Source of the DNA: Callorhinchus milii
Taxonomy: Eukaryota
DNA: 60,000 bases
Direction: 5' to 3'
NCBI RefSeq assembly: GCF_018977255.1
Contig: NW_024704742.1
Span: 41,418,001-41,478,000, forward strand
Below, piece after piece: positions 1-60,000 of the stretch; within the stretch, counting starts at the first letter, position 1, and every line of letters starts with the position of its first letter. A model generated the notes under the pieces. The model worked only from the letters and a program-made list of their open reading frames with translations, did no database searches and was not told where the DNA came from. The position numbers and the translations under genes were made by a program.

Positions 1-21
1 ACTTTTTTCTCTGTTTTATAG

Positions 22-145
22 AAAGTGGCTTCTATCTATGTTGCAAGAAATTCTGGTGCTGCCAAACACACCAAACTCTCTTGTTGCATTACTGATAGAA
101 CAATTGCTGCTAATTCAAAAGGATGAAGACAGAAGGATTCGGCTG
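22..145 (+). CDS. NCAPG: NCAPG internal coding exon (KWLLSMLQEILVLPNTPNSLVALLIEQLLLIQKDEDRRIRL)
   Basis: ttttatag acceptor ending at 21 and gtaag donor at 146. Peptide resembles recalled vertebrate CAP-G (LQEILILP...DDNKRTQI). Confidence 0.9.
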
Positions 146-1049
146 GTAAGAGAGTACATTTTGGGGAATATTATTATAGTTCGGTGCAATTTTGTATTTA
201 TTAATATTAGAAGGAGCAATACTAGTCACTTCGTATCAACTTTTTTGGGACCTCGTATCAATTTGTTTACTGTTGTTGGTTTTGATTTGCTCAACTCAAT
301 GTTTCATTAGTGTTATTTTTTCTGGACTTCTAAACTTAATAATTGTCATTTCCTAGCAAAGAATTAAAGGCCTGCATCAGGTCACCTCACCCTCTGTACT
401 TTTATTTTTATAAAGGAATCTACATTTCTGAGAAAATTCTTACTTTCATGGGAGATTCACTTTAGTTTAGTGACCGTATTTATAGTTGAACAGAGTAGTC
501 AATTTGCACACATCTCACGTGTGTGAAGTAAATTACCAATTTTATCTACAGGATTTGGACCTGCACACTAGGACAAAACTCCCTTTTTTTCAAATAGTGT
601 CTTTAATAGAGCATATTTAACTTTGACTTGAAAAGACAAGATGGGACAGATTAATTTAATGGCTCATTTGAAGGATGACACCTCCAATGATGCCAGGCTT
701 TCTGAACTGCATTGGAGTGTCAGCCGAGATTATGAGTTGAACCCAAGATCTTCTGACTTGGAGACATTCGTGCTGCTAACTGAGCTAAGATGACACCTCT
801 GTGTGATATACTTTTAGTGCTGTTCTAAACTTTTTTTTCACAACCTTGAATGTCGGTCCTTTTGTCCTGCCTTGGCATCTCTGAAAGCTGTTATGGGTTT
901 ACTTTCACCTGTTACACATCATGTTTAATTTCCTTACACCATCAAGTGCTTCATTACAGAAAAAATATCAATTTGGAGGGAGGCCCAGGTTGCTCGACTA
1001 CATCATTTCTTAGTAAAGGATTGAATGAGACATAGAAAAAACTTAATCG

Positions 1050-2906
1050 TGATAATCGTTGTATTTGTTATAGTGCCTTACCACGTCATTGAGATGTTTC
1101 AGAGTGCTTCACAGAATATACTGTAAAGTGAATTGACTATATTTTGTGGACAAGACAGGCTTAGACAATTGCACACATCACACGAGCAGCCGTGGATTGA
1201 GTGACCAAATTTTTTTTTTTTGGAGGGATTATTAAGCAATCTGACAATTGACTAACAATCAGGTTCAACACAACAACATCAAAATTACATTTATAGAGCG
1301 CCTTTCACGTCGGGAGGACGTCCCAAAGCGCTGAACAGTCAGCTGTCGGGGCCCGAGCATGGGGGAGGGGTGGTGTAGGGGTGAGGGAAGGCAGAGAGGT
1401 GGGACAGAGACCAAAGGCACTGTCGAAGAGAAGGGTCTTCAGACCGGCCTTGAAGGAGGCAAGGGAGGAAGCGAGGCAAAGGGACTGTGGGATGGAGTTC
1501 CAGAGTGAGGGGCAGAGAGGCTGAAAGCCCGGGCACCGATGGTAGGGAGGGGTGGGTGGAAGACATGGAGCAGACCGGAGCCTGATGAACGGAGGGAGCG
1601 GGCAGGTTGGTAGGGAGTCAGCAGTTCAGAGAGGTAGGAGGGGGCGAAGCCATGGATGGCCTTAAAGGTGAGGACGAGGATCTTGAACTCGATCCTCTGG
1701 GGGATGGGGAGCCAGTGGAGTCGGGCGAGGGTGGGAGTGATGGGGTCGCGGAGCCTGGTGCGGGACAGTACATGAGCTGCAGAGTTTTGGATGATCTGCA
1801 GCTTGTGAAGGGAAGAGTTGGGAAGGCCAATGAGAAGGGAGTTCCCGTAATCGAGCCTTGAGGTGATGAATGCGTGGGTGAGGATTTCAGGATTTCTGAG
1901 GGTTGAGGCAGTGGCGGTGTCTGGCAATGTTGCGGAGGTGGTGGTAGGCAGTGCCAGTTATGGCGCGGATATGGGGGAGAAAGGACAGTTCAGGATCAAA
2001 CTAAACACCCAGGTTCCTGACTGGTTTAGTGAGGTTGAGTGTGCAGCCGTGGAGGCTGATGCTGCCAGTGCTTGAGTTACGGAGGCGGTGGCGCGAGCCA
2101 ATCAGGAGCGCCTCGGTCTTACTGACGTTGAGTTGGAGAAAGTTGGTCCTCGTCCAGGACTTGATGTCGGACAGGCAGTCGGTCAGGACGTCAGTAGTCC
2201 TGGAGTTCAGGGTGGAGTCAGAGAGGTGGAGTTGGGTGTCATCCGTATACATGTGGAAGTTAACCCCATGTCTGCGGATGACATCATCAAGGGGGAGCAT
2301 GTAGAGGGTGAAGAGGAGGGGACCGAGGACAGAGCCCTGAGGAACACTGCACGAGACAGTGCGGGGGCTGGAGGAGAAGCCGTTTGCCGCGACGAAGTGG
2401 AGGCGGTGTGAAAGGTAGGACCTGAACCAGTCAAGGACAGAACTTTGAAGATTGAGGTGGGAGGAGAGGCGGTGGAGGAGGATTGAGTGGTCCACGGTGT
2501 CAAAGGTGGCGGAGAGGTCGAGGAGGAGGCAGAGGGAGCCCTGGTCACACATGGTCAGGATGTCGTTTGTGACCTTGACCAGAGCAGTTTCCATGCTGTG
2601 GGCAACACGGAAACCCGGTTGGAGGGGTTCATGGAGGGAGTGAGAGGAGAGGAAAGAGCAAAGCTGGGAGGTAACAGCTCTCTCAAGGACCTTGGAGAGG
2701 AAAGGGAGATTGGAGATGGGCCGGTAGCTAGATAGCTGTGATGGGTGGAGGGAAGGTTTTTTCAAGGTGGGGGCGTTCCTCTTACAGCTAGGTAAACAGG
2801 TGTGTGGAGTAAGGAAACTTGTCTCAGGTTTTGCCCTGCCCAGCAATTGAACCCAGGTCCTCGCTTATGAGGCGAGTGCTCTATCCAATATGCTACAGGA
2901 CTCTAT
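1050..2906 (-). mobile_element. tRNA-headed SINE split by the L2 insertion (head 2775-2906, body and tail 1050-1266)
   Basis: The two halves join into the same sequence as the intact copy at 53328 (…aggaac|c…gttgttagtc…). Confidence 0.8.
1267..2774 (-). mobile_element. 5'-truncated L2-clade LINE (reverse transcriptase C-terminal half plus 3' tail)
   Basis: RT motifs YRPISNLPFLSK, LDLSATFDTVDH, VPQGSVLGP, YTDDTQL, and LHWLP. 3' stem-loop GCGCTTT...AAAGGCGC followed by (TTG)n. Confidence 0.93.
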
Positions 2907-3061
2907 AGCTCCACATTTAGGAGCTTCTTGCCTTTTTGTAAGGAGTCTTGACAGAAAGGAGGGAAGAAATAGTAACCATAGTTTTATATATCGACTTTTA
3001 GAATAGAACTGAATTGTATACATATTTGGGCAGGTTTAAATTTAGATTTTAATTTGTACAG

Positions 3062-3151
3062 GTTGCAGAAATAATATCGGATGTTCGAGAGCCAATTGTT
3101 AGTGTTGATGTACCAATTAATGCTGATGAGCAAAGAAAGCGACAAGTTAAG
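3062..3151 (+). CDS. NCAPG: NCAPG exon (VAEIISDVREPIVSVDVPINADEQRKRQVK)
   Basis: tgtacag acceptor, gtaatt donor, 90 nt, phase 0/0. Matches CAP-G VTEIISEIRAPIV motif. Confidence 0.92.
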
Positions 3152-3803
3152 GTAATTTTTTTTATTTTGAAGGAAGGAATCATAATGCATGCTTTGGAAC
3201 ATATGAAAAACTTTAAAACAAAGTGGTGTATTTTTGAACAACATTTTTCTCGTTGTGTTTATGTACAACTTACGTTTTTACATGCACCACCATATTTGGG
3301 AATGAATTAGTCCTGAAATACCCATCTGCAGGTTTCATGAATCTTAAAATGTTATGCAGAGTTAACTTATTTCTCCCTTCACCAAAGAATATGCTTTTGG
3401 AGATAACTAAAATTTCTAAATAATTTGATTTAGTTACAGTTTCTGAAGAACTGATCTGTTTTTTCAATTATGTAAGCACAGGAATCCCCTCAATTTCTTA
3501 TTGTAATGCAAATTTAAATCTAGGGCTAATGGCTATTACAAATAAAGGATAACTAATTTTTCATTTGCTTAGTCTTATAATATCACCAAGTGACACAATC
3601 AACTTCATGTATCTTAATTATGTGTCCTTATCTCACTTTAGAAAGTTTGCATGCCAAGGAAAGGCAAACAATTGCTGCAATAACACTGAAGTCCATGTTG
3701 CTGCAGGTTTAACCTATTCCCAAGCTAAAGGCTAAGGAAATACTTGTAAAGGTAGACAAGTTGAACTATTATAAAGAAAAACATAATTAGATTGGAAGAT
3801 CTA

Positions 3804-4040
3804 CAATAGAATCTCACTAATCCAGTCACTCAAGGGACTGGGCAAAAGTTGATACCGCGTTTGAAGCGGAGGAGGGCACTGTAGCGGCGACAATCAATGA
3901 CCGTTGTCCTGAATAGTGAGATGCCCGGTTTACTGAAGCTGACAGACCTTTTAACATTGACCATGAAAGAGACTGAAAATATGCCCGCAATTGTGAGGTG
4001 GCTGGATTATCGAGGTGACCGCAAACTGGGTTTTCTACTG
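3804..4040. mobile_element. Degenerate Tigger/pogo-like MITE
   Basis: TA on both flanks. Ends CAATAGAA...GTCAC versus reverse-complement CAGTAGAA...GTCAC; CpG-richer interior. Confidence 0.45.
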
Positions 4041-4115
4041 TAGTGAAGAAAGTAGAATACTAAAATGTTACACTGATTTGGGTATAACAGATGCTTTCTG
4101 GCTTTGGTATTGTAG

Positions 4116-4295
4116 CTTGCTGATGTCAAAGTTCAATTGATTGAAGCAAAGCAAGCATTGGAGGAGAGCATAGCTTGCCAAGACTTCACTCGTGCTTCAG
4201 AGCTGAAGAAAAACATTGAAGAATTAGAAAATCGCAAGATGGAATTAGTGAAAGAAGCTGAACAGCCAGAAATCAAAGAAGTTCGCATTGAAAAG
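4116..4295 (+). CDS. NCAPG: NCAPG exon (LADVKVQLIEAKQALEESIACQDFTRASELK...KEVRIEK)
   Basis: ttgtag acceptor, gtaatt donor, 180 nt open frame. CAP-G coiled-coil segment. Confidence 0.93.
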
Positions 4296-4344
4296 GTAAT
4301 TTAAAAAAAATTGCAATTTGCAGCATTTTACCATATCGCTTAAT

Positions 4345-4659
4345 CTTCCCATATCAACCTGTCTCCCCCTCTGCTCAGCGGGCTCCAGCCTGCTTCACGT
4401 AGCCCGCACGGCCTGCCCCACTATCGGTAGTCGGGCCTTCAGCCTCTCCGCCCCCACAATTTGGACCTCCACCTCACAGTCCCTTCGCCTCGCTCCCTCC
4501 TTGCCTTCTTCAAGGCACGTCTCAAGACCCTCTTCTCGAACTGCACTTTCGGACACCCTCCTACCATCCCTGCCCTCAACCCTCCCTAATCCCAACCTCC
4601 CTGGCTCGGGTCCAAATCCCTGACTGTCCAGCGCCTTGGGAAGTCCGCCCGGCGTGAAA
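4345..4659 (+). mobile_element. L2 3' fragment, with the rest of its tail displaced to 5582-5616
   Basis: [16 protein letters not shown] peptide. Tail cagcgccttggga…cgtgaaa resumes as gaaaggcactatacaaat at 5582. Confidence 0.8.
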
Positions 4660-5581
4660 CAACAGCAACAAAATTACATTTGTAAAGCGCCTTTCACTTC
4701 AGGAGGACGTTCCAAGGCGCAGAACAGTTGGGGACCAGGACCCGAGTGTGGGGGGGGCAGGGTTTGGATGAGGGAGGTTAGAGAGGTAAGAGGGCGGCTG
4801 AAGGCACGGTCGAAAAGGAGGTCTTGAGTCGTGTTTTGAAGGAGGCAAGAGAGGGAGCAAGGCAAAGGAATTGTGGAATGGAGTTCCAAAGGGTGGGGGC
4901 AGAAAGGCTGAAAGCCCGGCCATCAACAGTAGGGCAGGTCGAGCGGGGTAATGGAGCAGGCTGGAGTCTGCTGAACGGAGGGAGCGGATGTTGTTTGTCA
5001 CCTTGACCAGAGCAGTTTACATTCTGTGAGCAGCATGGAAACTCGATTGGAGGGGCTCGTGAAGGGAGTGGTAGGCGAGGAAGGAGCGAAGCTGACAAGC
5101 AATAACTCTTTCAAGGACCTTGGAAAGAAAAGGGAGGTTGGAGATGGGCCAGGAGTTAAAAAGCAGGGGATGGGTCCAGGGATGTTTTTTTCAAGATGGG
5201 GTGATTATAGCTGTTTTTAGACAGGTGGGAACGATGCCAGATGATAAGGAGAGAATGATGGTGTCGGAAAGTAGAGGGGTGAGGAGGTAGAGCTGGGAGA
5301 TAAGGCGAGGGGTGGGGATGGGGTCAAGGGAGCAGATGGTGTTTCATGCTGGATATGGTGGTGATGAAAGAGGAGGGGGAGACAGGTTCGAAGATATGGA
5401 GGGAGGGATGGGTAGGGGTCAGAGTGTGGAGAAGAATGGCGGTTGGGAGAGTGGAGGCAGCTGAATGGATCCCCTCGGTTTTGGACTCAAGGAAATTCAG
5501 CATCTCCTCACAGTCAGAGTTTGAGGAGAGAATGAGTGAGGTGTGGGAGGGTGAACGGAGAAGCTAGTTGGTGGTGGCTAG
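4660..5581 (-). mobile_element. L2 fragment with internal deletion, inserted in opposite orientation into another L2 tail
   Basis: 3' tail at 4660-4725, [14 protein letters not shown] peptide, then a jump near 4988 to the KVTN/PISNLPFLSK region. Confidence 0.85.
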
Positions 5582-5721
5582 GAAAGGCACTATACAAATA
5601 TTATTTTGTATTGTATTTGCACTTCCCAGTATCTGTCTCCCTTTTAAAAATTCCAATCAATCCTTTACACATTTTTTTATGTTGAAGAAATATTTCACTT
5701 GCACTGCTTTATTTCTTACAG

Positions 5722-5832
5722 GATGATCCAGAAACGATGCTAAAATGCCTGACGATATGTTGCGGGCTTCTTAAACAGATGGCTATTACAAAGGGAATAA
5801 ACTCAACTATGAATGGTATCGCTGAGTCTTTG
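5722..5832 (+). CDS. NCAPG: NCAPG exon (DDPETMLKCLTICCGLLKQMAITKGINSTMNGIAESL)
   Basis: ttcttacag acceptor, gtatgc donor, 111 nt, phase 0/0. Confidence 0.92.
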
Positions 5833-7459
5833 GTATGCTAATTCACTAATGTTTCACCTATAATCTTCATTTTTTGGCTGTTAAAAAGTATATAGATAAA
5901 GACGGAAGTTATCTCATTATTTGAAAAGAGAGTGATCAGTTACCGTAACATCTGTCGTGAGGAAAATGCTTAAGAGCATTATATGGTATGCTATCAGTGT
6001 ATTGGAGGAGGACACAGTTGGAAATATTTAGCAAATTTTCTGATATCAAGCTGTGTGTGGCAGGTTAGTAATAAAGGATTATATAATATTAGCATTCAAG
6101 AAGATCTGAGACAATTAAGCAGATGGACCAAGCACCAGGACTACAAACAAGACTCAAAATACTGCCTAGCCTTAGACATTTAGTCTTGAAATTTAAGATT
6201 GAGTAGAAATTCTTCAATTCAGTTTATTCAAATTGTGCACAATTTTATAAAATTCAGTCTTACTAAATGTAATAATTTTCAAAAATTCAGTTTGGTCTTA
6301 AATTTTAATTCAAAATACTATTTAAGGTAACACTGGGTGGAATTTCAGGCCTTTAAAGTTCCCAAGTGTTTGTAACTAAACTATTTTCTTTCACATTAGT
6401 AATGACAACTTGGCTATAAAGAAATGATGTGTCAAATTGTGCGATGTTAATTTCAATGCCGGTATAACATTATTTGCTAGATAAATTTGTTCCAACAATT
6501 TTTGCAAAGTATGTTTCAAATTATATGTGCTCATTTTCGTGCCCAAATTGTTTAAATCTGTGATTTAATTTGGAAACTCTATTGTGATCTGGTGGTGTAA
6601 AAACCTACAAGATGAAAAAGACTAGTTAGCACTTGTACCTCAGCTAGTGTACGCTCTCCAGTTTAGAAGAGCATTCGAAAATGTGGAAGCTGCCAGTGGT
6701 CAAACCAGGAATCTTGCTGAAATTTCAGTTTTACATTGAGAAAAAGTAATGTATTAATTTTTAATATATAAATTGAGAGGATTACTATTTTTAATCAGTT
6801 TTGGGGAATAATCTTGCATCATCTTTAACATAGAATTATGTAAATGATTCACAGGTCATTGCTGTCAAGTGTAGTGACTATGTAGATTAAATAAAATTAA
6901 CTTCATGGCTATTTGCGCACATTGTGTGAAAATTGGCTGCTGCATTTTTCTACAAAATAGTCATCACACTTTACAGCATATCCTGTGAAGTGCTTTCAGA
7001 TGTCCACCTGACATGAAAGGTGCTATATCAGATGTAAGGATTGCAGCAATTTGTGCAATCCAAAAATGTCCTGCAAACAAGTGCTGCCGGAGGAATAATG
7101 ACAAGAAACTGGGAGAAATTCTCTTTTTCAGTTGTGTCTTTGGATCTTTAATGTCTACGTTAACAGACAAACAGGACCTTGGTTAATGTCTCATCCAAAG
7201 GACAGCACTTCCAACATTGCAGCAACAACAACAACAATAAAATTACATTTGTAAAGAGCCTTTTACGTCGGGAGGACGTCCCAAGGTGCTGAAAGTAGGC
7301 TTGCAAAACTGGAGTAGGCTCCAGGTTGTAAGCTCAAAAGCTCCAATGTGGGCTTGAACCAACCTTGTGACTCAGTGACTGGAGTGCTAAAGACCGAGCC
7401 AAGCAGGCACATTGAAGGGATTTTGTTTTTATAAATATGGAACTTTCTTTTGCTTTCAG

Positions 7460-7579
7460 ATACTTCCAGGCATTGCAAATATTAATCCTGCTGTACGAAA
7501 CATGGCAGTACTCTGTTTAGGTTCATCTGCACTGCAAAACAAAGAATTTGCTGTTCAACACCTGCCACTGCTATTACAG
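7460..7579 (+). CDS. NCAPG: NCAPG exon (ILPGIANINPAVRNMAVLCLGSSALQNKEFAVQHLPLLLQ)
   Basis: ctttcag acceptor, gtaatt donor, 120 nt. HEAT-repeat/Cnd3 region; lies within ORF 7412..7606. Confidence 0.94.
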
Positions 7580-8169
7580 GTAATTAATATACATAGTATA
7601 ATATAGCAAAACTAATATAGCTTGTCATGGTATGCAGGGTATCCCTCTGGTAATGTGGTGTCTGGAGTCCATAAAATAAGAACCATAAAATAATGGGTTC
7701 AGAAAAGAAAATGTCCTTCCTTCTCAGATAGTAAGCCTGACAGTCACTGCAGCTGCTCTCCCGAGCGTTTCTAACATTGGAAATACTTGCAAGAATGGTT
7801 GCCAGAATGCCCAGCATCTTGTTCGCATTTGTAGGAAGCTGGAAGTGTACTGAGCCGATGAGGTTACCTGTGGATTAAGTGTGAGATCTTTGAATCTGAT
7901 TGGTTTAGATTGACACGAGGCAGAGAGTGTAACCAGTAGATCATCAAAGGTAGCATCTTGTCAGTTTCCAATATAAACTGAAATGTTTTTAATTTTGTGG
8001 TCTACATGTCAACTTAAGCTAAATGCAGTTAATGGCCATGTGTCTGGAATGGGTCAACAGAACAGGAGTGCCTCATACCTGTCTTTGTCATTTTGTGACT
8101 ATCCATTTTAATGCGAAGCAGAACTTATTAAAACAGAACTATTGTAACTTGCTTTTGTATCTTTTAAAG

Positions 8170-8424
8170 ATTGCACAACTTGATGAGGCCAAGGTGAAGA
8201 TCAGTGCATTGGAGGCAGTATTCGATATTCTGCAGGTATTTGGGATTGAGGCTTTCAAACCCAGAAATGATAAACTGCAAGAAACACCAAGTGAAGAACT
8301 AGAGAATGAAAATGAAAAATCAAAAGCAGAGGAAGGAGTTGAAGAAGAATCAAAAGAACCTGAAGTGGAAACTGATACAGTCAACAGTATTCTCACACTG
8401 CTCACAGGATATTTGGACAGTGAG
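8170..8424 (+). CDS. NCAPG: NCAPG exon (IAQLDEAKVKISALEAVFDILQVFG...acidic loop...LLTGYLDSE)
   Basis: ttttaaag acceptor, gtacat donor, 255 nt; lies within ORF 8023..8460. Confidence 0.92.
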
Positions 8425-8779
8425 GTACATGTTACTGAATGCAAATCAGATTCTGCATAATTGAAAGAAACTGTTCATCTGGCAATTTGTGGGACTTTGT
8501 TATTTGCAAAATAGCTCCTGTCTTTGCTAACTGCATCCCCCCCACCCCCAATGTTATGTACTACACTTCCAAAATGGACCCAAACATTTTTTAAAAAAAT
8601 GGTGGAACTGTAATGCTATTTGTGTATGACTATTTAAAAATAGCAAATTCACATTGGAATTATAACCTGTTAAGGCTACCAGGATAGGAAGAGGGGACAA
8701 ACCTGGAACCTTATAAGCAAATCGTGCTCAACTTCCTTTGTTTGAAGAATTTTTATTTTTTTTTTGAAAATATTTTTGA

Positions 8780-9122
8780 AGAATAATAATCATTGCATTT
8801 AAAATAGCGCCTTCCACTTTGGGAGGACGTCTCAAAGCGCTTCACATGATTGACTGTAAATTATAATGACTGTATTTGTAGGCACCCATTCTATACACAG
8901 CAATGTCCCACAAACAGACAGCCATGGAGTGAATGGCAGTATTATTATTTATTTTATGGCCATCTGATCAGGCACACTGTTTAGTGCCTCCAATAATGCA
9001 ACACTTTCACTGTATTGGAGTGTTGGCCTAGATTGTGTAATCTAACTCCCAATGTGGAGCTTAAACCCACAACCTTCTGTCTCACAAGCAAGATTTCTGC
9101 CAATTGAGCCAAGCGAACATCA
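8780..9122 (-). mobile_element. Degenerate SacSINE1/DeuSINE-like SINE
   Basis: tRNA-like head (ggctcaattggcag…gaaggttgtgggttt) and L2-type stem-loop tail on the - strand. Confidence 0.55.
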
Positions 9123-9265
9123 GCTTATTTTTTGTAAATTCATGATACACTAACAATGTAAACTCTACAACAGCAAGAAGGAAATTAAATACTTGCCTTC
9201 TTTGAGTGTTTCAAGAGGTGGAATACATTTTGTGTTTAATCTTGAAAATATTCTTTGCATTTTAG

Positions 9266-9447
9266 ACAACTGATCTCAGGACTGTAGCTGCTGAAGGCTT
9301 AGCAAAAATGCTTTTTGCGGGAAGGCTTGTTAGTCCCAAACTGCTTTCTCGCCTTATTTTGTTATGGTACAACCCTGTGACTGAAGAGGACACTCGCCTT
9401 CGACATTGCCTGGGAGTTTTCTTCCCTTTATATGCATATGCTAAAAG
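9266..9447 (+). CDS. NCAPG: NCAPG exon (TTDLRTVAAEGLAKMLFAGRLVSPKLLSRLILLWYNPVTEEDTRLRHCLGVFFPLYAYAK)
   Basis: ttttag acceptor, gtttgg donor, 182 nt, phase 0/2. Conserved CAP-G motifs AEGLAK and LLSRLILLWYNP. Confidence 0.96.
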
Positions 9448-9981
9448 GTTTGGACTTTAATATTATTTTAAGAGTTCTTTCTAACTTCTAGAAACATAAA
9501 TGTGAAGTAAGTGTAAGATTTGTTGAGGTTTGTTTCAGGGAAGATGAGGTGAATGTAGGCGTGAATTTACACACCTTGAATAATATTTTTGAAAAGAAAA
9601 ATATCTAACTGACTAAACACTCTGGGATGCTATCCGGCTTGAAGGGTGCTATTTAAATGCAAATTATTGTTGTAGTTGAAATGCAATGTGCAGTTTCACT
9701 CTCTTGCATTGAATGTATTAAAATCAATCATTACATTTTAATGGGGATTTGGGAAACTATTAAAAAAGGATAGTGTTAGAAATTTGAAAGACATTCTGGA
9801 GCTGGATATCTCTTGGGCTTGTAGTGCAATCTTCAATTATTAATCTACTGCTGTACAAAACATTTAATCTCAGAATTTGAAACTCTCTTCCGTACAAAGG
9901 TGTTGCATTTAGCTAGAATTTGTTTTTTGTTTAAATAAAAATATAACCAAGATTGAAGGCTTGTAACCATGTTTCTTGCAG

Positions 9982-10156
9982 GACAAACCAAGAATGCTTT
10001 CTGGAAGCTTTTCTACCCACTCTGAGGACCCTGTTCTATGCACCAGCTTCTTCCCCTTTAGCTGATGTTAATGCAGTTAATGTGGCAGAACTTTTGGTGG
10101 ATTTGATGAGATCCAATCCAGTTAATTCACAAGACAAACAAATACAGGATTACCAG
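9982..10156 (+). CDS. NCAPG: NCAPG exon (TNQECFLEAFLPTLRTLFYAPASSPLADVNAVNVAELLVDL...DYQ)
   Basis: ttgcag acceptor, gtgggg donor, 175 nt, phase 2/0 compatible with the previous exon. Confidence 0.95.
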
Positions 10157-10490
10157 GTGGGGAATACTCCTTAACACAAGTTTATATATAGTTTGGACCC
10201 TTTTTTGGAGACGAAACGAAATGTGTTACACTGACCTTTTACCAAGTGGAACAAAACACATTCTGTTTTCACATTCTCTGTTTCACCCCAGCAATTTTTG
10301 AACTCCTTTGATGCAGAACCTATGCAGTGGTGCATGTTCTGTATTTAAATTATAACTATTTTCTCCATTTGCTTCAAACTACATGGTCTTCTTTGCAAAC
10401 TTAGACAAGATCATGGGGATCTTGAATGAATTAGTTTATTTTATATATATTGCTTGTTTTTTCTTAAGAATCGTGTTTCATTTCACTTAG

Positions 10491-10661
10491 GAGTTCACAC
10501 TACATGATAGTCTGGCTGTGAAGATTTGCATGGAAGTGTTGAAGGATCCAAACTCGCCAGATATTCGAACTTTGGTTAAGACTCTGAGTTGTCTTGAACT
10601 CAGTGTAGGAACATCACCGTGCACACAACACCTGCGAATTCTCCTGGATCAGATAATTGAG
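10491..10661 (+). CDS. NCAPG: NCAPG exon (EFTLHDSLAVKICMEVLKDPNSPDIRTLVKTLSCLELS...LLDQIIE)
   Basis: cacttag acceptor, gtcaga donor, 171 nt. HDxLAxKIC motif. Confidence 0.93.
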
Positions 10662-10721
10662 GTCAGACTCTTTCATTTTGTATTTTGTATCAGATAAAAT
10701 TGGTCATTCACTTCATTTAGG

Positions 10722-10985
10722 TGTCAGTCTAACTCAATTGGTAGCACTCTTATGTCTGATTTGGAAGATCTGGGTTCAAGCCCCCTGTTAGCACTTTAAA
10801 CTTACATAATTAACTGATACTCCAATACAGTGGAGGGGTGCCTTGCATTGTTGCTGGTATTGTCTTCAGCTGAGACATGACATTGAGGTCCTGTCTGCCT
10901 GTTCAGTGGACATTAAAGGCTCCATGGCACTATCCAAAAGGAAAAGTGGGTTTCTCCCGGTGTCTTGGCCAACAATCCCTTGGAT
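10722..10985 (+). mobile_element. SacSINE1/DeuSINE-like SINE (5' part)
   Basis: gtcagtctaactcaattggtagcactc…gggttcaagccc A/B-box head. Body colinear with the copy at 56292. Family name from recollection. Confidence 0.6.
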
Positions 10986-11097
10986 CATTGAATAACACAA
11001 TGCTAACCTAGAGGATAGATATCAAGCCTTCAACATAGGTGTAAGTACTCGGATTGTTTTTTGCAGTGGAAAGAAGCTGTTTCTATTAAACACACAT

Positions 11098-11410
11098 TGT
11101 GGAGTCCTGTAGCTCAGTGGTTAGAGCACTCACCTTGCAAGCCAGAGACCTGGGTTTGATTCCCGGCAGAGCGAAACATTGGGCAAGTTTCCTTACTCCA
11201 CACGCCTAATAATAATCCCTCAAGAAAAAAAACCCAATAAAATTGGTCACTTCAATCCATGACTGTTTGGGACACTGCTGTGCGCAATTGGCTGCCGCTT
11301 TTTGCCCACAAATATGCAGTCAATTCACTTTACAATATATTCTGTGAAGCGCTTTGAGACGTCTAGAAGATGTGAAAAGCGCTATATCAAATGCAAGGAT
11401 TATTATATTA
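11098..11410 (+). mobile_element. tRNA-derived SINE with L2-type 3' tail
   Basis: TGTGGAGTCCTGTAGCTCAGTGGTTAGAGCA head with B box, tail gaagcgctttgagacg…aaaagcgctatatcaaatgcaaggattatta. Confidence 0.9.
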
Positions 11411-11726
11411 TTGTTGATGTCACTGCACTGGAGCTGGGGAGGATTTTTTTCATCTGGTGTTGTCTGTAATACTTGTATTTAAATTTTTTCATCAGAATTA
11501 CTTTCATGCATATCTGGAAAATATAAGACCACTTTTGAGCAATCTAAGCATTGTGTGTATCTGGTTATGAAGTTTAAATTGAGATGATTGATAACTATTT
11601 GATCAAAATATTAAAGCTATGATTAGAATTTCATATTACTCGGGTATCTACAGTTGGAGATGATGCGCTTTATTTTCTGTGTTTGGATCAGTTAACATAT
11701 ATACTTGGTCTGTCTCTCTACTATAG

Positions 11727-11847
11727 GAAATAAAGGACAAAGTAAGTCAAAGAGTTATTGAGAAAGTCAAGAATTGCTTAAATGGAGGATCTCGAGAAAT
11801 GGAGAAGAGAAAATGTGACACTGCAGTAAAGCAAGCAAATCACAATG
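11727..11847 (+). CDS. NCAPG: NCAPG exon (EIKDKVSQRVIEKVKNCLNGG...QANHN)
   Basis: ctatag acceptor, gtaagg donor, 121 nt, phase 0/1. Confidence 0.85.
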
Positions 11848-13285
11848 GTAAGGGTATGATCTCTTTCACACAATCACTTTTATAAGTACTAAGAATCCAA
11901 GTGGGTAATGGACATTTTTAGCCTTCCTGGGAAGACCTATTTAAAAACAAGTTTTAGCCTCCCACATGTCTAAAATACACCAGTATAAAGCTTCTAAAAT
12001 GTTGTAAGTAACTTTTTAACAGTAATATTAGCCATACAGAGATTTTAAAATAAATCCTTTCAGTAACACCTTAAATGTAATTTTTTTTAATCTAATGTAC
12101 CCATATCAAATGCAAGGATTATTTTCAATCTCTATTAGACTATTTCTAACTACAGATTAATGCCAGGGAATATCAATTGGCCTAGAAGCTGCTCTTCTCA
12201 GGCTGGTCTATAGGCTTCTGTCTGAAGGACACATATAGACAGAGTTCCAAAATTGTGGTATTTATTCAAACAATGGTGATCTGAGTGAGCCCACGAATTA
12301 CTAAGGAATCTCACCGATATCATTGGTTCTGCAGTGAGTGTTTTGAGTAATGATGGCAATGCATATTGGAGGCCCATGTGCTTTCAGTAAACAACAGGCT
12401 GGATTTTGTTCTCATGAGGTGCCATATATCTATTGATATGAGATTGTGCAATATGGTAAGGCTCAAGGGAAACCCACCTGATTGCATTCATCGATTTCCA
12501 TGAAGCATGTAGGTATAGATTAAAAGATACAAAGGGCACCTGTCCCAATTGTTGATTCAAATCAGTATCTGGGGTTGTGGTGGACACTGAACTTTGCTTG
12601 GACATTGTTCTTCGGGTTTACGCTGATAATTTTGGAGCAACGTTTTCAAAATCAAAGCAGCAAGAATGTAATGCAATATACATTTATATAGTGCCTTTTA
12701 TGAGCGAGATGATGCTCAACACAGCTGGCTGGGCAGAGGAGAGGGCAGAACTGAAGAGCGTAGCAGAGGGGAGGAGACTGGCTGAGGGGACTGAAAGCAA
12801 GGTCATAAAGATAATTCTTGAGGCAAGCTTTGAGAGTGGGGGCAAGTCGGTAGGCACTCTAGGTGGGATAGGAATATAAACCGTGTAGATAAGAATCTGT
12901 TTAAAGTGAAAACTTGTAGAATAAAGAAAGGTAGTGTATACACAAACAAAACATAGGTAGAATGCAAGATGACCGTATGGAGGAAGTAATAAGCAAATTA
13001 ATAAAATGTTTTCAGTATTGTTCCACACAACAGGAAGAAAGGGACCTAGGAACTCAATTGTGTTGCTGTTCAGATTTCATTTCCAGCCCAGGCCTCACCC
13101 ATGTACTTAAATAACCCAGCTGGGAGAATAGATTTTCTCTCACACTGAGGGTGTGCACTGTACAAGTGAAATATAAAATGCAATACCAGTTTATAAATTA
13201 AGAATCAAATTTTTTTGAATTAAAAATTTCATGCAATCTTCACAACTCAAATAGTCCTGTAAATATTATACTCTTTTATTCACAG

Positions 13286-13393
13286 CTGAAGAAAATTCTC
13301 CGATTACTCTGAATTCAGATGTTTCAGAGGTACAAAGTAATGAAACTGGAAAAGGCAAAGCAGCAAAAGAACTGAGCAAGTCCACCAAAAAAG
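13286..13393 (+). CDS. NCAPG: NCAPG exon, disordered C-terminal tail (EENSPITLNSDVSEVQSNETGKGKAAKELSKSTKK)
   Basis: ttcacag acceptor, weak gttttt donor, 108 nt, phase 1/1 fits both neighbours. Confidence 0.75.
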
Positions 13394-13994
13394 GTTTTTT
13401 AATTTCTATTTTTCACATCCTGTGGATGCCAATAATAGGCAATATATCAAAAAATAGAATGTGTTTACATAGGACCCAATACTGTCTTTTACTCAATTCT
13501 TCTATTACTATTAGTTACATCGCTGGACAGCTCCTTTGTGACACTTTTTGTATGACTGTAGTTGGTGGTGCTGTTAAATAGTACACTTTACCACTTCTGG
13601 CTCCTAATATCAGCACTATGCACTCTCAGCTCTGGTTTGACCAGGTTAGTTGGGAGTGTAAAGTTGCCCTTTTTTGCCTCAACCTTAGAAGTGCATGTAT
13701 TGCAGAAGTTGTTCTTTGATTCTCAGATCACCACAGGCTACCTACCTTGTCAACCTGTGGTTCACGCAATCCCCTGGCTTTCAAATCGGCATTAATAGCA
13801 CATTTCCCAGTGACCATTTCAATGGGAACCATTGGCATTTGACACAATGGAACTGACTGGCCTTCTTCCCTGTGGTTTAAAAAAAATCTATGCTTCTTCT
13901 CTGCCTTCCTCTATTGCATGACTTTTCAGAATGTGAAAACTTCACAGACTGAAATTAAGATCTCAAAGTAACCAACTATTCCATTGGAATACAC

Positions 13995-14360
13995 AACTAT
14001 TTATATAATGTCTTTCACATCGGAAAGTAGTCTCAAAGCGCTTCACACAACTGACTGAGAGCCCTCGGTAAGTTTGGAGGGAAAAAGGTGACAAAGGTTG
14101 AAAGAAAGTACTTAAGGTAGGTTTTAAAAGGGGAGAGGTAACTTGAACACAAGTCTGAAGATCTTGAATTCGATTCCCTGGGGGACGAGAACCAAATGGA
14201 GCTGAGCCTGGATGGGGGAAGATAGGCTCTATCCAGCCTGGAGCAGGAGAGGACGTGAGCTGCAAATGTGTAGCTTGTGTAGACGGAGCTGGGCAGTTTG
14301 ACAAGTCGGATGTTCGAAGAGACAAGCCTGGGCATGATTGACATTGTCAATGAGGGTTTG
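13995..14360 (-). mobile_element. Degenerate L2 3' fragment
   Basis: atcttgaattcgat (RIEFK region), ggacgtgagctgca (AAHVL) and the stem-loop tail. Confidence 0.65.
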
Positions 14361-14499
14361 GCAGCCCAGTGGAAGAATAAATAGAAAGGTAGAATATTTC
14401 TGCACAGGAGAAATTTGCTCCATCTATTTCTATTGTACAAATATTATCTTAGAACAGCTTGATTAAAGTGGATTTGTGTGTCTTGTGTTTTCTCTTTAG

Positions 14500-14578
14500 G
14501 ACGAGGTAAACCTTCAACAACCAAGACTGTAACCAAAAGCCGAAGAACAAGGAGAGCAGCTGGTTCCTTAGATGATAG
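14500..14578 (+). CDS. NCAPG: NCAPG penultimate exon (RGKPSTTKTVTKSRRTRRAAGSLDD)
   Basis: ctctttag acceptor, gtaagt donor, 79 nt, phase 1/2. Confidence 0.82.
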
Positions 14579-14910
14579 GTAAGTATAGTTAGCCAGTGCC
14601 CTGTGAATTGAAACTTCTGGAGTTTCTATTCCTAAAATTGATTGACTCGCTGTCGTGGTGGAGTTAGCTAATCTTACATCAATAAGTGCTGAGCTCCTGC
14701 TCTTGGTTCCTGTCTAGTATGTCTTGTATCTCCAACAATGTAGTGTTTCCCCATTACTGCTCTGGAGTGTAAGCCTCCACTGAGCTGATGGGCCCCATCT
14801 ACATGGGACTTGGAAAAAAAGTAAGTGGTTGGTATGTTAGCACTCCATGATTTTATTGCATTGTTTTCTGCTTTTCTGAATTCTTTATTTGATATTTGCT
14901 TGTATTTCAG

Positions 14911-15037
14911 TGATGCCCGAGACTTTGTAACTCCAACTTCTGAAGTTGTAAAAAGACCTTCAAGACGAGCAAAAACAGTTGCACTGGAGAAAACCAAAAT
15001 GAACCTGTCTGAACTGCTGAACAAAGAGGCTAATTGA
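14911..15037 (+). CDS. NCAPG: NCAPG terminal coding exon (DARDFVTPTSEVVKRPSRRAKTVALEKTKMNLSELLNKEAN*)
   Basis: atttcag acceptor, phase 2. C-terminal RRAKTxALEKxKxNL motif typical of CAP-G; TGA at 15035-15037. Confidence 0.93.
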
Positions 15038-16121
15038 TCTCAGAATTTAATTCACTAAACTCAATCTATTATGTAGTCTTGATAATCAAACATTTTGGCA
15101 AATTCTCTCAATTTGCATGCTTTTCTATAGGCCACTTACTTATCTTGTCAATTTCTGTTTTAGATACTGTTAGTTATTTGAGGAAGAAAAATTAAGTCCA
15201 TGTTTTTATTTCACCTTTTCCTGCTGTAAAGTAGATGCTCTCATACTTTTAGTTAATATTAAGTGATGACTTCAGTTGGATATAGTATATTGCTGTGTCA
15301 TACATCTCTGCTACGGCCTTTTTGACATAAGTGAAGAATGTTCATCTTGTGTTGATAACGAGGTTTTAGGTGGGTGATGCTGGTAACGCCTGTTTGGTTT
15401 TTAAAATTTCCTTAACATTAGCCCCCCACTCAACATTTTAATGGGTACCTGTATGAGCTGTAAGGGTCCATTAAATGAATTAAATGGCTTGATAATTAGT
15501 ATCATTCCTGATATTTATCATTTGAAAATTGCAATGCTAGGTTTATAAAGTAGCCCCTGACTTTCAGGAATGCTTACTTTTTTTTACTTAAAGCAGCTGT
15601 CACCTTATTATTTATGGGGCAGTACCCATTACTCTAGCTGAGTAATTTTACATGTTCACTTATTGTTTAAAGCTTGCACCAAAAGGTGCCTGGACTTACC
15701 TTCTATCAAAGGGTTTCTTCTATTGGCCAGCAATTTTATTTCAGGTAAAGATGTAATTATTAAATTATAATTGTTTGTTCAGTCGAGTATCTGACACACA
15801 CGGAACTCAAAAGTATCCAAGCACTGAGATTCACATTTGGACACCACATTGTATGGAATGTGTGATTCTCTCTCTCCCAGGAGGATCTTGCCCTACTTAC
15901 CTAATTTCTAGGAAGTATTGGTTGCAAATTGATGAGACTCCAGGCATGGGTTCCCCAGAAAGTGTGCTGGGATACTGCTGGATTTTAACCAGCTAAATTA
16001 TAAGCTTCCTGCTGCCTTCCAGCTAGGACCACCCTATACATTAGGCATTTGCTTACTTTCATTACAAGGTTTGTATGTTAGTTATTAATCAGTGTGTGCA
16101 ACTTTTTATACTTTGGATTTC

Positions 16122-16127
16122 AATAAA
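16122..16127 (+). terminator. Probable NCAPG polyadenylation signal (AATAAA)
   Basis: AATAAA about 1.1 kb after the stop, followed by a T/GT-rich tract (ttgctcttggtg). Confidence 0.55.
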
Positions 16128-16799
16128 TATTGCAAATTTGCTCTTGGTGCATGAACATTTTTGAGGATTAAAGCAATTGGAGACATTGCATAAATTCCAT
16201 CATTCCGTTCTTTCTCTTGACTTCAACGGTATCTTAGGCTTCTATTATATTGTAAGCAGCAACACTTGGCATTCAGAATCTGATTTATCAACTTTTCCTC
16301 CATGTCACACTATGTTGTATTTTCATCTTATTAGCCAAATGTGTTCTATTGTCCGTGCAAAAAATGGGCCTGCAATGTCTAGATATCAAACATTGAGGGA
16401 GTCTAGAATTTCACCCGGATCGTTCAGATTGCCTCTGAACCTCCAAAGCTATTTTATCATAATAGACTGCTTCACTGTTGGGCACTCAGATTATTCTGAG
16501 TATTAAGACAAATGGGTTCAGTTGGTTGAGGTGTATTTAAAGACTCCATTGTGGAGGCATAGCCCTTGACTAATATGATAGAGATGCCCATTTCCTGTCA
16601 GTCAGGTCCCATGATAGCCTCACATGAAGCAGAACACTGCCTTGTGGACTGATGTCCAATACATACCAGGATAGGAACATTATCCTAGACACTACAGATG
16701 TGTGACAGTAAAAGCCATACGAAGTGAAAAATCATTTATAAGTGCTCCATAAGACTGCTTTTTTNAAAAAAAAACTCAGTATTGTTGATTCAGTCCTGC

Positions 16800-16805
16800 T
16801 TTATT
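16800..16805 (-). terminator. Probable poly(A) signal of the distal LCORL terminal exon
   Basis: tttatt on + (AATAAA on -), with TGTAAATA just upstream on - (16817-16824) and a T-rich tract downstream. Confidence 0.5.
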
Positions 16806-18741
16806 TCATCAAATACTATTTACAGAGTCAAACGTCTTATAAAATATTTCAAATAAGATTTAAAACATTTCATAGAAAAATATTTTTGCAGTGTACATAC
16901 ATATTCCTCAAATATTTCTGACCAGGAATTTCTTTTGGTAAAAGCAGTACACTGACAGTAGCACCGAGATCAATATGACAGCAAATTTTCTTCAGAAGCT
17001 TTCACAGTTTAAAGGTGTACCAAAGTGACCCGAAAAGGAAACTGTCATAGAATATACAGACAGTACAGAATCAAGATAAAATGTTTCTCATTCAACCTAG
17101 AATATAATTAATATTCTCTTTTGTGGTACAAATAGAAATAAATAAAACTAAACAATGATTTACTGAACTGACTAGCAGAATGAATAACAAACCTCCATTT
17201 CATACCTCCGTCATACTCATGTAGATATCACCAAGGCTTATTTTGCCAGTTAAGCAGACAAAATAAAGTCAAAGAGATACCCAGCAAATTTGATATTTTT
17301 CTTGAATTTTCATTGAATCAATTATTTTAAATGTCACCCAAGCATCAGTTTGTTAAAACATTATTTTGTCTTTAATTATATAAAGGTTCATTATTTAAGC
17401 CTTACAATATTTTAAATTGAATTTCTTAACATTAATATAGTGTTTGTTAAGTGAAAATAGTAAATGTTGTACTGAACACTTATTTGAGATATAGAAACAG
17501 TACTCAATCTTTGTAGTTCAGCAAATGTTGATTTTACATTGTGAAGCATTCACAGAAATACAGTATAGCAAAAAATTATGATGCTCTTTGGATGACCCAG
17601 AAAACAATGTTTTAATAGCAGTTTGAGACCAGCTAAATATATTGAAAGTATGAATGTCACAGCATCGCTGGTGGATGTGGCTAATTGGATGCTGCTATAC
17701 ATATAAAGGACTCGAAAACATTTGACAAATGTGCCTCATTGTGACAGTGAAAGATTGTAGAATTAAGTTGAATTCAGATTATATTGAATAAGATATTGGA
17801 TAAATGATAGGAAGATGAAGGTGGTTATCAATGGTAATAATTATAATGACTTCAATTAACAAATTATAAGTAGTTGGGTTAATTTTTATGAGCATATGAA
17901 ATTGAGTGAGAAACCCATATGTTCCATGGAAAGAAATTATTATAAATAGATTTAGAGAATAACTGATTAAGCATTTAATGACATGAAAAAATAATGCATT
18001 TCATAAGAGCAAATAAACCTGGATGTAAGAATTAACCAAACATGAAAGTCTACATTTGTGGGGCAGTAATTCCCAAACAGATGGTTGGATTGCATACGCA
18101 AATTCATGAAGTTCAAGCTCATGCAGATAATACTGATACTGTGTTGGTCACTGAACTCTTTCCAATATCCCTAGTGCAACAAGGAAAGCTCCAGGTCTAA
18201 AACCAATGACCCGCAAGAGGTTTGGGGAGTTCACTATTCTTTATTCCAAATGGTAGGCCTGCCACCTGTTACCTTGAACAAGCCATCAGTGGAGAAAACA
18301 TCAAGTGAAGCCTTGGAACTTAATGGGGATGGTAAAGTGGAGAGGAGGCGTTTATAAAAGATTGCAAAATTAACAGGAAAAATAGTTTCATTTGCCCCTG
18401 AGGAAGGAAGAATATAAATGTTGTGGATCTATAAGGAGTGCTGGCCAAACTACGCCAAGAAGTGCCCCCCAAACATTCACACAAGTCTAGGTAAATCTGT
18501 ATTCCATCAATCGGTGTTTCCAGGTTTTTCTTGATTGAATGTTTCTTGATTTATGGCATAAATCAAGAACATTTAATTATTGGGTGACCAAAAGGATTGG
18601 CCACCACTGACCTACAGCATATAAATGGCATATAGCACCCTGAACAATGAATTGGTGGTGTTTTCTTTCTGAATATAGAATTTGGTACATAATACTGAAT
18701 AGTCAGTTATAGCATGACATTTATCATTCAGGTGCTTAGTT

Positions 18742-19025
18742 AATAATATTCCTTGCATTTGATATAGTGCGTTATCATCCAGATACATCTCAAAGTGCTT
18801 CACAGAATATACTGTAAAGTGAATTGACTATTTTGTGGGCGAAATGCAGTAGCCAATTGCGCACAGCAGTGTCCCACAAAAAGTCTTGGATGACCAAATT
18901 ATTATTTATTTTTAAAGGATTACCTCGGAAAAATGATCCGTCAATTGACTAACAACCGGGTTCCAACTTTCCCCGGTCCCTTTGCTTTCAAGGGGAGTGC
19001 TCCAACCAATATGCTACAGGACTTC
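18742..19025 (-). mobile_element. tRNA-derived SINE, same family as 11098
   Basis: ccttgcatttgatatag tail and atgctacaggac head on +. Confidence 0.8.
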
Positions 19026-21869
19026 CTAGTTATGGAAATAGAACAGAAATTCTGAAAAATGCATATTGTTTGCACGACGATAACATAACATAACAAGACC
19101 CGGATAGGGTGAAGACCTGGAGCATTTGGGATCAGAAACAGTAAAAAATAAACTGAATAATGAGGAAGAATATTGACACTTAATGCATTAGTGAGATATT
19201 ATAAGGATTGTGCACAATTTGGTTCCTGGGCAGTTTCCAAAGCCTCCATAATATCAAGGGGGATAAGTATGGCTCCTGGTTGTAATTCAAAGAACTATGA
19301 GAGGTTCAGGAAGTCTTCAGTCTTCACTTCAAGAAGAAAATAAAAGTTATTCCAAGTTAAACTGAACCATACACCAATTCAGGACTTCAATATAAGTTAC
19401 AGCTGACAGGACAGTGTACAGGTTAGCTGCCCATGACTGTAAACAATGAATAAGAAACCCCATATAAAGATTCTGTTCTGCAGATGATCACATTCACAAT
19501 AGTAACATTTTACCACAGGGCATTTCTAACCAGACAATGTAATCTGGAAACAATGCAACATTTTAAAAATCCTTGAGTTAAATGTCACTGAGGAAGAGCG
19601 CTTGGCAAGACAGGCCAATATTTTGTACTTTGGAGACCATGATGTTATTATGAGTCACTTTTTTCAGGATCTGCAACTAATAATTGCCCGTGAGATTTGC
19701 AACAAAATGGTACAGGTACCATCAGTGTCTACACTTAAAATTATTGGACTTATTTTTTTTCCCCGGAAGGTTCAGACAAGCCCAGCATTTAACTGTCTGA
19801 GGTAGTAGATTTACATCTGCAACAAGAACTGTTTCCATATCAGCACAATGTAAAATATGCACTGCTTTTAATACTTTAAAAAAGTATCAAATCAGCCATT
19901 TATGATACAAATTTATAAATTTTACAACAGAATATGCACATAAAAATGTAAAGTGAATACAATAATTGAAGTGTCCCAAATTCCCCAAAGTATGGACTAC
20001 GAAAATAAGTCATGCAGTCATTCCCCTCTGAAGATAATTATATGTAAAATCTAATGCATCATTATATACTTGATTAGTTGTATTGCATTTGGTGGAAATA
20101 TGAATTTAAGAAAATGACTAAGTAAACAATTAATGCTATTGTGATTAAGTATATGTATTAAAACTAGTAGCAACCTGTGGGAATGTTTGCCTGTTGATAT
20201 TCAACAAATTCTTGCAAAGCAGCAAGCAAGAGCGCTAAAAATTCTGTACAAAAGGTATTAGTGCAACTTCTCAAATTTGCAATGTTGTTCGCATCAGCTT
20301 CAGGTTTTGGCTACAAAGCAGCAAATACAAGAGATATTGCTACATACATTCAACCTGAACCAGTAGGCTGAATATTAAGGCACTAATTCAATTCCAAGTG
20401 CGACAAGATGGCTTTCTTCTTAAAGTTTTTCATGTAGATATGCTATGCCAAGTCTTTGTAGAAAAGAGATATTCTGACAATCCATGGTTAAGGCATGATG
20501 ATTCCATCAACTTGCATTTCCTGTAAAAAAAATTAAAACATTTTGAATTATATGTATATCCTTAAAACTTTCAGTGTCACACATGCCTTTCAATGCTACA
20601 CAATAACTAGAGGATTCTGAAAGCACCATTCACCAGTCTAAATTTCTGTATTTATGAACAAACATGGCAAAAGTTAAATTCCTGAATACAATAACTCCCT
20701 GTCTTACTGGACTACAGGTGCCTGGAACTCAGACCTAGCCAGACAGGGCCTGAAACATTTAAAATATTTCCGTGGGTCTGTGTGTGGACTAGTGCTGGCC
20801 CACTGCTAGCACACCCTCACCTTACCATGCTTGCTGGGTTCTGCAGTACCCAGGGATATCCACTTTGAGTCAGTTTGAATCCAATGAGCACAAAGATAGC
20901 TTATTCGCTATCTTCTGCTCATGGGATTCAAACAATTAAATCCCAGTACATAGAGCCACCACTGAAAAAAGCAGGTAATTACACCTACCTGGAAATTCCG
21001 TCTTGCTGGGCCGGATTCCCCATTGGTCCTGGGACGCTACCCTGAGTGAGGCGCTATATATTTAGTTTCAAGTTTTTAGTATATGATCCCAAGTTGGAAA
21101 GGTCAGTGTATGCAACTTTTAAATCTATTCACAGACATCAACCAATACTAACGTCAAGCCAATCAGCAAACAATCTTTGATCAAACCAATAATGTCTATC
21201 AAAACACAAGATTTATTTGAAATCTATTCAGCAAAAATAGAACGGGACTTTAAAGTTGAACAAAATCATATGATCTAAGTACCTACTGCAAATGTGTAAA
21301 TTTCTTAAAGGGACTGCACAATTTTTTCAGTTTGGATGTTGGCATTAATTTGTACCTGGAGATTGAAAAAGTAAAAAAAAATCTAAAATCAAGTAGTAAT
21401 TTTTGTTCTCATTTGTTAACATACGATTGAAACATTAATTAATGCTCTTAATTCACTGTGGTGAAATAAAAAACAAAGGACCATTCTAACAGTGTTGTAA
21501 AGTTATCCTTTACAATCCTGATCCTGTCCATTCTCATTATGCTATCTTGCCATATCTGAAAATATTGCTCTGGGTTTACTTTTTCAATCTTATTTAGCAT
21601 CTTATACAGTGGACCCCTATTATATTATGATTCATTCATTATAAATTAACAACAACAACAACAAGATTCCATTTATAAAGCGCCTTTCACGTCAGGAGGA
21701 CGTCCCAAGGCGCTATTAAATTCTCTTAATACGATTGGGTGTGGATCCTGACATGGAATTATCAAAAAATCAAAAAGCAGTGTATATGTACGTACTGACA
21801 GTGATTACGTAATTTTAATTTTAATTTTAAAATGCTGGTTGGGATTTTATTCACCCCAAATATAATATA

Positions 21870-22184
21870 AAATAAAAATAATTCCTGCATTTGATATAGC
21901 GCTTTTCACGTCTTCCAGACGTCTCAAAGCGCTTCACAGAATATACTGTAAAGTGAATTGACTGTATATTTGTGGCGAAACACAGCAGCCAATTGCGCAC
22001 AGCAATGTCCCACAAACAGTCGTAGATTGAAGTGACCAATTTATTATTGTTTTTTTTCTTAAGAGATTATTATCAGGCGTGTGGAGTAAGGAAACTTGCC
22101 CAAGGTGTCAGCCAGCCGGGAATCGAACCCAGGTCTCTTGCTTGCAAAGTGAGTGCTCTAATCACTGAGCTACAGGACTCCACA
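21870..22184 (-). mobile_element. tRNA-derived SINE, same family as 11098, well preserved
   Basis: Reverse complement of the head ends gagctacaggactccaca; tail intact. Confidence 0.9.
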
Positions 22185-22522
22185 TCATGTTATAACCAAT
22201 ATCATGTTATAATGGGGTCTCTTCTGTATAACTTTACAAGGTCTCTTGTGAGACGTTTCTGTTCAAGGCTGAAAAGTTCTACTTTCATTCCTCATAGATT
22301 ATCTTGCTAATACTGGGGATCATTTGTATTACTCTCCATTGCACTGAATCAAAGGCCTGGCCCTTAATGCATTACTGTTTAAAATCAAATCATCACTTCT
22401 TTTAATGTCACAATTGTTAAGACCTTGACACAAGACTGCAAAGGACATTTTGGAGGGTGAATTCCAGATCAATTCACCTTCTTCAATGTAAGTTACATAA
22501 ACCTTTAATGGTTTGAGCTTAC

Positions 22523-25500
22523 CTATTTGAAACTTTAAGTGACTGAATGACAATCTTTGTTCCACAGATGATCGTTTTATCCTTTTCACTGCTGCCGCAT
22601 CTCCAGTCACACACATGTGCGCTTTTCGTTTCCCTGCAGTCTTCACAATTTCAGCATTTTCCTTTTGTGAGCTCTCTTCATCTACTGGGTTACTGCTGCT
22701 GCCCAACGACAGCAAGTGGTCACTGCCAACCTGAATAGGTACCGACTGCATTCTAGAAAAGTGCTTAATTTTATCAGATGATGGACTACTCGCCCCATTC
22801 TCATTACTGGATCTTGCTTTGTGCTCCTTCTTCCCTCTTCGTTCACATAAAGTTTGACTTCTGGGGTTGAAGTTGTGTGCTTCGAATGCATCAACAGCTG
22901 AGGGATTTACTTCACTGTATGCATCACTGTTTTCTTCAGTAGACTTCTGAAGATGACTTGAACTTTTAATATCAAATGAGTTATTTCTGGATGGCTGCCA
23001 AGCAGTTGCTACACTATAATTTCTGAAATGGCTCTGATCTAGAGAGTTGATCTTCCTTAGGAACACCCTGCACTCTTTAAAACTCCCAAGTTTCCAGTTA
23101 ACATTTGTTAAAGTGTCTTTTTGCTGCTCTTCCATAGCAAAGCCTCCTTGATCTGTGTTTTCTAGTTTTGTGGTTCTTTTGGATTTATGGTTGGTCATTA
23201 AGCCCATGTCCTGGACACTTGTACAACCAGATACACTAGCTCCTTTGTTATTGACAGAATTAAGTTTGTCTTGGTTTTCATTTTCTTTTTCATTGTTCAT
23301 TAGGACAGGCTCTCGTTCTGATCTAATGGTTTCAATTTTAAGATCAGGTTTTTGATTATTTTTAGTTTCTACAGTTTTTACTGAGTCAGGATTTAGATTT
23401 CTGCATCCTTGATTTTCATTTATTTGTTTCCAAACAGACTTCCACTGCTTGCAATGGACTCTGTGATTATGAGTCAATCCTGTACTTTGAAGTTTACAGG
23501 AAACCACATTGTTATGGTCAATCAAAAGCCTCCTTTTAGCTTTGAGCTTGCTCATTCTATTTGATAGACAAAATTGCCCTTGTGGTCTTATATCAGGTTC
23601 TAGTGCAAATTTTTTAAGGTGCTTTTTCAAATGTTCTGCCTGAGAGCTTGAACAGATGGCAATTTGATCGGCATCTGCTATAACTCCTTTAGCATTGAGA
23701 ACCTCAATAGGGTTCCGGGCATTATCTTTTCTTACAATGGATAAAGAATGTGTTTCTGTTGTTTGCATGAACCATGCCCGAATTTTATCCATATCACAAT
23801 TTCCCTGAAACAGCATTTGGATAGGAGAGATTTGATCCTCGTCATAACAGTCTTCAACTGATGTCCGTTTGGCTACAGTTTCCATTGGATCTGGGGGTCT
23901 TCCTTTGTCAGAACTAATAGTTAGTTCCTCAACATCAACGGGAAGCCAGCCATTATTAATCTTTTCAAATTGCGTATCAAGTTCTTCTAGTAAAGTTTGT
24001 TTGGAAGTGGAGTTATGCCACCACCTGAAAGAAGTGCTCGATATAAAAATGGGATCTGCTGATACTTCAGAAAAACAATTCAGTTCAGGTGCTTCAATCT
24101 TGCTTTCTTGCCCATTACTCCCTGTAGTAATATTTGGCAAGGTATTCTCAGATATCATTTTAATATTTAACTTCCTGTTTTTTGCAAGCTCATTACCTGC
24201 TTTATTTAAAAGCAGTTTCCGTGATTTACGCACCAAAGCACTACTTTGAGAAAATGAGCAGGAGTTTGCAAATGAATGTAGGCAGTGCAGAGATGGCTTT
24301 CTAATTCTAACTGAATGCCTCGAGGGTACGGCAGACTTCACTTTATTCTTTTGGTCATTTACTTTTGACATTGTTTCACAATCATTTTGTACTGTTGCCA
24401 CAGATTCTTTATGTAAATCAGGATCTTTCATCTCTGTATCTTTTGACACATTTTTAATTGGAAACTCTTGGTCTAAAGGAGGTAATATGCTGTTAATGTA
24501 GACTTTTCTTTCCTGAGGTGACACTAGATCAACAGTTACAGAAATACCCGAAATCTTCACTTTTGCAGGACGTCCAGGTTTTCGTTGTCCATTTTTAGAA
24601 ATTTTAATAGTTGTAGGCTTACTATTTGGACCAACTGCATTGCCAGTGTTGTGAAGTGAAAGAGTCTTATTTTTTATGGGTCTAACTAAATCATATCCGC
24701 ATTCACTTTCAGTCTGTGAAGGTGTCAAGCGATCAGTTTTGCTTTCCATTTCCTCTATAGTAGAGCTCTGTGCAAATTCCAAGCTTTCCAGTTGTTTCTC
24801 ACACGTTTGCTTCAAGTCACTTTCATTGATATTAAGTTGTGGAATTGTTACATTTCCATCATTCTCAGACACAAATCTTTTGAATCTTCTTGAACGTCCA
24901 TAGACTACTGTAATCCTAATATTCCGGTTGCAGACATCATCTCTGGAAGGTGGACATGAAAGATTGCAGTTTTCAGCATCTGGAGTTTCAGTTGTACAAT
25001 CAGCAGATTCAGATAACTCAACCTTAGGTTTAGGTGGTCTTCCCTTGGGGCGTTTAATCTGCTTTTCTACTGGAGGACCTAATTTTTTGGGACGACCCGG
25101 CTTTCGTTTTAAAACTAAATCACCCACTTCCTTTGAAACCTGTGTTATTTCCATGATCTGGTCAATAACCTTTTCAGCATCACATGTTAGAAGTGAATTA
25201 TCCAAGTCCTTCGAAACACCAGTTATTTCTACCACCTGGTCATGGTCAATAACTTCTTCAGAATCATGTTTTAGAACGGAATCACCTACGTCCTTTGAAA
25301 CCGTGGTTATTTGCACCTTCTGATGAATAATTTCTTTAGCATCATCTTTTAGAAGTGGATTATCTGTATCCTTTGAAACCTCACTTAATTCCGCCACCTG
25401 GAAATTATTTTTTACAAGACTGCTCGCACATAGAGAACTACTGGAACCCAACCTATCCATTTCAACATCATCATTTACTTCCCCATAGATTGTTTTAGAA

Positions 25501-28182
25501 CTCTCCAAAATACTCTGGAAACATTCAGCAGTATTAACATTTTCAGCAGATGAATGAGAATGATCTTCCTCTGGGGTTTTAATGAGCACTTCTTCAGAAC
25601 TAATTTTTGCAATGCAGCTGCCTGTGTCAAACTTTGTCAAAGTACTTACAGATGTCAGTGTGTATTTTACTCCTTGGTCACTGCTTACTTCTGAGAGAAA
25701 CATAAGCTTAACGGGACTGTTATAACTAATGAAAGAACAATTTTGGCCCAGGTCAGTTTTATTTGTAGAACTCGCAATCCCATGAATTGAACATGCACAA
25801 ACTTTAGAATGCTGACACTTCTGTTCCGATGAAGGATTTGCATTCAGACAATCATTTCCTAATATCAATTGAGAGGGAAATATATGGTTTGTTGGTTTAG
25901 ATTCAGAAATAGTAGTAAGTAATTCCTTTCTTTCTGTGTTCCTCAAAGGTGTACAGCTATCAGTATTTGAAATATTTTCTGAGTCATCCTTGGTACAATC
26001 ACTTAATTGAATAGGCTGCTCTAGGCTATTATGTTCCATAGAACCAATGGAGTCAGTATTTAGTGTTGTAGATGTGTTTTGCTTTTTGTCATCGTATTGA
26101 TCAAGAACTTGGCTTGGTTCTTGTAAAGAATGTAATACAGTTGCCTCAGGTGAGGTAAGTTCACTTGTATATTCTTTGTCATCTGTTAACTTTCCAATGT
26201 TATGATCATCTCTGTTCTTCCGGAGCTCAAAGCCTGCAGAAAATGGTGTATCTGAAATTCCAGTTACTTCACATGCAATGACAATGTCCTGGCCTTCTCT
26301 ATGTGACTCTTGGGTTTTGGAGACATCGGGGCTGCAAATTTCAGAAGCATTGCTTCCAGACTCTACACCAGATCGTTTTGTTTTAATTGATTTTCGTTGG
26401 AAATTTTCTGAAAAGGAGGCAGCATAGAACATTTTTCTAGGCTCAGTAATGTAAATGGAAAATCTTTCCGGAGGGAGAACATTTCTTTTTGCCCTAACAA
26501 TGCTAGGTGTATAATTCATTCCCTCAGAGTTCTGTGTGTCTTCAAATCTCTCACTTTCTGTACAGTCATGCTCAAATATTGAAATCTCAGTCTTCTTCCT
26601 TGGAGTTTCCACATATTTTTCATGAGGTTCAGAGGTGTTTGACTGCTCTGGGTAATCAAAAGAATTACAACTGTCTTCTGATAAATTTGACCATTCTGTT
26701 ATATCTCTAACTTCACATTCTACTCCTTCCCCAGGCGAGAACTTCGAGTCAGCGAAGGAAGCTATTTCACATTGCAAGGGTGGAAAGTTGTTAAAACCGG
26801 TATTCATGCTGGGAATATTTTGTAAATCAGGGTCTATTGAATCTTCAGCAACTTCATCACCAAGAAAGGAATATTCGGCTTCTGGTGAACTTGGATTCTT
26901 TATGAGGCTCTTTGCTGATCTCTTCCCACATTTGTCAGATGTTGACTTCTTCCTTAAAAAGAGCTGATCTAGATTTGCAAGATCTCGTTTTATTTGCACT
27001 GTTTGACGACGAGATGATGGAGAATCTGGAGAGTTATGAAGAGCAATTAGAGTTTCTTGACGTTTCCGGAAACGGGTTTGAATTATTCGGTTTTCCTCGT
27101 GCTGTTTGAGTAATTCCATTAGGCTATAATCACTGACCTTTGCCTCGTGGAGTAAAGCAGTTACAATTTCTCTCAATTTAACACTGTCATTATTTTCCTG
27201 ATAGGAATCAATGTTGGATGGGTTAGTCAGACTTTGACCTTTGTCTGAAGTTTCTATTGATTTCAGTTTTTCATTTATTCGCTCCATTAGCTCTTGAAAT
27301 GAAACAGAATTTTCACCTTTTTCAATATCATTTTCAGACTCAGATGATCTACTATTTTCACCATCGACTTCCTGAAATTCTTCTAGGTGTGCTTTGCTTG
27401 AAGTCTGACTAGACATCAGTGAGCTGCAGTCCCCCTCTTCTTCTGGAGAAAGAGAGGGGGGTTGGGTGATATTACATTCAATGCTATTAGCATCAAAGGC
27501 TGAAATGTACGTATTCATTCCAGTTTCAGACCCGTCTGCTCTCACTGGTGACAAAGGTGGAGGGGATGGACTTCGTGCTCTGCTGTAATCTTTGATATTG
27601 TATACTACTGTAGAAACATCTGCTGCTTCCGTATCAGGAGTAGGGATCTCTTCAACTACAAAGTCACTGGAGGTTTGAATTGTAGCTCTTTCATCATTTA
27701 TACATCCAGGAAAACCTTCAAAAGATCCAGGGTAAACTTGGTATAGACTGCTCTTGTGACACTCTTTGCAAACTCCATTACTTATTATCGTAAAACATCC
27801 AAGATACCTTTTTTTGCATGATAAACAATGTGGATCTTTTATACAACTGCAGTGTGGCATCTGTGGAAAAGAAATGGATTGTACAGTTTGCAAGGAGCTT
27901 TTATGCCATAGGAATCCATTAGAGCTGCAGAATTCCTCATATGCCTTGTTTTCGAAGAAAGAAACTGAGGAATTTTTCCACTGTGAATGTCTTTGATGTC
28001 TGCATTGCACATCAGAAATACCTTTTTCTTGCAGTAGACACTTTAGCATTGTGGTAAGAAGTCTCTGATGGTTAGGGCACAGGGTAGACACAATTTCATT
28101 CAATGCAGTTAGTTTGTTGTTTATGTAACTAGTTTCTCGAGTAGAGTTGAACATTGCCTCTGTATCAGCTCCCAGCTCAGAA
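22523..28182 (-). CDS. LCORL: LCORL giant alternative exon, PALI2-type (AT-hooks; PIP/DUF4553 PRC2-interacting region), 1886 full codons
   Basis: Lies within the stop-free 1956-aa ORF 22329..28199. Acceptor tttttttttaacag at 28183, phase 2, matching the donor of exon 49207; donor ATAG|gtaag at 22522. Motifs KPGRPKK, KGRPPK, KPGRPAK, FRWW, SPIQMLFQ, WFMQTTET, HLKKHLKKF. Confidence 0.9.
25107..25400 (-). repeat. Coding tandem repeat, about 3.7 units of 78-84 bp, inside the PALI2 exon
   Basis: Anchor cct(t/c)gaaac-type motif at 25130, 25208, 25292 and 25370 (spacing 78/84/78). Peptide unit approximately QxxEITxVSKDxxDxxLKxDAEEVID. Confidence 0.85.
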
Positions 28183-29454
28183 CTGTTAAAAAAAAACATG
28201 CTAAAGTAAGAAGATTAAAATAATCCAAACAATGAAATAATCAAAATATATCCTAAGAATCAAAAACAAGCAAAAACTGATAAGGTAAAAATATGGTTGC
28301 TTGCACACTCTTTTGATATAATATGAACACTTTTACAAATTTTTCTTTAAAGGTATATTAACTTACAAAAATAATACTCAAAAAGCATAAAAGATACAGT
28401 ATTGAGTGAACAGTCTCCTTTTGAGTTGAAATTTCTTTGATTCTATTTCCAAATCTTGATTGATATGGAAAGCATAACAAGGAAAACCAACATTAATAAT
28501 ACTTGCATTTGATACAGCACCTTATCACGTTGTTGAGACTTCTCAAATTGCTTCTCAGGATATGCTGTAAAGTGGGTTGACTATGTATTTTTGTGAGGTA
28601 AACACAGCAGCCAATTGTGCACAGAAACATCACACAAACAGCCATGGAGTGAGATCTCTATTTACAACAATATGAGTTTGGAGGAAAAATTTGGTATGGC
28701 CAAATTACATTTAACAAATGGCATCAAACTCCAGAAATTCAAATCAGTTAATCCAGGATTATATATAAAACATTTTTTATGTTGAATTAACATCTTTTGC
28801 TACGTACTTTAAGTGACTAATGAACTTTTACATTTGTTTCAATAAGCTCTTTGAGAAGTCTCAACAACGTGATAAGGCGCTATATCAAATACAAGGATTA
28901 TTATTATATTATAAAACAAAAATGCACAAACATACATTACTTGCCATATGGCCTTCACAAACTGTAACTAAAATGCTCATACTTAATAATCTCATCAGAT
29001 CACCCCGAACAGCAATTTACATTAATCAATTACATTTCAATTTTATGAGAATGTATAATGGTAATCCAAGGCACTCACCTCCTTTTGAGTATGTTGCCTT
29101 GAAACTTTATCCTTTGCATTAGAACTGCAAGGTATTAACCAAGTAGTTCTGCAGCATGGAAGGGGGTTAAAGAAAACACTGTTAAAACTGAAATGCCTTA
29201 GAATACCATTACAATTTATTTGAACTATATTTTCTCATATTTTGGATGATAATCAATTGGTAGGTTGGCTCTAAATGTTGTGCCACTATCAGATTAATTT
29301 TGTAGATATTTGATGATGACGCATGGTTACTTGGAAACATTGATATCCATGGTGTGCGAATGCATTTTCAGAATTAAACATTTTCTGTTGGTCAGGAGTG
29401 ACATAATAAATGCAGTTCTACTTTACACGAATGACAACTGTGTTTGATCAGGGC

Positions 29455-30020
29455 TGCATCTGGTTTCTCATTCACTCAGCTTTCCTGCACCACCGCAACA
29501 TCACCTGCCTCTGGCTCTACCTCTCTTCCCTGGCTGCCGAGACCATTATCCACGCTTTCATCATGTCCAAGCTCAATTATTCCAATGGCTAATTTGCGGT
29601 TCTTCCCTACACAAGATGAGGACCATCCAGAACTTTGCAGCCTCTGGCCTCTCCTGCACCAGGGTTCATTACCCCTATTCTCATTCTCACAACAATATGA
29701 GTTTGGAGGGAAGATTTGGCATGCCCAACTTACATTTAATGGCTGGCTCCCCATTCCCCAGCAGATTGAATTCAAGATCCTGTTCAAATTCTACCACAGC
29801 CTCACCCCACCGGTGCAACCTCCTCTAACCCTGCCGCTCCCTCTCTTCAGCTAACAATGGCCTGCTTCATGTCCCCCCACCCGATCTGCCCAACCACCAG
29901 TGGGTGAGCACTCAGCCATTCTCTGGCACTACAACGCTGAGTCGCTCCCCGTTGGCGATTCCCTCCGCAATTTAAGATTCAGCTTTTCAACTGCACTTTT
30001 GATCATCCCGCCTGACCCCA
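29455..30020 (+). mobile_element. Degenerate L2 3' fragment
   Basis: AAETIIHAFIMSKLNYSN and WLPIPQQIEFKIL peptides. Confidence 0.8.
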
Positions 30021-33000
30021 CCCCTGGCAAAGCAGCCCACTGCTAGAATTAAAAATGTAGTTAATCAATATTGGTTATATTGTACCCCATTAATACTCGA
30101 GAAACATTTCCATTGTATTTCTTCCCCTTTAGATTTTTGTTCAGAATTCATGTGCGTTAAGTTTTGTGATATCTGCTGTATCAACCGATGATGTCATTAC
30201 GAATAGGGAATCTAATTTCTTAGCCACACAAGACAAATTTACATTTACACAGTGCTATCCCACTTAACAGTACTACTGGCTAGACAACCTTGCTGGGGGC
30301 GGAAGACGAGCGGGGTAGGGTCTGGAAAGATGGCTGAAAGCACAGTCAAATGGGTAGAGTTATTGAGTCGATCTTGAGCCGAGGTCCTGCGTTTAGCAAT
30401 TTTTGTGTGGTCATCCAAGTTTAGGGATGTGTGTGGTGGACAGCAGAACCGTTTTTTGTAGTTGGGCGGCAACAAACACTTTTGGGTTTGGTACATTTTG
30501 AATTGAGAGTAAAGTTCCTGTTATACTTATTTTATATCCATCTAGGAATGTCAATGCTGGAAATCGAACATTGTTTGAATTCAGACACTTACTTGTTAGC
30601 ATAGCCTCAGGTTGAGAAGCTAAAATAGCGATTCAAACATTTGCCAATTAGTTTTTATTGATGTATTATTTCTGGCATTATAGTGGATTTCGCAGACTGT
30701 GGCATGTGTTGTGCGAGAAGTGCTATTTAATGCTATTTTACATAACAATAAATGATTTAATATCACAGTAGTTTGTGATATGAAAAAAACGTTTTAATGA
30801 ATGTTTCACTATTTCAACAAATTGAACATCATTCATCTAACCCAAGCCACTATTTGTAAAAAAAAATTAATGTTCAGTTGTACTTTCCAGTAGTGGTCAT
30901 TGGATAGTGATCAGTAGTTGTAATCCTAGTCATGGTTAGTTCCTTCCCTTCTCTCCCACCTCTTCCATGGCTCAAGCAGAGACCTGTGCTGACTACTCTG
31001 AAATCAAATGACTTTCCTGGTTTCAATGCTTCCACATAAACGCAAACGATTATTATTTTCAATTAATAATACTAATCCTTACATTCGATATTGTGACTTT
31101 CATGTCGGAAGGATGTCTCAAAGTATTTCACAGGTTATACTGCAAAGTCTAGTGACTGTGTATTTCGTAGGTTAACACCACAGCCAATTATGTCCCACAA
31201 ACAGCCATGGAGTGTCCAATTTTATTTACGAGATTGTTGGCCAGGATACTGGGAGAAACTCTCATCTTTCAGGTAGTGCCATGGAATAATAATAATTCGG
31301 CAATCCTTACATTTGTTATAGCAGCTTTCATGCAGGATGTCACAAAGCATTTCACAGGATATACTATAAAGTGCAGTGACTATGTTTTTTAGGGGGATAT
31401 GTAACATCCACCTCAGGCCACCGAGACCTCAGTTTAACATCTCATCCAAAAGATGACAATGCTCTGAACCATCAGCTTCTGACTACCAGCACTACACTAA
31501 AGTGCATGCCTAGACTATACAAGTTCAAAGTCATGACATGGAGTTGAGTTTGAACCCACAGCTTGCTGTCTCAGAGGTGAGAATGCTACCCACAGAGCCA
31601 GACTAAAACACAACTGCATACAGTAAATTCCATTCAGGGAGAGGATTCAATCTGGGTTATAAAATGAAACATCAAAGAATTAAGCGTCCCAATGTACACA
31701 TTGGATGGAGTACTTCACATCAACCTCTACTCTACCTCTTGGCAAAGACATCCTAATATCAATTAGATCTCAATAACAGAGGATCAGGGCAACTCCGACA
31801 TGCATCCAACTATTAGCTAATCAAGTATCCCTAAAGTATACAATTCCTGATAACTCTCACTAGGCAAGCATTTTTAAGGTATAACTGAAATAGTTTATTG
31901 GAAACTGTCATAGATAGTATAGGTGATTTAAGGGGAAGCAAGATAGGTACATAAGGGAGAAAGGAATAGAAGGTTATGCTGATTAGTTGAGGAAGAGCAG
32001 GAAGCATAAACACCGGCATAGACCAGATGGGCCGAATGGCCTGCTTCTAGCTGTATATTCTCTGTAATTCAATGTCAACTGATCTGGACCCAATCCATTC
32101 ATCATTACTCCTGTCTTGTAAGATCTAAAACCTAGAACAATTAAGGCTTGTTTTTGGTGATACTTATTTTATTCATCAAGGGATACGTAATATTTTGGGA
32201 ATATAATATTGTTTTCTATTTCAGGGACCCACCGTTTGCATTAAGCAATCCCAGGTAAGATATAACAATTGCACAGTAATGATCTATTTAGTTTGCCAAC
32301 AATATTCTGTAGTCCCAAACTTTGATAAACAATTGTACTGTACTTCTGTGGCGTTCCATAATAAATATCACTACCTATGACTTGTTGGAATGAACCCGCC
32401 AATTTAGGTCATATGAGCACCAAATTAGGGCAATTTTGCAGAGACACAACAGGAACCCAGGTCCAGATGTGAAAGGACATGACACTAATTAATTATGCCA
32501 CTCAGCTACTTAAATTCACGTTTGCATTTTGATAAATTTGTATCCAAATTTCTCCAAAATTAAATGGTTATATAATGTCCATCACACACAAAAAATGGCA
32601 TGAATTAGTAAAGGGAAAAGACCTTCCTTATATATAGTTTACAATCAGAAGCCCTGATACTGAAGTTGCATTTAACCAAACGTTAACCAGACATTTTTCT
32701 TCCATTTGAATGGTTAATACGACATATTAATCCATCAATAAAACAAATATTGCTCCAGATATTCTCTCCTGTTTGTGTTGCATTACATGATGAGTTATCA
32801 CATACAATGTAAAGAGCCATGCCAACCTGTGCCTTTTAAGATGACCTTATTATGGTTACCTACAGAATCTCTAAATAAAGCAATCAGTTGAACACTGACC
32901 AACAATTAAAATGCATTTGGAGAATTCACAAGCTAAACTGCTGAAGCAGCAAGTGATAAATGGAGAGCTAATTGCATGATATTCCTTTCAGAGCAATCCT

Positions 33001-35560
33001 AATAAATTAATATGGCTGATATCAAAATGAGAATGACCGAAAGACAGAACAGAAGTTTCAGAAGCATTATGCATATACCGTATTTCTTTTGCAAGTGGGC
33101 TGCAAATTACAATGTTCTTGGTACTTACAGTACTTTATGATAACTAGATAAAAAAGACAACTTGGTCANTTTTTTAAACTAGTTTTTAAATTTTATGTGC
33201 AAAAGCATCAAAGTGCTTTACTACAAATTACAACCTATAAACACAATAATTGAAACAGCTGAAATCTGTACAATCAGATTGAGGATTATTAAACAACACA
33301 TCATAGGAAAACAGAATCACAGTAATGTTTAACACCACAAGACACATTGTCCAGATACATTGTTTTCATTAGAAAATATTGTAATAAATAATTCATGAAT
33401 ATAGTGCAATTGATTTATGCATAAATATAACTAATCATCTAAAATCAGTTTTATGTTAACCAATTTTGAAAATCAAGGCAGCCACAGAGTTTAGCTATAT
33501 TACTGTGATAATGGAAATACTGTACTGCAATTTGAAAACAAAGTGATAAGTCTGTACTTCTTACTGTAAACTTCAACTAAATATCAGTTTTTACTAAAAG
33601 TAATACACAATATAAAATTTCCCCATTATCTATCAGAAAATGGTTTTAAACAACTTTACTGAGCAGAAATTCTAAAAACAGAGGCACTGTTTGTAATACA
33701 AAATTTTTCCAGAAACATTCGTTAAGTACTAAGTAGGTATGTCACAATATTAAAAACATCTTTAATCATGATTATGAAAACTGACAGTGGCGAAAATAGT
33801 TAAATAATTGAAGTTTCATAAATCTGTGTTCTTACTAATAGATTTAAATTATATGTTCCATGCCATTTATGAAAGGTACCCCAAAAACTACCCCAAAAAG
33901 AAAAATAGAAATTTGTTGCCATTTCAGTTAAAAGGATTTTCACCTAAAACACCAGTGGATCTGAGAATTAGAATTCAATAATTTAAAAAAAAAATCTTAT
34001 TTCAAATGGTGCATTTTCTTCTTTGAAAATACTTCCTCATCATCGTTTAGATTTTTGAATTTCCTTAATCTCTTGTTCTAAGGGTAAAACTTCAAAAAGA
34101 AAAAGCCATTACAACTTTTGAACACAACAAAATACTTTTTCTGTTGCATTATTCGGATTACTAATAGTTCCACATCACAATTGGAGATGAGGAACGAGAT
34201 AATTATGATTAAGGACTTTACGTGATTATTATAATATTGAGACATCCCTCGTACTACGTTAGAATCATATTTTGTAGGACTTGCTCAAGCCTATTTTTTT
34301 CTTTCTTAAACTAGCCAAATTCTGAAAGTTACTAAATTGAACCATGATTTTCATGGTAGGTTAACAGAATGCTACCATAATTACACTGCCAAAATCAAGT
34401 CACTGGCAGAGCAAGCCCAGTCTTTATAGTATATATAATTGTTAATGGTTTCCCCCCCAAAAATTACAACACTGGATAACTTCATCTAATCCTTACAATT
34501 CAAACTTTTCAACTTCATTTCAGAAACTTCAGTGTGAACTACAAAGGCGAGAGCTTAAACACAAATTCACATGAACATTAAACACAAAATTCTGCTTGTT
34601 CCAAGTAACAGAATTGAGGAAAGTGGATCACGAGCAACAAAAAGATTTAAAACTATTCAAAGCTTTTCATTCTTATTTAAACCCTACCGAAAACCTGAAT
34701 TCAAAAGGTTTTTGCTGTGAACCCCATGCTAAGAGTAGCTTTTCATTTTGGTACTCACAGAATGAGATAATGTATATGGACATTGAAATCAGAAATGCTG
34801 GGATTACCTTTTAAATGAGGAGAAATTCCATCTTTGACAAAAACACAATTAACTTAGCAGCAGTTAAGTTTACAGTTAGCAGAGATCTGCCTTGGGAGTG
34901 TGAGAAATTGCAAACTCGTTAGAACATACTACAGCTACAGCTTTTCATTAAATACAGACTAACCAGAACATAACAATGAACTATCCCTCAAGCTTATTCT
35001 GTGCATTTTATGCATCATGCTCTATACAGTGCTCCAACAGTAGTCATTTCTTTCACAACCACAACTTATTTTTTTAATTAAAACTAAGTATTTTTACATT
35101 TTCATTTGGGGTTTCTTCCCCTCTCCTGCTCCCAAATGTACACTGGGAAGTACAACATTTTATTATTCTATTCCTAAATAATTACAGGTACCCAAATGTT
35201 GACAGCGAACCAAAAATTTAGAACTAACCATTTTGCCAAATATGGACACACTGGAGTTCCAATGTGCTAAATTAATGGCAGTGTTGTGTGTGTATATATG
35301 TACGGGTGGGATATGAAAACAGTTCAGTGAATTGCCAATTTTAGTCACTCTATGTGAGTCACCAAAACAGAGGTCAGGTGCCTTCACACAAGGGAAGGAA
35401 ACATCAAATGTGTCTTCCCCTGGAAACTCAAAATTCTCAAGATGACTCCTGATAGGTACTATATGGGTAGAGACTTGGAAACAGGTTGCATGCTATCACA
35501 GTACAACTGCTGCATGAGCTGGGGAGAAGAGAGGGAAAATATATCCCCCTTCACATATAA

Positions 35561-35584
35561 AATAAATAAATAAATAAATAAATA
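35561..35584 (-). repeat. (TAAA)n microsatellite, reading as overlapping ATTTA on the LCORL strand
   Basis: aataaataaataaataaataaata on +. Confidence 0.8.
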
Positions 35585-36283
35585 TCCTGCTGATGGAAAA
35601 TGATTAAGTGATTTCATACAGTATCTTTTAAAGCAACACCATGTATGTGTATCAGCCAATCCACTGTTGGCATTCCCTAAAATTTGCATTTTAAACTAGT
35701 AAACCAAGTTTACCAAATTATCCACAATTTGAGATGCATGTCAGAAATGTGTAATTAATACACAACAGTCAGAACATAGAAATTGCACATAAAGTGCTCT
35801 GAAAGTCTTGTTTTTAAAAAAAATTAACGTGTTTGACTCTAAATTTAGTACTCACTTCTTTATCTTAATATGTCAGAGGTTGATTTTTTTAATAATTAAT
35901 TTTCCTTACCTACTTTAGGTAGTAACATTTGTCAAGTTCATTTTCATTCCTGACTTGGGCTCTGGGAGCCAATCCTATAAAATAATGGTGTGTGACTATT
36001 GTTTGCCTGTCTTACAACCCAATCATTGAAAACATTTATATTATAGTATTCTTCTTGCTAAACATTAACTTTTCTAATTCACAATCGACTCCTTCAATTC
36101 TACAAGAGCATTAAGATGAAAACTAACACATGCGACTGCACCAAGTATTTTCCTTTTACGTACAGCCAAATCCCTGCTTGAAACTATGCTTTGCCTGAAG
36201 GCCAAAGGGTGGTTTTACAATACTAGTTGAGTTAGCATTTACTGTATGGTTAAGCCCATTTGAGTCACAACCTTTTAAAAGGT

Positions 36284-37334
36284 CTACATGGACTTGTTGC
36301 TGCTTTTGGAGCTGCTCGTCCCTGAATTTGTCATATTGAACAGCCCAGTGTCCGATAATCTGAGCTTCTTCTTCGGTGGTGTCTTCAATGTCCCAGATCG
36401 TTCTTTTACTTTGTATTCTAAAGTGCTGTGAGGTACTCCATAAATTCCTTGTGCTTTAGAGACACTCATTTTCCCACTCATTACCATCCCAATAGCCTCT
36501 TCCAAAATGTCATGGTCATACTGCCGATAACGCCCACGCTTCTTTCTTGGTTGTTTACTGTCTTTCAGACTAATGCGGTCATGACCATCATTTTCAGATG
36601 TTACGTCAATGGTTCCATTATTTACGTTAAGACATAGTGGAGAAATGTCTCCATGCAGGAGGAAAGAATCAACACTAGAATGAGTCAAAGGTAAAGAACA
36701 TTCAATTTTACTCTGCTTAGGCAGGATAGTTTTGAGTTTCTGTAGCGCTGATCCTTCCAGCAGCGAAGAGGTTTTTGATACCTGGTACATAACATCGAAA
36801 AGCCCACAGCTGTCAGGCTGGGGTTTGGGCACAGAGCTTGCTCGTACCTGAGGAATTTTTAACTGAACAGCAGGACTACTGACACTTTCAATATGAAGGT
36901 TGACATCTTTCTCTTTCAGCTGTGCAACCATCCTTTGCAGGGTTAACTGGTGGAGGTAACTGGAAGCAGTGGGAAACTTTAGCTCTGAAGGTCCCAACTG
37001 ACTGAGTTTTCCCTGTTCATTACATTGGTTGGAACTTCGTTCTGCCTGAGCTCTTGCCCACAATGCAACTTTTTGCAGTAGAGCATGAGGTTCCCCAAAA
37101 GTCTTAGAAAAACAACTCTCAGTGGCATCTCGCATCTTGTTTTTCAATGGTGCTGCTCCTCCTGATAAGGCTTCCAAATTGAGAAGTAAAGTTTGGTGAG
37201 GTATTCCATATAGCATGGCTGCTTTGTTCATGTCCAATGCTCCTGACTGAATGTCTTTCAAGGCTTTTGAAAGCAAACCGTCTGCAAATTCAGCACTTCG
37301 TTTCACAAGCTCCTCAGTGTTTTTCTGTGGTCTC
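36284..37334 (-). CDS. LCORL: LCORL canonical terminal exon with pipsqueak-type HTH domains ([34 protein letters not shown]...[13 protein letters not shown]...[15 protein letters not shown]...)
   Basis: ORF 36284..37384. Acceptor ccatcctag at 37335, phase 2. Both HTH_psq motifs closely match recalled LCORL/LCOR; adjacent to NCAPG as in other vertebrates. Confidence 0.96.
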
Positions 37335-39154
37335 CTAGGATGGATGGAATGAAACGATGGTAAGCTGACGCATGAGACTGGCACACAGCTATGGAAGGGA
37401 AGGGTCCACTCCTTTATTACAGGCTTTGCTTGGGTAACATCACTGCTTCTCTCACTGCTTTAAGTCTCTGAGTTCTGGCTGTTATTGCTTAAAGTTGCAA
37501 AAGGTTACAGTTCTGGTAGGGCAGTGCAAATGTATGATTGCAATTTCGATAGCAGCCTTGATATGACATTTATGTTACAGATCAATATTTGTGTTATTAT
37601 TTCTTGCAGTTGTTAATCCGTGATAGTTGCTTGTAAAAACAAAAATACAACTTTCACAGTTTTAGTGCTTCAATTATCCTTCCTTTTAATTTACTGCATT
37701 ATAATGTTGTTCTACATCCTAAAGCAATTTGTTAGTAGAAACGTGACGTTACCGCTAAACAAGTAATAAAAGAGTTACCCCTCTTTTCCCAAATAGTGTA
37801 CTACAATCACAACAAGCTAAAAGCAAATTCCAAAAACATTGCACAAACATAACAAACAGCCCACATCAATACTGCACAAGAAAATTCACAGTGACAAGCC
37901 TAAATATGTGACACATTTATCAATGTACTCAATTTTAAAAACAGCTGAGGTAACTTGAGATATCAGGAATATTTGTGGGGAGGTGGGGATAATCTGTTAT
38001 TTTATACAGTTAACCTAAAATTACAATTTAAAAACAAAAGGAGCATTTGCAGAGTATACTATCCATTTTGGAATTTAAAAAATGTGCATCCTTTATGAGT
38101 CTCTGTTATAGTCCATAAAGAACTTCCAATGAATAAAATGATTATTAAAATGGACTTAATTTAAAAAAAACCTTGAAAGTGCCAGAAGTGTCAAGACAAG
38201 TTAAATCAATTTATCGATATTGTACTGGTTAGGGTACATATAACAAGAAACTTGTGAGCAACAAGGCCATATTTGTAAACTTAATTCTTTCAACCCAGAA
38301 AGATCCTTGACAATGATGATGGCCACTACTCTGGTATTATCAGCAGCTATTTTGTAAGAAAGTTTTAGTCCACTTTCTGCTGTATTTATTGTACTGATTT
38401 AACTCCAATTTTTCTTAATTGAGAACTGTAATTACACACATGTAGTCAAGGTTAGCCACTTTAAAATATTCTAACATCTACGTATAAAATGATGGGGTGG
38501 GGGGGGGGTGGGGTTATCTTTAGATTCACTGACCTTTGTCAGTACTAACTTTTGTTTAAATGAACACTTGAAGGTTATACCTACTAAAACTACACTTTTG
38601 TATTTATTTTAATTTTGATGATGCAATGCAACTAAAATATACGCTTGATTGGGCTATTTCTGAGGCTGAGTGTTAAGATGCAATGTTTTTGCACAGTGTC
38701 TACACCTCCAAGTAATCCCTCTTCTTTTCAATGAAAGTAACTGTGACTCACATATCTCCAAGTCAATGTAGTTCTTAAGAGCTGATATAATACGATAGTA
38801 CAAACTTTTTTTTGCCACATTCTGGAGACTAGTCAACAAGAAAGCTACTCAAAGTATGTCCTCCATTTATGAGAAGGCTTTGGGTTTCTGCACAAGAAAC
38901 CCCCAATCACGAGTTCTATACTTGAGGTATATTCAATAGACCAATCAAAATAGTTATCTGTGAGTCCTAAGACTATTGCCAAGGAAAAAAAATTTTCCTT
39001 GAATTTTAAGGGGATCACTGAAAGAGGTTCTCCCAGATTTCTGCTCCACCCGTACATCCAGTAAAATGAGCAGGTATGTCCCTACCCATCAATGTCCCAG
39101 TGGACAAACGACGTACAAAGTCACCAGGCTAAGAAGTTAGAGGGAACAGTAGGT

Positions 39155-39335
39155 TTTTTTCACCTCAAGACCCTCCTCTTCAACCGTGCTTTCGACCTCC
39201 CTGCTTCCCCCCTGCCCTTCCCCCTCCCCCAGCCCGACCTTCAGCTCGAGTCCGTAACTGTCTGTCCAGTGCTTTGGGACATCCTCCCGATGTGAAAGGC
39301 GCTATACAAATGTAATTTTGTTGTTGTTGTTGTTT
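39155..39335 (+). mobile_element. Short L2 3' end
   Basis: cacctcaagaccctcctcttc…gctttgggacatcctcccgatgtgaaaggcgctatacaaatgtaattttg(ttg)n. Confidence 0.85.
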
Positions 39336-42300
39336 CCCCCCACTTGTCACCCTGAGCATCTCATTTTATCGGAAAGGCATCAGTAACCATTAACTTGAAT
39401 ACATTTGAACTCTGTGATTACCATCAATGTACTTGTAGTCAAGTACTCCATAGGATGCCGGCGTCCATTGCGTCCATTGGTTTAAAAATGCTTAAGTAGC
39501 CATGTGTTGGATTTCTATGAAGATCACTGCAGCTAACAGCGTAATATACATCCAGGCATTGTTGCACTTGGGAGCCTACTTTCAAAGCCAAGCACAATGC
39601 ATAGATCATTTTGAAGTGATCCACCATTAGAAAAACCACACCCGCTAAGGCGTGGAACTGACTTTCTACAAATCTGTGTGGTTTGAAGCTAGAACTTCTC
39701 CCAGTTGCTTAGTTCCAGGAATTTGAATACATACAATACAAATCTAAACTGCTTCTCCTAAGCACTCCATCAAGACACTTGGACAAATTAATTGACCAAG
39801 TAGATATTCATAGAGCTGTTCATGCCTTCGAGAGGCTGCTGCTACTTAAGAGCAACTTGTAAATACTGTTGGGCCTGAACATGAAATCATACAGACCTTG
39901 CACATTTAGCTCACATTGCCAAAGATGATACAAACGTTACTTCTTGCTGAATTCTGGATCCCTAAAGTGGAATCCCTCAAAATCAAATAAAGTTGGATGA
40001 CTTGTTGGAGTGACCGTTCTGAGCTGCTTCTTCCACACAAAGGCATTCAGAATAGGTCAACGTAAGCCCCCCATCTCACTGTATGCTGCATTATAAAGCA
40101 GTGAAAATAAATCTGTTTTCCTGAGCTATCCAATAACCCCACTCAAAAGTAGTCTGCACACTTCCTTGCAGTCGAGAAGTGGAACCCACTCATCTTTCTT
40201 GATGATATTCTTTGTTTTATCCTTGTCCTCTTCTGAAAGATGAGAAAGTGCGAAGTCCATCTTGAAAGGAAAGGCGAAGTCTGATTCTTTGGCCAGAACC
40301 CTAATCCAAAGCGCTCCAGGACATTGCCCTGCGTGAAAGGCGCTATATCAAGGCAAACTGTTGTAATCCTCACTTTGAGTGGCCTTCAAGTCTCCCCATC
40401 ATTGTCTGTTGCTAACATTCCATTGTGGAAGAAAATTGCGTGGGCCGTCAGTGAAGATATACGGATCGAGAAGAATTGCGGGTTCTTAGTGCAGAACATC
40501 ACTAAATTTGAGAGAATTGAATAAAATAGTGGTGATGCACTTCCTAATTAATTCAAATAGGTCTCCTGTTCTGGGACGATTTAAAGTTGGACACTCTAAA
40601 GCCCAACAATTTCAACAGTTTTTATCAGGAGCTAATTTCCAAGCAAGTCTCACAAATACTGATACCATGAGTAGATGCAAGACACTAGAGATGGAAGTTG
40701 TGGGTATCTGATATCAGAATGCTTCTGTGGAACTAAAACACAGTTTAGGGCTAGATCCTGTAATAAACTAGCAGCTGAACCTTTGGATCTTCAGGAAACT
40801 CAAGCTAAATCTTAATCACAACTTGCATTTTTATAATACTTTTAACATAGGATGATGGATCAGAGTGCTTCAGTGACAGGATCAGATGCCAAGTAAGGGT
40901 CAAGGAGAGGTTATAACATAGGTTGAAGAGGTAGGTTTTAAGATGGGATTCAAATATAGATAAGAGGAGTGAGAGGAACTCCTAGAGGTTAGGGGGCATA
41001 ATGACTGAAGAATCAGCCAACAGTGGTGGCGTGGAGATGGGAAAGGATGCTCAGTTAGCTAAGCGGAGCAGAGGAGGAATAGAAGATAACAGATAGGGAG
41101 GTGCTAGAGCATGAAGAGATGCATAGGTATCTTGAACTTGATCAAAAATGATCAACGATTTTAGCCAGTTTAAGTAAAAACAATCATTCCAATTTAATGT
41201 AGTGATTCAAATGATCTGTAATTCAAATCATTAAAAAAATCCTACGAAAATGCAACAACAAAAAAAATCACTGAAGCAACTTTGGAAGCTTTCGAAAAGA
41301 AGACAAATTAACCAGTATTTGGAATAGAATCCAGAATGTGCTCAGAATGAAGCGACTATTTAGCAGTTCACTTAATTTCAATTCTGAAAAACTGAAAGGA
41401 GTTTCCTGTGTGACTTCTCAGGAGAACATGGTATGTTTTGGGCAAATGGGAAGCAAGGTAGTTGTCTAGCTTTGGCTAAGCATTCAGCTCCTGCAAGCAC
41501 ATGAAGATTGCTAGCATTGAAAAAGACTTGATGAAAACCCTGTATTAACACTGCACAACATTGATAAAGTATTGACGACGCCTTGATCTCTAAGAATCAG
41601 TAGATGTGTTTGAGACCCACAGAATTGTCTTATTGTATGATTAATCAATGGGGGTGTCACAATCTTGAAGTTAAATAAAATGAATCAAGCTTTAAGGACC
41701 AGGATTAACATGAACTCTTCGCCCCAACCCAAAATATTTTGACACAAAGTAAAAGAACAAAAATTACATTTTCTTGGCCTGACAAAATCTTTTCTACACC
41801 ACCTGCAAACACACACTCTAAACTCTGATAATGATCTTTTACTGACCCTTCCCCAATTACCTTAAGGAAACTACTTCTCTGAGTTGAGGGGCACACATCT
41901 ATAAAATGAAAGGCACAGTCCTTTCCTATTGTATTATAAACCAAACATCCACACAATTAAAAATGATTCATTGCAAAAATCACTGTATTCAACTCTGCTC
42001 ACCCCCACCCATAATGTATAATGGAATGTAAACTTTACCCTGGGTGTTTCTGAATAGATGTTATAGCCTCTTTTATTTCAAGAAACTAGTGTTCCCAAAG
42101 CAAGTGGAACTGCAGCTATGAATGACAGAAGGCAAAATTAATTGTGAACTGTCAAGTCAAATTGATTAAGTTAATGTACTTCCTGAGGAACGATTAACTA
42201 TTCCTATAGATTAGCAATATATCTGAGATGACTATTAACACATTCTACTTGTGAAGATAAGAGACATGTTGTTATAGTTCCTCTGTGCTTTGTTAGAACA

Positions 42301-42471
42301 AAAAATAACTCCTAGAATATGCACTTCAATGCCTACTCTGCAGCTGGCTCAACACAAAACCTGAAAGAATGTGTAGGCATGTTTCGACCTCATTTTAACA
42401 GCAAATCGGTACAAATATTGATGTATCTAAATTTTAAACAGTACAGCTAGATTATCACAACAAAGCATATA

Positions 42472-43052
42472 CAGTGAAAGTCGGTTAAGCTGGACACATC
42501 GGGACCAGCCATATTGTCCAGCTTAAACGGCATCTGAGTTTAACCAAAACACCATTACCTCTTCCCGCCCAGCAGAGGAGCAGCAATGGAGTCTCCTCCC
42601 TCCCATTGCCGTTCCATTGGATGGGAAGTCCTTAGAGGCGGCTGAGAGGTGATTGACAATCTTGAAACCGCTTGTGAATGTTTGAGCTCCACCCATTCAC
42701 AAGCGACTTCAGCTTGTGAATTGATTCCTCCCATTCCATCCCTTGTTTCATCCCCATTCCTCCACCCCCCCTCACTAATTGAGTCAAAATGTCTTGCGAA
42801 TGTCTGGAGTCCGCTATCAATCAATCGTAATTTGACTCCTCCCATCTCCACCGTGGCTGAATGCAGTCGCTCGAGACACAGTATGCGCGAATGAGTACAT
42901 TCAGCGGTGACCAGTACAGCATTTTATCTGGATTAACCGGATTGTTTTACAAATTAAAACCGGTTTGTATACAAATGAACTGGGGCTGGGAGTTTGTCCA
43001 ATTTACTCAGCGTCCAAGATTAACCAGCATCCAGTTAAAGCGGCTTCCACTG
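42472..43052. mobile_element. Tigger/pogo (Tc1-mariner superfamily) non-autonomous DNA transposon, 581 bp
   Basis: TA target duplication on both sides. TIRs CAGTGAAAGTCGGTTAAGCTGGA and CAGTGGAAGCCGCTTTAACTGGA match at 18/23 positions. Confidence 0.8.
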
Positions 43053-44864
43053 TATTCATAATTTTGAAATGATCAAGTCAAACAGTTCACTCCATTCCAC
43101 TCATACGTCTTCAACAATGAGCAGTTTGGCGACCTTTAAAGATTTTATGTATACTCCTAGTAGTGAAAGGAAATGAATTGTTATTACCATCAATCGCGGC
43201 CCAGATGAAAAGCCTCGCTTCCTTTAAAACACTCACATGCACAGCCAAGCACTTCAAAAGTAACAACGCAGATGTTATTTTTGTTGCATACCATGCAGTG
43301 GGACATTTAGCATACAATGCTTGTTAAGCGAAGAATGTCACTAATCTCGCAAGCCTGATGCTCTCACATGAACATTTTGACCATCATCTAAAACAAAGAT
43401 GAAATTAAAAACCCAGTGACAGAGATAAAGAATGTTGAAAGAGCTGGTGAGGTCTTGGTAAAAGTATAGTCAATACATTCATTGGCACTTTGCTTTTATT
43501 CATCCATATTCAACAAACAACCCTATTCCAGATATATTTAGATGAAAATTTAAAAATAGTCACATATTAAGCAGTTTTACAGTGTGCTTTAAATTGTTGA
43601 CTGGGATATTAATTGCTCGAGATTTGTCAATTAATTTCAATGAAGTTTGGAACAGATTCCTGCCTTCTACTCTATTTTACATTAAAATTAACAAAAGAAT
43701 ACAAAATTAATAAGGGAGGCCAATTTAACAAAGGCTTCTAATTATTATTTCACACCCTAATTCCATCTTTCCAGCAGTCAAATATTAAGGGGCATGCATA
43801 CACTTCACACTGGCTCTCATCCTGGCAGCACACGTACTCAAGTCACTGGCACCAGCTGCAACTCCAGACTGGAATACAATTATAGTTTTGCCTGTACCAC
43901 CATCTTCTATTAGCTGAACTTCTCCCCCCTTCATCCGTGCCCCCACCCCCCATGCCCATTGAGATGAGCTATTCAACAAATACAGCCCTAGAATAGCTCC
44001 TTGCTAAGTAGTTTACACCCAACTGTTCCCTCATAGGAAACTATTGGTTGAAAATAAAACAACACTAGAATGAAGAAATTAGTGATCCCTAACTTTGGTT
44101 CCTTTACAAAAGGTCGGTCGGTCCACTTCCTTCCAGGGAGGTTCAAAAACACATTTTTCCAGTTTATTTTTGAGTCAGAAATGGGGGCAGTTGGTGAGCC
44201 CATCTCGGCATAGGTTTGTGGTGTAACAATCAAATGAATATAATTAGATAGTAGATATACCTTACATCTTATATATTTAAATTCTACAAGGATGTTCAAA
44301 TCCCCGGAAGTCTCTTGCTCTCTTTTCCTCCTCCCAGCTATAGTACCCCATCAGTCTTATATCTAAAAACAACCCAATCTTCTTTCCTATTATACCGCTT
44401 TCTGCTCTTTTCCCATTCCTAGTTTACTTTCACTTGGATAAACTTCGTCCCTGTACACTTCATCATAGTTTGAAGGTTTTTAAGTATATTATATTGGGTC
44501 TTGTGATAAAATTATCTCAATGGTATGACCACCTGATTGTTAAAGATCTGTACGTATTATTTGTGAACTGGGAAATTGCCCCATCGGAGGTGAAACTCCC
44601 ACTATAAATTGGATAATCAGTTCACGACTCCAATGCTGTACTCGAGGAAAGAGTTCCATTTTCAGATGCCTTATTTTGAATAAGATGTTACCCTTAGGCC
44701 CTGTTTGTCTGATCAAGTGAACATTCATTTATCGTATTCAAAATAAATTCTCAGTGTCCCTATCAACTCTCTTCTAAATTAAGTGGTCATTCATCTAATG
44801 CTTGTTGGACCTTACTGGTGTAAATTGATGTCATATTTGCCTATAAAACAGAAACTGTTCTTAT

Positions 44865-45149
44865 ATAATAATCCTTGCATTTGATATATCTTCTAGATGT
44901 CTCAAAGTGCTTCACAGATTATACTGTAAAGAGAATTGATTGTATATTTGTGGGTGAAACGCGGCAGCCAATTGTGTCCCACAAACGGTCTTGGATTGAG
45001 TGACCAAAGTATTATTTTTTTTCTTGAGGTATTATTTTTAGGCATGTGGAGTAAGGAAACTCGCCCAAGGTTTCGCCCTGGCAGGAAACAAACCCAGGCC
45101 TCTCGCTTGTGAGGCGAGCACTCTAACCACTGAGGTACAGGACTCCACA
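44865..45149 (-). mobile_element. tRNA-derived SINE, same family as 11098
   Basis: Head ends gaggtacaggactccaca; tail ataatccttgcatttgatat. Confidence 0.88.
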
Positions 45150-48100
45150 ATTGACAGTTTAGTGTGAAATCCTTCAAGATGTTTTGATGAGGCAAGACAC
45201 TATAAAAATGAAAGTTCATACTATGAATAGGAGCCATACCACAACACCAAACCCTCTTTTGTCCTAGTTCCCCTCATGACTATCCTTCGTTTTCTTCTTT
45301 TTAGCTAATCTAAATCTACACCTTTACTCTCAGTACCCAGTGGCATCAACCTGTGAAGGAGTCCCTCTTCCAGTACTTTGACAAAGGCCTTTTGGAAGTG
45401 TCAGTGCACTATTTCTTAAGACTTCTCTGTCAAATTGGGATGTTACATATTCAAAAGTCCATGAGGTTGGTCAAGCAAGATCTACCTCTCTGAAGCAGTG
45501 TTAATTTTCATTTTAGGTTATTTTCATGAAGGCAATTTTCTGTTTTGCTTTTCTAATTATTGATGCTAGCCTACTGGGTCTTTAGTTGCTGGGTATGGCC
45601 TGGTCACCTTAATTACAGGAGCACATTTGCTTATTTTCAGTCAATTGGAACTTCCCCATTGTTTTAAGACATCTTTAAAATGTCTGTCACTGTATCCAGT
45701 GGTACAATTTATCTATTCTAATATCAGAGTTAATTTTCTCTGACTGGAAAAAATATAGCACGGTTGCCAATTTGTTGAAAAGAGGCCTGAAAATTCTCAG
45801 GAATTTAGCCTCAAGTCTACATCCTTAAAATTTAAAACAGTGCAGAACAAAATTTTGGAAAATTCAATTTGAACGACAGTTCCTCAAATGAAGATCTTTC
45901 CAAAATTTTGCATGATCTTACATTTTAAGGCAAAGGTCTTGAGACTAAGAATTTGAGTATTTTCAGGCCTCAGGGTTCCAGCAGTATAGAAATGTCTATA
46001 ACAAATTAAATAAAAAGTGATATTCTACTTAGCAGTTTCAGTGGCTGCACACCAACAAAAACATTTTAAACATTTGGAAGCCAAATAAGTTAGGTAAAAT
46101 TCTGTTTTCTGAAGTATCTGTTTTTCCAGACAAGGGGATATTTAGTCTTGCTAAGAATAGGTAGTAAACTTTAGATCTGTGCGCAAAATGGTGCAGCTCT
46201 TGGCAGGGTCCTTTGAGAATTTAATGGCAGCAGCTAATCATTCCAAATCTTAGCTGCTTGAGAAGAATTCAATGGTTGTTACTGTGTTACTGTATGCAAT
46301 TTTTGAGAACACCAAAATAAAAGCAAAGGCATTGTATTAATGACCTTTATTTGTTGAGATACGGTGCATACAACAGAACCATCTATATCAGCAATAATAT
46401 GTTTTAAAAATCATGCTATGACAATTTTGATGAGCAACTCACTATACCCACCCTTCTATTGTTTATCATGTTCAGTATCTCCATCTGTAGATTACACCGA
46501 TTAAAATAATTAGCATTTATTATAGTGCAATAATAATTCAATAAATAATTCAAGTTTAACAATTATTTTAGTGATGATGTTGTCCATGAGAGATGGTGAT
46601 ACATATGACGGCAGAGATATACATATTGCAGGTATGGGCAAACAAAGAAACACTGCCATACAGATCAGATTGCCTCACAAAGTGCATCTGTGGTGTAATG
46701 GGGAAATAGAGTTATTGTGATTAGACTATATTCATGAAAAACATCTTCTGCTTCAAATGGTTTCTTTATTTTGAAAGTCCCTATTTTCAGATGAATTCTG
46801 CTGGAGAAACAATAATCTATTCCTGGAGATGATTGGGATTTTGTCTATTATGAATGCATTCATTTACTTTATGTCCCCATTTGTCAAGTTATAAGTGTTA
46901 TAAAAACAATTCTCTCTACAATAATTTTGCGCTGAAAGAAACACATGCAGCCCAGCCCAATTTCAGTGAATAAAATTCAACGTAAACAACTTTAAAATAA
47001 TCAAATCACAGGCTATATTCAAACACAAAGCTTATAGTGCACAGTACAATATTAACTGGACAGTTATTGGATGCCAAACAAGCAGTAACCTCTCATCATG
47101 AGGAGCCTTGAACTTCTTAAAACATTACTACAGAATCTCTAGCATTTCACTATAAAAAACATCTGTTATGTGTTCCTTTCCTTTCATCATTCCTGTTTGG
47201 CAGTAAGAAGGGATGTGTGTGTTTGGGGCGGTGGGAGAAGGTTAGAGAGGGGTACCTGACAAACTAGGATGGGTATATAGAGTTATCACGGATAATGTGC
47301 CTGACATCCCACACCCCCTATATTCTCTATATGTATGAATTACTTTGTTTGCTTGCTCATCACAAGCCTCAACTTTATCCTGTAAAAAAACAAGGACAGC
47401 CATGGCAGTATTAGGCTATCAGGGAGGAAAAAAGCATTTTGTTTGTCAATTGAAATAATTTACCTCCAGGTTTAATTCAATTTAAGTGATGGGGGTAGAA
47501 GTGGAGACAAACATTTTCTCCACAAAAATCATAGATGGGTTTCACTGTTGCTAAAGAGTACAGCTATACTATCTTCAATAGCATTAAACAGTCGCTCATA
47601 TTGTACAGGCAGTAGGGATGAGACAGACTGGTTGAAACAGAATTAATTCTGAACACACAAAAAAAACTAGAACTAGACAAAAACAAACTGGAATGAATAA
47701 CAAACCTAGAAGATGAAGAGAAACAATATAAATAAATCAAACGTATAAGACATGAGTAGAGCAAGAAAGTTTTAAAAAAGTGAAAGATTGACAAAGAAAG
47801 TACTTCACACATTAGGTTGCAATGCTCAACAATGTACCTAAATCCTAGCAAAAACCTATAACCAGAAGATTTAACTCAAAACACTGTCTACAATCTCTGG
47901 AGCAAAGTTTTACAAAGTAATTTGATATGACACTTCTGGCACTTTAAATGAAAGAAATAGGAATTGCACAGCAAAATACATATTGGGAGTTCATTCATAA
48001 ATATGAAAAAGCATAATACGACTTTTTTTTGCAAGTGAAAGCACCCACGTCTGGTGGAGTATTAATTGGAGCCAACATTTCACTGCCCTAGAACACTTAT

Positions 48101-49206
48101 ACAACAAATTAAAGATATGGGAGCATTTAAGTTTACTTGTCAGATAGAAACCTGCAGTGAAATAGACTGATCATAAAATAAAGTTAAAATAATCTTTTAA
48201 GTTATTAGCGGAGGTTTTCCCTTCAGCAATAATGAAGAAAATAGCTTTGATGCTAAATTGGATAATTAGCTTTTGAAAGGCTATGAGAACGAATGCAACT
48301 AATACCAATAAAATACAACCAAGAAGGAATGCTAAGGCAGGAAAATGAAGTGTGCCCACACGCTTTTAAAATTCATAGCACTCAGCATTACTAATCATTT
48401 GTCAGGATAGAAATTGCTCACAATCTAACATTTTAGGAAGCCTCAACCATGAAGCTGAAATATTCCACAAGACAAAGAAAGTTACAATGGCTAATGGGCA
48501 TATTGCTTTTCTTGTTTAATTTAAATTCATTTCATGATTTATAATGAAATTCACATGTGTAAATACGTAAGATATGCATCACTATGCATATGCAGTAATT
48601 TAGAACAGTATTGGCTGTATGCTAATACTGACAGGCTACAAGCAATGCTTGGTTGTCCTGAATCACGACATTTCTTACTGACAAGTATACCCATAAACAT
48701 TTAACTAGATGCAAGAACTTTCAGAAACCTAGATTAGCCAAGGCACAATTGAACAACTGCCACACACATTATTAGAACTGTTCCATTCTTTAGGAATACA
48801 TCCTTCTTTCATAGGTGTAAAATATTATGTGAACTTTACAAGCTTTTATACAATTTGCTTCCTTAATGCACACTGTCCCAGACAGAATATACTGATAAGT
48901 TAACACCTTGCTACTTGACATTCTTACTTTCTGCAAATTGTTTAAAATATGCATACAATCCAGAGCTTTGTAAAATATAAGTACAGTAATGACAGTTTAC
49001 CAAACTCATCCTGTATTAAGCCTTAACAGTTTTGTCAAGGTGCTTGAAAACTGAGGCTAATTAACGATCACAGAGTTAACAGTAATACAATTGTGAGACA
49101 GCGGTGTCAATCTACACATAAATGTCTGATGCATCCTTGGTAAACATGTTTGTTTAAAATATGTAAGAATGTAAAGAACCACATTACTGTCTTCAGTTAT
49201 ACTTAC

Positions 49207-49303
49207 CCTGATAATTTTACAGTGGTTGGTGTAGGACTAGGTCCGGTTGATATTGTGGAAATTACACTATTCTTCTTTGTAGATAGATCAAGCACTCCAT
49301 CTG
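49207..49303 (-). CDS. LCORL: LCORL shared exon (ADGVLDLSTKKNSVISTISTGPSPTPTTVKLSG)
   Basis: tattag/cag tandem acceptor, gtaagt donor at 49206, 97 nt, phase 1/2. DGVLDLSTKK is a conserved LCOR/LCORL motif. Confidence 0.93.
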
Positions 49304-52300
49304 CTAATACATAAAAATCTTGGGATTAATGATTTTGAAAATTTTTAAAGCAATTAAAATTCATGTAGATTAAATTGGCAAATTTATACCAGAGATACAT
49401 TTTCACGTCAATAAATTATCAATAACTCAAATTTTGCCCACAAAATACACAAACCACTTTACAATACATCCTATGAAGTACTTTGAGGCATCTCAAAGAT
49501 GTGATAAGGCATTATGTCAAATCCAAGGATTATTTAATATTCTTCAAAAGTTTTGTAAGTTATTTTCTCTCTACTGAGGTCTGTTTTTCACTTTAACTTT
49601 CTGTATTCTCTCCCCACCACCACCAATCCACTGCTCTCTCTTATGTATGTGGGTTGTGTAAGAACTCGACCATTGGTTAGATATTATACCAGAGTGAAGT
49701 TCCTGGGTCAGCTCTATACCTGTAGGGACTACAAATAGGCCTCTATGAACCTGCTTCTAGAAGTTTACCCATCATTAAATCTGGTGTGGGCAACTGTATC
49801 AGATGTTCCAGTTGTTAATATCTGCAATAAATCCATGCTTTTGTAACATGCTGGTTCCTGATCCTTCCTCTAATTCACTACTTGAGGTTGCCAGATCTCC
49901 AGAACGTTGCACTCCTACTCCTTCATTTCACCATCAATTTATCCACACTTTCACCACCTCAAGACTGGACTTCAATTCTCTCCTCACAAACTTTCCTATC
50001 TTGTAGGGAAATCCCTAGCTAAGTTGTAGCTCATACAACTTATGAGTCTGCAGCATATCCCTTTTCCAACTTCAGTCTCTGCGTCCATTATGATCACCCC
50101 CGCCAAACTCCACATGTTCTAGAGCAGGGTGGTCCAACTGATCGTTTACAAAGCTTAGAATACAGATGTTCTTAACCTGCATCTGCGATATAATCTTATT
50201 GCGCTCCAGGTGCAGATGTCCTGACTTTTTCTTTCACACCAGTCTTGGACACTGAGGTCAATTGGCTGTGCCCTGATTCACCATCAAACTACCGTAACTA
50301 ATGCAGCACAAAGTATTAAAAATGTATCTTTCTGTGTCTCACTATCATAAGACACATTACATTTGCCCATGATTCTTAATTTTCATTATTTCTCTAGCAT
50401 TATAAACTGTTCAAGTAAAATTTTCTAGCTTGCCTTGTTCTGCCTCAAATAAATTATGCTGTTGCAAACCAACAGACACAGAATTGTCACTAATGCTAAA
50501 TCAAAAAAATGTGAACTATTTGTGGCTCCGATGGCTAATTAAAATCTCTAATTTCAGTTGCAAGATAATCTGGCATTCCTGAATTTAGGTTTAGGGCACA
50601 ATATCTCAAGATCACAGGCCTGTTACAGCAGGATATAGTTACAACAGACTTGCATTTTATTTCTAGATTTAAAATTACTTGGTCTGTTCAAAATGTAAAT
50701 TTGGTTGAATTGACCAAAACCCATTTCAGATCTATCTTCTAATCGACCAATAAAGAGATGAGGAATAACAGGAAATCATATGCTAACAGAACAAAGTTTA
50801 CAATTTAAGCATTCTGTGTTAGTTTACAATTACAGGGCAACAGAATAACTTCCCAGCAAGCAGACCTATGCAATCTTTGACATTACTGTAGCAAAACAAG
50901 TCCACTGAACAGGAAGGGGTGTAGTGCTACTTTATGTCAACAAACTAAAAGGAAGTTTTAACTGAAAATATTAAACAATTTAATTAAATTGTGAAAGAGC
51001 ACATTGTTATTATGTTCAACATTTTCTCTCATTCTGTTGTATGTAATTCTTAAGATAGTAATCGGTTTGATTGAACACAAGGTGGCAGTACATGCTTTTG
51101 CTAACTGCAGTATATAAGTGAACATACACCCCGAAGCCCTCACACCAGCTCCGATTTCTGCAACCTCCCTGGACTATCAAACTTACCAAACCTGTGTACA
51201 ACCTGAGTCTGATTTGATCACCACTTTTCCTTTCTACCACACATTTAGTTCCTGACCAGGACTACTTTTCTCCACCTCTGCTGGACTGCCTCCAACACTC
51301 TCACCCCAAAGTCACTGAAACCCTCACCTTTGTCACCTCCTGCCTTGATTCCTCAAAAGCTGCTCTCGCCAGATCCACCTACTAAATTCCTTCGAAACTC
51401 CAAACTTGCCATTGTATACTTTTTTTTCTTTTGTTCAATAGTTTAATTTATTTGACCATAGATCACCAAAGTAAAACTTTTGCCTTTCTCGAGTACATAC
51501 TAATCAAGTTTGAATAGATTTCACTCTTCTTACATCTTAGATAGATATTGTATTTTTGACCATCGCATGACAGGAAAAATATAAAAAGCAATAGGGAAAA
51601 AGACAAAAGTACATATGAAAGAAAGCAAAAAATTGAGAATAACATGCAAAAGGACAACAATTTACTTAATGTAAAATCTCCACCTGCTGTTCATAAAGAG
51701 TGACTTGCTGCTGTTATAGTTACTTGCCAGACTAATTCAGGACTATTTCAAGAACTGTAAAAGATTAGGAAGGACATGCATTAAGATTCTATATAAACCT
51801 AAAATGTTAATCAAAGGAATTCAAAAGAAAATTGGAGAGGTTCTTTTCATCAATGGTCATGGGATGGTTTTCATGTCATGCTTTTTTCCATTAAATTTAA
51901 ATATTCCCCACTATATAGTCATATGCTAGAAATAGGTTTGCCATGCTTACAAAAGACTAATTCAAATTATTTACCAGTCATTTTCCTCAACTGTAGGTAA
52001 GGGAGGTAAATACAACCAGAGTATCACCATGCATTGCATAAGATACTTTCCTCAATCACATCCATCAAGCTGGAATGCAAATCATGTAGTGCATACTACA
52101 TTTTAAAATCTGTTGAACCAAAGGAATCCTGCAGGACAATAAAAATCCTTATTCTTAAACTTATGACTGAAAATCATAATTTCTCCAAAAATTGAAACAG
52201 ATTTTACTGATCTGTGGCTGCCAAACATAGGTGAAGATTTTTAAAGTATAGAAAATACAGAACCCTTAAGAGAAACCACAAGAAAGCTCAACCAAGTGGC

Positions 52301-53327
52301 TAGTGCCTTTCATGGATTATGATGTCTTGATAAAGGTTTTATAGAAGTTTTAATTTTAAAAGGCAATCTATCATATTAAATTTTTGAATAGGCTCTGTAT
52401 AAATACAGCCTATAGATTTCTCCAGACTGAATATCTCATTTATGACGAGACCTGGTGGTGTAATGTGGATCATCATTCAAATCAGTTGTCCATACATCAA
52501 TGAGAGAATTACACCACTTGGGTTAGGAAATTGCACATTATGTATAAAGACTGAAGAAGAACATTAAGAGTAATACCAAATAGTACAATAATGATTAGAG
52601 GATGGTTAAGGAAGAAGTGGGACTGCTGGGAGCTCAGGAAGGTAATGCGATAGCTGAGCATCAACAGCAGATAATTAAATATTTCGCCTTAGTGCTTATA
52701 GGAGGGTGGAAATAAATCAACCTCATTTGATGTCAAGATTTTTTTTGAATGAGATGTATCCAAGAAATCTGAGGGATGTCAATAAGTAAGAGATTGACAA
52801 CATTTTTCAAATGTGTATACATATGGGAGCTGTCCTAGAGGATTGTCGTTTAAGGCAATAAACAATTGTTTAAGGAAAGGCGATGAGACTCTTGTTATTT
52901 ATAAGGAAGCTAATTGCAGTCATAAGACTTCTTCGTGGAATAATTAGAAAAAATAGATCTGATAAGGAATACCAGTATGGATTTATAAAAGGAAGATCAT
53001 GTTGGACTAATTTGAATTCTCTGAAAAAGTAAAGAATGTGGATAAGGGAGATTTGGATTTTAGGCAGGAGTTAGCTGAAGAAATGCAAGAGAAATTTCTG
53101 GAAAAATAAATCATATGAAATAGATGGAAAGGTGGCAAAGAAGATATCCATATAGTTGAATAACAGCTGGCAGTAAGTAGGAACGAAGGACCACCCCCCA
53201 CCCCCAATTGGCAGAGAATCATTAGTGGTGTGCCACATTGGTGTTAGGACTCCTCAATATGAAGGGACCTTCTCCCGGTATCTGGCCAACTATTCCCCAA
53301 ACAAAATGGGTCATTGCTCATCTTTAT

Positions 53328-53672
53328 TGTGGAGTCCTGTAGCTCAGTGGTTAGAGCATTCGCCTCGCAAGCGAGAGACCTGGGTTCGATTCTCGGCAGG
53401 GCGAAATTTTGGGCACGTTTCCTTACTCCACATTCCTCTGTTTACCTAGCAGTAAGTAGGAACCCAGTTGTTAGTCGATCGGCGGATCGCTTTTCCGGGG
53501 ATAATAATTTCTCCAAAAGAATAATAATAATAAATTGGTCATTTCAATCCATGACTGTTTGTGGGACATTACTGTGCACAATTCGCTGCCGTGTTTGGCC
53601 CAGTATATTCTGTGAAGCACTTTGAGACGTCTCGAAGACATGATAAAGTGCTATATCAAATGCAATTTTTAT
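53328..53672 (+). mobile_element. tRNA-derived SINE, long variant with extra central segment
   Basis: tgtggagtcctgtagctcagtggttagagc…gggttcgattc head, central tttacctagcagtaagtaggaacc, L2-type tail. Confidence 0.9.
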
Positions 53673-54134
53673 CTAATACAAGAACTACCACACATTTTAC
53701 AGTAGGCTTGGGAAGGCACGGGAGTTTCAAAATATTAAGAATATCAATACTAGTGAAGCAAACTTAATTCCACTATGGTAACATGCGAAAAAGTTCAGAA
53801 TTCCATGCAGCACAATTGTCAATGTCAATCTCTATAACTGGATTTCCCCGGTATAAATTGGGTACTGCATAGGTCACAAAAAGGCAGATTTCTTGGTCAT
53901 TGGCTGGTCAAATAGAAAAGTGCGGCCGCAATATTCCCTCAGAATCAGCTAGAAACACCCCTCTCCGCTACAAACCTGTAGAAACGCAGTATGCTCGGTG
54001 CCCCAGGCCTCTGCACTCTACCGCTGTCTGTTTACACAATAACGCTACTGCGGGCAGGGCGGCTCTGGGCGAGCACGCACGGTGCAAGCGGGAAATGGGC
54101 TTTGCTCAGCCCGAGGCCCCACTGTTCAGATCAT

Positions 54135-54230
54135 CTGTGTGTCTGCGAGTGTGTGCGTCTCTCCCCGTGTCTGTGAGTGTGTGCATCTCTCTCTCTCTGA
54201 GTGTGTGTGCATCCCTCTGTGTCGCTGTGC
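54135..54230. repeat. Imperfect (TG)/(TC) microsatellite
   Basis: ctgtgtgtctgcgagtgtgtgcgtctctc…tctctctctctgagtgtgtgtg. Confidence 0.75.
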
Positions 54231-55554
54231 GGTTGCCGGCTCAGAGTAGGAGGTGGTGACCTCCTGGAGCCCTATAGTAGGTTGGCTGTAAAATGTACCT
54301 CTCAACAGCACAAACAAATTCCCTGCAATTTCCCACAAAATTTGTCAAATATTTCTGCAATTTTCTATTGGCCCTGGTCATTGGCATACAGTCGTCACCA
54401 ACTGCATAATGCCCATAGACTGGTTTATACTCCACACAAGCCTCCATCCTTTCTATTCCACTCTACTATGTCCCTTTACAACAATAACAACAAATGTTCC
54501 TATCAGTAGGACATCCCAAGGTGCTGGACAGTCAGGGATTTGGACCGGAGCTAGGAGTTGGGATCAGGAGGGGTGGAGGGCAAGTAGGGTAGGGGTAGGA
54601 GGGTGACCAAAGGCGTGGTCGAAGAGGAGGGTCTTGAGATGGCCCTTCTCCTTCATGTATGCCCCTCTCCTATACCCCTCTATTCCCTTTTCCCTCGAGT
54701 ATGCATCAAGTTTCAATGCATTGATCTTCTTTTGCTTCAAAACACAGCTTGCAGCATTAAGTTCTACATTCTCATCATCCTCTGTGTGAAGAAATTACTC
54801 CTAAACTTCCAGTAAATCTAGTATTAACCATCTTATTTATGTTCTCTTGTTTTGGACTCGACACCAAGTGGAAACAGCCCATCAACATCCAACTTATCGA
54901 ATCCCTTGAAATCTTAAAACATCTCCATCAGGTTTCTTCTAATCGTCCCAGCTTTAGAGAGAAAAGCTCCAACTTTCCAATCTTTCTTGATAGTTGTATA
55001 CTCTCATCACTGGTTACAACCTTGTACTATCTTCAATGCTGCAATATCAATCCTGTAATTTGGTGCCACAACTGTACACTGTTTTCCAAATATGTTATAA
55101 CCAAAGTTTCAAATATAAATATTTATATAATTTATTAATTCCATACTTTTATATTCTATTCCTCTGGACATAAAGCCAAGGACTCTATGTTCATTATTTA
55201 TGGCCTTGTCCACCTATGCTGCTACTTTGAGAGTCCTGTGAATTTGAATCTATAGATCCTTTTGTTCCTGTGCCCCTTAGGTTTATGCACATGCCAAACA
55301 ATGGCTGACTTCCAAGTCATCAAATCCCAGTCAATATTTCTTACTGTATATTATGTACAGGATTCTTCCCATCCAAGTCAGCGATTTTTTTAAAACTCTT
55401 GGAAAGTTGACCAATTTATAAATAGGGCCTATTATGTGTTGTGTGTGAATGTTATTTTACCCAAACACCACAGAAGAGAACCCCATCATAAGGCACCCCA
55501 TATATATTAAAAATACACAAATATGCGATAAAACAAGCAAATTTTAAAAGTTAC

Positions 55555-55809
55555 CTTGTTGAACATTTTTCTGTTGATTTTTATTCACAGTGAGGTCTAA
55601 TGGTCCATCCTGTTCCTGCTGAAAGGAGTTCTGGGTTTGGTTTGGAGGAGGATCATTCGGAACCAAAACTGGTGCAATGGATAATTCAGTCTGGTTTTCT
55701 TGAATGCGACTATTTCTTGATACATATTCAATTGCAAACTGGCGAATCATTCTTTTCATTATTTCCTGAGCAACTAGAGGAATGTTGCGATCACAGTTCT
55801 GAGGAAGGT
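55555..55809 (-). CDS. LCORL: LCORL shared exon ([28 protein letters not shown]...[12 protein letters not shown]...QQ)
   Basis: ttttcag acceptor at 55810, gtaact donor at 55554, 255 nt, phase 1/1. Contains MIRQFAIEY and the CtBP-binding PLDLT motif. Confidence 0.95.
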
Positions 55810-56291
55810 CTGAAAATGGTTTTAAATTCAGAAATGTTTACAATTAAATTCGTAACACCAACTAATCCTGAATAAATTCTATTTTTACAGTTATAAGCCA
55901 TGCAAATACATTAGTTTCATCTTTGCTTACATATCTATATTGAATTATGAGCCCATCATGCACCAATTACAAAAACAATAATACATTTGATTTAATCTAG
56001 CTATCCAATTTAATAATGAATTGCAAGCATGCTATAATATTGCTCAGCTTGTCCAGATGCTACAAAGACCAATGGTAGAGCACCAGCAATGATCAACTTC
56101 ACGCAAATTTCAATAAGCTTAAATAACTTTTAAAGTCCAACAGTGTACAAATACAGCTGTGGAGTACAAGCATAAGAGAAAGGGTGGTTCAGAATAAATT
56201 CAGGAATTGTATGAGAAAATTGGAGGAGAGCAAAAGTAACCTCACCATTCAATAGAGGAAGTGTAGGCCTGTACTTGTAGTGAGTACAGTA

Positions 56292-56670
56292 GTCAGCCTG
56301 GCTAAGATAGTAGCACTCTCGTCTCAGAAGATTGTGGGTTCAAGTCCCATGTTGGGATATTGAACTCAATCCAGAATGGGAGCACACTGCATTGTTGGAA
56401 GGGCCGTCCTTCAAATGAGGCATTAAACCAAGATCTTATCTGTCCGTTCAGGTGGACATTATAGATCCAAGGCACTATTCAAAAAAAGAAGTCAGTCCTA
56501 GTGTCCTGACCAACAATTCCCCAAACAATAAATGGTCAATCGCTTTATGACTGCTTGTGGGGCACTGCTGTGCACAAATTGGCTGTTTCTGGCTATAAAA
56601 ATAGTCACTGTACTTCACAGTGAAAAGCTTTGTGAAAAGAGCTATGCCAAAGGCGAGAATTATTATTAAT
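56292..56670 (+). mobile_element. SacSINE1/DeuSINE-like SINE
   Basis: gtcagcctggct…gtagcactctc…gtgggttcaagtccca head; gttcaggtggac…gtgtcctgaccaac core; L2-type tail. Confidence 0.65.
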
Positions 56671-56945
56671 AGTAAACATCAGTGGTGGACAAATTGCTGG
56701 AATCTATCATCAAGCACAGAAACACTGAACGTTTTTTGACAGCTGAGCGCCAGTCACATCTAGAACATCACCATGCTTAAGAATATAGGAACCAGACAGT
56801 TCTACGTGTACTCGCAACCTACATATGGACATTTCCTTGTATTTGGAGTGGAATGTGAACGTAGGAAGGACACACCCTGCTGACCTAATTCCGGAAAGTA
56901 CGTCACAGGTTGTTGAGAGGAAACGCTTGTGGAACCGCAAAATAT

Positions 56946-58052
56946 ATAAGAACATAAGAATAAGAAGCAGGAATAGGCCATTCGGCCCCTCGAGCCTGTG
57001 CCCCGCCATTCGATAAGATCATGGCTGATCTTCAGACCTAACTCTAATTACCTGCCCTATCCCCATATCCCCTAATCCCTGTTTTTTAAAAATCTATCAG
57101 TCTCAGCCTTGAAGATGTTCAAGGACTGAGCATCTACAGCCTTCTGGGGTCGTGAATTCCATAAATTCACTACCCTCTGAGTGAAGAAATGTTTCCTCAA
57201 CTCTGTTCTAAAAGACTGACCCTTAATTTTAAGACTGTGACCCCTGGTTATAGATTCTCCTACCAGGGGAAACAGACCCTCAGTGGCTGCTTTATCAGCC
57301 CTTTAAGAATCTTACATGTTTCAATAAGATCTCCCCTAATTCTTCTGTACTCTAGAGAATACAGCCCTAGTTTATTCAGCCTATCCTCATAGGTCAGTCC
57401 CCTCATCCCAGGAACTAACCGAGTGAATCTACGCTGCACCCCCTCTAGGGCAAGTATGTCCTTTTTTAAATAAGGACACCAAAACTGCACACAATACTCC
57501 AGGTGCGGTCTCACCAAAGCCCTATACAGTTGCAGTAAGACTTCCCTACTCTTGTACTCTAAACCTTTTGCAATGAACGCTAACATGCCGTTCGCCTTCT
57601 TAGTTGCTTGCTGCACCTGCAAACTAACTTTTTGAGACTGGTGTACAAGGACACCCAAATCCCTCTGAACACTAATACTATCTAATCTCTCCCCCTCTAG
57701 AAAATAACCTTTTTTTCTATTTTTTCTACCTAGGTGAATAACTTCACACTTCCCCACATTAAATTCCATCTGCCACCTACTCGCTTACTCCCCTAGCGTA
57801 TCTATATCCCATTGCAATCTTTTTGCATCATCCTCAGAGCTTACTCTCCCACCTAGTTTAGTGTCATCTGCGAATTTAGATATGTTACATTCAATGTCCT
57901 CATCTAGATCATTGATATAAATTGTAAATAGCTGAGGCCCAAGCACTGATCTTTATGGCAATCCACTAGTCACATCCTGCCAATTCGAGAATGACCTGTT
58001 TATCCCTACTCTCTATTTTCTACCCGTTAGCCACTCTTCAATCCACGCTATG
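56946..58052 (-). mobile_element. 5'-truncated CR1-clade LINE (RT C-terminus plus 3' UTR)
   Basis: SVLGP, SKFADDTKL, MEFNVGKCEVIHLG and LVRPHLEYCVQFW. 3' end GGCCGAATGGCCT stem followed by TTCTTATG-type repeats. Confidence 0.93.
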
Positions 58053-58199
58053 TTGGGGTACTACAACAATTTAATCAGCTAAAGCAGGATAGCTTGCCAT
58101 TGTAAGCACTGTCTGGTCAATTGCCTATTGCTTATCTAGCTAGGACATTTTACTGAACATCTAGCTGGATAAAGATGCACAAATCGGGCAAAGTCAAGT

Positions 58200-58520
58200 A
58201 CATGATGTCTCACAAATCCAGGTTCTTTGACAGACCAAACATAGTGGTTAAAAGCAGATTGGTGGATGTCTTTTATATTGATTACATTAGAAGATTAGCA
58301 GCTAAATTTTAGGCCCAAGGAGTTAAAGGCAATAGGTGGGAGGTTGGTGGTAGAACATTGGTGTAAAAGGGATGTTTTCTGATGCCAGTGATAAGTGGTG
58401 TCCCTCAGGGAATGGTTTTGCGGGTCTTAGTTTTTATCCTATTATTATATTATAATGACCTGGATACAAAAAAGAGGGGAATATTTCTAAGTTTGCAGAT
58501 AATACTGAGGTATAAGTTTG
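58200..58520 (+). mobile_element. Old CR1 RT fragment
   Basis: SGVPQG (gtggtgtccctcaggga) and a degenerate SKFAD (ctaagtttgcagat). Confidence 0.65.
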
Positions 58521-59710
58521 TGAAGAGACTAGGCGAAAAATACAGAGACCTATTAAGCCACTGCATTCATTTTGGTTGTATTGGGAATGAGAAAGGGCTA
58601 CAGCTCAAAAATGTTTTGGAGATGGAGGATGGCAGACTTGATCAGAGACGATATCAAAAATGTAAAGGAGCTGTAATAGGCAAGGGGCAAACAAAGAGCC
58701 AAAATTTAGTATTGGCCCTGTAAATTGAAGTAAGCAATGGGGGAGGTCAATATAGTAGGTGAAAATAGGTTCAGGTTTGTCAAAATTTAGTCAAAGAAAA
58801 TTAAGGTTCATCCAGAACTTGATGTCTGCAAGGAGTCTGTCAGAACAACAATGGTCCTGGATTCAAGGATGGAAGCAGAAAGGTAGTTTGGCATTATCCA
58901 CATACACCATATCTGCGGATGATGTACCTGAGTACATGGAGGAAAAGAAGGGCCAAATACAAAGCTGAGGACACCGACAGGGCAGAGAGAGGAGTCGTTT
59001 GTAAAATAATGCTAGGTAGGAGTGGAATCAACTCAGCAACATACCACATTGCACTCAGAAAGTAAACCAGTAACCCCCACCCCATTAAAGCCACTGCCCA
59101 ATCATAAAACAAAGCCACATTAATGAAAAAAGGTGCTCATTATTCTTGTATAATCTTTCTTCTTGGCTGAAAATCAGAGCCTGCTAAAAGCCTGCTTCTG
59201 GCTCTTATGCTCCACCTTCACCGGCTTCTAGTATTACAGTTCCTCATCCTCATGCCCCATGAATTGCTTTGTTTTGCAAACCAGTGCACTATTATTTGTG
59301 CTGCCTTTATGAGGGTAGAGCAAGGCATCCCAAGAGGATTCTAAACATTGAAATCTTTGCTTAAATACATCAAACATTTTTTAATTTAAAAACTATGTGC
59401 TGATTGTAATAGATTTTAGAGCATATTCTGGGATGATTTAAGGAAAGGGAAGCTGGCATGAGCCAAGGAGCACTGCACACCTCATATCATCTATTACACA
59501 TCCTTTCATCCCAATTCCCCATGATGGGCGAATCTTAATGTTAATATAATCATAGGACTGGGAAAGGCCTAACATAAACAAAGGGATTAAGTAATCCAAG
59601 TACATAAATTGCTAAAAAGCAAATTGTCAAATGCAAAAAGTATAGAAAACAATGAAAACTGCCCTATGCAGCTATCAAAAATGTGAAAACATAAGAAAGT
59701 GAAATCATTC

Positions 59711-59733
59711 TGCACTTGACCACTAGATGGAGA
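59711..59733 (+). promoter_or_regulatory. Candidate CTCF site
   Basis: tgcacttgaCCACTAGATGGAg: core matches CCACYAGRKGGC with one mismatch, plus an upstream TGCA module. Confidence 0.4.
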
Positions 59734-60000
59734 TTTTGCACTGAACTTATTTTTAGAACTATAAATGAAAAATCACATTGAAGAGTATAAAGATTACTGA
59801 AATATGGCTAACAGTTTATGGAGTATACAAACAACCTTATAATTCACTTGCGCATTAAAAACCTCAGGTATTATCAGGCACATAATCCAACTTTACATTT
59901 TTTGTAATCCACTATTACTCAGTATATATCTTCTATATATAAAATATGCAATGCCAAAAATATTACTAAAACAATTAAAAGTAGTGGAACCATGTTATAA

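Follow-up and report, generated by a model that had tools for sequence, protein, structure and literature searches.

LCORL is a known body-size gene, and Conway et al. 2018 reportedly described PALI2 as its long isoform. On the LCORL strand of a window of 60,000 nucleotides from Callorhinchus milii, a long open frame is found that RefSeq sets apart from this gene (LOC103175811), which raises the question of whether this frame belongs to LCORL as its PALI2 exon, forms a gene of its own, or is a PALI1 exon or decaying remnant. Positions are given throughout in window coordinates; all LCORL exons, and the features within them, lie on the minus strand. The frame, phases, splice signals, domains, orthology, and synteny of the exon were established in the present analysis. 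With high confidence, we regard 28182..22523 as the PALI2-specific giant exon of a single LCORL gene, alternative to the HTH exon.

LCORL exons in the window

LCORL exons 5' of position 55809 fall outside the window. The shared exon 55555..55809 (255 nt), which carries a PLDLT motif, was found by tblastn with shark long isoforms (70-76% identity), and its splice sites were read; weak tblastn matches near 30500-30360 (E 0.05-6) were taken as chance. The last shared exon, 49207..49303 (97 nt), carries a VLDLS motif and ends in a phase-2 donor, AGG/gtaagt. Its acceptor is a tandem NAGNAG (49303/49300), with the models P0259 (QQADG) and P0260 (QQDG) taking one site each. Both PLDLT and VLDLS are presumably CtBP motifs. 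This reading of the N-terminal motifs agrees with section 10 of PMC8864842.

In the short isoform (590 aa), the coding part of the last exon (36284..37334) matches HTH_psq in two stretches (E 4e-26), and it directly follows exon 49207 in the database model P0259. From the HTH stop to the giant exon, AATAAA occurs six times. The minus-strand stop-to-stop frame of the giant exon, 28214..22329, comprises 1,961 codons. Within it, an acceptor (tttttttttaacag/T, first base 28182) and a donor (AAATAG/gtaagc, last base 22523) delimit 5,660 nt, that is, one base, 1,886 codons, and one further base. Thus, the stop-free frame of 1,886 codons noticed in the sequence-only reading was confirmed, as was its distance of about 8 kb from the HTH stop (8.1 kb from the end of that stop, at 36284, to the acceptor of the giant exon). 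The remaining two minus-strand frames contain 113 and 229 stops, and across 200 shuffled versions of its sequence the longest stop-free run reached 159 codons (mean 89). With the donor at 22523 unused, the frame would continue for 64 codons, to 22329.

Exon 49303..49207 stops two bases into a codon and is in frame with both the HTH exon (KLSG-RPQK) and the giant exon (KLSG-SELG). The phase-2 acceptor claimed earlier for both was therefore found, and either exon can follow 49207..49303 in frame. In the long isoform, the giant exon is followed by a tiny terminal exon that begins downstream at 20520. Its coding part, 20507..20520 (14 nt, G-N-A-S-stop), was the sole match of a pattern scan and has the acceptor ttttttttacag; the G-N-A-S C-terminus is matched by three of the four same-species database models (P0003, P0124, and P0125). 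Further downstream, an open frame on the plus strand (8023..8457) contains an NCAPG-type exon (Cnd3, Pfam PF12719, E 1.8e-08). Lying tail-to-tail with LCORL on the opposite strand, it corresponds to the NCAPG-LCORL neighbourhood.

Predicted join of the giant exon to LCORL

The giant exon product is 47-57% identical to 11 elasmobranch proteins across 100% of the query, and 10 of these are named lcorl or LCORL-like. The chondrichthyan origin proposed for the sequence was correct. These long isoforms (e.g., XP_041055124.1 of Carcharodon carcharias), already annotated as lcorl, have the same entry junction: VLDLS...KLSG reads straight into the giant exon in all 11 retrieved shark and ray models. 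Short and long models part at this same point in three of three same-species pairs (great white, zebra shark, and coelacanth). Among the 120 long homologs listed, the HTH motif was found in none and VLDLS in 102. Of 115 representative matches, P0247 and P0249, which are repeat-rich and lack DUF4553, were dropped. The gene models behind this evidence are predictions. Given the matching phase and the orthologous models, we infer that C. milii, too, splices 49207 to 28182.

All four same-species database models of the giant exon lack the upstream join. Two of the database entries, LOC103175811 (XP_007887222.2) and UniProt A0A4W3II25, are identical in sequence to the giant exon but unjoined to the upstream LCORL exons, so the exon was indeed split off as an uncharacterised gene, as had been anticipated. 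In the RefSeq model, translation begins at an internal Met and 306 nt are spliced out in frame, and the UniProt model has its start placed in the intron. As the main form, the 306-nt intron (28021..27716) was rejected: its acceptor is weak, AAGGT stands at both ends, the removed residues are conserved in sharks, and an internal gap is found there in none of 12 great white and basking shark isoforms.

These entries would fit an independent gene under a promoter of its own, starting as in LOC103175811 or at an ATG at 28199, which we consider very improbable. The four same-species models all begin inside or just before the giant exon but disagree about the start, using three different Met. Although the open frame extends 11 codons 5' of the acceptor, the ATG at 28199 sits within the polypyrimidine tract (MFFFN is encoded by atgtttttttttaacag), and the acceptor itself is strong and of the correct phase. 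Great white and basking shark have one model each that begins at an early-exon Met (P0135 and P0138); against this, the shared exons are joined to the giant exon in 11 of 11 elasmobranch representatives. A lungfish model (P0140) is split in the same way, and the split therefore looks like a recurring annotation habit.

Domains and conservation of the PALI2 product

In the giant exon product, whose own residue numbering is used here, Pfam PF15090 (DUF4553) matches aa 1382-1813 (22743..24038; E 4.3e-34, 118.7 bits, cut-off 27), and the first 150 residues of the match align with the PRC2-interacting region (PIP/PIR). The predicted DUF4553/PIP similarity was thus found. By alignment, AT-hooks 1 and 2 (KRKPGRPKK and KRPKGRPPK; Gly at aa 1029 and 1047) lie at 25023..25109 and AT-hook 3 (RKPGRPAK; Gly at aa 1203) at 24555..24587; the GRP cores of the first two, and the third, are kept in all 22 aligned long isoforms. 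Three AT-hooks are described as a mark of PALI2 in section 10 of PMC8864842. Directly before AT-hook 1 lies an in-frame tandem repeat of about four units of 26-28 residues (25105..25401; Tandem Repeats Finder and alignment), about 73 residues of which have no counterpart in 12 other rows of the alignment.

A K-K-F effector motif (K1524-F1525; 23607..23615) is present, and K-K-F is found in 120 of the 120 long homologs among the matches listed. The PALI1 motif is given as K1240-K1241-F1242 (PMC8319299). Because of the motif and its position (1550-1622 in five amniote models), K1524 is the probable equivalent of PALI1 K1241 and PALI2 K1558.

DUF4553 is also present in PALI1 (C10orf12), the long isoform of LCOR, and the Pfam model scores PALI1-type proteins higher (303 and 617 bits vs 119). 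PALI1 has its gene logic, PIP, and K-K-F in common with the giant exon and occurs in catshark too (XP_038629331.1). Two further alternatives for the giant exon, that it is itself this LCOR exon or a remnant (non-coding or in decay), are nevertheless refuted and have a negligible probability. Identity to catshark lcor is just 29% over 330 columns, vs 47-57% to shark lcorl over the whole length, and the AT-hooks and the NCAPG neighbour are those of LCORL. Block HMMs found only PIP (5/5 tested) and, weakly, the first helix (3/5) of 12 PALI2 blocks in PALI1-type proteins, the other 10 being absent. A careful, unrooted 30-row tree of PIP sets the giant exon and LCORL-named proteins apart from a clade of lcor (PALI1) plus lamprey (support 96/94); a quick 116-row tree was not used for conclusions. 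The frame is intact, and conservation is block-wise. The identification as the PALI2 exon of LCORL thus holds up on DUF4553, shark lcorl identity, AT-hooks, and the NCAPG-type neighbour.

Compared with known PALI2, the C. milii gene has the same shared N-terminus with PLDLT and VLDLS, the same replacement of the HTH exon by a giant exon, and the same three AT-hooks, DUF4553/PIP, K-F effector motif, and NCAPG neighbour. Its long isoform is longer (predicted 2,131 aa vs 1,544-1,963 in the listed full or near-full bony-vertebrate models), partly because of the tandem repeat. Elasmobranch long isoforms lack this expansion. Their C-terminus is similar, 7 of the 11 ending in G-N-S-S/T, which resembles the G-N-A-S of C. 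milii.

It is not in the PRC2-binding part that the exon is best conserved. The best-conserved stretch is a predicted helical block at aa 288-408 (26958..27320; alignment, block HMMs, and a single-sequence model), for which the model gives four helices at a mean pLDDT of 68. Over aa 351-400, identity is 96% with elasmobranchs (11 compared) and 76% with bony vertebrates (10 compared), vs 87% and 62% for the best PIP window. By HMM, the block is shared with a lamprey protein and absent from all five PALI1-type proteins tested. PDB sequence searches gave no match for the whole exon product, one for PIP (E 0.28), and five for the helical block (E 0.13 or worse), none of them meaningful. The top score of an Atlas search with aa 285-412 (0.82) was inside the chance range, and none of 289 matches of a fold search with the single-sequence model reached E <= 0.001.

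Predicted isoform switch, PRC2, and relatives

After exon 49303..49207, use of the near acceptor at 37334 would end the transcript in the HTH exon and yield the 590-aa DNA-binding repressor. Alternatively, the HTH exon would be skipped, 28182 taken, and 22523 spliced to 20520, giving the predicted 2,131-aa PALI2; the choice is probably tied to polyadenylation after the HTH exon. By analogy with mammalian work, the long protein would retain the two CtBP motifs, bind AT-rich DNA through its three AT-hooks, dock on PRC2 through DUF4553/PIP, and offer the methylatable K1524 (residue 1765 of the full protein) to the EED cage. From PMC8319299, we infer that PALI2 here may likewise bind PRC2 and be methylated by it.

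Mammalian evidence on endogenous PALI2 as a PRC2 partner is mixed, and in vivo support is weak even in mouse. A PALI2-K1558me3 peptide is reported to bind EED and stimulate PRC2 in vitro, while endogenous PALI2 is seldom recovered in PRC2 pull-downs, as stated in the same source (PMC8319299). In mouse, PIP loss is reported to lower H3K27me3 and raise weight (PMC12448305). K1558R mice are described as viable, and the authors of that preprint state that they are aware of nothing that directly shows a functional interaction of endogenous PALI2 with PRC2 in cells (bioRxiv 10.1101/2025.03.13.642955). Thus, for the sequence-only claim of a PRC2.1 subunit, DUF4553/PIP was found, but the role itself is less settled than was implied.

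Another possible, though less probable, reading is that the long isoform is made but acts mainly as a CtBP/AT-hook chromatin adaptor through aa 288-408, PIP being secondary or restraining PRC2. This reading bears on mechanism alone and leaves the proposed gene structure intact. The higher conservation of aa 351-400, the retention of the helical block in lamprey, the viable K1558R mice, and JARID2/PALI1 effector mimicry, reported to counteract Polycomb spreading in vivo (bioRxiv 10.1101/2025.03.13.642955), would all fit it. The constancy of K-K-F in the listed homologs and the reduced H3K27me3 of PIP-loss mice speak against it, and the block has no assigned partner in Pfam, Atlas, PDB, or fold searches.

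The proposed isoform switch was also said to be already present in this lineage. The gene structure supports this, but the switch is not new at the database level, since 11 elasmobranch long models are joined and a lamprey model is long too. Sea lamprey LOC116940649 (XP_032806646.1/647.1, "uncharacterized") has an LCOR-type N-terminus, PLDLS/VLDLS, HLKKF, and 4 of the 12 PALI2 blocks, PIP and the helical one among them. It lacks a GRP AT-hook and forms a long branch of unsure placement in the 30-row unrooted tree. This protein suggests that the long PALI form reaches back to jawless fish and that the chimaera lineage is not its oldest holder.

Separately, six elasmobranch species have a short DUF4553 protein without the effector lysine, which apparently stems from the 3' third of the PALI2 exon. 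Taken jointly, and as a rather improbable speculation, the PALI exon would predate jawed vertebrates, and the shark and ray copy would be a conserved separate gene that starts at the PRC2-docking region, with K-K-F lost and a short downstream motif multiplied. Such a PIP-only competitor could occupy PRC2.1 without EED engagement, as a lineage-specific Polycomb brake or tuner. The helical block, located before the dog truncation point, may be what large-body truncated alleles leave.

The gene model is corrected in that LOC103175811 belongs to LCORL, and a chimaera ortholog is supplied for mapping which parts of this little-studied body-size protein are conserved; the gain is modest because the isoform is already annotated in other cartilaginous fishes. 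If the side results hold, the PALI exon would already have been present in the last ancestor that lampreys share with jawed vertebrates, and aa 288-408 would be marked out as a candidate functional module. The short effector-less PIP protein, if real, would be a natural probe of PRC2 docking without allosteric mimicry.

Structure of the giant exon and of LCORL in the window

On the minus strand, positions 28214 to 22329 form the longest reading frame of the window, with 1,961 codons from stop to stop. Within it, a strong acceptor at 28182 and a donor at 22523 delimit the PALI2-specific giant exon of LCORL (5,660 nt, 1,886 whole codons). The other two minus-strand frames of this exon contain 113 and 229 stops, and stop-free runs in its shuffled versions (n = 200) did not exceed 159 codons. 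Ending in phase 2, the shared exon 49303..49207 (-) is in frame alike with the giant exon and with the HTH exon (37334..36284, -), the last exon of the short isoform, whose stop at 36284 lies 8.1 kb upstream of the giant exon. Re-measurement of frame, acceptor and phases returned the values of a sequence-only reading, which had reported 1,886 stop-free codons, phase 2 and a position about 8 kb past the HTH stop. The exon flagged there is genuine and was correctly interpreted.

Shark long isoforms mapped back to the window identified two shared exons, carrying PLDLT (55809..55555, -) and VLDLS (49303..49207, -), and pass from the latter to the giant exon. A NAGNAG acceptor at 49300-49303 adds or omits one Ala ahead of VLDLS; both forms are modelled in Callorhinchus milii and great white shark. 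The sole candidate for the last exon in a pattern scan, at 20520 (-), adds G-N-A-S-stop, the ending of three of the four C. milii database models. Counting the 241 residues that the long protein would share with the short C. milii model (P0259), its predicted length is 2,131 aa. The interval from the HTH stop to the giant acceptor contains six AATAAA hexamers, in agreement with a putative choice between the HTH and giant exons as alternative last exons.

The frame remains open for 64 codons beyond the donor (22329-22522). Read-through ends may exist, since some basking shark models stop a few residues beyond the same donor point (GKIKLLEDLLIL). The RefSeq model excises a 306-nt in-frame GT-AG piece (27716-28021) with AAGGT at either end, which is either an artefact of the model or an exitron of minor use. 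Elsewhere, Pfam identified an NCAPG-type exon (Cnd3; 8023-8457, +), one of 3 matching frames among 47 scanned. A LINE-type reverse transcriptase gene fragment is located at 1439-2864 (-; RVT_1, E 7.6e-32 for 2004-2864), and 57260-57784 (-) is presumably a LINE-like reverse transcriptase fragment. One repeat, whose many copies reach about 300 bases in length, is scattered across the introns.

Identity and annotation of the long isoform

As the sequence-only reading had expected, the giant exon product matches Pfam DUF4553 (E 4.3e-34, aa 1382-1813); the HTH exon matches HTH_psq. Of 7,642 candidates in a homolog search with the product, 397 proteins matched, and the best 120 of these were listed. 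The best match, 100% identical, is "uncharacterized protein LOC103175811 [Callorhinchus milii]", while the next 11 are from sharks and rays, with 47-57% identity across the whole query, 10 of them being named lcorl or LCORL-like. The foreseen split of this exon into an uncharacterized gene has therefore occurred in C. milii, where the short isoform bears the name LCORL. Translation begins at an internal Met in the RefSeq model and, in UniProt A0A4W3II25, at an ATG within the polypyrimidine tract. In Heterodontus francisci, a clear PALI2 ortholog (P0005) carries the database name "serine-rich adhesin for platelets".

In all 11 elasmobranch representatives, which are predicted gene models, VLDLS...KLSG continues into the giant exon. 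Among the listed 120 of 397 matches, VLDLS was found in 102 and the HTH motif in none. Short and long models diverge at the identical residue in all three pairs compared (great white shark, zebra shark, and coelacanth). On these gene models, splicing of the shared exon to the giant exon is predicted in C. milii.

A search with the PRC2-interacting region (PIP) of DUF4553 yielded 115 representatives among 1.84 billion proteins. A careful 30-row tree separates an lcor-type clade (100/98) and a lamprey protein from the giant exon and every LCORL-named row (96/94), placing the exon on the PALI2 side without fixing its exact place there. Five PALI1-type proteins (LCOR long isoform) compared with 12 PALI2 block profiles matched PIP in 5/5 and the first helix weakly in 3/5, and no other block. 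By sequence comparison, the giant exon is of the PALI2 type, not PALI1; catshark has PALI1 as well.

Conserved blocks and possible effector-motif losses

Alignment of the exon product with 11 elasmobranch proteins and 10 bony-vertebrate proteins chosen from the listed 120 revealed conserved blocks within a Ser/Glu/Lys-rich background. Three GRP AT-hooks, described as a PALI2 hallmark in the accessible part of PMC8864842, are present in 22/22 rows. The PIP region ends in HLKKF (K1524-F1525), and this motif occurs in 120/120 of the best matches listed (of 397). According to the available portion of PMC8319299, methylated PALI1 K1241 (with F1242) and PALI2 K1558 bind EED. Judging from the motif and from positions 1550-1622 in five amniote models, K1524 would be the equivalent of K1558.

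Conservation peaks outside PIP, at aa 351-400, where identity is 96% with elasmobranchs and 76% with bony vertebrates; this window belongs to block aa 288-408 (26958-27320). The block is predicted to be helical with modest confidence, and it matched nothing in Pfam, PDB, the atlas or the fold search. It is kept in lamprey and was not detected in the five PALI1-type proteins tested. An in-frame tandem repeat (25105-25401; 26-28-residue unit) adds about 73 residues ahead of AT-hook 1; this expansion is absent in the sharks, rays and bony vertebrates of the displayed alignment.

Six database-unnamed DUF4553 proteins of 125-666 aa (P0150, P0238, P0250, P0258, P0234, P0212), five of them outliers among the 115 PIP representatives and one added by further search, come from Heptranchias, Heterodontus, Scyliorhinus torazame, Chiloscyllium, Rhincodon, and Hemitrygon. 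Similar to 24104-22944, they group together on the PALI2 side of the tree with support of 100/100. They begin with MAT/MTT-P at PIP, a start that is internal in Heptranchias. All six lack K-K-F, the effector motif with the methylatable lysine, and the downstream ECRV block has 1-3 copies in 5/5 tested. In Heterodontus, the short-protein record is on a 65-Mb contig versus a 288-Mb contig for lcorl. These predicted proteins are candidate effector-less PRC2 binders; since the further search scored 8,000 candidates of 322-1,026 residues, it does not show stand-alone status or absence from chimaeras. In an unnamed PALI2-type clade (P0156, P0157, P0186, P0189, P0197, P0235, P0243), K-K-F at the PIP end is absent by eye and the AT-hook by pattern count, which may reflect loss of the effector motif in one lineage.

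Function and age of the long form

The structure, phases, motifs and orthology of the giant exon are established here. Splicing to 28182 would replace the Pipsqueak-type DNA-binding tail by one with AT-hooks and a PRC2-docking region, and both products would retain the CtBP motifs of the shared exons. In favour of this, the accessible text of PMC12448305 reports higher weight and lower H3K27me3 in PIP-loss mice, and excerpts of the literature describe recurrent truncations in eight domestic species (PMC12448305; PMC11121065; PMC6445083). None of these results ties the exon to fish body size. Against a simple activator role, PRC2 pull-downs seldom contain PALI2 (PMC8319299, in part) and K1558R mice are viable (bioRxiv 10.1101/2025.03.13.642955, in part); in the available text of the latter, the authors know of no direct evidence for endogenous PALI2 functioning with PRC2.

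The chondrichthyan long isoform is already publicly annotated in 11 species and perhaps not discussed in the literature searched. The accessible part of PMC8864842 describes PALI1/2 as vertebrate-specific, with zebrafish as an early holder. Literature searched on the evolution of LCOR/PRC2 accessory proteins yielded no mention of lamprey, in one listing among 15 of 23 papers. Names were looked up for 10 of the 115 PIP representatives (outliers or clade markers); no invertebrate is among the nine named, and the approximately 100 without look-up all fall within two clades of a quick tree. The unnamed sea lamprey model LOC116940649 (P0210/P0251) has an LCOR-type N-terminus, 4 of 12 PALI2 blocks, DUF4553, and HLKKF, i.e., the whole PALI architecture, yet without AT-hooks. 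Therefore, as far as this gene model indicates, the long form probably predates jawed vertebrates.
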